DNA of 54,142 nt. Source: Bacteroidota bacterium. Its GTDB lineage: Bacteria; Bacteroidota; Bacteroidia; Palsa-948. Where the stretch lies: contig JAHEYK010000003.1 of the NCBI GenBank assembly GCA_023251625.1, forward strand, positions 1,380 to 55,521. The letters are read 5' to 3'. Shown one piece after another: positions 1 through 54,142 of this stretch. The notes beneath the pieces were generated by a model that saw only the letters and a program-made list of their open reading frames with translations, was not told the origin of the DNA and did no database searches. Both the position numbers and the translations under genes were made by a program. Position 1 is the first letter of the stretch, and each line of letters begins with the position of its first letter.

Positions 1-539
1 CCTTTGAGCTCAGAAAGTTTGAGCGGAGGAATATTCACATTCAGGCAGATGCCTTTCGGCAGACCGTTTGCAAGGATATTTTTTGAAATGATCTTTGCTA
101 CTTCGGTAGCAGCAGTAAAATCTGCGTTGATGGAATAGTCCATTAAAGAAAATCCTACAGATGGAATTCCGTCTATAGCGCCTTCTACTGCGGCAGACAT
201 CGTTCCCGAATAGATCACATTCACAGAAATATTGGATCCATGATTAATTCCCGAAACAATAAGATCAGGTTTGTGTTTCATCAGTTTATCTGTTGCCATT
301 TTAACACAATCTACCGGGGTTCCGGATAAACTGTATTCCTCTTTAACGTTGTGGTAATTGGTTTTATTGAGCCTGAGGGTAGCATTAATAGTGATGGCAT
401 GCCCCACTCCCGATTGGGGCTTATCAGGCGCAACGATCACCACATCGCCCAATTCCTTTACGGCTGCTACAAGAGCAGCAATGCCGGGAGAAGTGATTCC
501 GTCATCATTAGTAACTAATATAAGCGGTCTTTTTTTCAT
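1..539 (-). CDS. surE: 5'/3'-nucleotidase SurE (3' end of gene outside window)
   Basis: Not in the ORF track because there is no stop in the window. My translation of the minus strand from ATG 539-537 gives MKKRPLILVTNDDGITSPGIAALVAAVKELGDVVIVAPDKPQSGVGHAIT...INHGSNISVNVIYSGTMSAAVEG. This carries the SurE N-terminal NDDG and APD..SG signatures. The frame stays open to position 1. Confidence 0.85.
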   Translation of the reverse strand, partial: MKKRPLILVTNDDGITSPGIAALVAAVKELGDVVIVAPDKPQSGVGHAITINATLRLNKTNYHNVKEEYSLSGTPVDCVKMATDKLMKHKPDLIVSGINHGSNISVNVIYSGTMSAAVEGAIDGIPSVGFSLMDYSINADFTAATEVAKIISKNILANGLPKGICLNVNIPPLKLSELK

Positions 540-551
540 ACATTTTTCTGG

Positions 552-634
552 TTACGAATTACGAATCCATTACGAATGTTACCAATCTGGGTTGTATTCA
601 TTCGTTAAATTCGTTACTGATTCGTAATTCGTAA
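552..634. repeat. Imperfect inverted repeat built from heptamer TTACGAA / TTCGTAA copies
   Basis: TTACGAA occurs at 552-558, 559-565 and 570-576. Facing them are TTCGTTA at 601-607 and 610-616 and TTCGTAA at 621-627 and 628-634. The repeat lies between the receptor stop (643-645) and the surE start (539). Confidence 0.7.
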
Positions 635-642
635 GCAGGGCA

Positions 643-2883
643 TTAAAATCTATAATTAATACTCACAAACAACCCTCTGCCGCGCGAGGCATATCCGCGT
701 ATCTCAGTATACTGTTCATTGAAAATATTTTCTACTCTGAGTAAGCCGGAAATATTGTCGTTGAACTTCACTCCCATGATGACATCAAATAAAGTATAGG
801 ACTGCACCGGTATTTTTCCAAAGGCACCATAAGGCCCGAGCCCGGAATCATATATAACATCGTTACGTTTAGAAACATATTTCATCACGCCTTTAAAAAA
901 GACTCTTGAAGAAAGCATGTACGTAAGTGTGAAATTTGCAGTGACAGGTCTGCGGGTCAGACCGCTGGATTGCACCTTATCTGTCAGGAACGATCCGTTA
1001 TTAAACAGCTGAACGTGGTTGCCCTCAGTCTTTACAGTATCTATCCACACGGAGGCAAAATCCTGCGTGCCTTTAAGATAAGAAAAATTACCCGACACAA
1101 GGAATTTATTTCCGATAGCGCCATGCGCTTCCAGCTCAATTCCTTCGGTAGTGATCGTTCCGAGGTTCAGATACGTATCACCGCGAAAATCATTTCTCAT
1201 CCAGTTATTTCCAAGGGTATCCAACCCTATATTTTTATCCCAGAGATATACATACTCGATCACGTCCCGTATCACTGTTTTAAAATAGCTGATGCGCACT
1301 CCTGTTTTATCATTGATCTTCTGATAGAGGCCGAACTCTCTTGTCACTGAAGTTTCAGGACGAAGATTCACATTCCCTCTTGAGATAAATGACGACACAT
1401 CGCGATCAGGTGAATGCAATTCATACAATGAAGGCGCATTATATCCCGTAGATATATTTGCATACAAAGTAGATGTTGCAGAAATTTTCACCATGGGATT
1501 GAACTGATAGGTAGTATAGCCGCCAAAGGTGTTATTGCTGTTATTTCTTGCCCCCATAGAAACAGAAAGTGCTTTTAATTTTTCTGAGATCAATGAGCCC
1601 TTCAACTCTGTCAAAATAAAAAAACTAGCGGTATGAGAAGCCTCGATAGAATCAAGATTTGATGAGGTCGCAAATCCGGAGTAATAAGCATAAACATCCT
1701 GGCTCATAAACTGATCGTTCAATGCTCCGCCAAGCACAGCGCTCCAGTTTTTTTGCTTGATCTGCAGTTGGAGTTCGTTGGAGTAAGTTTCTCCGGTATA
1801 AACTCCTCTTGAATAGCTATGATCATAATGACCTGCATTGTCTGTCCTGGAAGAATCATTGAGGAGAGTTCTAATGGTCGTGGAATGTCCCCCGTTGAAC
1901 GCAATAATAAAACCACTGTCTAATTTGCAGGAAGCGCCATAAGAAAGCATCTTACGCTGAAAGTCAAGTGTGGAATTATCATCATCCTTAAACTCGCGAG
2001 AATCAATGTCGGCATGTGTTTGTGTGACCTTTTGAGTAACGCTCAGGTCCCACATGTTGCTCTTATACCCTACTCTACCTCCATAATCAAAACGTGTCAT
2101 ACCATCTTTGTCGTGAGGCATTCCTTTTCCATTCATGGTATCAACGGTAGCGTCAATACCATTACTATTAACATTGTTCAAATTCAGGTTGGCATACAAA
2201 CCACTCTTGCATGTATAATTCATGCCGATATTTTGCCCGATAAGGGATGTTTGATCTCCAAAGGTACCGGCAGTTCCGGTGGCATTAAGGTTTAAACCTT
2301 GCTTTTGTTTTTTATTGGTAATTATATTAATAACACCTCCAATGGCTGAAGAACCATATAACGTGCTATGAGAGCCACGAACGATCTCGATATGATCGAT
2401 CTCAGCGAGAGAAAGTTCAGAAAGATCCAGCGCACCTGTTGGCGTACTTGGGTCGGCTATGACCATTCCATCGATCATGACCACCGATTGGTTACTGTTG
2501 GCACCACGCATGAAGAGGCTTTGGTTTGCACCAAAATTTTGCTGCCCTCCGGCAACATAAATACCTTCTGCCATATTAAGCACTTCAGCAGGCGTGTTAG
2601 CGCCTGATCTTCTAATATCTTCAGCAGAAATGACAGAAATGCTCCTGCCAACCTGGTCGATTGTCTTTTCGGTTCTGGATCCGGTTACTACTACTTCATT
2701 AAGGTGTTTTGCGGTATCCTGTTCTGCCGACTGATCTACCTGGGGAGATTCCTGTACAGATGTATCCTGTTTAGCAGGAGAATCCTTCCATACCGAACGG
2801 TTGCGCATGCCATTAGTACGCTGCGCCTGAGAGATGCCGGCAAATAAAATAAGCGATACGCTTAGCAGATAGATCTTCTTCAT
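643..2883 (-). CDS. btuB: TonB-dependent outer-membrane receptor, BtuB-like (cobalamin uptake inferred from the riboswitch)
   Basis: The track ORF is 791 aa. The likely true start is MKKIYLLSVSLILFAGISQAQ (ATG 2883-2881, signal peptide). Plug-domain motifs are present (VVVTGSRTEK, RGANSNQSVVMIDG). The barrel ends in ...FVSINYRF with an aromatic terminus. A cobalamin riboswitch lies upstream. Confidence 0.8.
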   Translation of the reverse strand: MKKIYLLSVSLILFAGISQAQRTNGMRNRSVWKDSPAKQDTSVQESPQVDQSAEQDTAKHLNEVVVTGSRTEKTIDQVGRSISVISAEDIRRSGANTPAEVLNMAEGIYVAGGQQNFGANQSLFMRGANSNQSVVMIDGMVIADPSTPTGALDLSELSLAEIDHIEIVRGSHSTLYGSSAIGGVINIITNKKQKQGLNLNATGTAGTFGDQTSLIGQNIGMNYTCKSGLYANLNLNNVNSNGIDATVDTMNGKGMPHDKDGMTRFDYGGRVGYKSNMWDLSVTQKVTQTHADIDSREFKDDDNSTLDFQRKMLSYGASCKLDSGFIIAFNGGHSTTIRTLLNDSSRTDNAGHYDHSYSRGVYTGETYSNELQLQIKQKNWSAVLGGALNDQFMSQDVYAYYSGFATSSNLDSIEASHTASFFILTELKGSLISEKLKALSVSMGARNNSNNTFGGYTTYQFNPMVKISATSTLYANISTGYNAPSLYELHSPDRDVSSFISRGNVNLRPETSVTREFGLYQKINDKTGVRISYFKTVIRDVIEYVYLWDKNIGLDTLGNNWMRNDFRGDTYLNLGTITTEGIELEAHGAIGNKFLVSGNFSYLKGTQDFASVWIDTVKTEGNHVQLFNNGSFLTDKVQSSGLTRRPVTANFTLTYMLSSRVFFKGVMKYVSKRNDVIYDSGLGPYGAFGKIPVQSYTLFDVIMGVKFNDNISGLLRVENIFNEQYTEIRGYASRGRGLFVSINYRF

Positions 2884-3124
2884 AACGGGAATCTTGGTTT
2901 TGATGTTCAGCAAAGATAAAACACTTTGCGCGATGATGATGTTGTGTGTTTGCATTTTGTTGTTGTTTTGTTCCTGCCCCGGCTTTGTTCCACGCAAAGC
3001 AAAAGCAGAAGTTAGCATTTTGTTTTTTTATCGGAACAGGAGGAATAAAGAAGAGAAAAGAAAACAGCTAAAAAAATTTCTTCTCTCTATCTTCACTTTC
3101 TCCCGAAGTTCCGAATGAGGCAAT

Positions 3125-3385
3125 GAGGTGGAATCATTGCTATTGCTCCGGCAGGTCTTCTGGCTTGTTCTGTTCCACACCTTCCCGTCAATAAAAGACA
3201 GTGGTATTTCGTGAAACAATTAATCGTCTTGTCCTCCCTAATCCCCACACCGAGGGACAAAGGAAAACCAAACTATTAACTAAAGAACTTACAGCAGCGG
3301 GAACTGCTCACGATTTGAACGTGATTCCCTTTTAATCCTAACATCTGATAATAACTATCAGAAATCAGGAACCATTGCAGGACGA
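3125..3385 (-). promoter_or_regulatory. Cobalamin (B12) riboswitch; ends approximate
   Basis: The minus-strand read shows GGTTCCTG, a hairpin, AAAAGGGAATCACG..GTGAGCAGTTCCCGCTGCTGTAAG, then CACTGTC..GACGGGAAGGTG. A B12 box AAGCCAGAAGACCTGCCGGAG sits at plus coordinates 3146-3166. These are the conserved core elements of the cobalamin riboswitch class. Confidence 0.85.
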
Positions 3386-3457
3386 AGGTACAATTAGAAT
3401 GAGGGAGAAATGAATTGACTGATCTTTTTTATCCACAGACTTATCAAACGAATGAGA

Positions 3458-4279
3458 TCACTTGAATATCCTATCAAAAAACATTTTCATTTCATTAAAC
3501 GAAGCTGTATCAGCTGCTGCATTGTAGGCAATGGGTAGATTATATTTTTTGCCCTTTTCTGTTGCCTCCGGATTTGAAAATGCATGCGTAGCCCCTTCAT
3601 ATGATTTGAACGTATAAGAAGCTCCTATGGAATCCAGTTGGCTTCTGAACTTAGCTGCTTCTTCAGGCTTTACGAATTTATCGTCTGCACCATGACAAAC
3701 CAATATATCAGCTTTCAATAAATTTTTATCAGCCGGCACTCCGAGCAGACTTCCATGGAAACTCACCACGCCTTTAAGATTTTCTCCTAATCGCGCGAAG
3801 TTCAAAACCATTCCTCCTCCGAAGCAATACCCGATGGCTGCTATATTATTGGTATCGGCAACTGCGTATGTTTTAATTTTGGCAAGTGCAGCATCAAATC
3901 TTTTTTTAGCCATCTGAGGATCTTTGTAAAACGGTCCGGCTAATTTTCCGGCATTATCCGGATCTTCTGCTGTTTTTCCATCTCCATACATATCTACCGC
4001 TATAGTGAGGTATCCAAGCGCAGCTAATTGTTTCGCTCTTCCTTTTGCATAATCGTTCAGCCCCCACCATTCGTGTACGATGAGCACCACCGGGCGTTTA
4101 GCTGCGGATGCTTCATTATAAGCCACAAAGCCATTCATGGTAATATTATCACCCGTGTAAGTAATATTCTCTTGTTTAACGGATATCCTTTCTGCTTCCA
4201 TAGTTGATGTGGTTGTATTTGCATCGCAGGCAATCAATAAAAGCAATGTACATGCGCCAATAATTTGAATAACTTTCAT
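3458..4279 (-). CDS. Dienelactone hydrolase family protein, probable lipoprotein
   Basis: Motifs include VLIVHEWWGLNDYAKGRAKQLAALGY, the nucleophile elbow GYCFGG and a C-terminal GATHAF. The track start at 4297 is a TTG. The ATG at 4279 gives MKVIQIIGACTLLLLIAC (lipobox). It lies 16 nt downstream of a TATTTTTG box. Confidence 0.8.
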   Translation of the reverse strand: MKVIQIIGACTLLLLIACDANTTTSTMEAERISVKQENITYTGDNITMNGFVAYNEASAAKRPVVLIVHEWWGLNDYAKGRAKQLAALGYLTIAVDMYGDGKTAEDPDNAGKLAGPFYKDPQMAKKRFDAALAKIKTYAVADTNNIAAIGYCFGGGMVLNFARLGENLKGVVSFHGSLLGVPADKNLLKADILVCHGADDKFVKPEEAAKFRSQLDSIGASYTFKSYEGATHAFSNPEATEKGKKYNLPIAYNAAADTASFNEMKMFFDRIFK

Positions 4280-4294
4280 AGGTTTAATGTTACC

Positions 4295-4302
4295 CAAAAA
4301 TA
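4295..4302 (-). promoter_or_regulatory. Candidate Bacteroidota -7 promoter box (TATTTTTG on the minus strand)
   Basis: Plus-strand CAAAAATA equals TAnnTTTG on the minus strand, just upstream of the ATG at 4279. Confidence 0.35.
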
Positions 4303-4315
4303 GGTATTTCTGAAC

Positions 4316-4537
4316 ATGAAGGAACAGGCAAACAATCCACTACACGGAAAGACGCTCCAAATGATCCTGGAAGATCTGTTCGACCATTATGGCTGGGAAG
4401 CTTTGGCCAATCAGGTAAACATCAATTGCTTTAAGTCAAATCCAAGTATAAAATCATCACTCACTTTTTTACGCAAAACTCCCTGGGCCAGAAAAAAAGT
4501 GGAAGATCTCTACCTGGACCTATTCAATGAAAAATGA
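4316..4537 (+). CDS. VF530/DUF2132 family small DNA-binding-like protein
   Basis: 73 aa. The sequence [24 protein letters not shown]...[26 protein letters not shown] matches my memory of the DUF2132 consensus. Confidence 0.7.
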
Positions 4538-4568
4538 TTTTTATCAGTTCTTCACCTCTCATATCCTG

Positions 4569-4576
4569 TATATTTG
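4569..4576 (+). promoter_or_regulatory. Candidate -7 promoter box TATATTTG
   Basis: TAnnTTTG match 29 nt upstream of the ATG at 4606. Confidence 0.4.
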
Positions 4577-4605
4577 TCTAAACCAATCCAATCATTTTAT
4601 CACAA

Positions 4606-5388
4606 ATGGAAGAATTCATCACAAGCAATCTGGCAGTCTTCATCGACTTTCAGAATATTGCTTATACGGATAAAAAAGACCCTAAACAAATAGCCACACA
4701 CACCAAGCAGGTAAAGGCCGAGATGCGCAGTGCGATTAACTACCTGAAAAGTCGTGGAAGGCTCATTGTAAAAAAAGCGTATGCCGACTGGGCCGGACAG
4801 TTTGCTACCTACCGCCAGCAGATGCTGGAGGATTCGATCGAATTAACGGAAGTGCCTTCTCAATACAGCGGAAAGAACTCTGCAGATATTAAACTATCGG
4901 TAGATGCGCTCGAAATTGCCTTGTCAAAAAACTACATTGATACGTTTGTGGTCATATCGGGCGACAGCGATTTTGCCCCGCTGATCTCGATGCTGCGCGA
5001 ACATAATAAATATGTGATCGTGATCGGACGCAAAGGGAACTTAAGCGCCCTGCTCAAGGGCTATTGTGATGAGTTAAAGAATTTCTCAGATATCATTGTG
5101 GAAGAAGAAGAGGAAGTATCGGACGAGACAGATATCCGTTACGCATACAAACTGCTTAAAGAAGCCGCTAACTACTTCAACGAACGAGGAAAGCAAATAA
5201 ATGCAGGTGGAATAAAAAACCACCTGGTACAGCTGGACTCTTCATTCAGCCAGACAAAATACGGCTTTAAGATGTGGAATGATTTTTTAAGACAGGCTGA
5301 AAAGGATAAGATCATTAAACTGGAACAGCACCCGAGAGATAAAAATGCTTTTTTTATTCTGCCCTACAGCATTACTACCAGGAAATAG
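4606..5388 (+). CDS. NYN (LabA-like) nuclease-domain protein with C-terminal OST-HTH/LOTUS domain
   Basis: N-terminal NYN motifs are present: VFIDFQNI, ADIKLSVDA and VISGDSDFAPLISMLREHNKYVIVIG. After an acidic linker (EEEEEVSDE), the C-terminus AYKLLKEAANYF...IKNHLVQLDSSFSQTKYGFKMWNDFL resembles OST-HTH. Confidence 0.75.
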   Translation: MEEFITSNLAVFIDFQNIAYTDKKDPKQIATHTKQVKAEMRSAINYLKSRGRLIVKKAYADWAGQFATYRQQMLEDSIELTEVPSQYSGKNSADIKLSVDALEIALSKNYIDTFVVISGDSDFAPLISMLREHNKYVIVIGRKGNLSALLKGYCDELKNFSDIIVEEEEEVSDETDIRYAYKLLKEAANYFNERGKQINAGGIKNHLVQLDSSFSQTKYGFKMWNDFLRQAEKDKIIKLEQHPRDKNAFFILPYSITTRK

Positions 5389-5802
5389 CTATGGCTTTAT
5401 CTTGAAGGTAATCTTTGTATTCAGGGTCGATTTTTCTTTCCCCTGATACTTCACAACAATTTTTTCGATGTAGAGATTATCTCCGGGCTTTACTTTACTG
5501 ATCAGTATCTTTTGTTTTTTACTCAGTCTGTTTCCATAGGTTATTTCAGAGATCCCACGCCCATCAATAATTGTAAAAACATTGTAAGAAACAATTTTTC
5601 CGGTCTCTTTACCGGGAACAGAAAGTATATACAATGAATCTAATTTAATTATCTGATTTCCAGATAATTCATTTATACTACCTAAAGTAAATTTCCCATA
5701 TACTATTTGAGAAGATGGTGAAGTTTTTTCTTTAGCGCCCTGACCATACATACTGCCACTTGCCATCACAGCAAGTGCAAAGACAATAAGAATGCGTTTC
5801 AT
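5389..5802 (-). CDS. Small secreted hypothetical protein, last gene of the adhesin operon
   Basis: 137 aa with signal peptide MKRILIVFALAVMASGSMYGQ. The start is 14 nt downstream of the giant gene. GNRLSKKQKILISKVKPGDNLYIEKIVVKY weakly recalls the GldM C-terminal domain pattern (unverified). Confidence 0.6.
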   Translation of the reverse strand: MKRILIVFALAVMASGSMYGQGAKEKTSPSSQIVYGKFTLGSINELSGNQIIKLDSLYILSVPGKETGKIVSYNVFTIIDGRGISEITYGNRLSKKQKILISKVKPGDNLYIEKIVVKYQGKEKSTLNTKITFKIKP

Positions 5803-5815
5803 TTTCTCTTATACG

Positions 5816-8800
5816 TTATTGGATAATTATTTTTTTGTTTATGATCGTATGACCACTTGTTACTCGTACCTGATAAACACCTTTTGCATATCCGGCCATG
5901 TTGATAAGAAGTTTTTTACTTCTATCTAAAGCCTCCATTATACGAAGTTCTTCTCCCATCATATTAAATATCTTCACCTCTGCCCTATCCATACCGTTGT
6001 TCAATTCCAACATAAAGGAACCGCTGGATGGGTTGGGATAAACAGAAACCACATAACTGTCATTCACCCCCGGAACAGCGGTTACGGTAGTATCAGCAAT
6101 ACGATTCACATTTGATTTAGATAAGTTAAGGTTGGAGGTCATTGGATCAGGGCCATGTTTGATAGAGACCACACAAGCCGATCCGGGATGATCCACTTCG
6201 ATGTAATATCCGATCGTATCGGTGATCAAATAACATTTCGTATCGGTCCATGCATTATTTCCAAAACTAACCGAATCTACAGGGTGATAGACGCCTGTTC
6301 CTGTATCGCGCATGATCCGGTATTGAGTGATCGGAAACCCGATATAATCATTCCAGGTAAGGTTGTAACCGCAAGGAGATGCAGGCGTAACAGCCAGGTG
6401 AATGGTTCTGTGGAATGAACTTAAAGGGCTTTCATTTCCGCAAACATCCACGGTAGAGACTTTATACTTGTACGCAGTGATATTAGGATTTACCCCTATG
6501 GTAGAATCCACATATTGGCTCTGGCTGCTGTATTTAGTGTTTCCGATGTACGTGAACGTTGAAGCGATCTCTCTGTAAATTCTAAAGCTGTCAATAGTAG
6601 TTGAAACAGGTTTCTCCCAAACAATTACATTCATTTTGGAAGTGCTGTCTACTGTTACTGCACAGATATTCTGAGATATCAGCGTATCCACCGTAACAGC
6701 AAGCATAGAAGGCGTTCCGCTTCCGCAGGCATTAGTTGGAGTCACCATCACATTGCCTGTCAATGCAGAATCAGAATAGTTGACAAGGACCGCATTCGTA
6801 TTATTACCCGAAGCAATAACTGCTCCTGTTGGCAGAACCCATATATACCCGGTTGCATGATTGACCGGGGTTACACTGTATGAAACACCGATTTGAACAG
6901 GACATATTGATATGGTTGATGCACCGGTAATTGCACCGGCAGGATCCGGTAAAGGGTTTACTGTCACGGCAAACGAATCGGTTGACAACCCGTTTCCACA
7001 GCCGTTGGTTCCGGTCACGGTTACAAATCCTGTATCAGCTGTTGCCGAATAATCTACAGTGATCGTATTTGTATTTAATCCACTTGCAATGGAAGCGCCC
7101 TGAGGAAGTGACCAGCTATAACCTGTTGCATTCGCAATTGCAGGAACCGTATAAACAACGCCCGATTGTGTTTGACAAACCGTTGCGCTGCCTGTGATCG
7201 TATTGGCAAGGCCCGGGAGCGGAGAAACTGTAACTGCAACAGACGAAGCAACTCCATCACCACATCCATTGATTCCATTCACTGAGATGGTCCCTGAAGC
7301 AGCTGTAGGAGAGATGCTCATTATTATATTGTTTGTGTTGGCACCTGAATTAAGAATAAATCCGGCAGGAAGAATCCAGTTGTATCCGGTAGTTGCATTA
7401 GGGATAGAACTGACAAATGCCGATATGGTTGCAGGGCTGCCTGCGCAAACGGTCGTATTTCCTGAATTAAAAAGTATGGCAGTAGCTGCAGATGGAAGTG
7501 GGTTTACAGTGACTGACTGCGTAGAAGCAGTTCCGCTTCCGCAAGTATTCACACCTTTAACACTTATATTTCCAGAAGCAGCAGCAATAGAATAAGCTAC
7601 AGTGACTGTTCCTGTATTCGCAGATCCGACAATCGAAACTCCGGAGGGAAGTGTCCATGAATATGTATTTGCATACTGGAGTGAAGCAATACCATATACC
7701 ACAGTATCACCGGGACAAACAGTCGTATTCCCTGAAATAATACCTGCAGGAACAGGAAGTGAATCGATACTAAAACCATACGCTGATGAAGAAGTGCCTA
7801 CACCACATGAGTTTTGTCCCATCACATCAATTGTTCCATCAGTAGCAGAGTTTGAAAAGCTAACCGTTATTGAATTTGTATTGAGTCCTCCTGTAATAGA
7901 TGCACCGGGAGGAAGCGTCCATGTATATGTACTTGCACCCGATATTGCACCGGTAGTAAATACAACTCCGGTGGCACTCTGGCAGGCACTTGTAGGGCCT
8001 GAAATCACGCCTGTGGCACCGGGTAAATTATTCATAGCTATTGCCTGATTATAGGTAGTACCATCTCCGCAAGAGTTATGGCCCGTCACAGAAATATTTC
8101 CTGCAACTGCACTGTTACTGAAGCTAACTGAAATGGTATTTGAAGTTGCAGCGCCAATAATGGTTCCGCCTGAAGGCACAGACCAGGAATAGGTAGTGGC
8201 CCCGGAAATAGGTGTAACAGAATAAGTAATACCCGTCTGGCCCTGACAGACTGTTGCAGGCCCGCTGATGGTTGTAGCTGTTCCCGGCAAGGCAGTAAGA
8301 TTAATATAGCCTGACTTTCCATTAGAACTTGAACTAGGTATGTTGGATGTGATCGTTAATGAAACCGAATATATTCCCGGAGTTGAATAAGTGATCGGAG
8401 GAGGGTTGGTACCTATTGAAGTAGTGTAGGTACTGGGTGTTCCTCCCGGAAAACTCCAGGTCCAGTCAATGATCGTATTACCGCCTGAAAAAGAGAGATC
8501 AGAAAAACTTACGGTTGTATTGGTACCGCAGAAATTAGTTTGATTAGCAATAAAATCAGCCGTCATCGGACAATTATTTCTTTTAACGCTTACCTGGCTC
8601 ACTGAAGCAGGACAAGGTGCATTGGAGATAGTCCATGCAAGACGAACCGAATCCAAAACAGCCATCGTGTTCAACTGAGAATTATAAGCTGATGGTGTTT
8701 GAATCGCCTGCGTAGAAGATCCGGACTTATATATAAAAGACCATCCGCCCGTTCCGATTCCACCAGAAGAAGGATCATTTCCTGCAAGATTTGTTGCTGA

Positions 8801-11800
8801 TCCGCAAATAGTTATGTTTGAACCTGCATTTGCTACGGTTGGAGAGGGTGTTACAGTGATCGTATATGTGTTTTGAAATATATTATTATTGGTAGCGCCA
8901 TCATCTACCTTAACAGTAATTACCGATGTACCCGATTGACCATTAACAGGTGTAGCAGAAACTGTGGCGGTTGAAGCAGGACTTGTATAGGTCACTGAAA
9001 TATTTCCGTTAGGGATCAGTGCCGTGTTACTGGAGGTTGCTGTAACCACCAATGTTTGACTTTCTCCTCCTGAATTAATGCTTGTTACCGTATTAGTTAA
9101 TGCGCCTGGGCTCTGACAAACCGCAGCCGGACTGGTGTTAGTGATGGTGAATGTTGGAGGGTAGTTCAGAGTAGTTGCTGAATTAGACCCATACGGATTG
9201 GTCAGGTAATTTGAAGTGCATCCGGTACCATTGCATTCATATACATATACATTATAACTGGTGTTGGATGATAATCCTGACACGACTACAGAACTTGCAT
9301 TGCTATTCATTACAATTTTATTCCCGGCACCAAGATCAGGGGCCAGTGAATAGTTATTATCAAATGAATAACTCACTCCATCAGAAGGAAATATCTGAGG
9401 TGATGAGGATGGCTTCACAACAACAAGCCTGGTTGAGCCTCCCCCACCCGCAACCGTTAATGAAACAGTAAATGTTGTTTGAGTAGCTGCGGTAACAGAA
9501 ACCGAAGAAGTTGCGATCGGCTGTCCCAGAAGCGCATTGATCGTGTTATTATAGATGTAATAATTTGCATTGCCGTTAGAGGCGACAATATCTGTTTTTC
9601 CATCCATTGAAAAATCATCGGCACTGAGGTAATAAGAAATCAATCCGGAACCGGCATAATCCGTTCTTCCAGGAAATGTAAATGCAGGCGAAGTTTGCTG
9701 AAATACTGAAATACTTCCTGAAAGTGCAGAACCACTTATAATATCATTTTTGTTATCCCCATCAAGATCGTTTACAACAATTCCATAGGTAGCACTATTA
9801 AGCGCAGCATAGTTGTATTGTGTAGAAAAATTAGCAGCTGTAATTGCACCTCCGACATTTTGGTTCCTGCAAACACGAACAAAACTTGTAGATAAGCCCG
9901 CACACACATCCGGTCTTCCGTCACTGTCAATATCACCGGCTGTCACACATAACACATTAGCCCCTGCCGCAAGCGGTACAGCAGTCATAAACGCCAAACT
10001 CCCGGTTGTACTATTGTTTTGAAAGAACACAACATTATTATTCGTTCTATCTGCAACAACTATATCAATTTTTCCATCCGCATTGAACTCTGCCACATCA
10101 AGAGAAGCAGCATCACTTAAAGCAGGAAGATCAAGGCGAGGGGCAAAACTGATCAACCCTTTCGAACTTGTATTCAGATAAACCGAAACAATTCCACCAG
10201 CGTGGCCAGCCACCAGATCGAGTTTACCGTCTTTATCAAAATCTGCAAGGCGCAAAGCACCGGGAGAAGCAGAGGATGGTATTTGGATTTTTGTTGCAAA
10301 GGAAACAGAACCCGAACTACTGAGGTTCCTGAAAATATCAATGGTTGAAATTCCTCCCGATCCATTACAGCCTACAAGCACATCGGGTTTATTATCACCG
10401 TCCAGATCGCCTGTTGTTATGTGGGTTGGACTTGTATTGGTAGCGTAATTGACAGCAGCAGCCCAGCCCAGCGCACCATTAGCACTTTGATTGAGCGATA
10501 CCGAGAAGTTAGCACTTGAATTATCTACAACTAAAAGATCGGATTTTCCATCTCCATCTATATCTTTCGCTACAGTACCGTTTCTGACAGCACCGGTTGT
10601 ATATGTACTGGCCGTAAAAGCTCCGGCATTGATCGTTCCTCCGCATTCAATGACCACAAACGGATTGCGTGAAGTTCCTGTAACAGAATTTACCTCTACC
10701 GATACAGGGACATAGTTTGCACAATAAGGAACAAGAACTACCAGTTGTGCCGTGTTTGCCGAAAGTACAATTGCTTTTGTAGCGCCAAAATAAACCGTAT
10801 TGTTTGCTGCTACAGGATCAAAATTAGTTCCGGTAATAGTAACCTGTGTGCCTACCGTTCCGTAGGTTGGCGAAAAACTAACAGTAGGGACAGGCTGAGC
10901 AGTGGTTTGAACATCTCCCATGAGATAGGTAGACGTTAAATAATTATAATAGGTGCTCGTATAACCAAACTCAGCAATTACAAAATCATAATAAGTACCG
11001 GGCGTTAAACCGGTAACAGTTACCGAAGAGGGGCTACTCCACTGCACGGTATAATATTTATTTCCGATTGGCGCACCGGATTGAAAATTAGTATTGGGAG
11101 CATAGTATGTAAAATCAACAGGGAGATCAACCACCGCACCGGATTTTACCCAACCGCTTGTGCCGGTGAAAGAGGATGCAGCCGCAGTTGAATTAAAATT
11201 AGTCAGCGTTCCCTGAAACAAAGGAGCATAAAGTGAACCGTTTGACGCAACAGAAGAGGCGGCAAACCCTTCATTCAAACTCCAGGATGCAACCAGCCCT
11301 GCTTCGTTTCCCAGCATGGATTTATTCATATTGCTTCGGATGAATACGTAGGATTGGGCGATATTCCAAACCCTCACTTCATCTATATATCCGTTAAAAT
11401 AGGTTCCTGCAGTGGGAGTAGTTCCAGTTCCAGGCTCTACCCCTATCATGAAATTATTTGCGTAGCTATAATCGATGGGATAATTGCCTCCGGCATCATC
11501 TGAAACTTTATTTGCACCATCTACATATACCGTAGAGTAGCGCCCGTCATAGGTCAACGCAAAATGATGCCAGCCCGGCAAAAGATAAGATGCATCATAA
11601 CTAAGATAAGCTGTACTTCCGTTCCTCCTTATATCCGCATAAATATAATTTCCTGATGTAAACAATATGTATCCACCACCATAATAATTACCTGCCATCA
11701 CTTGTGTACCAACAGAACTTGCCCAATTGGCCTTATATGCCCATGCTTCCACGGTAAGTGCGCTAGTTGGCTGAAGTGCTGCATTATATGGAACATTTAC

Positions 11801-13135
11801 ATAATCATCTACTCCATCAAAAGCAAGGGCCGTTTGAATTCTGGATTGGCGAACCCCTACTGCCCTGTATGGACCATTTCCGTTGGTCCAACTTGCCGTA
11901 ACCTGATTGGTTTGCACACCTGAAAAAATAAGGTTGCTTGCAGCCGTTGTAGGTTCAACAGGCAATGTGTATTTGCTTCCTGTGAGAGAAGATCCTGCAT
12001 AATTATTTGTTGCATTAAAAGTTCCCGCACCTCCGTTATATTCAACGACCCTTACATAATAGTTTGTATTGCTGGTAAGCCCGGTAACACGCACGGTATT
12101 GGAAGATCCCATATAGACCACATAGGAACTTCCGATAGGAGATCCGCTACCAAATGTGGAACTTGCTGAATAATTAGTACCCGATACAGGGGCATCTGCT
12201 GAAGTAGATGCGCGCATCGTAACGATCACATTGGACCCTGCCCCTGAAGTAGGCCTTACCCAATGTAAGGTCATTGCATTATCCGTAACATCGGTCATAT
12301 AGGAGTATGTGCAATTTCCTGTTGGTTGTGTTGCAAGCGTGGTGAATCCCTTTTGCGGGTAGCCGACTTTATAATAATTCTGCTGGCCACTGAGTCCGTT
12401 ATAAGTAAAACAGTTTGCCACATAATCAGTAGCAGGAGCGCAACCCGTTATATAGATCGAAGACCATGCTGAAATATGCACAACATAGGAATAAGGAGAC
12501 GTACCTAATATGTCACCCGACCCAAAAGATAAATTAGCCGTGTAAGGCGTTCCATCCGTAGGCTGAGCGGTGTTAGTTGTAGATGACTGTTTTACCGTTG
12601 TCAGGTTATAAGCGCCATTGCCCAGTGTCCAGTAAATATTGGCTCCTGAAGGAGTAATACTTCCAACATTAAGATTTGTAACCTGTACTGTAGGAGGTGT
12701 TGTAAGTGTATAATGACTTCCGGTTTCATAACTGGTTGTCAGGTAATAAGGAGGAAATATATATGGCCAATTACTTGCGGTACTAAATTCGTAGATAACT
12801 ACTGTATACTGAGTCCCAAGAGTTAATCCGTTTACAAAAAGTGATGTCCCTGTGCCCTTATAAACAACATAACTGTTATTTCCCAAATATGATCCTGCTC
12901 CGTAAGTGCCGCCACCCCCTGAATAGGTAGTTCCATCTGTTGGATGGGTAATGCCGCTGGAGGATGGCCTCACTACCACCAAACAAGAATTTCCGTTTCC
13001 TCTTGTCCATGAGATATTAAAATTTTGCTGGCTGATGCCAGAAAATGTGAGGTTATTTGGAGGAACTGTCGGATCCTGGGCAAAGCCGGTTACAAAAAAT
13101 AAAGCAGAAACAATAAACAGAAAAATTTTTTTCAT
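5816..13135 (-). CDS. Giant multidomain T9SS-secreted surface adhesin (about 2439 aa)
   Basis: The likely start is MKKIFLFIVSALFFVTGFAQ (ATG 13135-13133).
Domains called by eye:
- Several Fn3-like modules.
- LamG (about 11350-11830; ALAFDGVDDYVNVPY...YIDEVRVWN).
- IPT/TIG (about 10700-10900).
- About 7 FG-GAP/VCBS repeats (9560-10580; DIDGDGKSDLL, DLDGDNKPDVL and others).
- One PKD domain (about 8330-8560).
- Six Cys-containing PKD-like repeats (about 6670-8300).
- The shared stalk module (about 6060-6670).
- A type-A T9SS CTD (VYPNPSSGSFMLEL...GVYQVRV...KKIIIQ). Confidence 0.9.
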   Translation of the reverse strand: MKKIFLFIVSALFFVTGFAQDPTVPPNNLTFSGISQQNFNISWTRGNGNSCLVVVRPSSSGITHPTDGTTYSGGGGTYGAGSYLGNNSYVVYKGTGTSLFVNGLTLGTQYTVVIYEFSTASNWPYIFPPYYLTTSYETGSHYTLTTPPTVQVTNLNVGSITPSGANIYWTLGNGAYNLTTVKQSSTTNTAQPTDGTPYTANLSFGSGDILGTSPYSYVVHISAWSSIYITGCAPATDYVANCFTYNGLSGQQNYYKVGYPQKGFTTLATQPTGNCTYSYMTDVTDNAMTLHWVRPTSGAGSNVIVTMRASTSADAPVSGTNYSASSTFGSGSPIGSSYVVYMGSSNTVRVTGLTSNTNYYVRVVEYNGGAGTFNATNNYAGSSLTGSKYTLPVEPTTAASNLIFSGVQTNQVTASWTNGNGPYRAVGVRQSRIQTALAFDGVDDYVNVPYNAALQPTSALTVEAWAYKANWASSVGTQVMAGNYYGGGYILFTSGNYIYADIRRNGSTAYLSYDASYLLPGWHHFALTYDGRYSTVYVDGANKVSDDAGGNYPIDYSYANNFMIGVEPGTGTTPTAGTYFNGYIDEVRVWNIAQSYVFIRSNMNKSMLGNEAGLVASWSLNEGFAASSVASNGSLYAPLFQGTLTNFNSTAAASSFTGTSGWVKSGAVVDLPVDFTYYAPNTNFQSGAPIGNKYYTVQWSSPSSVTVTGLTPGTYYDFVIAEFGYTSTYYNYLTSTYLMGDVQTTAQPVPTVSFSPTYGTVGTQVTITGTNFDPVAANNTVYFGATKAIVLSANTAQLVVLVPYCANYVPVSVEVNSVTGTSRNPFVVIECGGTINAGAFTASTYTTGAVRNGTVAKDIDGDGKSDLLVVDNSSANFSVSLNQSANGALGWAAAVNYATNTSPTHITTGDLDGDNKPDVLVGCNGSGGISTIDIFRNLSSSGSVSFATKIQIPSSASPGALRLADFDKDGKLDLVAGHAGGIVSVYLNTSSKGLISFAPRLDLPALSDAASLDVAEFNADGKIDIVVADRTNNNVVFFQNNSTTGSLAFMTAVPLAAGANVLCVTAGDIDSDGRPDVCAGLSTSFVRVCRNQNVGGAITAANFSTQYNYAALNSATYGIVVNDLDGDNKNDIISGSALSGSISVFQQTSPAFTFPGRTDYAGSGLISYYLSADDFSMDGKTDIVASNGNANYYIYNNTINALLGQPIATSSVSVTAATQTTFTVSLTVAGGGGSTRLVVVKPSSSPQIFPSDGVSYSFDNNYSLAPDLGAGNKIVMNSNASSVVVSGLSSNTSYNVYVYECNGTGCTSNYLTNPYGSNSATTLNYPPTFTITNTSPAAVCQSPGALTNTVTSINSGGESQTLVVTATSSNTALIPNGNISVTYTSPASTATVSATPVNGQSGTSVITVKVDDGATNNNIFQNTYTITVTPSPTVANAGSNITICGSATNLAGNDPSSGGIGTGGWSFIYKSGSSTQAIQTPSAYNSQLNTMAVLDSVRLAWTISNAPCPASVSQVSVKRNNCPMTADFIANQTNFCGTNTTVSFSDLSFSGGNTIIDWTWSFPGGTPSTYTTSIGTNPPPITYSTPGIYSVSLTITSNIPSSSSNGKSGYINLTALPGTATTISGPATVCQGQTGITYSVTPISGATTYSWSVPSGGTIIGAATSNTISVSFSNSAVAGNISVTGHNSCGDGTTYNQAIAMNNLPGATGVISGPTSACQSATGVVFTTGAISGASTYTWTLPPGASITGGLNTNSITVSFSNSATDGTIDVMGQNSCGVGTSSSAYGFSIDSLPVPAGIISGNTTVCPGDTVVYGIASLQYANTYSWTLPSGVSIVGSANTGTVTVAYSIAAASGNISVKGVNTCGSGTASTQSVTVNPLPSAATAILFNSGNTTVCAGSPATISAFVSSIPNATTGYNWILPAGFILNSGANTNNIIMSISPTAASGTISVNGINGCGDGVASSVAVTVSPLPGLANTITGSATVCQTQSGVVYTVPAIANATGYSWSLPQGASIASGLNTNTITVDYSATADTGFVTVTGTNGCGNGLSTDSFAVTVNPLPDPAGAITGASTISICPVQIGVSYSVTPVNHATGYIWVLPTGAVIASGNNTNAVLVNYSDSALTGNVMVTPTNACGSGTPSMLAVTVDTLISQNICAVTVDSTSKMNVIVWEKPVSTTIDSFRIYREIASTFTYIGNTKYSSQSQYVDSTIGVNPNITAYKYKVSTVDVCGNESPLSSFHRTIHLAVTPASPCGYNLTWNDYIGFPITQYRIMRDTGTGVYHPVDSVSFGNNAWTDTKCYLITDTIGYYIEVDHPGSACVVSIKHGPDPMTSNLNLSKSNVNRIADTTVTAVPGVNDSYVVSVYPNPSSGSFMLELNNGMDRAEVKIFNMMGEELRIMEALDRSKKLLINMAGYAKGVYQVRVTSGHTIINKKIIIQ

Positions 13136-13220
13136 CGGTATAAATTTAGTGCACCTAAACAGAAAACCACTTACAGAAATTTGTAAATGGTTTTCTGAAA
13201 AGATATTCATTATGCTTCTT

Positions 13221-16200
13221 TTATTCTATAACTATTTTTCGGGTTGCTATATTATTTGAAGATGATATCTGAACATAGTAAACACCTTGGGGCTGTTTGC
13301 TCAAATCCACTGTGACCTTGTTCCGATATATGGATTGATTCATGGTCTTCACCTCTTCACCAAGCACATTGAACACTTTTATAGAAGGCGTGTTATTGGC
13401 CTGGTTCTTGAGATCGATGACAAACATTCCATGGGTCGGGTTCGGATAGATATTAAGAATGATATCATTTTTAATCTCCCCGACTGATTGTCCGGTAGTA
13501 TCCCTGATCCTGTTGATATTTGATTTGGACAAGTTCAGATTTGATGTCATCGGATCCGGACCTTTTACAATGGACACCACACAACCGGTCGGATGATCAG
13601 TTTCGATCATATAGGCCACTGTGTCTGGATAATGACGGGTATCTGTCCAAGTGAGCGGACTACCGTATGCTACAGAGTCCCTCGCTTTCCAAGTTCCATT
13701 ATTCAAAGAGTCAACCATAACACGATACTGCGTGATAGGGAATCCCAAATAATCATTCCAAGACAAGTTAAAACTGTTGGGCGGAGCCGCTACGCTAACC
13801 TGAAGATGGATGGTTTGATGCAAAGGACTAAACACGCTGATGTTTCCACATTTATCAAGTGCCCTGATCTCATATTTGTACGCCTGTACATTGGGATTCA
13901 CACCGTTTGTATTATCTGTGAATGTGCTTAACGCAGCATAAGCCACACCGCCTACATAGGTGTATATCGTAGCAATATTTCTGTAAACTAAAAAGCTGTC
14001 GATATTGGTTACAACAGGTTTTTCCCATACGATCACATTCTTTTTAGAAGTACTGTCAACCGTGATCGCACAGATATTTATCGGAGTAACTGTAGAAACA
14101 ACAGAAGTTGTACCCGAAGCCGTGCAGCCTTTGCTGTCAGTGACGGCAACCGTATAACCGCCGAGGGCAAGGCCAACAGCCGTTTGTGCTGTTTGCGATC
14201 CGGCAGACCACAGATAACTGAAAGGTGCATTGCCGCCCGTCATATTTGCAGTGGCTGTTCCATCGTTGTTTCCGCAAGTTGCACCTGTATTGGTTACAGA
14301 AGCCGAAAGTACTGCGGGCTGTGAGATATTATATGTTCTCACACTCAAACAGTTGGCTTTATCCTTGATCGTAACTATATATTGTCCGGCAGTCAATCCG
14401 GTTACATCTTGAGTGAATGCGCTGTTACTCCAGGTATACAGATAAGGAGATGTGCCTCCTGTTACTGTTTGATCAACAGCTCCGTTACTTCCACCAAAAC
14501 AACTTACGTTTGTAATTACAGCGGTTACATTGGGAGCATTTGAGTTACTAAGACTTATTACACCCACATTCGTACAGCCTTTTGCATCTGTAACGGTTAC
14601 CGTATAACTTCCTGCCGGAAGGCCGGTGGCAGTTTGGGTGGTTTGACTAGCAGCACCTGCATCCCATTGATATGTATAGGGGCTGGTACCTCCCGATGCA
14701 GAGGAAGCAGCGCTTCCATCGAGGTTTCCGCAGGTAGGAGCAACAGATGTATTTGTTGCTACCACGATTGCAGTTGGTTCTGACACAGAGGTATTGAATG
14801 TTGCCTTACAACTTCCGTTATCAGTTACAAGCACAGAATACGTCCCTGCTGCGAGGCCGGTCGGGTCTTCAACCGTTGAACCATTGGACCATGCATAGTT
14901 GTACGGTGGAGTTCCGCCGGCAACTGTAATATTTATAGAACCATTGGCACCTGTATTGCACGAAGCATTTGTCACAGATGTTAATGTAACCACAGCTGAA
15001 TTTGCTTCACTCACACTTACATTGGTAGTGGATGTACAACCTTTTGAATCAGTCACCTGAGCATTATACATACCCAGCGCAAGTCCGACAGCAACAGAAG
15101 ACGTATTTCCTGATGCCCATGAATAGGTAAAAGGAGCCGTGCCACCACTGGTAATAGTCACGGTAGCTGTTCCGTTAGATAATCCGCAACCGGCCGGAAA
15201 TGTAGTACTTCCTAAAACAATAGGAGCCGGACTAGAAATGCTGACCGACTTTGTAGAAGAACATCCCAAAGCGTCCGTAACAGATACATTATATTGACCT
15301 GCCGATAAACCTGTAGCAGTTGTAGTAGTTTGTCCGTTCGTCCACATATATGTATAAGGCAACTGACCATTCGAAACAGAAATAGTTGCACTTGCATTGG
15401 TACTATTGATACACGTAGGCGGAACGGTTCCTGTTACAGCAATTGCAGGGCCACCTACTCCTGTAACATTTACAGATTTAGAATACGTAGCCGAATTTCC
15501 GCAGCCGTTGGTAATGATCACACTTGCCACATAAACTCCCTGAGAAGAAAATATGTGTGATACAGTTGGAGAGGAAGTAGTCAACTGCGGACTTCCATCA
15601 CCAAAATTCCATTTATATGTTTTACCACCGAATCCGATAAAATCAACCGGAGCGCAGGTGGTAAACGGAGGCGGAGAAGTAGACATGTCTCCGCTTACCT
15701 GTAAATTACCTCCAACTGTTACAACCTGAGTGCCTGTTACACTATTGCCGCAACTATTCGTAAGCGTAAGAGAAACAGTATACGTTCCATTAGCAGCAAA
15801 AGCGTGTTTGATTATTGTAACTGGATATGTACCACCATCACCGCCAAGAATAACCATATGTTCTGTAGCAGTTCCGGTAACTCCATCACCAAAGTTCCAA
15901 AGATTGTTAGGGCAAGATCCCATGAAATAAAAAATAACCGCATCGCCCGCACAACCTACAGATGAGTTCCCGCCTCCCCCGTGATCACTCCCGGGGAATC
16001 CCCAGATAGGATCTTGGCTACCACCGGGCATATACAGGCTGGGGGTTGCGTTATTTTTAACTGTGTCAACCATGGTTACGGTTTTAGTTTGGCCACAACC
16101 ATTCGTAGCAATAACACTTACTGTATAATTTCCTACTGTAGTGTACGTATGAGTAGCACCTGTTCCTGTAGTGGTATCCTTACCTCCATCACCAAAATTC

Positions 16201-18968
16201 CAGTAGTAGGTATAATTCAACTGTCCGTTCCTAGGAATAAATATGATTGGATCACCCGGACAGGATGCCTGCTGAATAGCTGCTATTCCAAGATCAGAGC
16301 TAACAGGGCTATTGTTACTGACAGAAACAACCGTATAGATTGTTCTATTTGTCCCGCAGCCGTTTGTGATCTTGCAAGAAACCGTATAGGTTCCGGTTGC
16401 AGTATACGAGTGAAGTGTGCTTTCACCGGAAGTAGAAGATGTGCTTCCGTCACCAAAATCCCAAAAGAAATTAGAGTACCCGTTTCTGTTAATTCTGAAT
16501 GACACTATATCATTGGGGCATGATCCTGAATTCGGAGTCATCTCTATTGATATATCGCTTGGAATAGAGCCTGTGTTATCAATAATAGCCGTCGCATAAA
16601 TAGTGGTGTCCTTTCCGCATGTATTAGTGATAAAGACCGAAACCGAATAGGTTCCCACTGCTGTATAAGTGTGTGTAGTATAGTCCTGAGAACTAGTTCC
16701 GGTATGCCCATCACCAAAGTTCCATTGATAGTTGCTGTATCCGTTGGGAGCACTGAAACCTGCTGGATCGCCTACACAAGAAGGATTGTTAATATATATC
16801 TGGAACCATGATTGCTGAGGAAATCCAACGTTGTTCATTACCTGAACAGTAGTATACAAAGTTGTATCGTTACCGCAGCCATTCGTTATCTGAACGGAAA
16901 CAGTATAGGTACCAAGCGTACTACCGTAAAGATGATCCTGATTGGAATCCATGGATGATGTTACAGCAGGAGATCCATCACCAAAATTCCAAACGTAACT
17001 AGGGAAACCTCCCGGTGCTTGAAAACTACCGATGCTACTCGGGCATATAGGTGAATTTGACTGCAACGAAAACCAACTTTGATTGGGGAATCCTACATTG
17101 CTCATGATCTGTATAGTTCCAGACAATGTGGTATCCTTTCCGCAACCATTAGTAATTTTTACAGACACCGTATAGGTTGTAAGAGTACTACCGTAAAGAT
17201 GTTGAGGATGATTATCTGATGTAGTAAATACAGGAGATCCATCGCCAAAATTCCACTCATAGGTGGTATAACCGCCCGGAGAATCAAAACCGGCATAGCT
17301 ATTTGGGCAAGAAGGAGAATTAGCATTCAGCTTAAACCAACTTTGATTGGGGAAACCAACATTATTCATGATCTGCACGGTAGTATACACCGTAGTATCC
17401 TTCCCGCAACCATTGGTGATTTGTACCGAAGCCGTGTAAGTGGTTAGGGTACTGCCATACACATGATTATTATAACTGTCTGTCGTAGTGACAGCCGGAG
17501 AACCATCACCAAAATTCCAGAGATAAGATATGTTTCCACCCGGAGCATTGAAACCTACATTACTGTTAGGGCATGCAGGAGAATTAGCATTGAATTGCAT
17601 ATACGAAGACCAGGGCGCATTGTTTGTGATCTGTACAGTAGCATGAAGGATAGAATCATTGCCGCAAAGATTAGTGACCGTAAGTGTGGCGGTATACGTG
17701 CCGAGTGTGGAATAAGTGTGATTGTTGTTGCTATTGTTATTCGTAGTCTGTATAGGACTGCCGTCACCGAAGTCCCATTTATAAGTTGGATATCCACCCG
17801 GACCATTCAAATTCAGATTGCTGCCAGGGCATGCCGGAGAATTAATATCTAACTTAAACCAGCTCTGGTTAGGAAATGGCACATAAGATGCCACTTTCAT
17901 CACATGAGAGAATACGCTGTCTTTATTACAGTAACTATGTATCTTACAGGTTACCGTATAATTTCCTACTCCGGGAAAAGTATGATTCACGCTGGAACTA
18001 GAAGAATCTTTCGGGCTTCCATCGCCAAAATCCCAAACGTATTTCGGAAAACCACCTGATCCAAAAACATACAAATTCACTTGCTGGCCCGGACATACTG
18101 AGCCGCCATTATTATCACTGATTCCCACACCACTTGTAAATCCTGTTCCACTGTTGCTGATAGAAATGGTCTGAGTATATGAAGCACTGTTGTTACATCC
18201 ATTTTTTCCGATAAGAGTAATGCTGTAAGTGCCGGTTGCTGTATATGAATGAGTAGGGTTTGACTGATTGGAAGTATTTCCATCGCCAAAGCTCCAGGTA
18301 TATGTTTTCAACGGGTTATTAGCGTAGAAACTCACCGGTTGTGTAGGGCATGCAGAAGGCCAGGGATTAAAATTGAACATGGCATTCGGAATAGCCGTAT
18401 TATTTATAACGATCGTTCTTTTTATAGTTTGAGTACCGCAACCCGAATTTTCAACAAGTGTTACAGTATAAGATCCTGTAGCGGTATAGGTATGTGAGGT
18501 ACAGTTTTGACCCGAAGCAGTTCCGCCATCACCAAAATCCCAACTCCAAGAACTAGCAGGCCACGAGCCACAAAAATTTATATTGTCTGTCGGGCAAGCT
18601 GTATCCGGTGCATTGATGTAAGCCCCATTCACCTGAATATTAGATCCATTGTTGTTGCTGCCAAGGAAGAACCATGTGTTATCGTATACATTCACACTGG
18701 GCATATAATTTCCAGATACAGAATAGGTGTGCGACACGGTTTGTGTTGGCACCGTCATAGTATACGTTGGAGAACCATCACCAAAACTCCAGGTAGAATA
18801 ATATGTATTCGGATTAGTACTTGTGTTTGTGAATATAACTGTAAGAGGGCCACAGCCATTATTAATGTTCGTATTATAACATATTTGCGGACATTGCGCA
18901 AAAGTACTTGCGCTGAATCCGAAAAGGAATAAAATAATTGAAATAGAAGTAGTGTATATTTTTTTCAT
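13221..18968 (-). CDS. Giant T9SS-secreted adhesin (about 1915 aa): 13 PKD domains plus 6 SprB-type repeats
   Basis: The likely start is MKKIYTTSISIILFLFGFSASTFAQ (ATG 18968-18966).
- There are 13 occurrences of W(N/D/S)FGDG (PKD) between about 15560 and 18900.
- Six SprB-like repeats lie at about 14100-15450 (for example GQLPYTYMWTNGQ..GLSAGQYNVSVTDALGC).
- The shared stalk module is at about 13470-14080.
- The T9SS CTD reads IYPNPTHGMFVIDL...GVYYVQI...RKIVIE. Confidence 0.9.
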   Translation of the reverse strand: MKKIYTTSISIILFLFGFSASTFAQCPQICYNTNINNGCGPLTVIFTNTSTNPNTYYSTWSFGDGSPTYTMTVPTQTVSHTYSVSGNYMPSVNVYDNTWFFLGSNNNGSNIQVNGAYINAPDTACPTDNINFCGSWPASSWSWDFGDGGTASGQNCTSHTYTATGSYTVTLVENSGCGTQTIKRTIVINNTAIPNAMFNFNPWPSACPTQPVSFYANNPLKTYTWSFGDGNTSNQSNPTHSYTATGTYSITLIGKNGCNNSASYTQTISISNSGTGFTSGVGISDNNGGSVCPGQQVNLYVFGSGGFPKYVWDFGDGSPKDSSSSSVNHTFPGVGNYTVTCKIHSYCNKDSVFSHVMKVASYVPFPNQSWFKLDINSPACPGSNLNLNGPGGYPTYKWDFGDGSPIQTTNNNSNNNHTYSTLGTYTATLTVTNLCGNDSILHATVQITNNAPWSSYMQFNANSPACPNSNVGFNAPGGNISYLWNFGDGSPAVTTTDSYNNHVYGSTLTTYTASVQITNGCGKDTTVYTTVQIMNNVGFPNQSWFKLNANSPSCPNSYAGFDSPGGYTTYEWNFGDGSPVFTTSDNHPQHLYGSTLTTYTVSVKITNGCGKDTTLSGTIQIMSNVGFPNQSWFSLQSNSPICPSSIGSFQAPGGFPSYVWNFGDGSPAVTSSMDSNQDHLYGSTLGTYTVSVQITNGCGNDTTLYTTVQVMNNVGFPQQSWFQIYINNPSCVGDPAGFSAPNGYSNYQWNFGDGHTGTSSQDYTTHTYTAVGTYSVSVFITNTCGKDTTIYATAIIDNTGSIPSDISIEMTPNSGSCPNDIVSFRINRNGYSNFFWDFGDGSTSSTSGESTLHSYTATGTYTVSCKITNGCGTNRTIYTVVSVSNNSPVSSDLGIAAIQQASCPGDPIIFIPRNGQLNYTYYWNFGDGGKDTTTGTGATHTYTTVGNYTVSVIATNGCGQTKTVTMVDTVKNNATPSLYMPGGSQDPIWGFPGSDHGGGGNSSVGCAGDAVIFYFMGSCPNNLWNFGDGVTGTATEHMVILGGDGGTYPVTIIKHAFAANGTYTVSLTLTNSCGNSVTGTQVVTVGGNLQVSGDMSTSPPPFTTCAPVDFIGFGGKTYKWNFGDGSPQLTTSSPTVSHIFSSQGVYVASVIITNGCGNSATYSKSVNVTGVGGPAIAVTGTVPPTCINSTNASATISVSNGQLPYTYMWTNGQTTTTATGLSAGQYNVSVTDALGCSSTKSVSISSPAPIVLGSTTFPAGCGLSNGTATVTITSGGTAPFTYSWASGNTSSVAVGLALGMYNAQVTDSKGCTSTTNVSVSEANSAVVTLTSVTNASCNTGANGSINITVAGGTPPYNYAWSNGSTVEDPTGLAAGTYSVLVTDNGSCKATFNTSVSEPTAIVVATNTSVAPTCGNLDGSAASSASGGTSPYTYQWDAGAASQTTQTATGLPAGSYTVTVTDAKGCTNVGVISLSNSNAPNVTAVITNVSCFGGSNGAVDQTVTGGTSPYLYTWSNSAFTQDVTGLTAGQYIVTIKDKANCLSVRTYNISQPAVLSASVTNTGATCGNNDGTATANMTGGNAPFSYLWSAGSQTAQTAVGLALGGYTVAVTDSKGCTASGTTSVVSTVTPINICAITVDSTSKKNVIVWEKPVVTNIDSFLVYRNIATIYTYVGGVAYAALSTFTDNTNGVNPNVQAYKYEIRALDKCGNISVFSPLHQTIHLQVSVAAPPNSFNLSWNDYLGFPITQYRVMVDSLNNGTWKARDSVAYGSPLTWTDTRHYPDTVAYMIETDHPTGCVVSIVKGPDPMTSNLNLSKSNINRIRDTTGQSVGEIKNDIILNIYPNPTHGMFVIDLKNQANNTPSIKVFNVLGEEVKTMNQSIYRNKVTVDLSKQPQGVYYVQISSSNNIATRKIVIE
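16550..18100 (-). repeat. Tandem coding repeats of about 258-267 nt (86-89 aa PKD units) inside the 1915-aa adhesin gene
   Basis: Matching landmarks (CATGATCTG-type segment) occur at about 16839, 17106, 17370 and 17628. Neighbouring units are visibly similar at the DNA level (by eye roughly 80 percent between the 17077 and 17341 units). Confidence 0.6.
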
Positions 18969-19426
18969 CGCGATGGGTTTAATCTCTCCCTGATTTAGGC
19001 TCGGGAAATACATATTGTTGTTTGTTTTTTATTGTACTACGAGAACATTTTATTTACAATTCCTGAATTTGAAATTAAAAGAAGAAAGAAAAAAGTAGTT
19101 GAAAATTTTTGCGGAAATGAAACTAAAGAGTAGTTTTTTATCATGACATAAATTGGTTCTTTAAATTGATTGGTTTCGGGGACGAATATAATAAGAAATA
19201 TCCTGCAAATGATTATCTTTTTATTAAAGGTTTTTAGCCCTGATCGTGTACTGAAAAATTGACAAAAGGTTACAATATCCTATTAACAACTTAAGTAATA
19301 TACCCCAGTATGACCTTTTTCAGTTATTAATCACAGGAAACCTTATAACTAACACGAATAAATTATGAAAAAGGTTGGGGTACCAGGCTATCAAAAACAC
19401 ATTTATTTGCATTTCAACATAAATAA

Positions 19427-19434
19427 TAACTTTG
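19427..19434 (+). promoter_or_regulatory. Candidate -7 promoter box TAACTTTG (with TTG at 19407-19409 as a possible -33 element)
   Basis: TAnnTTTG match 19 nt upstream of the MFS ATG at 19454. Confidence 0.4.
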
Positions 19435-19453
19435 GGGCAGTAATAAAATTGAG

Positions 19454-20737
19454 ATGTTCAAATTCTTAGATCAATATAAGAGCTTACACAAGGCAGTTAT
19501 TTATATAATAATTGCTGAGTTCTTTGTACAATTAATTGACTACTCCTACCTCACTATCCTTCTGGTATTCATGAATAAATCTGGATATACGGACTATAAG
19601 GCTGCAGATTTTTATGGATACAGATTTTTAAGTGTACTGCTTCTATCATTCAGCCTGGGTTTTTATATTAACGGAAGGAAGCTCAAACCTCTTTTTTATA
19701 TTTCATCGATCTGCACACCAGTTCTCAGCTTCTTGCTCATCTATGCGGTTCAATATCACATGGATTATGCCATCTATACCCTCATGTTCATGCTTGGCAT
19801 TTCGGTACTTGGGTTGGAAGTGGCCATACTTCCATTTATCCTTCGAAACGTAGATGAAGATAATCACACGGCCGCTATTTCCTTAAGCTATTCTACCATG
19901 AGCCTTAGCGGCTTTATAAGCGGAGTGCTTATTTGGAGTTTAAGCACAATAGACCACGTGTTCTTTGACGAAAAAACAATTTTAAAAATTATTTCCGTTA
20001 TAAGTCTTGTAGGAATATATTTTGTCTACAACGCCAAAAAACAAGAGTTCTATGTTCCTATTCTCAGGCGGAGCCGTTACGATTTTCGGGATATAAAATG
20101 GTGGCTGGTGATCAAAGCTATGATCCCCACTACGTTGCTGGCCACCGGAGCCGGGCTGGTGGTTCCTTTCATGGGCCTTTTCTTTTTTAAGATCCACCAT
20201 ATAGAACCATACCAATATGCATTTATCAGTTTCTGGACCACGCTCATTGTTTTCAGCATGAATGTTTTTGTACCTAACATCAAAACTAAATTTGGGTCTA
20301 AAAAAACAATTGTTGTAAGTCAGGCTCTGGCTGTAGTGTGTTTGATCGGAATGTCACTTACCGAGTTTAACAGCACCTATGCCTATGCTGCCTGGATAGC
20401 AATTGCCTGCTTTGTTTTCAGGCAGCCACTTATGAATATTGCTATGCCCATCACCTCGGAGATCACCATGAAGTATGTTGGATTCAGGCACAGGGAAATA
20501 GTGAGCGCTCTCACGGCTGCCATCTGGTCGGGCAGCTGGTTTTTCAGCAGCAATATTTTCAGAGTGCTCCGGTCACATGAAGTGCCCTATGCGTATATCT
20601 TTTTTATCACAGCAGGGTTGTATCTGTTCAGTATATGCTGGTATTATTACCTGATATCTGCTTATGAGAATGCTCCTCCCGAGGTTTATAATCCTCCTCC
20701 AAGACCTAAAAAAGCCTGGGAAAAAGACAAAAAGTAA
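19454..20737 (+). CDS. MFS-type transporter
   Basis: 427 aa and strongly hydrophobic. About 12 predicted helices fall in two halves around a basic loop (RRSRYDFRDIKWW). The substrate cannot be inferred. Confidence 0.7.
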   Translation: MFKFLDQYKSLHKAVIYIIIAEFFVQLIDYSYLTILLVFMNKSGYTDYKAADFYGYRFLSVLLLSFSLGFYINGRKLKPLFYISSICTPVLSFLLIYAVQYHMDYAIYTLMFMLGISVLGLEVAILPFILRNVDEDNHTAAISLSYSTMSLSGFISGVLIWSLSTIDHVFFDEKTILKIISVISLVGIYFVYNAKKQEFYVPILRRSRYDFRDIKWWLVIKAMIPTTLLATGAGLVVPFMGLFFFKIHHIEPYQYAFISFWTTLIVFSMNVFVPNIKTKFGSKKTIVVSQALAVVCLIGMSLTEFNSTYAYAAWIAIACFVFRQPLMNIAMPITSEITMKYVGFRHREIVSALTAAIWSGSWFFSSNIFRVLRSHEVPYAYIFFITAGLYLFSICWYYYLISAYENAPPEVYNPPPRPKKAWEKDKK

Positions 20738-20771
20738 CCAAGACTTTTACATCCTGACTACTTTTACAAAA

Positions 20772-20795
20772 AGAGAACTACTCAACAAGTTCTCT
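20772..20795 (-). terminator. Candidate intrinsic terminator for minus-strand transcripts
   Basis: The 8-bp stem is AGAGAACT (20772-20779) paired with AGTTCTCT (20788-20795), with an 8-nt loop. On the minus strand it is followed by TTTTGT. Confidence 0.4.
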
Positions 20796-20910
20796 AGAAG
20801 TCGCGCACCTTTTTTCTCTTTTTGTCTCTTGCATGCGCTTGCATGCTTACAAAAAAATATACTGCAATGCATAAAAGCAGTGCGGGCAGAATTAACACTT
20901 CGGTACTCAT
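20794..20910 (-). CDS. Possible 38-aa small membrane protein (speculative)
   Basis: My translation is MSTEVLILPALLLCIAVYFFVSMQAHARDKKRKKVRDF: one hydrophobic helix plus a basic tail. The stop overlaps the candidate terminator hairpin. No homolog is recognised and no clear promoter box is seen. Confidence 0.2.
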   Translation of the reverse strand: MSTEVLILPALLLCIAVYFFVSMQAHARDKKRKKVRDF

Positions 20911-21105
20911 GATTTTTGGTTTTATATTATTGGTGTTTATTAACGCACAATGATTCGCCTATACTCATATACACGCAGATACCTTATCAAGGGTTGGGTA
21001 AGCATGTAAAAAAAAGAAAAAGATGTAAAATCAGAGGGAAAAAGGCGAAAATAGCTATAGAATTACTTTTTATGACGTCTGGCAGAAATTTAACAGCCAA
21101 TCGTA

Positions 21106-21807
21106 CTACAACTCACAAAACCAAAAACCCTTTGTTTGCGATGAGGGCAGATCGCAGTCGTTGGTTGTGTTCAACACAAGCGGTTTATAAATTTTTTCAC
21201 CAACAGAAATATTGATCGGGGTTTTAAAGATGGGACCATCAAAGCAAAAGGTGTGATACTCACCATTTTCTCCGCATGGATCTATGTTTTCAGGAAGGTT
21301 AGCAATAAATTTATCATCTATAATTCGCCCCACCCATTCCTCTCCTAAAAAAGCATCATTCGTGCAGCAGATAACCGTTTTGAATTTGAGTGAAATAAAT
21401 TCTTCAAGAAGTGTCCGGGTATTATGTTTCCATAAGGGGAATACAGCTTGCATTCCGACTTTTGCCAGATTTTCTTCTCTATACTTTCTCAGGTCTTCTA
21501 AAAAAATATCTCCAAAAATAACATGTTCAATCCCTTGAGCTTTGAAATCCAGAAGTACATGCCGCATTTTTTTTTCATACTCAGCATTGGTGCCTTCGTT
21601 CACATATATTTTTTTTACAGGAAGCCCGAGTGACCTTGCCTGTATGTCCAGCAATTCTTCTCTAACACCATGCATGGAAATTCTCCTGAACTGCCCACTG
21701 ATTGTTGTGAGAAGATATTTTACGTCAAAATCTTTTGCCTGTAAAATTTTATGATAGCATAGGGCGGAATCTTTTCCTCCGCTCCAACAAAATACAGCAG
21801 GCTTCAT
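21106..21807 (-). CDS. Dph6-related ATP pyrophosphatase (MJ0570/DUF71 family, diphthine-ammonia ligase-like)
   Basis: PP-loop CWSGGKDS at the N-terminus, with GDIFLEDLRKYRE, FPLW and CGENGEYHTF motifs. Confidence 0.8.
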   Translation of the reverse strand: MKPAVFCWSGGKDSALCYHKILQAKDFDVKYLLTTISGQFRRISMHGVREELLDIQARSLGLPVKKIYVNEGTNAEYEKKMRHVLLDFKAQGIEHVIFGDIFLEDLRKYREENLAKVGMQAVFPLWKHNTRTLLEEFISLKFKTVICCTNDAFLGEEWVGRIIDDKFIANLPENIDPCGENGEYHTFCFDGPIFKTPINISVGEKIYKPLVLNTTNDCDLPSSQTKGFWFCEL

Positions 21808-21811
21808 CAGG

Positions 21812-24229
21812 TTATTCGATCACTATCTTGCCGGTGTCAACCAGTGCCTCGCCATCAGTTACTTTATAGAAATATATTCCACTCACAAGATTTCCGCGAT
21901 CAATTTTTGTTTCAAGTGTTTCAAGCTTTAGGCGCCTTACTTCTCTTCCAAAAACATCATACAATGTCAGTATCGGAGCTTGTAATTTGTGATTTGTAAT
22001 TTGCACGCTAGTTGAAGTAACAAACGGATTCGGGTAAACCAAAACATTTTTTTCAGCGGCAGAAATGTTGTTCACAGCAACTGTTGCAGAATCATACACA
22101 TAAAATTTATCAAAGCCGCCTTCCACTACTGATCCCGGATTTGCATCTGAAATGCTGATACTGATCTGCATGGTTGCAGTAACAGGGGCAAATGAAGATA
22201 TTTTATAACTCTTATGCGCCCAAGTTCCGTTTCCGGCTGTATTATTCAATATGCGTTCTAAAAGAACGGTCGTGCTTCCGTTAGAAATATAAATTTCCAT
22301 CGTATCGTTGGGAGACTTATTGTTCAACTTGGCATCGTAGAACCAGCGGGAATAACTGACCATAGGAGCAGAAAAAGAAGTTGGGTCAAACAGTGGCGAA
22401 GTAAGAATAGCATAACCCGGAGGATCAACATCATGATCAGAAGACGCACCACCCCCATTATCCGTTACAAATGCCTGGCCAGAGCAATCTGTCTGGTCAT
22501 CTTTATCGGGATTTGCAATTGCATTTCCATTGGCACCGTCAATCGTTCCAATCGGCACTCCCCTCACCCATGCGTTCGAGCAGATTCCCGATGGGATCCA
22601 CCCCCAATCAAAGCTGAAGTCATCGTAAATGCCTGCGTCAAGGCCAACGTTGATACCTGAAGACAATGAGTTAATATTCTGGTTGGAAAAACATTTAGTA
22701 ATATATCCCCATTTACCAACAATGATATCGTACGTTCCGCTAAGCATACTGGGGATCGTAAAATTTCCGTTCGCATCAGTAAGGGTATCCCAAACCAATG
22801 AGCTGTCCTGCATATGAACGTTTGCACCCTTGATGCCGACAGACGTTGCATTATCAAACACATGGCCCGTATAGCTAAATGGCGGTGTTTGCGGACAAAG
22901 ATTTACATTGAGGGTTGTCGTATTTCCTGATGTGACTGATACGGTGAATGTTTGCGAAACATAGGCTTGCTTTGAAACTATTACAGTATAGGTAGAGGCT
23001 GTTACCACTCCTACTCCGTATTTTCCATAAGCATCTGTCAGATCGGTAGCGGAATTAATATTTTGAACAGGAGGGTTCAGTAATTGAACTTTGGCTCCGG
23101 CAAGTGGGTTTCCGGTATTGCAATCCATCACAACCCCTTCCAGGAAACAAGCACGAACATAGGTTGGAGAACAAACGAACAAACCATTTTGCATATCAGA
23201 CGCAACGATGGTGCCTGAAGGAAGAAAAGGGTAAACTCCCCAGCAGTTTGATTCGCCTGCGCCCGATGCTGTTGGAGCTGTGTCATAATTACCAACCTGA
23301 ACCAAGTTACTTGGATGGCTGGCATCTACGATCGTAAATCCATCTTTGTACCAGGAAGTAACGGCATAATCCACACCGTTCTTCTGAATAATATGTGTGT
23401 TATGTACAACCGATTGACTACCCGGATTTGATTGTATCCTGTCCAGCTCCGTGATATTATTCAGATTGGTAATATCATACGATGCAAGAAAAGAATTGCT
23501 CACTTCATCTGTTGTGAAACATATTTTACTGTCTTTAGTAAGCCACGAATTATGCGTGAAAACGCTTGGCGTTTGAAAATCTGCCAGAGAAACTCCGGCC
23601 GCAGGGTTTTTCATATTTACGATCTCACAATCTCCCTGGTAAATATGACAAGCGTAAAGCGTATCTCCGCGAACGTATCCATCGTGTATATAACGATTAT
23701 CATAACTGCCCAGGTAAACAGGGGACATCGGGCTGGTTGCAATATCCGCAACAACAGCTCCTTTGTTCCCAATGTTACTGCCATACAAATACACTTTCCC
23801 GTTGTCTATATGAAGTGCATGAATGCTGCCTAAAGTCTTTCCGCTGATGGTTGGCGCCCATGTGGCTACCGGCAGACTTGTACCCGGCAGGTTGGTCAGA
23901 TCAACGATCTGCAGGCCGCCTCCTGCCTCGGTAGTTACGTAGGCATAATTGCCATTGGTCTTTATCTCACGCCAAACTGAATTCGAACCGGGTATCAATT
24001 TGATCTGAACAGGAGAAGCCGGGTTTGTGACGTTCACGATTGACATTCCATTTGCTGCACCCACCAACGCATATTCTTTCCCGTCCACCGGGCTTTTCCA
24101 TCCGCAGATGTTGGCCAGGCCGGTATTGCCGTAGGAAAGAGTGCCGGCCAGTGTTACGTTAAGATTTTGAGAATTGGAATGGAGAGATAAAACAGCTATA
24201 AATAAAAGAAGAAGTAAATCTTTTTTCAT
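21812..24229 (-). CDS. T9SS-secreted LVIVD-repeat / choice-of-anchor-B-like beta-propeller protein with carboxypeptidase-regulatory-like domains
   Basis: It has a signal peptide. Propeller-type repeats are present (YALVGAANGMSIVNVTNPASP, YAYVTTEAGGGLQIVDLTNLP). There are two CarbopepD_reg-like segments (LEGVVMDCNTGNPLAGAKVQL, YTGHVFDNATSVGIKGANVHM). The T9SS CTD reads VYPNPFVTSTSVQI...GIYFYKV...GKIVIE. Confidence 0.7.
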   Translation of the reverse strand: MKKDLLLLLFIAVLSLHSNSQNLNVTLAGTLSYGNTGLANICGWKSPVDGKEYALVGAANGMSIVNVTNPASPVQIKLIPGSNSVWREIKTNGNYAYVTTEAGGGLQIVDLTNLPGTSLPVATWAPTISGKTLGSIHALHIDNGKVYLYGSNIGNKGAVVADIATSPMSPVYLGSYDNRYIHDGYVRGDTLYACHIYQGDCEIVNMKNPAAGVSLADFQTPSVFTHNSWLTKDSKICFTTDEVSNSFLASYDITNLNNITELDRIQSNPGSQSVVHNTHIIQKNGVDYAVTSWYKDGFTIVDASHPSNLVQVGNYDTAPTASGAGESNCWGVYPFLPSGTIVASDMQNGLFVCSPTYVRACFLEGVVMDCNTGNPLAGAKVQLLNPPVQNINSATDLTDAYGKYGVGVVTASTYTVIVSKQAYVSQTFTVSVTSGNTTTLNVNLCPQTPPFSYTGHVFDNATSVGIKGANVHMQDSSLVWDTLTDANGNFTIPSMLSGTYDIIVGKWGYITKCFSNQNINSLSSGINVGLDAGIYDDFSFDWGWIPSGICSNAWVRGVPIGTIDGANGNAIANPDKDDQTDCSGQAFVTDNGGGASSDHDVDPPGYAILTSPLFDPTSFSAPMVSYSRWFYDAKLNNKSPNDTMEIYISNGSTTVLLERILNNTAGNGTWAHKSYKISSFAPVTATMQISISISDANPGSVVEGGFDKFYVYDSATVAVNNISAAEKNVLVYPNPFVTSTSVQITNHKLQAPILTLYDVFGREVRRLKLETLETKIDRGNLVSGIYFYKVTDGEALVDTGKIVIE

Positions 24230-24341
24230 AAAAATAATTTGGTGTTTCCAAAGGAAAGAAATACATAGCTAAATAGCAAGGAAACACAAAGAATTATTTA
24301 TTCACCAAAACAGATAAATTGAAAAGAAAACAGGTTGTCGG

Positions 24342-25232
24342 TCACTTTTTGTACGCAGCGTATTCGGCAACCAACGCTTTTTCCACCTGGGCATTTACCT
24401 GCACAAGCGGAAGACGGACAAAAGGAGGGGCGATCTTCATCATAGTAAGCACGCACTTTACTCCGGCAGGGTTTCCATCTGCAAAGATCAAACGGGTGAA
24501 TTCATCGAGTATGTAGTGCAGTTTACGCGCAGTATCATAATTGCCTTTAAGCGCTTGACGGGTCATTTCAGAAAACTCTTTAGGAAATGCGTTCGCAATG
24601 ACCGAGATCACTCCATCGCCTCCTGAAGCAATGATAGGAAGCGTGATGAGGTCATCACCGGAGATCATGAGAAAATCTTTGGGCTTATGCTTGATGATCT
24701 GCATCATCTGGTCGATATTGCCCGATGCTTCTTTAACTGCAATTATATTTTTTACTTCTCTCGCAAGTTTTAATGTGGTCTCAGCCGTGATGTTTGAACT
24801 GGTCCTGCCCGGAACATTATAAACAATAACGGGAAGCGGGCTTGCTTCAGCCACCATTTTATAATGCTGAAAAATCCCTGCTTGATTGGGTTTATTGTAA
24901 TATGGAGAAACAGAAAGAATCGCATCAACTCCTGCCAGATCAAAACTCTTGAGTGTATGTACGACTTCATGCGTGCTGTTACCTCCTATACCAACGACAA
25001 CCGAAACTCTTTTCTTTACCACTTTCACGGTGTGCCTGACGATCGCAGATTTTTCTTCTGAGCTGAGCACAGGAGTTTCCCCGGTGGTTCCTAAAGCAAC
25101 CACATACTCAACCCCGCCATTGATCACGTGATTAATTACGTTCTCAAGCGACTTGAAATCAATATCTCCATTCTTGTCAAAAGGGGTAACAAGAGCTACA
25201 CCTGTTCCTTTAAATTTTTCTATACTACTCAT
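24342..25232 (-). CDS. dapA: 4-hydroxy-tetrahydrodipicolinate synthase
   Basis: 296 aa. Motifs are GTGVALVTPF, GTTGE, YNVPGRT and the active-site region AVKEASGN. Confidence 0.9.
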   Translation of the reverse strand: MSSIEKFKGTGVALVTPFDKNGDIDFKSLENVINHVINGGVEYVVALGTTGETPVLSSEEKSAIVRHTVKVVKKRVSVVVGIGGNSTHEVVHTLKSFDLAGVDAILSVSPYYNKPNQAGIFQHYKMVAEASPLPVIVYNVPGRTSSNITAETTLKLAREVKNIIAVKEASGNIDQMMQIIKHKPKDFLMISGDDLITLPIIASGGDGVISVIANAFPKEFSEMTRQALKGNYDTARKLHYILDEFTRLIFADGNPAGVKCVLTMMKIAPPFVRLPLVQVNAQVEKALVAEYAAYKK

Positions 25233-25800
25233 CTACAGTTACTTGTTTATCGTGTTTTTTGTTAATAATGAAAAGGTAGGTATCAATGTTCTTTAAAAAA
25301 TATTTCAGGCCCTTTCCATCAGCAGTTTCTATCATCAAATCAAAGATAGAATTATTTCGGTTACTCTTTTTTCCAACTTTAAATTTCGCCTTCGACATAG
25401 TTGAAATATACCGAAGCGGAAAAAGATCGTTCAAATTCAGGTCCAGCAGAATATCATAGTCGTCCTGAATAAAATTCTTCACATAAACATTCTTGGGGAC
25501 ATTGTACCAGGAAAGGTCTTTCTGGCAAAAAAAATCATATTCCAGTTTTGAATATGCCATGGTCGGAAGTACTTTCTGATCATAGAACCCTATCGCCTTC
25601 ACCCGCTTTTTCATCTCCTTCAGATACACAATGTATTTTTTGACCAGATCAAAATTACTTCCCTGGGTAGCATCAAAAACGATCCCCACCGATCTCGCAT
25701 CCTGCATATTCACAAACATCTTGGTACGATGCAATGATTTTACCTCTCCCGAAAGAAAATAATTTCCTGCCATGTTCTTTATGCTCTTAATAAAACTCAT
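25225..25800 (-). CDS. Conserved hypothetical protein (the family usually found next to dapA in Bacteroidota; family ID not verifiable here)
   Basis: 191-aa ORF. Its stop overlaps the dapA start by 8 nt, and its start overlaps the WcaF-like stop by 4 nt. Confidence 0.6.
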   Translation of the reverse strand: MSFIKSIKNMAGNYFLSGEVKSLHRTKMFVNMQDARSVGIVFDATQGSNFDLVKKYIVYLKEMKKRVKAIGFYDQKVLPTMAYSKLEYDFFCQKDLSWYNVPKNVYVKNFIQDDYDILLDLNLNDLFPLRYISTMSKAKFKVGKKSNRNNSIFDLMIETADGKGLKYFLKNIDTYLFIINKKHDKQVTVDE

Positions 25801-26348
25801 GAAGCCGATATTTCCCTGTCTTTAATTTTGACTGCAGGATTTCCCTGATAGATCGAATAGGATTCTAATGTATTCATAGCCACAGATCCTGCTGTCAGCA
25901 CTGAATGAGATCTACAAACCGTCCCTCCACATACAATGGCCTTGGCTCCGATCCAAACTCCTTCTTCTAAAATTATTTTTTCTGTCATCAGGTCAAATGT
26001 GCTCTTTTTATAGTTATGATTTCCAGAGAGAAGAAATGCCCCTTGGGAAAGGCAGCAATGGTCGCCCATCGAAACATCTTCGAGATTATCGATCCATACG
26101 CCCTCACCTATCCAGCAATGATCGCCTATAGATAGTCGCCAGGGGTATTTGATGTTCACATGCGGTTTGATCACTACACCTTTGCCGATCTTTGCACCAA
26201 ATAAACTCAACAAAAATATTTTGGCCGGAGAAAATGGAAAATAGGAAATGAGAAAAGTACGATTAACCACATACCATATCGCTCGTGCCAGGACGGAAGC
26301 CCCCGGCTTGTACCAATCATTATTATATTTTGAAAGATCCGTTTTCAT
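25797..26348 (-). CDS. WcaF-like hexapeptide-repeat O-acetyltransferase
   Basis: The N-terminus LSKYNNDWYKPGAS...RAIWYVVN and the left-handed beta-helix repeats (IGDHCWIGEGVWI, MGDHCCLSQGAFL, VWIGAKAIV) are typical of colanic-acid WcaF-type enzymes. Confidence 0.8.
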   Translation of the reverse strand: MKTDLSKYNNDWYKPGASVLARAIWYVVNRTFLISYFPFSPAKIFLLSLFGAKIGKGVVIKPHVNIKYPWRLSIGDHCWIGEGVWIDNLEDVSMGDHCCLSQGAFLLSGNHNYKKSTFDLMTEKIILEEGVWIGAKAIVCGGTVCRSHSVLTAGSVAMNTLESYSIYQGNPAVKIKDREISAS

Positions 26349-26360
26349 ATAGCAAAGTTA

Positions 26361-27506
26361 TCACTTTAAAAACAATTGCCTGTTCTCCTCAACAGGCTCT
26401 TTGTTACTCCTATATGCTTCAGCAAAGTCAAAGGCTCCCTTTGAAACAGTCTCATATTCAGATGGAGACATTTTAGCGCAAGTTTCTATCACCGATACAA
26501 ACTTATTTCTGTCAGAGAGTAAAATATCCCATCCGGCATTTTTATTTTCAAGACCTTTCCACATGGTTTTATCGCTGATCAGCACTGGAGTTCCCACACT
26601 CAAAGCTTGCAGAATCACATGCCCGAAATTTTCCCCCAGCGTTGGAAGGAACAAAAGGTCATATTGGGAAATAGTTTCCGACACTTGATTGCTTTCTAAA
26701 CTTCCTTTATAATTCACCTTGATATTGCCAGGCAACATTCGAATGATCTGTTTGCATTCGCTCCAATAACGTTCATCATACACCGGCCCATAAAGATCAT
26801 ACTGAACATTGGATGTAACACTCTGCAAAACTTCCAGCGCATATTTAATATTCTTCTCCGGAGCTATTCTGGCCACATTCACAAGCTTGAGCAAATTCTC
26901 TTGCTTTGATCTGGATTTCCACTCTTTCATATCATGCTTCTCAGGCAGATTGGGAGCAATACATATTTTTGCATTTACTCCAAATTTTTTCTTTACTGAA
27001 ATTGCTTCCTGTTCATTGGTAGCATGAAATAAAACACCACCAAACAGATTGAATTGCTTTGCAAAAAACAAGAACAAGCTCTTCTTGCTCCTTTTTATTG
27101 CTAGCGCACTGTCTGCAAGCATACCTCTTGAAGCCACTATCACCTTACTACCTGTCATTCCCATGAAATAACGAAGTGGCGTTAGTGTGAAATACTTCGA
27201 AAAAATTCCATTCAAATAAACGCGGTCATATTCTTCACTTTTCAGGAGAGAATAGATAGCCTGTTTTGATAATTTATTGGCTGAAAAATAATATACGCGG
27301 GTTCCATCACTCAATACATTCCACTGATCACTTTTAATGTTTGCATAGGGGGTTTCGGACATGTAATCCGTATTCCTGGCAACAACCGAAAATTCAAATT
27401 CATCTTTCAGGTGTGCGATCAGATTGGCACAAGATTGCACAGGTCCGCCCGATCGAGACCCTGGCAGATACCACTCAATAAATATGAGCACTCTGGGTTT
27501 TCTCAT
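26361..27506 (-). CDS. Glycosyltransferase, GT4-like (GT-B fold)
   Basis: C-terminal signature FLPTLGENFGHVILQALSVGTPVLISD. Confidence 0.75.
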   Translation of the reverse strand: MRKPRVLIFIEWYLPGSRSGGPVQSCANLIAHLKDEFEFSVVARNTDYMSETPYANIKSDQWNVLSDGTRVYYFSANKLSKQAIYSLLKSEEYDRVYLNGIFSKYFTLTPLRYFMGMTGSKVIVASRGMLADSALAIKRSKKSLFLFFAKQFNLFGGVLFHATNEQEAISVKKKFGVNAKICIAPNLPEKHDMKEWKSRSKQENLLKLVNVARIAPEKNIKYALEVLQSVTSNVQYDLYGPVYDERYWSECKQIIRMLPGNIKVNYKGSLESNQVSETISQYDLLFLPTLGENFGHVILQALSVGTPVLISDKTMWKGLENKNAGWDILLSDRNKFVSVIETCAKMSPSEYETVSKGAFDFAEAYRSNKEPVEENRQLFLK

Positions 27507-28561
27507 CGCAATTTTTTATTTAAAACCGATAATAAAGTATCCGCCCATTTAGAGGGTGTGATCTTATCCGACAATAAAGCACTTTTCTCCCCCATTGTAA
27601 ACAATTTTTCATCCGGCATTGAGGCTATCGCTTTCAACGTCTTTTTCAGTTCATCTACACGGCCCGATGAAAATACGATTCCATTCTCTCCGTTTTTTAC
27701 AAATGCACTGGCCGCCCCTACCTCATGGCTGCAAATAATAGGGAACCCGGCTGAAGCAAACTCATGAACTGCTACTCCCCATGGTTCAAAGTGACTTGGT
27801 AAAACATATACTCCTGTATCGCAAATAAATTTAGCCATATCCTTTGGCTGAACAAAACCAAAGTGTTTTATTTTGGGATGCACTATAGGTTTAATATCCC
27901 CGGTTCCGAGGCACCATAATTCCCAATCGTTTGGACTTTCCTTCTGGAACTCAGTAAAAGCCTGCCATAGGTCCTTAATGCCTTTAAATTCATAATACCT
28001 GCCCGTAAAGATAAATCGATGTGGGAATTTTTTCTTCTTCGCATACTTAAACTCCAGATATCGGGCATAAAAAAATTCATGATCACACGAATAACAACCC
28101 TGTAAAATGGCATTATCTGAAAATTTCAGGCGCCGGGCAAATTCCAACTGGGGATTACCCGGTATCCAGCAATGAGAAAAATTTTTATGAATGATCTTTT
28201 TACTCAGTAAAGAGCCTGCTATCTGCTTTAAACTGCCGGTCCACTTATTGTCAAAACCAACTATGACTGGAATATTTTTTTTTCTAAACTTCCCACAAAC
28301 AGATAGATAGGACTTGTCCTTCCAGCCACTGGAATAGATCAAATCAGGCGAAATATTATTTGCCAAAATCGACAATCTTGCAGTATCAAATTCAGCTCTT
28401 TTATAAAATTGTATAGTGTTTGGAAAAGTAAATCGAAATGGAGCTTCCCTGTTTTGGGCCCAATGAACAACATGAATCTCAATATCTTTTTTTTTAGAAA
28501 AATTTTCCAGACAGGATAAAAAATAGGCAGACAGCTCAGTATACAAAAAAAGAACTTTCAT
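27503..28561 (-). CDS. Glycosyltransferase, GT4-like (GT-B fold)
   Basis: Signature LPSHFEPWGVAVHEFASAGFPIICSHEVGAASAFV, with 4-nt overlaps to both neighbours. Confidence 0.75.
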   Translation of the reverse strand: MKVLFLYTELSAYFLSCLENFSKKKDIEIHVVHWAQNREAPFRFTFPNTIQFYKRAEFDTARLSILANNISPDLIYSSGWKDKSYLSVCGKFRKKNIPVIVGFDNKWTGSLKQIAGSLLSKKIIHKNFSHCWIPGNPQLEFARRLKFSDNAILQGCYSCDHEFFYARYLEFKYAKKKKFPHRFIFTGRYYEFKGIKDLWQAFTEFQKESPNDWELWCLGTGDIKPIVHPKIKHFGFVQPKDMAKFICDTGVYVLPSHFEPWGVAVHEFASAGFPIICSHEVGAASAFVKNGENGIVFSSGRVDELKKTLKAIASMPDEKLFTMGEKSALLSDKITPSKWADTLLSVLNKKLR

Positions 28562-29871
28562 TTTGTCGGGGCAATGTCAGGAGAAACAAGTCCTGTCTTT
28601 TTATCTGACAGACTGGTGATAAAATTTTTGTAAGCAATGTAATTATAATAATATATCCAAATAAAAAAAGGGAATCCATTAAGAAAATAATTTCCTTGCC
28701 GGAATAAATTCACAAGAATAATCACGATAATACTCCCGGATATGAGCCAATAATGATCAGGTATTTGCACATTAGCAATTTTCGAACGAATAACAAAACA
28801 TCGGAAAGTAAGGAATAACATGAATCCTGTTCCTAAAATTCCCGTCTCCGAGATCAGACGCAGCAGCATAGAGCTTGCATCGGCTCCATTCTGGTTAAAG
28901 CCTGAAATTTTTTCATTCTTCATCAATGAGTATTTATCAAATGCAATAGAGTGCGAACCCAATCCGGTACCCAATAGCCAGTTGCGTGAAAAATTTTCCA
29001 TAGCCACCCGGTAGTTATTGTATAGTATGATGGAGGATCCATGAGTCTGCCCAATCTGATATTTGCCAGTACTGAAAATAGAAATAGTACTATCATATCG
29101 TTCACGGAAATCTGTCACATTTTTATACATAAAATAAAAAGAGACAATCAACACAGGAACAAACACCAGTACATAGCGTATCAAACCAAAGTTAATGAAT
29201 AGAAAAATAATTGCCAAAAAAAATGCCGCGTATGCAAGCCCTGAATAGGATAGAAGATATGCCCCTATAATAACTGCACTTTGAAAACGAGTCAGGTAAT
29301 AAGGTTTCCGGCCGACCAAACTATATAACGCAACAAACATCCCTGCCGAGACAGTTGCCCCGAAATAAGTTGGTTCTCCGAAAATAGAATTGATGCAAAT
29401 TCCGAAATCACCACGATCGTATACGCCCCATTTGTTAAGTATCCATCCGAAATCATAACCAGGTTTAAAGTGAAGTTTAAAAGAAATTAATTGACACCAC
29501 CCGATCAGGCAAACTATATAACAGCCTTTCAGGTAAAGCTGAAAAAGTTTTTCAATATTATACTTTGATTCCAACACCACATAATAATAAAACAAGTAAG
29601 AAAAAAGTACTCCAAAAAAAACTTTAAAAAAAAATGCATATGTATTATATCCTAAAAATATGTTCAGTAATCCTGAAACAAAGAGCAGGCCAAAAACTAC
29701 AGACAGATTTCCTGGAACTCCGTAGCGGTTAATAAAAACCGGCAATAAGAGTATAAAGATGAGATAGCCGATGTAAAATTCCGCCGGCTCCTTTATTAAG
29801 ACAATGGAATTAACAAATATCGAAATGTAAATAAAAAAGACAATAATTTTATTTGCTTTTCCTTCAAACAT
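28558..29871 (-). CDS. O-antigen polymerase/ligase family (Wzy-like) membrane protein
   Basis: 437 aa and polytopic. A large loop carries NWLLGTGLGSHSIAF, the Wzy_C-type motif region. Confidence 0.65.
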   Translation of the reverse strand: MFEGKANKIIVFFIYISIFVNSIVLIKEPAEFYIGYLIFILLLPVFINRYGVPGNLSVVFGLLFVSGLLNIFLGYNTYAFFFKVFFGVLFSYLFYYYVVLESKYNIEKLFQLYLKGCYIVCLIGWCQLISFKLHFKPGYDFGWILNKWGVYDRGDFGICINSIFGEPTYFGATVSAGMFVALYSLVGRKPYYLTRFQSAVIIGAYLLSYSGLAYAAFFLAIIFLFINFGLIRYVLVFVPVLIVSFYFMYKNVTDFRERYDSTISIFSTGKYQIGQTHGSSIILYNNYRVAMENFSRNWLLGTGLGSHSIAFDKYSLMKNEKISGFNQNGADASSMLLRLISETGILGTGFMLFLTFRCFVIRSKIANVQIPDHYWLISGSIIVIILVNLFRQGNYFLNGFPFFIWIYYYNYIAYKNFITSLSDKKTGLVSPDIAPTK

Positions 29872-30904
29872 CAGCAGAACTTAAATATTTTGAAAGTAGA
29901 GGTTTCGTTTCGACGGCGAGGTAAAATAATAACATGGGGACTGCAAAATAAAAATACCTGCCGGCATTATTCTCAAAATGAGCTAATATGCTCATGGCAA
30001 GCCCTTGGAAAAGAACACATAGGATAGCAAAAAGATAATTGCGATTAATACTTATTTTTTTTATTTTTTTGATAAACAATACACCCAGATAAATAAAAAA
30101 CAGGTTGTTAACCAGTATTGTCTGTTTTAAAAACGGAAGTAAATCCAATTTCGGTTCTGTGAGCGCCTTAAGATATGAGTTAATTGACATTGCGTATTCG
30201 TACCTAGGTGAGTAAAGCCAGTTTTTTCGGATAAAGTAATAGGCCACAAATAGGATGCATGAAGCAACGAATATTTGTATAAAATATTTTCGTTTATCGA
30301 ACAGATAATCCACTACGGTAATAACAATGTAAATGATCAGAATATATTCGCGTTGGATTACTGCCAGAATCAGAAAAAGATAAATAAGATTACTTTTCTT
30401 CAGATAATAAAAAAACGAAAGACCAAACAAAAGGATGGCGCATGAATCTGAAATAGGTTTAAGTGCAAAAAAAATAGTACCAAACCCTAAGAGGTAAATC
30501 AATCCAAAAAGAAAAGCATAAAGCTCATTATGGAAAAACCTCAGAACCAGTTTATGAATAAGAACACATGTCAATACCAAACAAATAAAATTAAAAAAAA
30601 TAGCATTAAAAAAAACGTGCTGGTCCATCTGGGGGTAAATGGTCGTATACACGATCTTTGTATCATAATAAAAACCAATCTTGTTCATAAGAAAAATAAA
30701 AAAGCAGCTTATCAGTTTCAGATTATAGGGGGATTCGATCTTTGAAAAATCCCAGTCCTTGTATAGAATGGCATAAGAATAATAATCTGTAGCCCCGAAA
30801 TCGGGAAAACAGAATTTATATGAGTAGTAAAACAGCGGGTAACTTAATAGAATATATGCAACACATATAACGCAATTCCTACTGGTAAGGGCTTTAAGGA
30901 GCAT
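29864..30904 (-). CDS. Polytopic membrane protein, possible second polymerase (EpsG/Wzy-like) or GT-C type transferase
   Basis: 346 aa and almost entirely hydrophobic helices, extremely AT-rich. It has an early acidic/aromatic loop, DFGATDYYSY. No family is confidently recognised. Confidence 0.45.
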   Translation of the reverse strand: MLLKALTSRNCVICVAYILLSYPLFYYSYKFCFPDFGATDYYSYAILYKDWDFSKIESPYNLKLISCFFIFLMNKIGFYYDTKIVYTTIYPQMDQHVFFNAIFFNFICLVLTCVLIHKLVLRFFHNELYAFLFGLIYLLGFGTIFFALKPISDSCAILLFGLSFFYYLKKSNLIYLFLILAVIQREYILIIYIVITVVDYLFDKRKYFIQIFVASCILFVAYYFIRKNWLYSPRYEYAMSINSYLKALTEPKLDLLPFLKQTILVNNLFFIYLGVLFIKKIKKISINRNYLFAILCVLFQGLAMSILAHFENNAGRYFYFAVPMLLFYLAVETKPLLSKYLSSADV

Positions 30905-31026
30905 ACTGTTTTAAAAGGTAAAAGTAATAAAATCTCTGTAGTTGTTTATTAAAGTATTATAATCCAAAAGCAGAATATGCATTATCCTTGCACTCAAGAT
31001 CAAATTCTTTTCTACCTTTCCGTCAT

Positions 31027-31869
31027 ATGGCTTTTGATTTCAACATGATTGAAGGAATAAAATGCTATGCCCCTGAACTGGCATTGGATAACAGCGGTTA
31101 TCATCCAGAAGCACTGGAGATCCTTGCACAAATGGAAGAAAGAAATTTCTGGTATCGTTCTCGAAATGAGATTCTTAAAAAATTATTCAAAAAACACATA
31201 GGTGAAAAGCATACCGATTTTCTGGAAATAGGCTGTGGAAATGGAGAGGTGCTGCGTGCATTGTCAGACCTAAAAAATATGTCCCTAACCGGGGCAGATA
31301 TTTATTTATCTGGTATAAAGTTTGCCAAATCCAGACTTCCGAATGTCAAATTCGTTCAACTAGATGCGATTAATATACCATTTAAAAATGAGTTTGATGC
31401 TATCGGCTGTTTTGATGTCCTCGAACATATTGACGAAGATGTTAAAGTAATGCAGGAACTGGCTAAAGCACTGAAACAGAATGGGCTTTTATTCATTACC
31501 GTTCCGCAGTATCCTTTTCTTTGGAGTGAAATTGATGAAATAGACCGGCATAAAAGAAGATATACAAGAAAAGAAATTACAAAAAAAATCAAAGGAGTCG
31601 GACTGGAAATTATCGATATAAACTGTTTTACATTTTTACTTTTCCCTGTAATGATGTTATCCCGCTTTTTAAGAAAAAGAAAGCCAGGAAAACCCGCTTC
31701 CCCTGTAATAGTAAAAAAAGAAAATGAACCAGAATACCCTGAAATTGACATACCCGATTATCTGAACAACATCTTCCGAATTTTCATGCGAGCTGATGAG
31801 TGGCTAATTGGAAAAAATGTTAAACTTCCATTTGGGGGGTCTATCATTCTCATAGCTAGAAAAATATAA
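31027..31869 (+). CDS. Class I SAM-dependent methyltransferase
   Basis: Motif I is FLEIGCGNGEVL and post-I is DAIGCFDVLEHI. The track start at 30988 is a TTG; the first in-frame ATG is at 31027. This is the only plus-strand gene inside the glycan locus. Confidence 0.8.
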   Translation: MAFDFNMIEGIKCYAPELALDNSGYHPEALEILAQMEERNFWYRSRNEILKKLFKKHIGEKHTDFLEIGCGNGEVLRALSDLKNMSLTGADIYLSGIKFAKSRLPNVKFVQLDAINIPFKNEFDAIGCFDVLEHIDEDVKVMQELAKALKQNGLLFITVPQYPFLWSEIDEIDRHKRRYTRKEITKKIKGVGLEIIDINCFTFLLFPVMMLSRFLRKRKPGKPASPVIVKKENEPEYPEIDIPDYLNNIFRIFMRADEWLIGKNVKLPFGGSIILIARKI

Positions 31870-31890
31870 TCACCCAGAGCGCTCCGGTCA

Positions 31891-32481
31891 TTACTTCCTG
31901 AAAATCCCGATCAGCTCTCTTCCACCCTCTATTTCCTTGGTTGATTCAAATTCTTCAAACTGACGAAAAAAAGCCATTAGGGTTTCCCTGTTGAATCGGT
32001 GAATCTTATGGTTTTCCCCCGGATTTGCGGAATATTTTGCAATAAAGGCCACAACCCGATTGCTGCTTAAAGCCAGATTGCGGATCGGTTCAACGATGAG
32101 CAGGGTCTTTTTTGTTGAAGCAAGCAGTTTTCTTACAATAAACTCATGTTCAGGTATGAACTGGTATAAACTTGCCTGAATGATAATATAATCGGAAACC
32201 GGAACTTCATCTTTTAAAAGATCAAACTCGAAGATCTGGATATTGTTTTTTTGCCCATGTTTCACGAATGAAGAGTTAATATCTAATCCTGTATACTTTA
32301 CATTTTTTATCTTCAAATAGTTCTTGAAAAGATAAGCATCGCCGGCGCAAACTTCAGTTACAGTGGCATAGTCAGGAATCAGATCAGCAATGGATTTATA
32401 GCGTGCTTCAAAATAGTTTCCGTAGAGAATCTTCATCAAACGGTGATAGATTGCAGGATGCCAGTATACAGGACTTGTCAT
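31891..32481 (-). CDS. Probable SAM-dependent methyltransferase
   Basis: 196 aa. VTEVCAGDAYLF is a degenerate motif I, and YIIIQASLYQF resembles the motif II/III region. Confidence 0.55.
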   Translation of the reverse strand: MTSPVYWHPAIYHRLMKILYGNYFEARYKSIADLIPDYATVTEVCAGDAYLFKNYLKIKNVKYTGLDINSSFVKHGQKNNIQIFEFDLLKDEVPVSDYIIIQASLYQFIPEHEFIVRKLLASTKKTLLIVEPIRNLALSSNRVVAFIAKYSANPGENHKIHRFNRETLMAFFRQFEEFESTKEIEGGRELIGIFRK

Positions 32482-32505
32482 TAAAAATATAAATACATTA
32501 GGAAA

Positions 32506-33255
32506 CTACTTCAACATGCTTTGTTGGCGTAACCTTTTTTTAAATCTTATAAGTTCCATAAAATATTCTATGGTATCGCTTACTACTTTTACAGTTGTAG
32601 CCTTGTCAGATCTTCGGATAAAAAGGCCATCCACTTCTTTGATACTATACTTATTATAATGAGCTATCACCATTACTTCCGTATCAAAGAACCATTTTTT
32701 ATTAACTAACTTATCCGAAAGTTCATTCAGGCGCTGTCGGTTGAAAAATTTAAATCCTGTCTCAGTATCCATACTGGGAGTTCCGATATATTTCCTAATC
32801 AGGAATTTATAACCCAAACTGAGAATATGTCTTATAATAAAGGAAGGAGATGGGGCAATTGCATAATGTCTTCGGATGGTAACCACATCAGCGCCTTTCT
32901 CCAACTCAGCCAAGACTTTAATAAGATAAACACAAGATACCTCAAGATCAATATCCAGGAACCCGACATATCTACCAGCAGCCATTTTAACGCCATGCAT
33001 GAATGTACCTCCCCGGCCAACATTGACCTCGTGAAAAATATATTTCACATTGGGAAAGCTCTCGGCAATATTCAAGATAATATCTCTGGTCTTATCCTTA
33101 CTGCAATCATCTACAAAAATCATCTCGAATTTATAATCTGTATGTTTCAATAGTTCATGAATAGCAACAATGCTTTGCTTCAGGTGTTTTTCCTCCTGGT
33201 AACAGGGAATAATAATAGATAAGTCGAATTTATTTTCAAAAGCTCCCTGGTTCAT
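32506..33255 (-). CDS. Glycosyltransferase family 2 (DPM1/GtrB-like polyprenol-phosphate glycosyltransferase type)
   Basis: Motifs LSIIIPCYQEEKHL, MIFVDDCSKDKT and GFLDIDLEV (DxD). Confidence 0.8.
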   Translation of the reverse strand: MNQGAFENKFDLSIIIPCYQEEKHLKQSIVAIHELLKHTDYKFEMIFVDDCSKDKTRDIILNIAESFPNVKYIFHEVNVGRGGTFMHGVKMAAGRYVGFLDIDLEVSCVYLIKVLAELEKGADVVTIRRHYAIAPSPSFIIRHILSLGYKFLIRKYIGTPSMDTETGFKFFNRQRLNELSDKLVNKKWFFDTEVMVIAHYNKYSIKEVDGLFIRRSDKATTVKVVSDTIEYFMELIRFKKRLRQQSMLK

Positions 33256-33266
33256 ACTAGAGATAT

Positions 33267-34436
33267 TTACAAAGATTCATTTTTAATACCAAAAAAATCA
33301 TAGATTGAATCAACAACAAATTTCACCTGCTCTAATGTGAGGCTGAAATACAAAGGTAAACGCAGAAGGCAATCTGTATAATGGTCGCTGTTTAATAAAG
33401 GCGGTCCCTTATACTTTGACTGGTAATAAGGGCTCTTATGCAAAGACAAATAATGAAATGTTGCATGAATACCACGATTCTTTAAAAATGCAATTAAGGA
33501 AGTCCGCTCCATAGTATCTTTACATATCAGATAGAACAAATGTCCGTTTTCCGTGGCGTAAGCTGGAATAACTTGAAGTTGAATTTTATTTTTTTCAAAA
33601 AGAGGTTTCAGCGAAGCATGGTAATATCTCCAGATGGTTTTTCTTTTTTCCTGGATCAACTCAATGTTTTCCAATTGAGCATAAAGAAACGCAGCAGATA
33701 TATCTGAAGAAAGAAAAGAAGATCCAACGTCAACCCATCCGTATTTATCCACTTCGCCCTTAAAAAAAGCTGAGCGGTTTGTCCCTTTTTCCCAAATGAT
33801 CTCTGCCCTATTTGTAAAGCTTTTATCATTGATAACAAGCAATCCTCCTTCTCCACAGGTTATATTTTTTGATTCATGAAATGAAAAAGTCGCCATATGA
33901 CCCAAACTTCCCAGAGGTTTTCCATCGAAAAATGAATCTATAGCATGAGCAGCATCTTCTACAACCAAAAGATCATACTTTGAAGCAATGGATAGTATTT
34001 TTTTCATATCACACGCTACGCCTGCGTAATGCACCGGAACAATAACACGGGTCTTGTTGGTTATTAAACTTTCGAGAGAATCCGCATTAATATTGGGAGA
34101 ATTCTTCTCGCTGTCTGCAAATACAATTTTCGCGCCACGCAACAAAAATGGGTTGGCAGTTGAAACAAACGTATACGATGGCATAATGACCTCATCGTCC
34201 GCTTTCAAGTTGCAAAGAATAGAAGCAAGTTCGAGTGCATCTGTGCATGAAGAGGTCAAGAGAGTTTTTGTAAACCCATATTTGGATTCAAAAAACTGCT
34301 GGCATTTTTGGGTATAAACTCCGTTACCAGAAATGTGTCCAGACTTTACCGCCTGCTCTATATACTGCAATTCATTTCCTACAGGAGAAGAATAATTAAA
34401 GGGAATTGTATTTTTTTGTTTTTTTAGTGTGTCCAT
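33267..34436 (-). CDS. wecE: dTDP-4-amino-4,6-dideoxygalactose transaminase (WecE/RffA type, DegT family)
   Basis: There is a long collinear match to my memory of E. coli WecE: DEVIMPSYTFVSTANPFLLRGAKIVFAD, TRVIVPVHYAGVACDM, FSFHESKN (PLP lysine) and EKGTNRSAFFKGEVDKYGWVDVGSS. Confidence 0.85.
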   Translation of the reverse strand: MDTLKKQKNTIPFNYSSPVGNELQYIEQAVKSGHISGNGVYTQKCQQFFESKYGFTKTLLTSSCTDALELASILCNLKADDEVIMPSYTFVSTANPFLLRGAKIVFADSEKNSPNINADSLESLITNKTRVIVPVHYAGVACDMKKILSIASKYDLLVVEDAAHAIDSFFDGKPLGSLGHMATFSFHESKNITCGEGGLLVINDKSFTNRAEIIWEKGTNRSAFFKGEVDKYGWVDVGSSFLSSDISAAFLYAQLENIELIQEKRKTIWRYYHASLKPLFEKNKIQLQVIPAYATENGHLFYLICKDTMERTSLIAFLKNRGIHATFHYLSLHKSPYYQSKYKGPPLLNSDHYTDCLLRLPLYFSLTLEQVKFVVDSIYDFFGIKNESL

Positions 34437-34461
34437 TGCATACGAATAACCTTAACGATTT

Positions 34462-35601
34462 TTATTTGCAAAGTGAAATTGTTTTTATCAAGTTATCCAT
34501 GATCTCATCTATCAAAAAATTATTTCGGACGTACCCAATTGCATTTTGCTTGAATTCATTCAGATCATGGTTATTCATATTAATAACTTCAATCATTGCG
34601 TTCTTTAGTTCACTTGCTTTACCGGGATTAATCAGCCAGCCAGTATTTGGACCTACAAGTATGTTCACGGCACCCACATTTGTAGCAATTACAGAAAGTC
34701 CTGCTGACATTGCTTCGAGAATTACATTTGGCATACCTTCAGCATAGCTGGGACAAACGAGTACATCGCAATTTGAGATGATTTCTATCAATTTTGATCG
34801 TTCAGTTATTTCTCCCCAATATTTCACCTGAGGCAAGCTTAATCTGTGCCTTTTTTCAATATTGCCTACAAAATGAAACTCAAATGTATAGTTTTTATAA
34901 ATATTCTTCAAAGTTAAATTAATTTCCTGAATACCCTTTCGCCTTTCATATCTGCCAACAAAAAGAAATTTTTTGGTGGTTTCTGTTTCCCTGATTCCTG
35001 AAGCAACCCATTCCCTCTCAATTCCAGCAGGAGATTCAATGATCTTTTTCCGATCAATGCCCAGCTTCTGCACCAACTCTGTGATAATGCCTCCATACGA
35101 AAAAACAAAGTCCGCATTCTGAATGTTGAACAAAACAGGTTTGCGGAGCAAAAGGACCTGCTCCAGTTTTGATCTTAACGAAGGCGCTTTCTGGAACATT
35201 TCATAGCCATGAAAATTAACACCCACAGGAGGGCATTTAAATCCTTTGCGCTTTTCATCGATCAGTTTCCAGGCAGTAAATCCCTTCGCATAAATAAAAT
35301 CTACATCACGATTGACTGAAAACAACTTAAATATTCTTTCTGAATAATCAAAAGATTCTCGAATATAATGCCCCGGAGTGGCTCCACATGAAGGAAAATT
35401 AATGACGAAGGAGCGGATGTGTTTTTTCTCCTCTTCTGTAAAAAACTCTAGTTTAGAAATATCATACTTGCTTTGATTTGTATGATACAAGTCAACAAAT
35501 ATTTTATTCTTCGCAAAATATTTGGCAAGGTTAAAAGAATGCTTTTGCATGCCTCCAATCACGTAGGGATAAATACCATCAGTTAGAAGAGCAATTCTCA
35601 T
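34462..35601 (-). CDS. Glycosyltransferase, GT4 family
   Basis: N-terminus MRIALLTDGIYPYVIGGMQKH and C-terminal signature VCPSYAEGMPNVILEAMSAGLSVIATNVGA. Confidence 0.8.
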   Translation of the reverse strand: MRIALLTDGIYPYVIGGMQKHSFNLAKYFAKNKIFVDLYHTNQSKYDISKLEFFTEEEKKHIRSFVINFPSCGATPGHYIRESFDYSERIFKLFSVNRDVDFIYAKGFTAWKLIDEKRKGFKCPPVGVNFHGYEMFQKAPSLRSKLEQVLLLRKPVLFNIQNADFVFSYGGIITELVQKLGIDRKKIIESPAGIEREWVASGIRETETTKKFLFVGRYERRKGIQEINLTLKNIYKNYTFEFHFVGNIEKRHRLSLPQVKYWGEITERSKLIEIISNCDVLVCPSYAEGMPNVILEAMSAGLSVIATNVGAVNILVGPNTGWLINPGKASELKNAMIEVINMNNHDLNEFKQNAIGYVRNNFLIDEIMDNLIKTISLCK

Positions 35602-36743
35602 TTATGAGGATAAATATGATTATACATTGTTTCATACGTGTGCGTGTAGTTTTCTTTAAAAAAAATATTCTTTGCAATTCCGGCAACCCGTTCTTTCTCA
35701 TTCGGCCCGGGCCGTTGAATGTCCCTCGCATCAAATGAGCCGGCAAGATAACCGCAGTCGTGAGTTACAACAAAATCCGAATAATCACCCAAGCCAGAAG
35801 AAATAATCACTTTCAAGCCTACAGCAAGATACTCAGCGAATTTAACGGGAGAAGCAACTGAATTTGTAACAGAGCTCTCCCTGATAAGCAAACCGTAATC
35901 ACAAGAGTTAAGAATGTCCGCAACCTCAGCCTCAGTCACCCATTTGGCCGTAGTTCTTTCAGGATATTTTTTCAGCACAGACATGTTGTCAGGAATAGCT
36001 TTAATCAACATTAACACCTTTGCATTTTCAAGACCTTCCAGGAGATAACACAAAAAATCATCTATCAATTTCAAAGATTGCCAGCCAGCTGATGAGCCTG
36101 AATAAACAAAGACAATATCTTCTGGAGAATATCCCAAAGATGACCTGAGCGCATCCCTCTGTTGTCGTGTTTTGTTGTATTCAAAATACACTGAATTGAG
36201 AGTACAAGGTATAACAACATGTTCGTTCATGTGATAATTGAATTTTTGTTTCCAATATTCAACTAGTTTATTTGAAACAGCAATCCTAAAATCAGAATGA
36301 ATTACTACATTTTTTTCAATTTGAAAAATATTTTTGTTGAGTTGAGCACTTTTAGCCACATCATATTCGTTCAACTCGGCATAGTAGGCTCCCCTGGCAT
36401 CAAAGCAGACTTTATGAATGAATCCGATTTTTTTTAATCCCATAGCGAGTGATGCAGCAAAAGGCCCTCTTGCAATAACTGATTGCTTTCCGATGAATAA
36501 AAAAAGAAAAAACAATAAAAAATAATTCCACTTCCAGTTTTGAGGCATGGGGAACATGGGCAGGACAATGGCAGAGGGCAATACTGAACGAATTCTTTTT
36601 TTATTAGCAGAAAAATCCCTGACAGAGATCAATGATATAAGCCTAATATCTGCATTAAGATCGGTATTTAAAAATCTACAAACATCGATAACCTGACTCG
36701 AATAAATCCCGGATGGAGCATCGTTATAGGTAAGGTAAACCAT
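35598..36743 (-). CDS. Glycosyltransferase-like protein (GT-B fold, divergent)
   Basis: The track start at 36800 is a GTG. The ATG at 36743-36741 (MVYLTYNDAPSGIYSSQV) shares one base with the wecB stop (TGATG). The C-terminal part, GLLIRESSVTNSVASPVKFAEYLAVGLKVI, resembles a GT-B sugar-donor domain. Confidence 0.6.
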   Translation of the reverse strand: MVYLTYNDAPSGIYSSQVIDVCRFLNTDLNADIRLISLISVRDFSANKKRIRSVLPSAIVLPMFPMPQNWKWNYFLLFFLFLFIGKQSVIARGPFAASLAMGLKKIGFIHKVCFDARGAYYAELNEYDVAKSAQLNKNIFQIEKNVVIHSDFRIAVSNKLVEYWKQKFNYHMNEHVVIPCTLNSVYFEYNKTRQQRDALRSSLGYSPEDIVFVYSGSSAGWQSLKLIDDFLCYLLEGLENAKVLMLIKAIPDNMSVLKKYPERTTAKWVTEAEVADILNSCDYGLLIRESSVTNSVASPVKFAEYLAVGLKVIISSGLGDYSDFVVTHDCGYLAGSFDARDIQRPGPNEKERVAGIAKNIFFKENYTHTYETMYNHIYPHK

Positions 36744-37840
36744 CAAAAAAACAGTTTCAATAAAATATTTACAATCCGTTCTGTTGCTTTGCCATCCCAC
36801 AGAGGAGGGATAGCTCCCTTTTTAAATCTCCCCTCCTCTATCTCTTTGATTTTAGCTTCCAGTACAGATAATTCAAATGGCACCAATTCGTTAGTGCCAA
36901 TGGATACCGTGGAAGGCCTTTCGGTATTCGGACGGAGTGTGAGGCATGGCACTTGAAGAAATGTGCTTTCTTCCTGAATACCGCCACTATCCGTTAAAAT
37001 AAATTTGCTGTATTTGATCAGTTTTTGAAATGAAAAATAATCGAGAGGTTCTGTAAGTATCAGGTTTTTGTTACTCAAAAGGTCTTTATATAAATCAAAT
37101 TCAGAAAGTTTTTTAACTGTGCGGGGATGGATGGGGAAAACAATTTTATATTTTTTCGAGACATTATTTATCAGCGTGATTAGTTTCAAAAGGCCTTCCT
37201 TTGAGTCCACAGTTGCAGGACGATGCATGGTCATTAAAACGAATTTTCTCTGTTCTATCTGCAATCTAGTCAATACATCCGAAGATTCTATCTGAGAAGA
37301 AAAAGCCACCATTGTATCGATCATGGTATTCCCAACAAAAAATATATTCTCTTGTACCTTACCTTCTCTGATAAGATTGTCTATCCCGCTTTGTTCTGTT
37401 ACAAAACAATATTCTGCAATATCATCTGTAATAATCCGGTTACTTTCTTCAGGCATAGAATTATCGAAACTTCTCAAACCGCTTTCTACGTGAGCCACTT
37501 TAATGTTCATCTTTTTTGCTGTCAGTGCTGCCACAGCCGTAGAATTCACATCGCCTACAACTAACACCAGTTCTGGATTATATTCCCCAAATATGTTCTC
37601 CATGCCCTTCTTTATCTGATCCATTTGAGTTACTGAATGATCTGTATCGGGATTCAAAAAAACATCAGGTATAATACCAAATTGCTCAAAAAATATTTTA
37701 GACATTTTATCGTCATAGTGCTGTCCGGTGTGAACGATCTTAAATTCTATCCTGTCATTATATTTGCTCAACACCCTTGAAAACTGAGTGATTTTGATAA
37801 AGTTGGGGCGTGTGCCAACTATTATTACTATTCGTTTCAT
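36743..37840 (-). CDS. wecB: UDP-N-acetylglucosamine 2-epimerase (non-hydrolysing) family
   Basis: Motifs MKRIVIIVGTRPNFIK, VHTGQHYD, VVGDVNST, EESNR and TDSGGIQEE. The ATG at 37840 is preferred over the TTG at 37846. Confidence 0.85.
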   Translation of the reverse strand: MKRIVIIVGTRPNFIKITQFSRVLSKYNDRIEFKIVHTGQHYDDKMSKIFFEQFGIIPDVFLNPDTDHSVTQMDQIKKGMENIFGEYNPELVLVVGDVNSTAVAALTAKKMNIKVAHVESGLRSFDNSMPEESNRIITDDIAEYCFVTEQSGIDNLIREGKVQENIFFVGNTMIDTMVAFSSQIESSDVLTRLQIEQRKFVLMTMHRPATVDSKEGLLKLITLINNVSKKYKIVFPIHPRTVKKLSEFDLYKDLLSNKNLILTEPLDYFSFQKLIKYSKFILTDSGGIQEESTFLQVPCLTLRPNTERPSTVSIGTNELVPFELSVLEAKIKEIEEGRFKKGAIPPLWDGKATERIVNILLKLFF

Positions 37841-37879
37841 AAGCAAATCCTTTTCATCAAGCTTATTGATTAATTATTA

Positions 37880-39112
37880 TCATATTAATTCGATCAAATT
37901 ATTGGTTATTTCAGAAAATGAAAAAGCAGAAACATCAAAGTTATAATTATAGGCCAACATATTTTTATTATCAATTATTTTTTGCATGCCTGTTTTTATC
38001 TCATTGGGTAAAATGTGAATTCCTAATTTATTTTTAAAAATAAATTCGGATGTGTTTCCATGATTACCAACATACAAAAAAGGCGTATTCGTTGCTATTA
38101 CTTCAAAAATTTTAGTCGACAAATAGTTAATTGCATAATCAGGATACATCAATAATACATAGTCATAATTTTTAAACTTTGCAAAAAGGAGTTTAGTGTC
38201 TAATGGAGAGTGGTAGGAAACTATATTTCCTAGTCTATACGATTCAAAAATGGCGCGATACTTTGTGGAATCTGTATAAAAATCTAATTGCACCTTACCA
38301 ATATTGTTTTTAAATACTTCACACAATAATTCAATAGATTTATCAAGATGATCATATATAGATCCATAGAAAATTAGACGCAATTTCTCATTGGGTAATT
38401 TTTTTTCACAAGAAATTTCATCAGGGTCAAAAGCATGAGGAAGGAGTATTATTTTTTGAGCGCAAGTAGGATATTCATTTTGCAAATGCTGTTTCATAAC
38501 TTCAGCAGGAACAGTGACATAATCAGACATGGCAATTACAGTGGATTCCTTTTTTTTCTCAAAAGTTTTTTTTGAGGCTGACAAGAAGGGATAACCATAT
38601 CCATGACCCCATGTCCAGGGATCACGAAGATCTGAGATCAGCCTTAATGAAGGAAAATACTTTTTAAGCTTTGTAGAAAAATAATTAAGGTTAAAAGGCG
38701 CCCCCGAACAAATAACCGTCACAATATCATGTTCTTTAATTATTTTTCTTGCATTGTATAACAATTCTTTTTGCCAAAATACAGCCTTGTCATAAATAGT
38801 ACCCTTACTAAAGAAAGGCAATATTTTCAACCAAAACAAATATTGTATTTTTTGAAATAGATTGACTGGTTTTGTTTGAAGTACAGAAGGATATCGTGGG
38901 GCAAGTGGGATGATTATAATATTTTCATTATTCGAAACATCTGAATTCCATAAAGAATATTCATTAAATGGATTCCTAGAACAAATTACATAGACTGTAA
39001 AACCATTGCGGACCAGGTATTTAGCAAACTTTGCCCATCTTCTGCCCGCAATACCCGGATAAGGTGGAAAAACATATGTGATAAGCAAAATATTTTTTTT
39101 ATTGATACTCAT
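37880..39112 (-). CDS. Probable glycosyltransferase (GT4-like N-terminus, divergent)
   Basis: 410 aa. The N-terminus ILLITYVFPPYPGIAGRRWAKFAKYLVRNGFTVYVIC is typical of GT-B enzymes. The C-terminal half is poorly recognisable. Confidence 0.5.
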   Translation of the reverse strand: MSINKKNILLITYVFPPYPGIAGRRWAKFAKYLVRNGFTVYVICSRNPFNEYSLWNSDVSNNENIIIIPLAPRYPSVLQTKPVNLFQKIQYLFWLKILPFFSKGTIYDKAVFWQKELLYNARKIIKEHDIVTVICSGAPFNLNYFSTKLKKYFPSLRLISDLRDPWTWGHGYGYPFLSASKKTFEKKKESTVIAMSDYVTVPAEVMKQHLQNEYPTCAQKIILLPHAFDPDEISCEKKLPNEKLRLIFYGSIYDHLDKSIELLCEVFKNNIGKVQLDFYTDSTKYRAIFESYRLGNIVSYHSPLDTKLLFAKFKNYDYVLLMYPDYAINYLSTKIFEVIATNTPFLYVGNHGNTSEFIFKNKLGIHILPNEIKTGMQKIIDNKNMLAYNYNFDVSAFSFSEITNNLIELI

Positions 39113-39132
39113 GCTCCCTTCATCTCAATAAT

Positions 39133-39906
39133 TTAAAATGATTTAATTGAATATAATTTCTCTTTTAATATCTCCTGGGAGGGAAAATTAACCAATACCG
39201 CTTTATGTATACCATGAAATACAAATAAACTACCTGCCGCAACAGCCGAAGCGCCTTTCAATACCGCTTTCCCAAAATCTGTTACTGAAGAGGCACCTCC
39301 ACAAACTATCACAGGAACTTGAACTGCATTTGCTATCTTTTCTATCAAGTTCAGGTCATAGCCCATATACGTTCCATCGCGGTCAATAGAATTAATAAAA
39401 AGTTCGCCGGCCCCGCTTTGCTCCATTTCTACTGCAAAGTTTACAGGATCATAACCTGTATTTTTTGAACCGTTGTGACTATATACACGATGCTTTCCAA
39501 ATAAATTGATCCTGACATCAATAGAAATTACAATGCTTTGGTTCCCAAACATAGAGGCAGCAGAGGAAATTAATTTTCGATCATTCACCGCCGCTGAATT
39601 GATCGCCACTTTTTCGACACCAAGATTAAAAAGCTTCCTGATATCTTCCAGCGAAGTAATGCCTCCCCCGTAAGTAAGCGGCATAAAACACTCTCCTGCT
39701 AATTCCGCAATGAGTGTAAAATCCGGAGGCCTGTTGTTGGGTGTTGCCGAGATATCAAAAACCGCAATTTCATCTACCTCTTTATCATTAAAAAGTTTGA
39801 CTGTATTCAATGGGTCACCAACATAGATTGGCTTTTTAAATTTCACGGTCTTAACAAGTCCGCCATTTTGTACAAGAAGTACCGGTATAACTCTTATTCT
39901 TGTCAT
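39133..39906 (-). CDS. hisF: HisF-like cyclase subunit paralog (WbuZ/HisF2 type, acetamidino sugar modification)
   Basis: Motifs RVIPVLLV..GGLVKTVKF, DEIAVFDI, PLTYGGGI and GAGELFINSIDRDGT. Its position in a glycan locus next to HisH-like and WbuX-like genes argues against a histidine-biosynthesis role. Confidence 0.8.
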   Translation of the reverse strand: MTRIRVIPVLLVQNGGLVKTVKFKKPIYVGDPLNTVKLFNDKEVDEIAVFDISATPNNRPPDFTLIAELAGECFMPLTYGGGITSLEDIRKLFNLGVEKVAINSAAVNDRKLISSAASMFGNQSIVISIDVRINLFGKHRVYSHNGSKNTGYDPVNFAVEMEQSGAGELFINSIDRDGTYMGYDLNLIEKIANAVQVPVIVCGGASSVTDFGKAVLKGASAVAAGSLFVFHGIHKAVLVNFPSQEILKEKLYSIKSF

Positions 39907-39915
39907 AGTAGAATT

Positions 39916-40527
39916 CTAAAGCCTGACAAAATTTTCAATAAGCTTCATGCCGAATTTATGACTCTTTTCCGGGTGAAACTGCACACCGTATATGTTTTCT
40001 TTTTCTATTGCACAGGCAAAATCATAGCCATAATGTGCAGTCAGCAAAACATCTCCAGGATCTTCGCATTCTAAATGATACGAATGCACAAAATAAAATC
40101 TTGGATCCGGATACATATTCAAAAGCAGTTTACTTTCTTTTCTGAAGAATACATTGCCCCAGCCCATATGAGGTATTTTCAATAAATCGCTATTAGGGAA
40201 TTTAAATTTTACGCAAGCAGCATCTATCCAACCAAGACCCTGCAGCTTTCCTTCTTCACTACTTTTTCCCATCAATTGAAGTCCAACACATATACCAAGG
40301 ACAGGGATTTTACTATCACACACCTGGCTGATCAAAGTTTCTTTGCACCCAGATTCATTGAGTTTAGAAACACAATAATCAAAGGACCCAATACCAGGCA
40401 AGATAAGTTTACGCGCAGACTTAATTACAGAAATATCTTTTGTAATAATAGATTCGGCACCTACTTTCTTAAGCATATTTTTGATAGAAGATAAATTTCC
40501 TACTCCGTAGTCAACAATTGCTATCAT
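39916..40527 (-). CDS. hisH: HisH-like glutamine amidotransferase subunit paralog (WbuY/HisH2 type)
   Basis: Motifs MIAIVDYGVGNLSS, the nucleophile GICVGLQ and HSY/FHPEKS. The ATG at 40527 is preferred over the GTG at 40533. Confidence 0.8.
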   Translation of the reverse strand: MIAIVDYGVGNLSSIKNMLKKVGAESIITKDISVIKSARKLILPGIGSFDYCVSKLNESGCKETLISQVCDSKIPVLGICVGLQLMGKSSEEGKLQGLGWIDAACVKFKFPNSDLLKIPHMGWGNVFFRKESKLLLNMYPDPRFYFVHSYHLECEDPGDVLLTAHYGYDFACAIEKENIYGVQFHPEKSHKFGMKLIENFVRL

Positions 40528-40543
40528 ATACACAACTATTAAT

Positions 40544-42532
40544 TCAGCGTTTATATAGAGGGCGGAAAATCTTTAATATATGAAAATAAAAAGAAAAATA
40601 TTTTTTTTCAGAAAAGAATTCATCATGTTTGCGTATCGGCTGATGCAATATCTGCTCAAATTCGTTTTCTGCCAATCCTAATTTTTTAATCACATATTCT
40701 TTTTCATTTTTTAGGGTCTCAGGGTTATACATATTCTTACTCAATTCATCTAAAGCTTCATTTCTTGTAATTTGTCTGGAACAAATCAGATTTGATAGAT
40801 GTGCTTTTCTTTTATCTATTTCAAATTTTTCAGGAAGAATATATTGCTGATAAAACCGGGTGAAAAGAGATTCATAATGCTTTCCACCATAATCTCTCCA
40901 GTCCAATTTCTGTGCTAAAATATTTTTAACCTCTTTTTGATTGTAGTCTATGTAGTTCAGCAAACGCACTGATTCGGTCTTTAAAAAAAAGAAATTGAAT
41001 ATTTTTTTAACAAAACCCATCCTAGGGAAAGTCTTTAATTTAACCGTTCCAAATCTTTTATGAATACTTTTAATATTCGACCAGTCTGATTTATCCCATG
41101 TCCAGCCTCTGGGCATAATAGCTTCTGTCACATAATTAAATCCGCTGATGATGTATTTAATATGGTGCTTACGCGCAAGGAGATGAAGCGAAGCTAATAT
41201 TGCATGGTCTGTGATCGCTTCAATATCTACTACGGAGGCTTTTAAATAGGCGACCTGCAAGTCCTTGAATTCTTCCCAATTAATGACATAAGTTACCATA
41301 TCGAAATTCAGTTTTTGCAAAATATTTTGAATATTCTGAACGGCCAATTCCGAATTCCAGCCATTATCAAAATGTACTACAAGCGGTCTCAATCCATATT
41401 CCTTGCATAGATATGCCACATAGGAACTGTCAGTTCCTCCGCTTACGCCAAGCAGACAATTATATTTATCATTTTTACCACTCAGCTTTATTCGTTCAAT
41501 AATACTCAGCAATTGCTTCTTTTTTTCTTCCCCGGTTGGCATTGTTTTAACAAGCGCATCATAATTAGTACAATACTCACATATACCATGCTCATTAAAT
41601 TGAATATAAGGATCGTCCTTTGTATCCAAAATACAACGCGTACAAACACGATAACTGGTATTTATTATCTTTTCGGGGAACAACTCCAGTCTATTACTAT
41701 TCATCCTAAAACTATGTTTAACATAGTCCAGGAAAACCAACGGAGACATCCGCTTTTCAAAGGGTGAACCGGAAAATTTTTCCCATATTAATTTGAGATC
41801 TCCTTCATATTTAATAAAATCGGAAAGTGTTTTGTATACCCAAGGGCCATACCCCTTCACATATTGCTTATACTCCTCCTGAACATTCTCAGACCACACA
41901 CTGTAATTAGCCGTAAGATGACTGGTAATGGAAGTAGGAGACAATATTCTGAGGTAAACAGAATTACGCTTATCGCTCCAAATGATTTTTTTATGCCTGT
42001 AATATTTTTCCCAGTACAAATTATGATCGAGCGCAAGCAGTGAAGCAGAAGTATTCACTCCTTTATCTTCTTTAATGCGCTGGATCTCAGCAATAGCGTG
42101 TTCAAATTTATGAATAACGGTATTAGCAAGCCATTCTCTTTTATTCAGGCTTATTTTACCAGTTACAATATCATAAAACGCGTGATAACTGTCCGCATAA
42201 CAGTCAAAGTCAAGCTGCGAAACACGGGTAAGCACAGTAGGTGAAATAAGATCATCGTCATCCAAACGAATAATGTAATCCGGTTTTATCTTTAAAGACT
42301 TCAGATAATCAATAGCAAAAAGGAATTTTTCTTGCTTGGAAATAGCTGGAGTTTTAACAAACTTTAATTTCCCATCTGTTTTATCTTCCTCTCCTATCAA
42401 CAAAGCTTCCCAACTATCATAAGTCTGGCTTTTCATTGCCTTCAAGAAAAGCTCAAAGAGGGATCTTCGCAATGGAGAAAGTAAATCAGAAGGAGTAAGG
42501 GCTATTATAAATAAAAATGATTTTCGATTCAT
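40544..42532 (-). CDS. Fusion protein: N-terminal GT2-like domain (about aa 1-285) plus N-acetyl-sugar amidotransferase (WbuX/WbpG/PseA type PP-loop enzyme)
   Basis: The C-terminal part starts with the zinc-ribbon CTRCILDT..GICEYC, followed by the PP-loop LLGVSGGTDSSYVAYL. The N-terminal part has FLFIIALTPSD and IIRLDDDDLISP (DxD-like). The domain boundary is near 41680. Confidence 0.75.
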   Translation of the reverse strand: MNRKSFLFIIALTPSDLLSPLRRSLFELFLKAMKSQTYDSWEALLIGEEDKTDGKLKFVKTPAISKQEKFLFAIDYLKSLKIKPDYIIRLDDDDLISPTVLTRVSQLDFDCYADSYHAFYDIVTGKISLNKREWLANTVIHKFEHAIAEIQRIKEDKGVNTSASLLALDHNLYWEKYYRHKKIIWSDKRNSVYLRILSPTSITSHLTANYSVWSENVQEEYKQYVKGYGPWVYKTLSDFIKYEGDLKLIWEKFSGSPFEKRMSPLVFLDYVKHSFRMNSNRLELFPEKIINTSYRVCTRCILDTKDDPYIQFNEHGICEYCTNYDALVKTMPTGEEKKKQLLSIIERIKLSGKNDKYNCLLGVSGGTDSSYVAYLCKEYGLRPLVVHFDNGWNSELAVQNIQNILQKLNFDMVTYVINWEEFKDLQVAYLKASVVDIEAITDHAILASLHLLARKHHIKYIISGFNYVTEAIMPRGWTWDKSDWSNIKSIHKRFGTVKLKTFPRMGFVKKIFNFFFLKTESVRLLNYIDYNQKEVKNILAQKLDWRDYGGKHYESLFTRFYQQYILPEKFEIDKRKAHLSNLICSRQITRNEALDELSKNMYNPETLKNEKEYVIKKLGLAENEFEQILHQPIRKHDEFFSEKKYFSFYFHILKIFRPLYKR

Positions 42533-42534
42533 AA

Positions 42535-43464
42535 TTACTTGGAGACAGGTATGTCTTTTATAGCACTCGTTATATATGATTCAAGAGATATGGCAGGGCC
42601 CCAGCAGAGCACCTTCTTAGCCTTGGAAATATCTGCAAAAGTTATCTCCGCCTCCCCTTCCCTTTTTGAAATAAATTCATATTTATCAGATATCATTTTT
42701 GCCACATCCAGAATGCTGTGTGTGGAACTGTGACCAACATTAAAAACATCATTTAGTTTTTCAGGATACACAGCCGCACAGTAATTCGCTTCTGCAACAT
42801 CATACACATGGATAAAATCCCGTTTTTGGGTTCCATCACCAGTGATCAAAAGCGGTTTACCTTCTTTCCATTTATTCAGAAAGATGCCAACAACACTGCT
42901 GTATGCATTAAATGAGTTCTTTGGATTAAAACTTCTTGGTCCATAAGGATTAAAATATCGGAGTGTTACATAATTCAACGGGTATCTCGTTGCGATCAGT
43001 TCCAGATATTTTTCAAACTCATATTTTTGAAAGGCATAAGGATTCATGCAATTTATCTCAGCAGTTTCATCTGTAGGTATCTTTGCAGGATTACCATAAA
43101 TCGCGCTCGATCCGCTGTAAACAAAACGCGGATAATGATTTTCTTTCACCATTAGTTCTATCAGGTGAACTCCTTCTAAAAGATTCGCTCTTACATGTTC
43201 AGAGATCAGGTCAAAACTGGGCTGTATTCGCGGAAGAGCAGCCAGATGAAAAACATAATCAAATTCTTTTAATGAGCTAACATCGCTGCAGTTCTTCTTT
43301 TCAAACTTAAAACGAGGATTGTTGAACTGATGCCGGATGTTATCTTCACTTCCCGTTGAAAAATTATCTATCCCGTGAATTTGCCAATCGGTCCTGGCAA
43401 TAAGATGATCTAAAAGATTTGACCCGATAAATCCTGCTACACCGGTTATAAGTACCCTTTTCAT
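42535..43464 (-). CDS. NAD-dependent epimerase/dehydratase (SDR) family protein
   Basis: Rossmann motif VLITGVAGFIGSNL, SSSAIYG and the YxxxK region YAFQKYEFEK. The ATG at 43464 is preferred over the TTG at 43467. Confidence 0.8.
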   Translation of the reverse strand: MKRVLITGVAGFIGSNLLDHLIARTDWQIHGIDNFSTGSEDNIRHQFNNPRFKFEKKNCSDVSSLKEFDYVFHLAALPRIQPSFDLISEHVRANLLEGVHLIELMVKENHYPRFVYSGSSAIYGNPAKIPTDETAEINCMNPYAFQKYEFEKYLELIATRYPLNYVTLRYFNPYGPRSFNPKNSFNAYSSVVGIFLNKWKEGKPLLITGDGTQKRDFIHVYDVAEANYCAAVYPEKLNDVFNVGHSSTHSILDVAKMISDKYEFISKREGEAEITFADISKAKKVLCWGPAISLESYITSAIKDIPVSK

Positions 43465-43499
43465 CAAAAAATAGTCGTTTTAGCGTATAGCCAAAGTTA

Positions 43500-44546
43500 C
43501 TATTTCTGAGGGAAAGAAGAGGAGTTTTTTACATAATCTTCTATCTCCTGAAGCGAAAAAGCAAATGCAAAAGGGAATTTTGTTCCGAGATATTCTTTGA
43601 ATATGATGGAATCATTGATGCCAAGTATAGGAAATTTGCCATGGAAAATAATAAGTACCTGCGTATTTGTGTATTCACCTAGATAACAGGTTCCTGAATG
43701 CTGCGTGATGAGCAATCTGCTGTTACAGCACTTCTCAATTATTTTTGCATTATCATCCGTAATAATAACTTCCACATTATCATATGGCTGAAGTGGCATA
43801 CTGAAAGCGGGATGGCCTAGTATGTATACTTTATCAAAATGAAGCTTTACTTTACTGATAATTTCATCCCAGTTCCATGGCTCTCCATTATTGGGCGTAG
43901 ATGCAGCGCCCTTGCTGCGTGGGAAAATAACTACAGAATTCTCTTTCTTTGTTTGATATATCTTTTCATAATTCGTGGTTTTCATAAATCCCTTTAACAT
44001 CCAGGAGCGATGAATGAACCAATAGTAATAGGGGTCGCCTACATTAAAAAAAGGCAAGAAGGAATTTTTTGCTTCTTTCTCAAACTTATCAATCTCAAGC
44101 TGAACATCAGCCGGAGGCACTGTTTCATTGGATCTTGGAGAAACTTCTCTGAAAAAATCACGTAAGCCGTAATATTTATAAATGATACTTTCCCCATTCT
44201 CATCTACCAAAAAAGGTTTATGCAACAACATCCCGCAATAATAAATCTTGACGCCTTTTGAGTGTAAATAAGAAAGAAAAGGAAGGTTATGTCCTAAAAA
44301 ATTTCCAAACTCGCCCTTAAACGGGCCGTAATAACAACGTTTGAATAATAACGCAAAAAATAATTTCAGGGATGCCATCGCATATCCTCTTCGTATCTTT
44401 AAAAAGTATTTCCACCTTTTTAAACCAGCATATTGATGAACGTTGGCAAATTTTATATTATCCGAAAATTCTGCATCCCCGCAGATAAGATCAGCTCGCG
44501 TTCCGTAGTGCTTGGTGAGAATTTCTCGATAACGCTCCTTACTCAT
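43500..44546 (-). CDS. Hypothetical protein, possibly a divergent GT-B (GT9-like) enzyme
   Basis: No confident family is recognised. The C-terminal LLITQHSGTCYLGEYTNTQVLIIFHG weakly resembles the DSG..H.A motif of GT9 heptosyltransferase-like proteins. The ATG at 44546 (MSKERY) is preferred over the TTG at 44567. Confidence 0.45.
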   Translation of the reverse strand: MSKERYREILTKHYGTRADLICGDAEFSDNIKFANVHQYAGLKRWKYFLKIRRGYAMASLKLFFALLFKRCYYGPFKGEFGNFLGHNLPFLSYLHSKGVKIYYCGMLLHKPFLVDENGESIIYKYYGLRDFFREVSPRSNETVPPADVQLEIDKFEKEAKNSFLPFFNVGDPYYYWFIHRSWMLKGFMKTTNYEKIYQTKKENSVVIFPRSKGAASTPNNGEPWNWDEIISKVKLHFDKVYILGHPAFSMPLQPYDNVEVIITDDNAKIIEKCCNSRLLITQHSGTCYLGEYTNTQVLIIFHGKFPILGINDSIIFKEYLGTKFPFAFAFSLQEIEDYVKNSSSFPQK

Positions 44547-44553
44547 TTCAATA

Positions 44554-45561
44554 TTATTTCCTTCCAATAAATTTATTAATTGAATACTTAATGTAATAAC
44601 TCAACTGCATCAGGGATATGCCTGAAACAAGCACATAAGCGAATATCGTATGGAAACCATTAGGAACGATACGATAAAACAAACGAGACCAATGCTGATA
44701 TGCAATCTTTTCAAATGAAAATGCATCATATTCTTTCATTGCACGATTATGACTGATAAGTTTCTCAAGCCAACTTCTTGCCTCATTTATTGTCTGGGGA
44801 GAAGGTGGAACACTTAAAAGGCCCATGATAAACTGATGCAGTTTTAACTCATGCTCGCTAAAAGTAATGCCCATATCCGTCAACATAATCCGGTGCATAG
44901 TGGCGTATCTGTCCTTTGACTCATGGCTATGCTGGATCGTAATATTCTGCTCACCACGTCTGTAAAAATATAACGATTGTTTGAGGTTTGAAAAGGTGAC
45001 ATAATTTTTAGCATCATACCAATATTTCCAATCCTGTCCAACATGAAATGATTCATCGTAAAACAAATTATGTTCAAGTATCTTATCTTTTCTCATGAGG
45101 ACTGTTCCGTGCTGCATAGTGCTTCCCCATATAAGTCCTGCTTTTATTTCTTTATCTTCCGTATTACGCCCCCACACAGCATCTTCTGATCCAAACAGCT
45201 TCATGGGTGTACCGCAAATATCAACATTGGGATTCTGTTCTAAAAAGTCATATAATTTTTCGAGTCTTTCTAAATGCGAAATATCGTCCGCGTCCATTCT
45301 TGCTATGTATTTACCCTGGGAAATACGCAAACCTTTATTCAAAGAGGCAGCAAGTTTGAGGTTTTTTTCATTCCGCAATATTTTAATTCGCCTATCCTTA
45401 TAATTTTCAACGACCGAAAGTGTCTTATCCGTTGAAGCATCATCGACAATAATAAATTCGAAATCTTTAAACGTCTGATTCAAAATAGAATCAATCGCTT
45501 CTCCTATATACTTTTCAGCATTATAAGCAGACATCACTACCGAAATCGCAGGTGAACTCAT
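44554..45561 (-). CDS. Glycosyltransferase family 2
   Basis: Motifs ISVVMSAYNAEKYIGEAIDSILNQT, FIIVDDASTDKT and ARMDADDIS. The ATG at 45561 is preferred over the TTG at 45576. Confidence 0.85.
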   Translation of the reverse strand: MSSPAISVVMSAYNAEKYIGEAIDSILNQTFKDFEFIIVDDASTDKTLSVVENYKDRRIKILRNEKNLKLAASLNKGLRISQGKYIARMDADDISHLERLEKLYDFLEQNPNVDICGTPMKLFGSEDAVWGRNTEDKEIKAGLIWGSTMQHGTVLMRKDKILEHNLFYDESFHVGQDWKYWYDAKNYVTFSNLKQSLYFYRRGEQNITIQHSHESKDRYATMHRIMLTDMGITFSEHELKLHQFIMGLLSVPPSPQTINEARSWLEKLISHNRAMKEYDAFSFEKIAYQHWSRLFYRIVPNGFHTIFAYVLVSGISLMQLSYYIKYSINKFIGRK

Positions 45562-45565
45562 GTTT

Positions 45566-46579
45566 TTATCTGCCAAGCAAATGTTTTATTTTTCTTTTTG
45601 CCTTGAATTCAACCCAGGAGGAAGGTTGAGAATTTTTCTTCATCACATTGAGCCATAATAACTCTTTATGCGACAAGTCAAATAGTTGGAATTTTATTTT
45701 CTGAAGAATAGTCTTACCGGCGATAAAATCATTTTTTGAGTACACGTTGTTTTTCCATTTCAATAAAAAATATACGATCATCCTTTCAGCCATATAAGGA
45801 TCAATATTTTCGGAAGGTATTACAAACTCATATTTTTTATTTACAGGAAATAGTTCACCTACTAATTCCTGATATTCTTTTAATCCTGCTTTTCGTGAAA
45901 GAGAATGAAGTATACATGCCATATCATTCACGAAATTTTCACTGCCTTGGGATGTTTTTGCTTCTTCATGAATACGGAAGGATGCAGCTACCTGTGGACT
46001 TACAAAAATGCTTTTTTCACCATAGATAAACATCAGCTTGAGCCACCATTCATAATCCATGGAATAATGCAGAATAGAATTAAGCACCCCTATCTTCTTC
46101 ACAGCATCCGCAGTAAAAAAAGTAGCCGGTTGTGATATGGCAGGGTCACAAAAACACTGAATGCGATTTGCAGGGTCATTCTGCTGTTTAAACTTTTGTT
46201 TCTTATTGCCTGTCAGATAATTCAACCCAAAACAGAAAATTTTCTTATCCGGATTAGCAATGTACGCTTCTGCTATCTTAAACAATGCGCCCTCTTCGAG
46301 CAGATCATCGCTGTTGATCCAGTTGAACAGATCACCCGTAACATGTTTTAAACCTTTATTGATCGCATCGCTCTGGCCTTTATCCTTTTCACTTACCCAA
46401 TAACTAAGATCCTTTTCATATTTTTTAATGATCTCAACCGAATTATCTGTACTTCCTCCGTCAATGATGATGTATTCAAGATTTGGATACTTTTGGTTGA
46501 TGATGGAAAGGATAGTTTCTTCAAGATATTTACCCTGATTGAAAGAAGGGGTTACTATAGATATTTTAGGATAATCCAT
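45566..46579 (-). CDS. Glycosyltransferase family 2
   Basis: Motifs ISIVTPSFNQGKYLEETILSIINQ, YIIIDGGSTDNS and WINSDD. Confidence 0.85.
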   Translation of the reverse strand: MDYPKISIVTPSFNQGKYLEETILSIINQKYPNLEYIIIDGGSTDNSVEIIKKYEKDLSYWVSEKDKGQSDAINKGLKHVTGDLFNWINSDDLLEEGALFKIAEAYIANPDKKIFCFGLNYLTGNKKQKFKQQNDPANRIQCFCDPAISQPATFFTADAVKKIGVLNSILHYSMDYEWWLKLMFIYGEKSIFVSPQVAASFRIHEEAKTSQGSENFVNDMACILHSLSRKAGLKEYQELVGELFPVNKKYEFVIPSENIDPYMAERMIVYFLLKWKNNVYSKNDFIAGKTILQKIKFQLFDLSHKELLWLNVMKKNSQPSSWVEFKAKRKIKHLLGR

Positions 46580-46585
46580 CTCTCA

Positions 46586-46593
46586 CAAATTTA
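46586..46593 (-). promoter_or_regulatory. Candidate -7 box TAAATTTG for the glycan operon (would give a near-leaderless mRNA)
   Basis: Plus-strand CAAATTTA at 46586-46593 lies 6 nt upstream of the minus-strand ATG at 46579. The whole divergent spacer to rdgB is only 28 nt. Confidence 0.3.
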
Positions 46594-46607
46594 CCCATAA
46601 ATCCGAT

Positions 46608-47210
46608 ATGAAATTAGTCTTTGCCACAAACAACAAACACAAGATCGAAGAGGTACAGCATCTCCTAAAGGGTAATTTCAAATTATTGAGTTTACAGGAT
46701 ATAAACTGTAACGAGGAATTAGATGAAACAGGAAATACGCTCGAAGCTAATGCAACGCAAAAAGCAAGGTATATTCATGAGAAATATAAAGTGAATTGTT
46801 TTGCTGATGACACCGGGCTTGAAATTGATGCACTGAATGGAAAGCCGGGAGTTTATTCAGCCCGCTATGCTGGTGAAGAACGAAGCGCTGAAAAGAACAT
46901 AGAAAAAGTTCTTGCAGAAATGAAAGGAATTGAAAATAGAAATGCTAAATTTAAAACAACTATATCATTGATAATCAATAATAAAGAAAACTTATTTGAA
47001 GGAATAATAAATGGTCATATATCTACTGAAAATCAAGGAAATAATGGTTTCGGATATGACCCAATTTTTATACCTCACCCCCAACCGCTCTCCCCAAGGA
47101 GAGGGGAGAGATCATTTGCAGAAATGTCAATGGAAGAGAAAAACAAAATAAGCCATCGCGGAATTGCTGTAAACAAACTAGTGGAGTTCCTCAATAAACT
47201 AAAAACTTAG
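46608..47210 (+). CDS. rdgB: Non-canonical purine NTP (dITP/XTP) pyrophosphatase RdgB
   Basis: Motifs KLVFATNNKHK, FADDTGLEIDALNGKPGVYSARY, GFGYDPIF and EKNKISHRG. Confidence 0.9.
   Translation: MKLVFATNNKHKIEEVQHLLKGNFKLLSLQDINCNEELDETGNTLEANATQKARYIHEKYKVNCFADDTGLEIDALNGKPGVYSARYAGEERSAEKNIEKVLAEMKGIENRNAKFKTTISLIINNKENLFEGIINGHISTENQGNNGFGYDPIFIPHPQPLSPRRGERSFAEMSMEEKNKISHRGIAVNKLVEFLNKLKT
47088..47110. repeat. 23-nt hairpin palindrome embedded in-frame in rdgB
   Basis: The stem is CTCTCCCC (47088-47095) paired with GGGGAGAG (47103-47110), around the loop AAGGAGA. It encodes part of PQPLSPRRGER. Confidence 0.7.
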
Positions 47211-48181
47211 GAAAGCGCTTCCTCAATAGCATTCCCATAAAGTTCCTTTTCCGAAATACCCGCATACCGTGATTGCTGAGGAAGCAGGCTACGTTCTGTC
47301 ATTCCGGGAATACTGTTCACTTCGAGTAAAAAAAGTTTTCCGGCTTTAATAATATAATCGATCCGGATCATTCCCTTGCAGCCAAGCGATTTATATATAT
47401 ACTCGCTCAGGTTCTTACATTCTGCTTCTATGCCAATCGGGATCCTCGCCGGGGTGATCTCCTCTGTGGCCTTATCAATATATTTGGCATGAAAGTCAAA
47501 TATCTCGGTCTTGAAAACTATTTCTGTAATTGCCAGTGCTTTAATCTTACCCTTATACCTGACAACTCCGCATGTAATTTCAGTCCCTTCAATGAATTCT
47601 TCTATAATAACTTCTTCCCCCTCCTTCAACCCTTTTTGAACTGCCGGCATTAATTCATCCTTGCCCTTCACCTTAGAAGCTCCCAGACTTGATCCGCCTT
47701 CGTTGGGCTTTACAAAACAAGGCAATGAAATTTGTGCCAGTATATGGTCTACGGTTGCTTTATCATTTTTACTGACCACAATAGATTGGGCTGTGTTAAC
47801 ACCAAGTTTACTCAGCACAGCAACCGTAAATGACTTACTGAATGTCAATGCCGACTGAACCACCCCGCTGGAAGTATAAGGCATGCCAAGCATATCAAAA
47901 TAGCCCTGCAGCTTTCCATCCTCTCCCGGTGTGCCATGGAGGGCCATGAATGCACAATCAAATTTTATCTTCTTTCCGGCCGCAGTTGCAGAGAAGTCAT
48001 TTTTATCTATACTATATTCTTTTCCATCCTGAGAGAGTATCCATTTATCTTTTGTCAGAATCACCTTATAGCAATTATATTTTGCCGGATCCAGGTGCTT
48101 CATCACCTGATCAGCGCTCTGAAGTGATATAACGGCTTCGCCAGAATACCCGCCGGTCACAACCGCAATGTTTTTCTTCAT
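47207..48181 (-). CDS. ddl: D-alanine--D-alanine ligase
   Basis: 324 aa. Motifs are AVVTGGYSGE, HGTPGEDG, FVKPNEGGSS and EVNSIPGMT. Its stop codon overlaps the rdgB stop (TTAG). Confidence 0.9.
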   Translation of the reverse strand: MKKNIAVVTGGYSGEAVISLQSADQVMKHLDPAKYNCYKVILTKDKWILSQDGKEYSIDKNDFSATAAGKKIKFDCAFMALHGTPGEDGKLQGYFDMLGMPYTSSGVVQSALTFSKSFTVAVLSKLGVNTAQSIVVSKNDKATVDHILAQISLPCFVKPNEGGSSLGASKVKGKDELMPAVQKGLKEGEEVIIEEFIEGTEITCGVVRYKGKIKALAITEIVFKTEIFDFHAKYIDKATEEITPARIPIGIEAECKNLSEYIYKSLGCKGMIRIDYIIKAGKLFLLEVNSIPGMTERSLLPQQSRYAGISEKELYGNAIEEALS

Positions 48182-48256
48182 GGAATATTGGTAGTTATTT
48201 GTCGTTGACAGAAGTAAATGTAGGTTCTTTAAATCTGCTCAAAGAGAGATAATTCA

Positions 48257-48264
48257 TACATTTG
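48257..48264 (+). promoter_or_regulatory. Candidate -7 promoter box TACATTTG
   Basis: TAnnTTTG match 33 nt upstream of the ATG at 48298. Confidence 0.4.
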
Positions 48265-48297
48265 TTAATATAGCATTGTTAATTTCTGCCGGAAGAA

Positions 48298-49107
48298 ATG
48301 AAAGACCTTATTCTCTTTTTGAAGACCAAACGGTTCCGCAATCATTTTATGCTTTCCATCCTGATCGGAGGGCTTATCTTGTGGCTTTCTTTCAGGTCCC
48401 TGAGCATTTATACCCACCACGGAGAAACCATTATGGTTCCGGATTTTACCAATGTAAAAACAGGTGACCTGGACAAATTCATTACTGACAAAAACCTGCG
48501 CTACGAGGTGATAGACTCAGTTTTCGACCAAAAGTCAGCAATAGGTGTTGTGATCAAACAGGACCCTGAAAAAAAATCTTCTGTCAAGCAAAATAGAACC
48601 ATCTACCTGACCGTTAGCGCAAAGCTGCCTCCGCTGATCAAAATGCCGAATCTGGTAGATGCATCGATGCGTCAGGCACAGGCAATGCTTGATTCCTATG
48701 GCCTCAAAACTGGAAAAAGAGATTATCGCCCGGACCCATGCGTGAACTGTGTTTTGGCACAAATGATGAAAGGAAAAAAGATCGAACCGGGAACCATGAT
48801 AGCCAAAGGAAGCGTTATTGATCTTGTTCTGGGAAAAGGCGAAGGGGATGAGAAAATAAATATTCCCTGCCTTGCAGGAAATACACATAAAGAAGCAAAC
48901 GAAAAAATTGCCGAGAGCGGGTTCAGCGAAGGCGCAGTGATATGCAGTGATTGCAAAACCAGTGCAGATAAAGAAAATGCAAAAGTGTATAAGCAAAATC
49001 CATCATGCAGCGCTGATAATTTAATGAATCCGGGAACGGCTATTGATCTTTACCTGAGTGTAAAAGCCCATGTTGCATCGCCTTCTGACACCACTAACGA
49101 TGAATAA
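48298..49107 (+). CDS. PASTA domain-containing membrane-anchored protein
   Basis: An N-terminal TM helix is followed by three PASTA-like units (VPDFTNVKTGDL..., MPNLVDASMRQAQAML..., IPCLAGNTHKEANEKI...). Confidence 0.75.
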   Translation: MKDLILFLKTKRFRNHFMLSILIGGLILWLSFRSLSIYTHHGETIMVPDFTNVKTGDLDKFITDKNLRYEVIDSVFDQKSAIGVVIKQDPEKKSSVKQNRTIYLTVSAKLPPLIKMPNLVDASMRQAQAMLDSYGLKTGKRDYRPDPCVNCVLAQMMKGKKIEPGTMIAKGSVIDLVLGKGEGDEKINIPCLAGNTHKEANEKIAESGFSEGAVICSDCKTSADKENAKVYKQNPSCSADNLMNPGTAIDLYLSVKAHVASPSDTTNDE

Positions 49108-51028
49108 GAAAGTATCGGATACAAAATATCAAACAGCAAGATGGGTCTTCGTATTCTACATCTTCTTTCTATCATCTTACATCTTGCATGGCCAGGAGTT
49201 TCTTACAAGTTTCAGATCAAACCCTGTTCTGATCCAAAAATTTGCTGAGATAAAGAACAACACGCTAAAGAAACAACCTCCGGTTGTAAATACCGTTACT
49301 CTCCCCTTCTTTGATGATTTTTCAAAAGAAAATATCTATCCCGATGCAGCGCTTTGGCTTGACAGCAATGTGTTCATCAACCGCGATTACCCAATTGCAC
49401 CGCCTACAATAGGAGTTGCCACTTTTGACGGAGTGAGCAAATCAGGCTGTCCTTATGATACTTCAGCGTTCAACAACCCGGGATTATCCTATCCAGCCGA
49501 TGTTTTAACTTCTCGCCCAATAGATCTTTCAGGCCTTCCGGCAGATTCCACCGTTGTGCTTTCTTTTTTCTGGCAAGCCAAAGGAAGGGGCAATGATCCG
49601 GAGCAAGATGATTCATTGCTTTTGGATTACAGGGATCCGACCAGCAAAGCGTGGATCAATATATGGTACATGACCGGATACAACCCAACTCCTTCAGATA
49701 CTGAATTTCGCCTTGTGATGAAACCCATCGCCAATCCTATTTTTCTGAAAGACTCGTTTCAGTTCCGCTTCCGGAATTATGCAACCACATCTGGAAACGA
49801 TGATCACTGGCATATTGATTATGTTCTGCTCGACAAGTTCCGGAACATGGGCGATTCTATTTTCAGCGATGTGGCTTTTGTATATAACTCCCGGCCTCTT
49901 CTAAGTAAATATTATGCAATGCCCTGGGAACAATATACTGCAGCGGATATGGCAGCAAACCTTAGTTTGTCTATTCGAAATAATGATTCGGTTTTGAAAA
50001 ATACTGCTTATGTGGATACTATCTATAATTCTTCAGGAGGAATAGAAGCTTCTTCCGGCACACCCGTGTCGGCCAATATTGATCCATATCCCGGTTTAGC
50101 ACAGCCGGGCAATGTACCCTACGTAGTTGAATCTCTGAATGGATATACATTCCCTGGCCCGCTTACACAAAGAACAACATTTGATCTTGAATGTGTTTTA
50201 AACACATCGCCCGATAAGAACAGAAACAATGATACGCTGCGCTTCAAACAAAATTTCTCAAACTACTACGCTTATGATGACGGAACAGCAGAAGGCGGCT
50301 ATGGATTAAATTATTATGGAGGGGAGATCGCTTATAAATTCACACTAAACAAGGCTGATATTCTTTATGCGGTGCAAATGCTTTTTGACTGGTTCCCACC
50401 TAAAGTAACCACACGTGAGTTCAGGATCAGAATTTGGGCGGATAACGGAGGGATTCCGGGAAATGTTATTTATACTGACAGTCTTGTTTCTCCAAAGTAT
50501 CAATACCAATTTCACAGTGATTGGGGAAACCTCACTAACACGTTCTATCCATACATGCTTACCTCACCTGTTTCGTTAAACGGGACGTTCTATGTGGGCT
50601 GGGTTCAAAATACCGTTGACCTGCTGAACATTGGCCTCGATAAAAACACCAACTCGAACAGTAATATGTTCTATGAAGTTGGAGCCGGCTGGCACAATTC
50701 ACAATTAAAAGGCTCCTGGATGATACGCCCTGTGTTTGGAGATACTGCCGGGCTGATGGGAGTACACGAATTGGCAACTACCGAATCTGCTTTCGACATT
50801 TTCCCTAATCCTTCTTCTGGAAAGTTCAACATCCGGAGTAAAGTGGCAGATGGCAGATGGCAGATGGCAGATGTTTACAATCTGTTTGGGGAGAAAATCT
50901 ATTCACTTACTAACACACCCCCCTATTCACTTATTGACCTAAGTGACAAACCAAATGGAGTTTACTTCCTCAGAATAACCGACGAAAAGGGAGTTGCACA
51001 TTCCCAGAAGCTGGTCATAGCTAAATAG
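49100..51028 (+). CDS. T9SS-secreted hypothetical protein
   Basis: The start could be 49070 or 49100 (MNKKVSDT...FFLSSYILHGQ signal). The C-terminal type-A CTD reads IFPNPSSGKFNI...VYNLFGEKIY...GVYFLRI...KLVIAK. The passenger region is not recognised. Confidence 0.7.
   Translation: MNKKVSDTKYQTARWVFVFYIFFLSSYILHGQEFLTSFRSNPVLIQKFAEIKNNTLKKQPPVVNTVTLPFFDDFSKENIYPDAALWLDSNVFINRDYPIAPPTIGVATFDGVSKSGCPYDTSAFNNPGLSYPADVLTSRPIDLSGLPADSTVVLSFFWQAKGRGNDPEQDDSLLLDYRDPTSKAWINIWYMTGYNPTPSDTEFRLVMKPIANPIFLKDSFQFRFRNYATTSGNDDHWHIDYVLLDKFRNMGDSIFSDVAFVYNSRPLLSKYYAMPWEQYTAADMAANLSLSIRNNDSVLKNTAYVDTIYNSSGGIEASSGTPVSANIDPYPGLAQPGNVPYVVESLNGYTFPGPLTQRTTFDLECVLNTSPDKNRNNDTLRFKQNFSNYYAYDDGTAEGGYGLNYYGGEIAYKFTLNKADILYAVQMLFDWFPPKVTTREFRIRIWADNGGIPGNVIYTDSLVSPKYQYQFHSDWGNLTNTFYPYMLTSPVSLNGTFYVGWVQNTVDLLNIGLDKNTNSNSNMFYEVGAGWHNSQLKGSWMIRPVFGDTAGLMGVHELATTESAFDIFPNPSSGKFNIRSKVADGRWQMADVYNLFGEKIYSLTNTPPYSLIDLSDKPNGVYFLRITDEKGVAHSQKLVIAK
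50844..50873 (+). repeat. Heptanucleotide tandem repeat (TGGCAGA) x4 plus partial copy, inside the T9SS CTD coding region
   Basis: Copies lie at 50844-50850, 50851-50857, 50858-50864 and 50865-50871, followed by TG. The region is translated as VADGRWQMAD. Confidence 0.9.
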
Positions 51029-51032
51029 CACT

Positions 51033-53534
51033 TTAATTACCCTTGGATGGAGGCATCAGGTTAGGATCCACCTTGTCTTCGCTTTCTTTATCCTCTTTAA
51101 ATTCAAGATGGCCGAATTTCCAGGTGAAATTAAAACCAAAAGATCTGTAAGGCAGCTGGCGTTCGTTTGATATGGCAAAGTTTGTTCCGGCCTGTTCAGT
51201 TTTTTGGTCAATGTATTCATTCAGAAAGTTTGTAGCAGTGATCGCAATGCTTGCCTGTTTATGGAATAACTGTTTACGGAAGGCAAAGTTATACGTGGTG
51301 AATGAGGGTACTGTTCCCTGCGCATTGATCCGTGAAGAATTAAAATTCCCGAACAACTCTATAACCAGTGTTTTACTCATCTGGTAAGCAGCATTCAAAT
51401 TGGTGCGGTACATAAAACCATGCACATCGCCTCCGGAAGGAAGTCCTGTGGTGATGTATCGTTCAAAAAGTGAAATATTGGAACGCAGACTTAGCTTTTT
51501 AGTAAGAGGTATGTTTACAAAAAGACTCCATCCGATATTATCTTCTTTGCCAATATTATCACGCGATGTAATCGAAACATCATAATAAGTAACATTACCT
51601 ACCGTATAAGCGGAATAATACCGTGTATAGGGCTGAATATCGTTCCTGTTGCCCCGGTAAAAAAGTGTTGAATTAATATTTACCTTATTGGCAAAGCTCT
51701 TGTTAAAGCCAATTTCAATTTTATCTCCCGTTTCTGTTTTCAGGTCCGGTTTTCCGGTAGTTATGTTTTTAGGATCAGATAGATCAAGGAATGGGTTCAG
51801 GTCTTCGTAATCGGGCCTTTCAATGCGATGGGTATAGCTGAGCTTAAGCGTTTGCCTGTTCTCAAACGTATGCGATAGCACCACGGAAGGGACGAGCGTA
51901 TTATAGGATGGGATATTCAAATTACCTGAATTTGAAAAATTTGCTTTCGCTACTGTATATTCATCACGGCATCCCATTTTAATATCCAGCGCATCAAACA
52001 GTTTAAATGTACTTGAGAGATAACACGCATAAACCGTTCTGTCGAATGTTGAAGTATTGGATCGTGTATCAGAGTAGTCATAATTTCCGGAACCTATATT
52101 CAGCAAATACACATCCGACACAGCCTTGGTATGATAAAGCTCTGCTTTCGCACCGGCCTCTATCGTTGCATCTTCGCCGACAGGCTGTACATAGTTTATA
52201 GAAAAATTATTTTCATTTTCAAGGCCCGGGTTGTTTCCGTAAGAACTGCTTGTCAGTGTGTCATCCGAATATATCTTATATTGAGAATAGCTGTTTCCAT
52301 AGGAGGATGTATACAGGAGTTCCAGTTCCTGATCTTCCTTATCAAATTTCTTTGTATAGCCCAACTCGCAATCCAGCGCACCTTCATGGAATGTATTTAT
52401 TGTATTTATAACATCTGCATAACTAGCAAACACATTGCCGGATGCATCTACGGATGCTCCTTGCCTGGTGTTGTAACCCGAATTGTTATGACCGGCATAA
52501 TCATAGCCTATCGACCCTGAAATATTATTTTTAGGATTTATATCCCAATCAAAACCAATACCGGCTTCATATCCCTGCCTGCTGAAATCGCTTGAACCCT
52601 TTTGATCCAGCACAGAAGAAGAAGTGTCATCCTGCGAAGTTCGATGATTATTATTCAGTGTAGTAGAAAGCAGTTGAGCATTCCCGCTAAAAAAAGCATT
52701 CACACCAAAATGTCCTTTACGTACATTCAGGTTAAATGAGCCGTTCTCAAGGCGTGTGCCTCCGGATAAAGAAAGATTGCCATTTACTCCCTGGGCCGAA
52801 CTTTTTTTCAATAGAATATTGATAATGCCTCCGGTTCCTTCCGCATCGTATTTTGCACCCGGACTGGTGATCACTTCGACACTTTCGATCATGCTGGCAG
52901 GAATGGATTGCAGCACTTCCGCCACATTCTTGCCGAAAAGCACAGAAGGTTTTCCATTTATCAAAAAGCGGATGCTGGAACTGCCTTGTAATTCCACGTT
53001 TCCATTTACGTCTACCGATACTTCAGGGATTTTTTTCAGAATATCAGCCGCTACACCTGTTTGAGAGGTGATATCCTGATCTGCATGATAAACCATCTTG
53101 TCAATTTTATTTTCAATAAGTGCTTTTTCAGACGTAACAGTTACTTCTTTTAAAGTGGTTTGCTTGTTGGCCAATTTAATATCACCCAGGGAAAGTTCTG
53201 AATTTTCTTTACTCACAATAATATTGTTCTTAGCTCCGGTTTTGTAGCCAATAAAAAAGATCTGGACCTTGTAAGTACCATCTGCCACATTTGATATTTT
53301 AAAAACACCTTTCACGTCAGCGGTAGCGCCATTCACAATTTTTCCTTCCGCCTCTGTGAGCAGGCTGATCGAGGCATATTCTATAGGCTGGCCTGAAATG
53401 GAGTCGATGATTCGTCCGCTGATCTTCCCTCTTGCTTTTGCTTCAAGTTCCTGCGCATGCAAGGTGAATGCTGATAGGACAAAAGCAAAAAGTAAAAAAC
53501 AGGCTTGTTTCATAAGACGGGTAAATTTATTCAT
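51033..53534 (-). CDS. TonB-dependent receptor / outer-membrane beta-barrel protein with N-terminal carboxypeptidase-regulatory-like domain
   Basis: The signal is MNKFTRLMKQACFLLFAFVLSAFTLHAQ. The CarbopepD_reg segment is GKISGRIIDSISGQPIEYASISL, followed by a plug (ADILKKIPEVSVD, INGKP) and a barrel ending in FNFTWKF plus a tail. The ATG at 53534 is preferred over the TTG at 53537. Confidence 0.8.
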   Translation of the reverse strand: MNKFTRLMKQACFLLFAFVLSAFTLHAQELEAKARGKISGRIIDSISGQPIEYASISLLTEAEGKIVNGATADVKGVFKISNVADGTYKVQIFFIGYKTGAKNNIIVSKENSELSLGDIKLANKQTTLKEVTVTSEKALIENKIDKMVYHADQDITSQTGVAADILKKIPEVSVDVNGNVELQGSSSIRFLINGKPSVLFGKNVAEVLQSIPASMIESVEVITSPGAKYDAEGTGGIINILLKKSSAQGVNGNLSLSGGTRLENGSFNLNVRKGHFGVNAFFSGNAQLLSTTLNNNHRTSQDDTSSSVLDQKGSSDFSRQGYEAGIGFDWDINPKNNISGSIGYDYAGHNNSGYNTRQGASVDASGNVFASYADVINTINTFHEGALDCELGYTKKFDKEDQELELLYTSSYGNSYSQYKIYSDDTLTSSSYGNNPGLENENNFSINYVQPVGEDATIEAGAKAELYHTKAVSDVYLLNIGSGNYDYSDTRSNTSTFDRTVYACYLSSTFKLFDALDIKMGCRDEYTVAKANFSNSGNLNIPSYNTLVPSVVLSHTFENRQTLKLSYTHRIERPDYEDLNPFLDLSDPKNITTGKPDLKTETGDKIEIGFNKSFANKVNINSTLFYRGNRNDIQPYTRYYSAYTVGNVTYYDVSITSRDNIGKEDNIGWSLFVNIPLTKKLSLRSNISLFERYITTGLPSGGDVHGFMYRTNLNAAYQMSKTLVIELFGNFNSSRINAQGTVPSFTTYNFAFRKQLFHKQASIAITATNFLNEYIDQKTEQAGTNFAISNERQLPYRSFGFNFTWKFGHLEFKEDKESEDKVDPNLMPPSKGN

Positions 53535-53589
53535 CAAATCTGTAGAAATGCTGAAGTTGTGAATATATTCTTCAGTAATCTTTTTAGAT

Positions 53590-53597
53590 TATTTTTG
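53590..53597 (+). promoter_or_regulatory. Candidate -7 promoter box TATTTTTG, 12 nt upstream of the tRNA-Leu half-copy
   Basis: TAnnTTTG match. No comparable box lies in front of the intact tRNA at 53919. Confidence 0.4.
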
Positions 53598-53609
53598 CAC
53601 TCCTTTTCT

Positions 53610-53666
53610 GCTCAGGTGGTGGAACTGGTATACCTGCCTGCGCAGGCAGGCACGCAGGACTTAAAA
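53610..53666 (+). pseudogene. Duplicate of tRNA-Leu(UAA) nucleotides 1-38, interrupted by an 18-nt perfect palindrome
   Basis: GCTCAGGTGGTGGAACTGGTATAC, then [CCTGCCTGCGCAGGCAGG-type insert, 53634-53651], then ACGCAGGACTTAAAA. Apart from the insert it is identical to 53919-53957. There is no 3' half. Confidence 0.85.
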
Positions 53667-53675
53667 GTAAAACGC

Positions 53676-53915
53676 ATGTTTTATGTGTATGCCATAAGTA
53701 GCAGAGTCAAATCTTACATTTATGTAGGATTAACTGATAATTTAGAAAGGCGACTGAAACAGCATTTTGATGGAAGAAGTAAAACAACAAGACCCTATCG
53801 ACCCTTTGAATTGATTTATTCTGAAACAAAAGAGACACGTATAGCAGCAAGAGAAAGAGAAAAATATTTTAAGACAAGTAAAGGAAAAGATTATTTAAGA
53901 ACAATATCCAAATGA
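53676..53915 (+). CDS. Minimal GIY-YIG nuclease family protein (79 aa, UPF0213/YhbQ-like)
   Basis: MFYVYAISSRVKSYIYVGLTDNLERRLKQH...AREREKYFK carries the GIY, YIG, Arg and Glu motifs. The upstream part of the 136-aa track ORF reads through the pseudo-tRNA and is rejected. Confidence 0.8.
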   Translation: MFYVYAISSRVKSYIYVGLTDNLERRLKQHFDGRSKTTRPYRPFELIYSETKETRIAAREREKYFKTSKGKDYLRTISK

Positions 53916-53918
53916 ATA

Positions 53919-54004
53919 GCTCAGGTGGTGGAACTGGTATACACGCAGGACTTAAAATCCTGTGGGCCTAAAAGCCCGTACGGGTTCGATTCCCGTCCTG
54001 AGCA
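53919..54004 (+). tRNA. tRNA-Leu, anticodon UAA (class II, long variable arm; CCA not encoded)
   Basis: The acceptor GCTCAGG pairs with CCTGAGC plus a discriminator A. The anticodon stem-loop is CAGGA-CTTAAAA-TCCTG. The variable arm is GGGC-CTAAAA-GCCC. The T arm is ACGGG-TTCGATT-CCCGT. Confidence 0.9.
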
Positions 54005-54022
54005 CAAATTTTGTTGTACTTT

Positions 54023-54142
54023 ATGAAACGCATCATCGATTACAGAAAGCTTTTCGGCATTACCAAGAACGAAGATCTTGCCCAATTAAAAAGCATTTAC
54101 CGGAATTTAATGAAAGAATGGCACCCGGATAAATTCCAGGAA
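54023..54142 (+). CDS. J-domain (DnaJ-like) protein, N-terminal fragment (continues beyond window)
   Basis: My translation is MKRIIDYRKLFGITKNEDLAQLKSIYRNLMKEWHPDKFQE, with the HPD motif. Confidence 0.7.
   Translation, partial: MKRIIDYRKLFGITKNEDLAQLKSIYRNLMKEWHPDKFQE

Follow-up and report, generated by a model that had tools for sequence, protein, structure and literature searches.

The window analysed here, a stretch of 54,142 nucleotides from a Bacteroidota bacterium (contig JAHEYK010000003.1), carries near its end an intact tRNA-Leu(UAA) gene, preceded by a 79-codon open reading frame (ORF) and a partial copy of the same tRNA gene (Table 1). The intact gene gave a single call at 53919–54004/5 with both ARAGORN and Rfam (RF00005, 61.5 bits, full length). 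A repeat search recovered two exact direct repeats of it upstream, one of 24 nt (53610–53633, identical to 53919–53942) and one of 16 nt (53651–53666, identical to 53942–53957), both also seen by alignment; repeats of this length in register with the tRNA cannot have arisen by chance. Jointly they span tRNA sequence positions 1–39, i.e., canonical positions 1–38, and stop with the final base of the anticodon loop (CTTAAAA). They are separated by the palindrome CCTGCCTGCGCAGGCAGG, referred to below as PAL, which is the local form of the family consensus CCTGCCTGCCGGCAGGCAGG and occurs once in the 54 kb, where 0.01 matches at ≤3 mismatches are expected. The ORF starts 9 nt past the half-copy and stops 3 nt short of the intact tRNA; a longer version of it, extended upstream from 53505, runs through PAL, and this extension is not conserved, nor are the spacers among relatives. 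The repeats, palindrome, ORF and intact tRNA had been read from the sequence in the original prediction and proved real at their coordinates, as did the complete identity from tRNA +1 to the end of the anticodon loop. No further copies of the tRNA 5′ part were found within the window. The neighbours of the locus are a TonB-dependent receptor gene and a DnaJ-like gene.

Table 1. Features of the tRNA-Leu(UAA) locus; positions refer to the window.
Feature	Position	Strand	Description
Putative native tRNA promoter, -7 box TATTTTTG	53590–53597	+	Bacteroidota type TAnnTTTG, 12 nt 5′ of the fragment
Outer tRNA fragment	53610–53632	+	Copy of tRNA-Leu(UAA) nt 1–23, acceptor 5′ strand through D-loop; 100% identical to 53919–53941
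PAL	53633–53650	.	18-nt perfect palindrome CCTGCCTGCGCAGGCAGG at the D-loop/D-stem boundary (22/23)
Inner tRNA fragment	53651–53666	+	Copy of tRNA nt 24–39, anticodon stem 5′ strand and anticodon loop; 100% identical to 53942–53957
Spacer	53667–53675	+	A-rich, 9 nt, ahead of the start codon; read from sequence
GIY-YIG nuclease gene	53676–53915	+	Minimal, 79 aa; Slx1/UPF0213-like catalytic domain only
tRNA-Leu(UAA)	53919–54004	+	Intact, class II, uninterrupted; ARAGORN, Rfam RF00005

The tRNA is continuous, and a search of positions 53300–54142 with Intron_gpI gave no match even at E ≤ 10, while the identical method does detect a group I intron in one of the homologous loci (L112). A group I intron remnant in tRNA-Leu(UAA) was rejected on these grounds, in line with the earlier statement that no ribozyme is present. 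Between the repeats lies a single ORF, the GIY-YIG gene, and no tyrosine or serine recombinase was found there. We infer from the sequence that the TATTTTTG box acts as the tRNA promoter; a matching -7 box stands ahead of the fragment in Flavobacteriaceae loci and immediately ahead of the tRNA in empty sites, and neither a -7 box nor a terminator was found between the fragment and the intact tRNA.

The ORF product matches Pfam PF01541 (66.2 bits against a cut-off of 22.6, E = 3.2e-18) over profile positions 1–74 of 78. Residues Y5, Y16, R26, H30 and E62 are invariant among 28 homologues, and the residue spacing of 11/10/4 is that of Y6/Y17/R27/H31 in I-TevI. The AF2 model (pLDDT 94.5) has the topology beta-beta-alpha-beta-alpha-alpha. 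Foldseek searches with this model matched the catalytic domains of UPF0213 proteins, Slx1 and I-TevI, with UPF0213 and Slx1 ranking ahead of I-TevI and Slx1 reaching a probability of 1.0 at 30–33% identity; profile comparison with the PDB returned 1ywl (9.7e-8), 1zg2 (3.2e-7), Slx1 (3e-3) and I-TevI (0.02–0.35). Judged by its sequence and predicted fold, the protein lies nearer to Slx1/UPF0213 than to domains of the homing or UvrC type, and its closest counterparts are Slx1 and the bacterial UPF0213 proteins (YhbQ, BH0048, EF2693). It has 79 residues, a single domain and no C-terminal RING/zinc finger, so that in architecture it does not qualify as an Slx1 orthologue. A domain search found nothing beyond the catalytic core, and thus no DNA-binding module of the kind typical of sequence-specific homing enzymes. 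Matches to homing endonucleases in PADLOC and PHROG were weak, generic and confined to the N-terminus and, as no tblastn match was obtained in 50,697 phage genomes either, a phage origin was rejected. When clustered at 50% identity, the family yields at least some 3,200 clusters, whose members are annotated just as ‘GIY-YIG nuclease family protein’, a generic label that hides a highly specific genomic anatomy. A literature search found neither a function nor a tRNA or palindrome context for UPF0213 proteins.

In 80 homologous loci, essentially every ORF sits between an intact tRNA-Leu gene, of any anticodon, and a partial copy of it, and the same layout is also met on tRNA-Lys, Asn, Ser and Arg. 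The partial copy retains the outer end of the tRNA, which is the 5′ end if the copy lies upstream of the ORF and the 3′ end if it lies downstream. Sixty-seven loci could be assigned to type D or to type U, the latter being a mirror form in which the tRNA is followed by the ORF and then by the palindrome and a tRNA 3′ part; the remaining loci represent contig ends, arrays or missed tRNAs. The partial-copy score exceeded the 99th percentile of the null in 62 of 67 evaluable loci, and the copies respect the tRNA boundaries, 41 of 47 upstream ones beginning at nt 1–2 and 11 of 15 downstream ones finishing at the last nucleotide. The check proposed in the original prediction succeeded, in that homologues are almost always linked to a tRNA and accompanied by a partial copy of it; in the mirror form the duplicated part is the 3′ one. 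Tandem tRNA duplications are common, and two loci (L005 and L042) hold two nearly full tRNA copies each, which would agree with an ordinary local duplication that has an unrelated small ORF between the copies and no functional link. This simple tandem duplication, named beforehand as a possible counter-explanation, is contradicted by the recurrence of the ORF family, the palindrome and the geometry in about 80 independent loci, several phyla and five tRNA kinds, and is therefore effectively refuted.

The most conserved part of the cassette is PAL. Its pattern, CCTGCCTG-N2-8-CAGGCAGG, consists of conserved arms and a variable centre of 2–8 nt, and it lies ≤130 nt from the ORF in 67 of the 80 loci (84%), in Bacteroidota, Ignavibacteriota and CPR hosts. 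Relative to the ORF, PAL is found only on the side opposite to the intact tRNA in 52 loci, on both sides in four and only on the same side in none. Because isolate genomes as well as MAGs, produced by many projects, show it at homologous positions, a sequencing or assembly artefact was rejected. PAL insertions are precise, with neither target duplication nor deletion, and their positions in the tRNA copy cluster at the D-loop edges (14/15 and 22/23) and, in the mirror form, at the T-stem/T-loop boundary. ORFs that resemble each other tend to share a position class (permutation p = 2e-4), and this holds when the Flavobacteriaceae clade is excluded; the anticodon shows no such correlation (p = 0.23).

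The original prediction had envisaged a unit of about 290 nt, composed of the ORF and a replacement tRNA 5′ half, which was inserted at the 38/39 junction and left a relic upstream; taken strictly, this makes the relic passive and the palindrome a later and incidental addition. In the window the homology does stop precisely where the anticodon loop ends, homology runs to positions 38–46 in several well-preserved loci (L003, L079, L027, L055 and L053, as well as L112 and L209 on other tRNAs), and the fungal mitochondrial mORFs operate in this manner (PMC3630166). A fixed 38/39 junction is nevertheless at odds with the scatter of homology ends from about nt 23 to 71, with the absence of such a junction from the mirror-image type U and with the sharp, recurrent discontinuity at PAL itself, which lies at 22/23 in the window and at 14/15 in another ORF lineage. 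The palindrome, with its lineage-specific positions, is a core component and not a mere insert. Across 34 loci the outer segment matches the neighbouring tRNA at 654 of 657 positions (99.5%), whereas the inner segment, between PAL and the ORF, decays in other loci, its identity being 85% over 10 nt but 67% over 20 nt. This is the pattern predicted for an outer piece that is under constraint or renewed and an inner piece that travels as a passenger. Moreover, the fragment and PAL are invariant across 13 Flavobacteriaceae loci whose flanks have diverged and whose synonymous sites are saturated (dS ~1.4); such conservation goes far beyond neutral expectation and speaks against a passive relic. 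The interpretation as a whole is partly supported, and the insertion scheme in its specific form seems quite improbable.

We tentatively favour the view that the locus is a copy of a widespread selfish cassette, made of a minimal Slx1/UPF0213-type GIY-YIG gene and a cognate PAL of 18–22 nt and lodged in a partial tRNA tandem duplication, while regarding this view as somewhat more liable to be wrong than right. The nuclease would cut a cassette-free tRNA gene at the position, specific to its lineage, that PAL later marks, for which the tracking of ORF lineages by PAL position is an indirect hint, and the break would be repaired by copying from a cassette-bearing gene. Such copying would transfer PAL, a short tRNA passenger piece, the ORF and the complementing tRNA portion, so that one intact tRNA is regenerated and the resident outer piece stays beside PAL. 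With the break at the PAL-marked position, the junction in the window would fall at 22/23 (53632/53633) rather than at 38/39. In occupied alleles PAL disrupts the partial copy, and the regenerated tRNA retains the full sequence, including the presumed target that should be lost if the allele is to be immune; this retention, like the lack of a DNA-binding module, counts against the scheme. The cassette is probably transcribed as fragment–PAL–ORF–tRNA from the resident tRNA promoter, with RNase P freeing the tRNA, and PAL probably forms a hairpin or cruciform that is bound or cut by the structure-specific nuclease. Slx1 carries a zinc-finger domain at its C-terminus and depends on Slx4; it cleaves DNA with branches or stem-loops, an activity that fits a hairpin partner for the cassette protein. 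Recombination between the repeated tRNA segments would account for tandem arrays and precise loss.

Presence/absence polymorphism at one site in related genomes, a trait of homing endonucleases, is observed. At a syntenic prs–tRNA-Leu(CAA) site of Flavobacteriaceae three loci are empty (L258, L259, L261) and two are occupied (L242, L257). The comparison of empty and occupied alleles foreseen for the locus thus succeeded there but not at the window's own site, where it was abandoned as the nearest orthologues of the TonB-dependent receptor are ~64% identical and do not lie beside tRNA-Leu. The ORF tree mixes phyla and anticodons, and the distribution is patchy and crosses phyla; the incongruence of the tree implies older transfer. 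No recent hopping was seen, since identical proteins in 72 and 30 metagenome sample blocks always occurred in one neighbourhood. In Flavobacteriaceae the cassette looks vertically inherited, which, together with the invariant fragment and PAL, suggests a function or constraint beyond homing.

A benefit to the host could provide such a constraint. The nuclease would then have a housekeeping or regulatory task, e.g., in nucleic-acid processing or repair, and be expressed together with tRNA-Leu, and the fragment with PAL would serve as an RNA element in the leader or trailer, for instance as a hairpin with a stabilising or attenuating effect. Besides the invariance in the 13 Flavobacteriaceae loci, this agrees with purifying selection on the ORF in that family (dN/dS ~0.17), with the fixation of the cassette at a single locus in populations, with a likely co-transcript beginning at the tRNA promoter, with the position of PAL at the tRNA-distal transcript end in both orientations, and with the prokaryotic fusion of an Slx1-like domain to a TrmH-type tRNA methyltransferase (PMC1564403). 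However, closely syntenic relatives do without the cassette, other tRNAs also serve as hosts, and the patchy distribution, the incongruent tree, the tandem arrays, the decayed ORFs and the ORF-less relics all speak against a host function. The two orientations keep different parts of the tRNA, and hence no RNA element except PAL is common to them. A structured leader RNA was rejected for the window, where the fragment–PAL leader folds no better than shuffled sequences (z = -0.15), and an Rfam search gave no family matching the leader. We consider a host-beneficial role improbable and return to the selfish cassette.

The cassette seems to be a selfish tRNA-gene element that has not been described before and that spans several bacterial phyla. 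A literature search found no published description of it, the nearest being T4 SegB, a 2006 GIY-YIG phylogenomics paper and the mitochondrial mORFs. The original prediction likewise knew of no mechanistic description of such a cassette, but an analogue exists in the mORFs of fungal mitochondria, which create gene hybrids in atp6 of Allomyces and in atp6, atp9, cox2 and nad3 of Glomus (PMC3630166). In both systems a free-standing endonuclease ORF is located within an essential gene, between a complete and a partial copy. The duplicate of the gene end carried by an mORF fuses to the resident gene and preserves its function, and the resident end remains as the partial copy. In mORFs the foreign and the native sequence need not agree, and the copies also differ in two loci of the cassette family, namely L031, where the two tRNA copies differ in origin with a compensatory change in the variable arm, and L039; in most loci, the window included, the copies are identical. 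The differences are equally clear. The mORFs use protein-coding mitochondrial genes and the C-terminal end only, whereas the cassette uses either end of a bacterial tRNA gene; their enzymes are larger, being LAGLIDADG or GIY-YIG proteins with DNA-binding parts, in contrast to the 79-aa catalytic domain; and no conserved palindrome marks their junctions, whereas PAL is nearly obligatory in the cassette.

T4 SegB, one of the free-standing GIY-YIG homing endonucleases, is likewise encoded among tRNA genes, spreads through cleavage of the allele that lacks its gene and co-converts flanking markers (PMC2330249). It is of the I-TevI type with a DNA-binding region, whereas the cassette protein is nearer to Slx1/UPF0213, and, lying between tRNA genes, it generates neither a tRNA duplication nor a palindrome. 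The recognised sources of partial tRNA genes are integrases and CRISPR (PMC9897764). Like the cassette, integrase-mediated islands and prophages at tRNA genes bring a replacement part (PMC9897764), but they rely on a tyrosine or serine recombinase, usually have kilobases of cargo and usually duplicate the 3′ part. The cassette has no integrase and a cargo of 240 nt, and duplicates the 5′ part in most loci.

The cassette explains a class of partial tRNA genes beyond those due to integrases and CRISPR (PMC9897764), as well as mis-annotated tRNAs, ORF calls that run too long and broken contigs in these phyla. Its anatomy also provides the first concrete functional context for bacterial UPF0213/Slx1-like proteins, with a candidate 20-nt hairpin substrate and defined target positions in tRNA genes, and the identity of the palindrome across phyla is a striking marker of horizontal spread. 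Should hairpin recognition be true, no smaller pair of a site- or structure-specific nuclease and its partner would be known, and the two would be a tractable model for the colonisation of essential, ultra-conserved genes by selfish elements that leave the host alive.

PAL is not confined to the cassette. Solo copies were found in 35 viral stretches and in at least 120 from metagenomes, most of them with neither the nuclease gene nor a tRNA nearby; the gene lay within 150 nt in 6 of the 120. Among the ORFs around 155 PAL-seeded loci the GIY-YIG family was nonetheless the only recurrent neighbour. PAL is read through in-frame in SecA and in a P-type ATPase. Some tRNA relics hold two or three palindromes of different families, ORF-less relics riddled with palindromes also occur, and gain and loss of one sister palindrome, PAL2, is polymorphic within one population, where L241 and L242 differ; the multi-palindrome relics and this polymorphism show that PAL insertion is possible without transfer of the ORF.

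These findings allow the roles of the partners to be reversed. The mobile units would be the palindromes, and the GIY-YIG protein a largely immobile, hairpin-specific nuclease, possibly domesticated, which acts in trans and promotes precise insertion and removal of PAL, with loops of tRNA genes as favoured targets. PAL would be seen only in redundant partial tRNA copies because insertion into the functional copy is lethal, and the duplicated tRNA would be a safe harbour for the ORF. The excess of solo over ORF-linked copies and the recurrent association with the GIY-YIG gene point in this direction, as do the hairpin-like structure with conserved arms, the precise insertions without target-site duplications, the several palindrome families, the PAL2 polymorphism, the in-frame copies, the ORF-less relics, the Slx1-like nature of the nuclease and the stability of ORF loci in populations. 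On the other hand, GIY-YIG enzymes are known only to cut, and none in the superfamily is known to join ends. The only PAL in the 54-kb window is the one at the cassette. Mobility of palindromes does not by itself account for the embedding of the ORF in a tRNA duplication, nor for the tracking of ORF lineages by PAL position or the difference between foreign and native copies. Location of solo PALs in the loops of pre-existing hairpins was rejected, as the self-complementarity of their flanks is not above that of control sites (Mann–Whitney p = 0.34). We regard this reversal as unlikely, though it deserves to be taken seriously.

A parallel to mobile palindromes is the REP/RAYT system. REPs are short hairpin palindromes with many dispersed solo copies, and the RAYT gene is flanked by its cognate palindrome and often vertically inherited. 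The cassette joins a nuclease-type gene to a flanking palindrome whose solo copies are abundant in metagenomes, although the window holds a single PAL. RAYTs, however, are enzymes of the HUH (Y1) fold that cut and rejoin single-stranded DNA, whereas the cassette protein has the GIY-YIG fold; and REPs are species-specific and not tied to tRNA genes, whereas PAL is conserved across phyla. Rickettsia palindromic elements (RPEs) and mitochondrial GC-cluster or double-hairpin elements are tiny palindromic insertions that may land in-frame in genes, as PAL does in SecA and the P-type ATPase, but these elements are longer (~100–150 nt for RPEs) and lineage-restricted, and none of them is known to have a dedicated nuclease gene.

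In its boldest form, which we rate as doubtful, the idea is that PAL and its sister palindromes are ‘nano-transposons’ of about 20 nt, inserted by a minimal Slx1-like GIY-YIG nuclease with the aid of host repair or ligation only. The nuclease would act on hairpin or cruciform DNA and insert the palindrome precisely, without target duplication, into the loops of tRNA genes and other sites, and duplication of the tRNA would allow both cell and nuclease gene to withstand this attack on an essential gene. If true, this would be mobility by a nuclease alone, without transposase, integrase or reverse transcriptase, common to Bacteroidota, Ignavibacteriota, CPR and beyond, and analogous to REP/RAYT but mechanistically new.

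Two further observations concern PAL and its surroundings. In the flanks of solo PALs only direct repeats were enriched (p = 2e-5). Among PAL variants, G:T wobbles were counted for the strand bias that an RNA or sense-strand hairpin would leave; the counts were 30 vs 14, with 13 of the 30 coming from one clade.

The original prediction placed a GIY-YIG nuclease gene between an intact tRNA-Leu(UAA) gene and a split copy of its 5' part (53610-53666), and this layout was confirmed throughout, including the 9-nt and 3-nt gaps flanking the ORF. The 79-codon ORF encodes a GIY-YIG domain (Pfam, E=3e-18), and no second copy of the palindrome or of the tRNA 5' sequence was found elsewhere in the 54 kb. 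The reading frame is open upstream through the tRNA fragment and the palindrome (53505-53915), the latter being read there as LPAQAG, and gene callers therefore lengthen the protein (P0001 has 99 aa; many database homologues have 97-110 aa). As this upstream extension is not conserved, the ATG at 53676 is the real start. The window also contains a cobalamin riboswitch (RF00174, 73 bits; 3133-3391, minus strand) with no relation to the cassette.

Features of the tRNA-Leu(UAA) locus in the window
Feature	Position	Description	Evidence or remark
Intact tRNA-Leu(UAA)	53919-54004	single tRNA called in the window	ARAGORN; Rfam 61.5 bits
tRNA copies	53610-53633; 53651-53666	tRNA positions 1-24; positions 24-39	exact; upstream of the intact tRNA
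Perfect palindrome CCTGCCTGCGCAGGCAGG	53633-53650	separates the two exact tRNA copies	
79-codon ORF	53676-53915	start 9 nt past the tRNA copy, end 3 nt short of the intact tRNA	

Homologues of 77-80 aa number in the hundreds (protein search), and a profile search of 1.84 billion representatives yielded 3,235 clusters at E<=1e-10. When one genome per species was scanned, 80 loci were obtained; they belong to Bacteroidota, Ignavibacteriota and many CPR/Patescibacteria lineages, and a few carry other MAG labels. A same-strand tRNA-Leu gene with any of the five anticodons adjoins the ORF (ARAGORN), either directly past the stop codon (type D, n=49) or, in the mirror form, shortly ahead of the start codon (type U, n=18); the 11 unclassified loci represent contig-end truncations, tandem arrays or tRNAs overlooked by ARAGORN. 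The proposed search of homologues for a duplicated tRNA part was positive: 62 of 67 evaluable loci carry, on the other side of the ORF, a partial copy of the neighbouring tRNA scoring above the 99th percentile of the null. This copy begins at nt 1-2 in 41 of 47 type D loci and finishes at the last nucleotide in 11 of 15 type U loci. Distant members (~40% identity) are arranged likewise, on tRNA-Lys, Asn, Ser and Arg. The tRNA-embedded layout is a family trait rather than a local accident.

In every detailed alignment the partial copy is interrupted by a near-identical sequence with the consensus CCTGCCTGCCGGCAGGCAGG (PAL). In 67 of the 80 loci, PAL is no more than 130 nt away from the ORF; 52 loci have it only opposite the intact tRNA, four have it on both sides, and no locus has it solely on the side of the intact tRNA. 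Its 8-nt arms are conserved around a centre of variable length (2 to 8 nt), a shape that fits a hairpin more than a duplex site for a dimer. The insertion is precise, as the tRNA sequence resumes across PAL with no duplication and no loss. In type D loci the insertion points cluster at either edge of the D-loop GG motif (after nt 14/15 or 22/23), and in type U loci at the T-stem/T-loop boundary; less often, PAL is inserted at 8/9, 17, 31 or 39 or in the variable loop. Similarity between the ORF proteins correlates with the position class (14-17 versus 22-23), with the Flavobacteriaceae clade in or out (permutation p=2e-4), and the class shows no association with the host tRNA anticodon (p=0.23). 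Outside PAL, the fragment matches the neighbouring tRNA at 654 of 657 positions, whereas the segment from PAL to the ORF decays (85% identity over 10 nt, 67% over 20 nt). This contrast and the clustering of PAL positions place the real discontinuity in the window at 53632/53633. The insertion of a unit of about 290 nt (ORF plus replacement tRNA 5' half) at the 38/39 junction was not upheld, as the homology ends at widely differing points across the loci, from about 23 to 71, of which this is one. The palindrome is the key part of the arrangement.

Both empty and occupied alleles, whose comparison had been suggested, exist at the prs-tRNA-Leu(CAA) locus of Flavobacteriaceae: in three relatives the tRNA follows the promoter with nothing between, and in two others the order is promoter, fragment, PAL, ORF and tRNA. 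Several loci contain tandem arrays of the cassette unit, the ORF is decayed in L214, and L165 holds an ORF-less unit. Such empty sites, arrays and decay weaken a reading in which the cassette serves a host function. The duplication in L159 (700-1200) and L257 (reverse of 1-1500) reaches ~30 nt upstream of tRNA +1 and takes in the last ORF codons, indicating former tandem units whose upstream ORF has since been lost. A compensatory variable-arm difference between the intact tRNA and the partial copy in L031 implies that the two derive from two functional alleles; in L039 the acceptor stem of the fragment is unlike that of the intact tRNA.

Phyla, anticodons and orientations are mixed in the ORF tree, with the exception of a Flavobacteriaceae clade that looks vertically inherited. 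Identical proteins from 72 and 30 sample blocks always represent one locus. In 13 Flavobacteriaceae loci GTAGA+PAL+CGCGC is invariant and the 23-nt outer fragment nearly so, and the adjacent sequence is unalignable. The upstream half had been considered a passive relic; its retention with PAL in these loci despite a median dS of 1.41 (dN/dS 0.17) between the ORFs argues that it is under constraint or continually renewed. In the viral contig L112 (1182-1416), a group I intron (RF00028, 86 bits) follows a tRNA copy downstream of a GIY-YIG/PAL cassette; ARAGORN calls no tRNA at this copy, whose anticodon loop the intron may interrupt.

The protein has invariant Y5, Y16, R26, H30 and E62, a confident AF2 model (pLDDT 94.5) and no second domain. 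By profile and fold, the solved structures most similar to it are those of the UPF0213 proteins EF2693 and BH0048 and of the Slx1 nuclease domain (30-33% identity), with I-TevI ranking behind. The gene was not found among 50,697 genomes of isolated phages. A 2006 phylogenomic study of GIY-YIG proteins (PMC1564403) noted the fusion of a TrmH-type (Gm18, D-loop) tRNA methyltransferase to a prokaryotic Slx1-like domain, which hints at a further tie of the Slx1-like branch to tRNA D-loops.

A putative Bacteroidota-type -7 box, TATTTTTG, is located at 53590-53597, 12 nt upstream of the tRNA fragment, and the same box directly precedes the tRNA in empty sites. No terminator or further -7 box of this type was found between the fragment and the intact tRNA. 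The fragment, PAL, ORF and tRNA are likely to form a single transcript, from which the tRNA would be freed by RNase P. A 17-nt inverted repeat with 88% complementarity (53568-53584, just upstream of the promoter box, and 53885-53901, within the ORF 3' end) may be due to chance.

The best-supported reading is a selfish cassette, composed of a putative nuclease and a hairpin, that lives within a tRNA gene duplicated in part. PAL would mark the junction of the cassette, and the nuclease lineage would determine where this junction falls. An occupied allele would serve as the template for break-induced copying, by which the cassette would spread and be renewed, and recombination between the repeats would remove it. 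It resembles the mobile endonuclease ORFs of fungal mitochondria, which carry a replacement gene end (PMC3630166), and T4 SegB (PMC2330249), but differs from both in that its enzyme is minimal and Slx1-like, its host is a tRNA gene, it occurs in two orientations and its palindrome is near-obligatory. The recognised origins of partial tRNA genes are integrases and CRISPR (PMC9897764). No published description of the cassette or the palindrome was found among 8.3 million openly available full texts, in agreement with the original prediction, which knew of no mechanistic account; the mitochondrial and SegB systems are the nearest.

The main rival is a REP/RAYT-like system, in which the palindromes would be the mobile units and the nuclease would serve them in trans; it and the selfish-cassette reading are not mutually exclusive. 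Viral contigs contain exact PAL in 35 stretches (about 0.05 matches expected by chance, by our own estimate assuming ~60 Gb of viral sequence), and at least 120 metagenome contigs contain it too. Among the matches listed, only 6 of 120 metagenome contigs have the cassette's GIY-YIG gene within 150 nt of PAL, solo PALs are mostly intergenic, and this GIY-YIG family is the only one recurring within 200 nt of PAL in unrelated loci. The flanks of solo PALs are enriched for direct repeats, with no enrichment for hairpin stems. PAL is also present in the variable loop of tRNA-Met(CAT) in L105 (2239-2330) and L082 (about 8570-8660), where a 92-nt tRNA is nonetheless called by ARAGORN; the hairpin would thus mimic a long variable arm. 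ORF-less partial copies, full of PAL and several other short palindromes, lie downstream or upstream of intact tRNA-Ala, Val and Ser genes in the metagenome loci L150 (200-1360), L194 (1-330) and L167 (7140-7420); in L167 the GIY-YIG gene is ~2 kb from this region.

PAL contains no stop codon in any of the six frames and can therefore be translated through. In L208 (about 12286) and L197 (about 1197), the genes read in frame through PAL, as LPAGRQ, encode a P-type ATPase (where VAFVGDGINDAPAL follows directly) and SecA, which is reminiscent of Rickettsia palindromic elements; the frame shifts across PAL in L128 (about 4154), inside an ORF resembling, as judged by eye, an IS91-like transposase. 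Many metagenome contigs start or end within a few tens of bases of PAL (L116, L149, L164, L166, L173, L183, L194 and others), which suggests that it interrupts assembly, whether because it is repeated in many copies or because its hairpin affects sequencing. In some samples only, a second 18-nt palindrome, TCCCGATAGTTATCGGGA, takes the place of AAT within the D-loop portion of the fragment; its presence or absence is a population polymorphism (L241/L244 versus L242, about 1935-1965, with an identical ORF protein), and its family also occurs in Leeuwenhoekiella (L020). A third palindrome family, CCTACCGAAGGTAGG, is found in L018, L046, L060 and L025.
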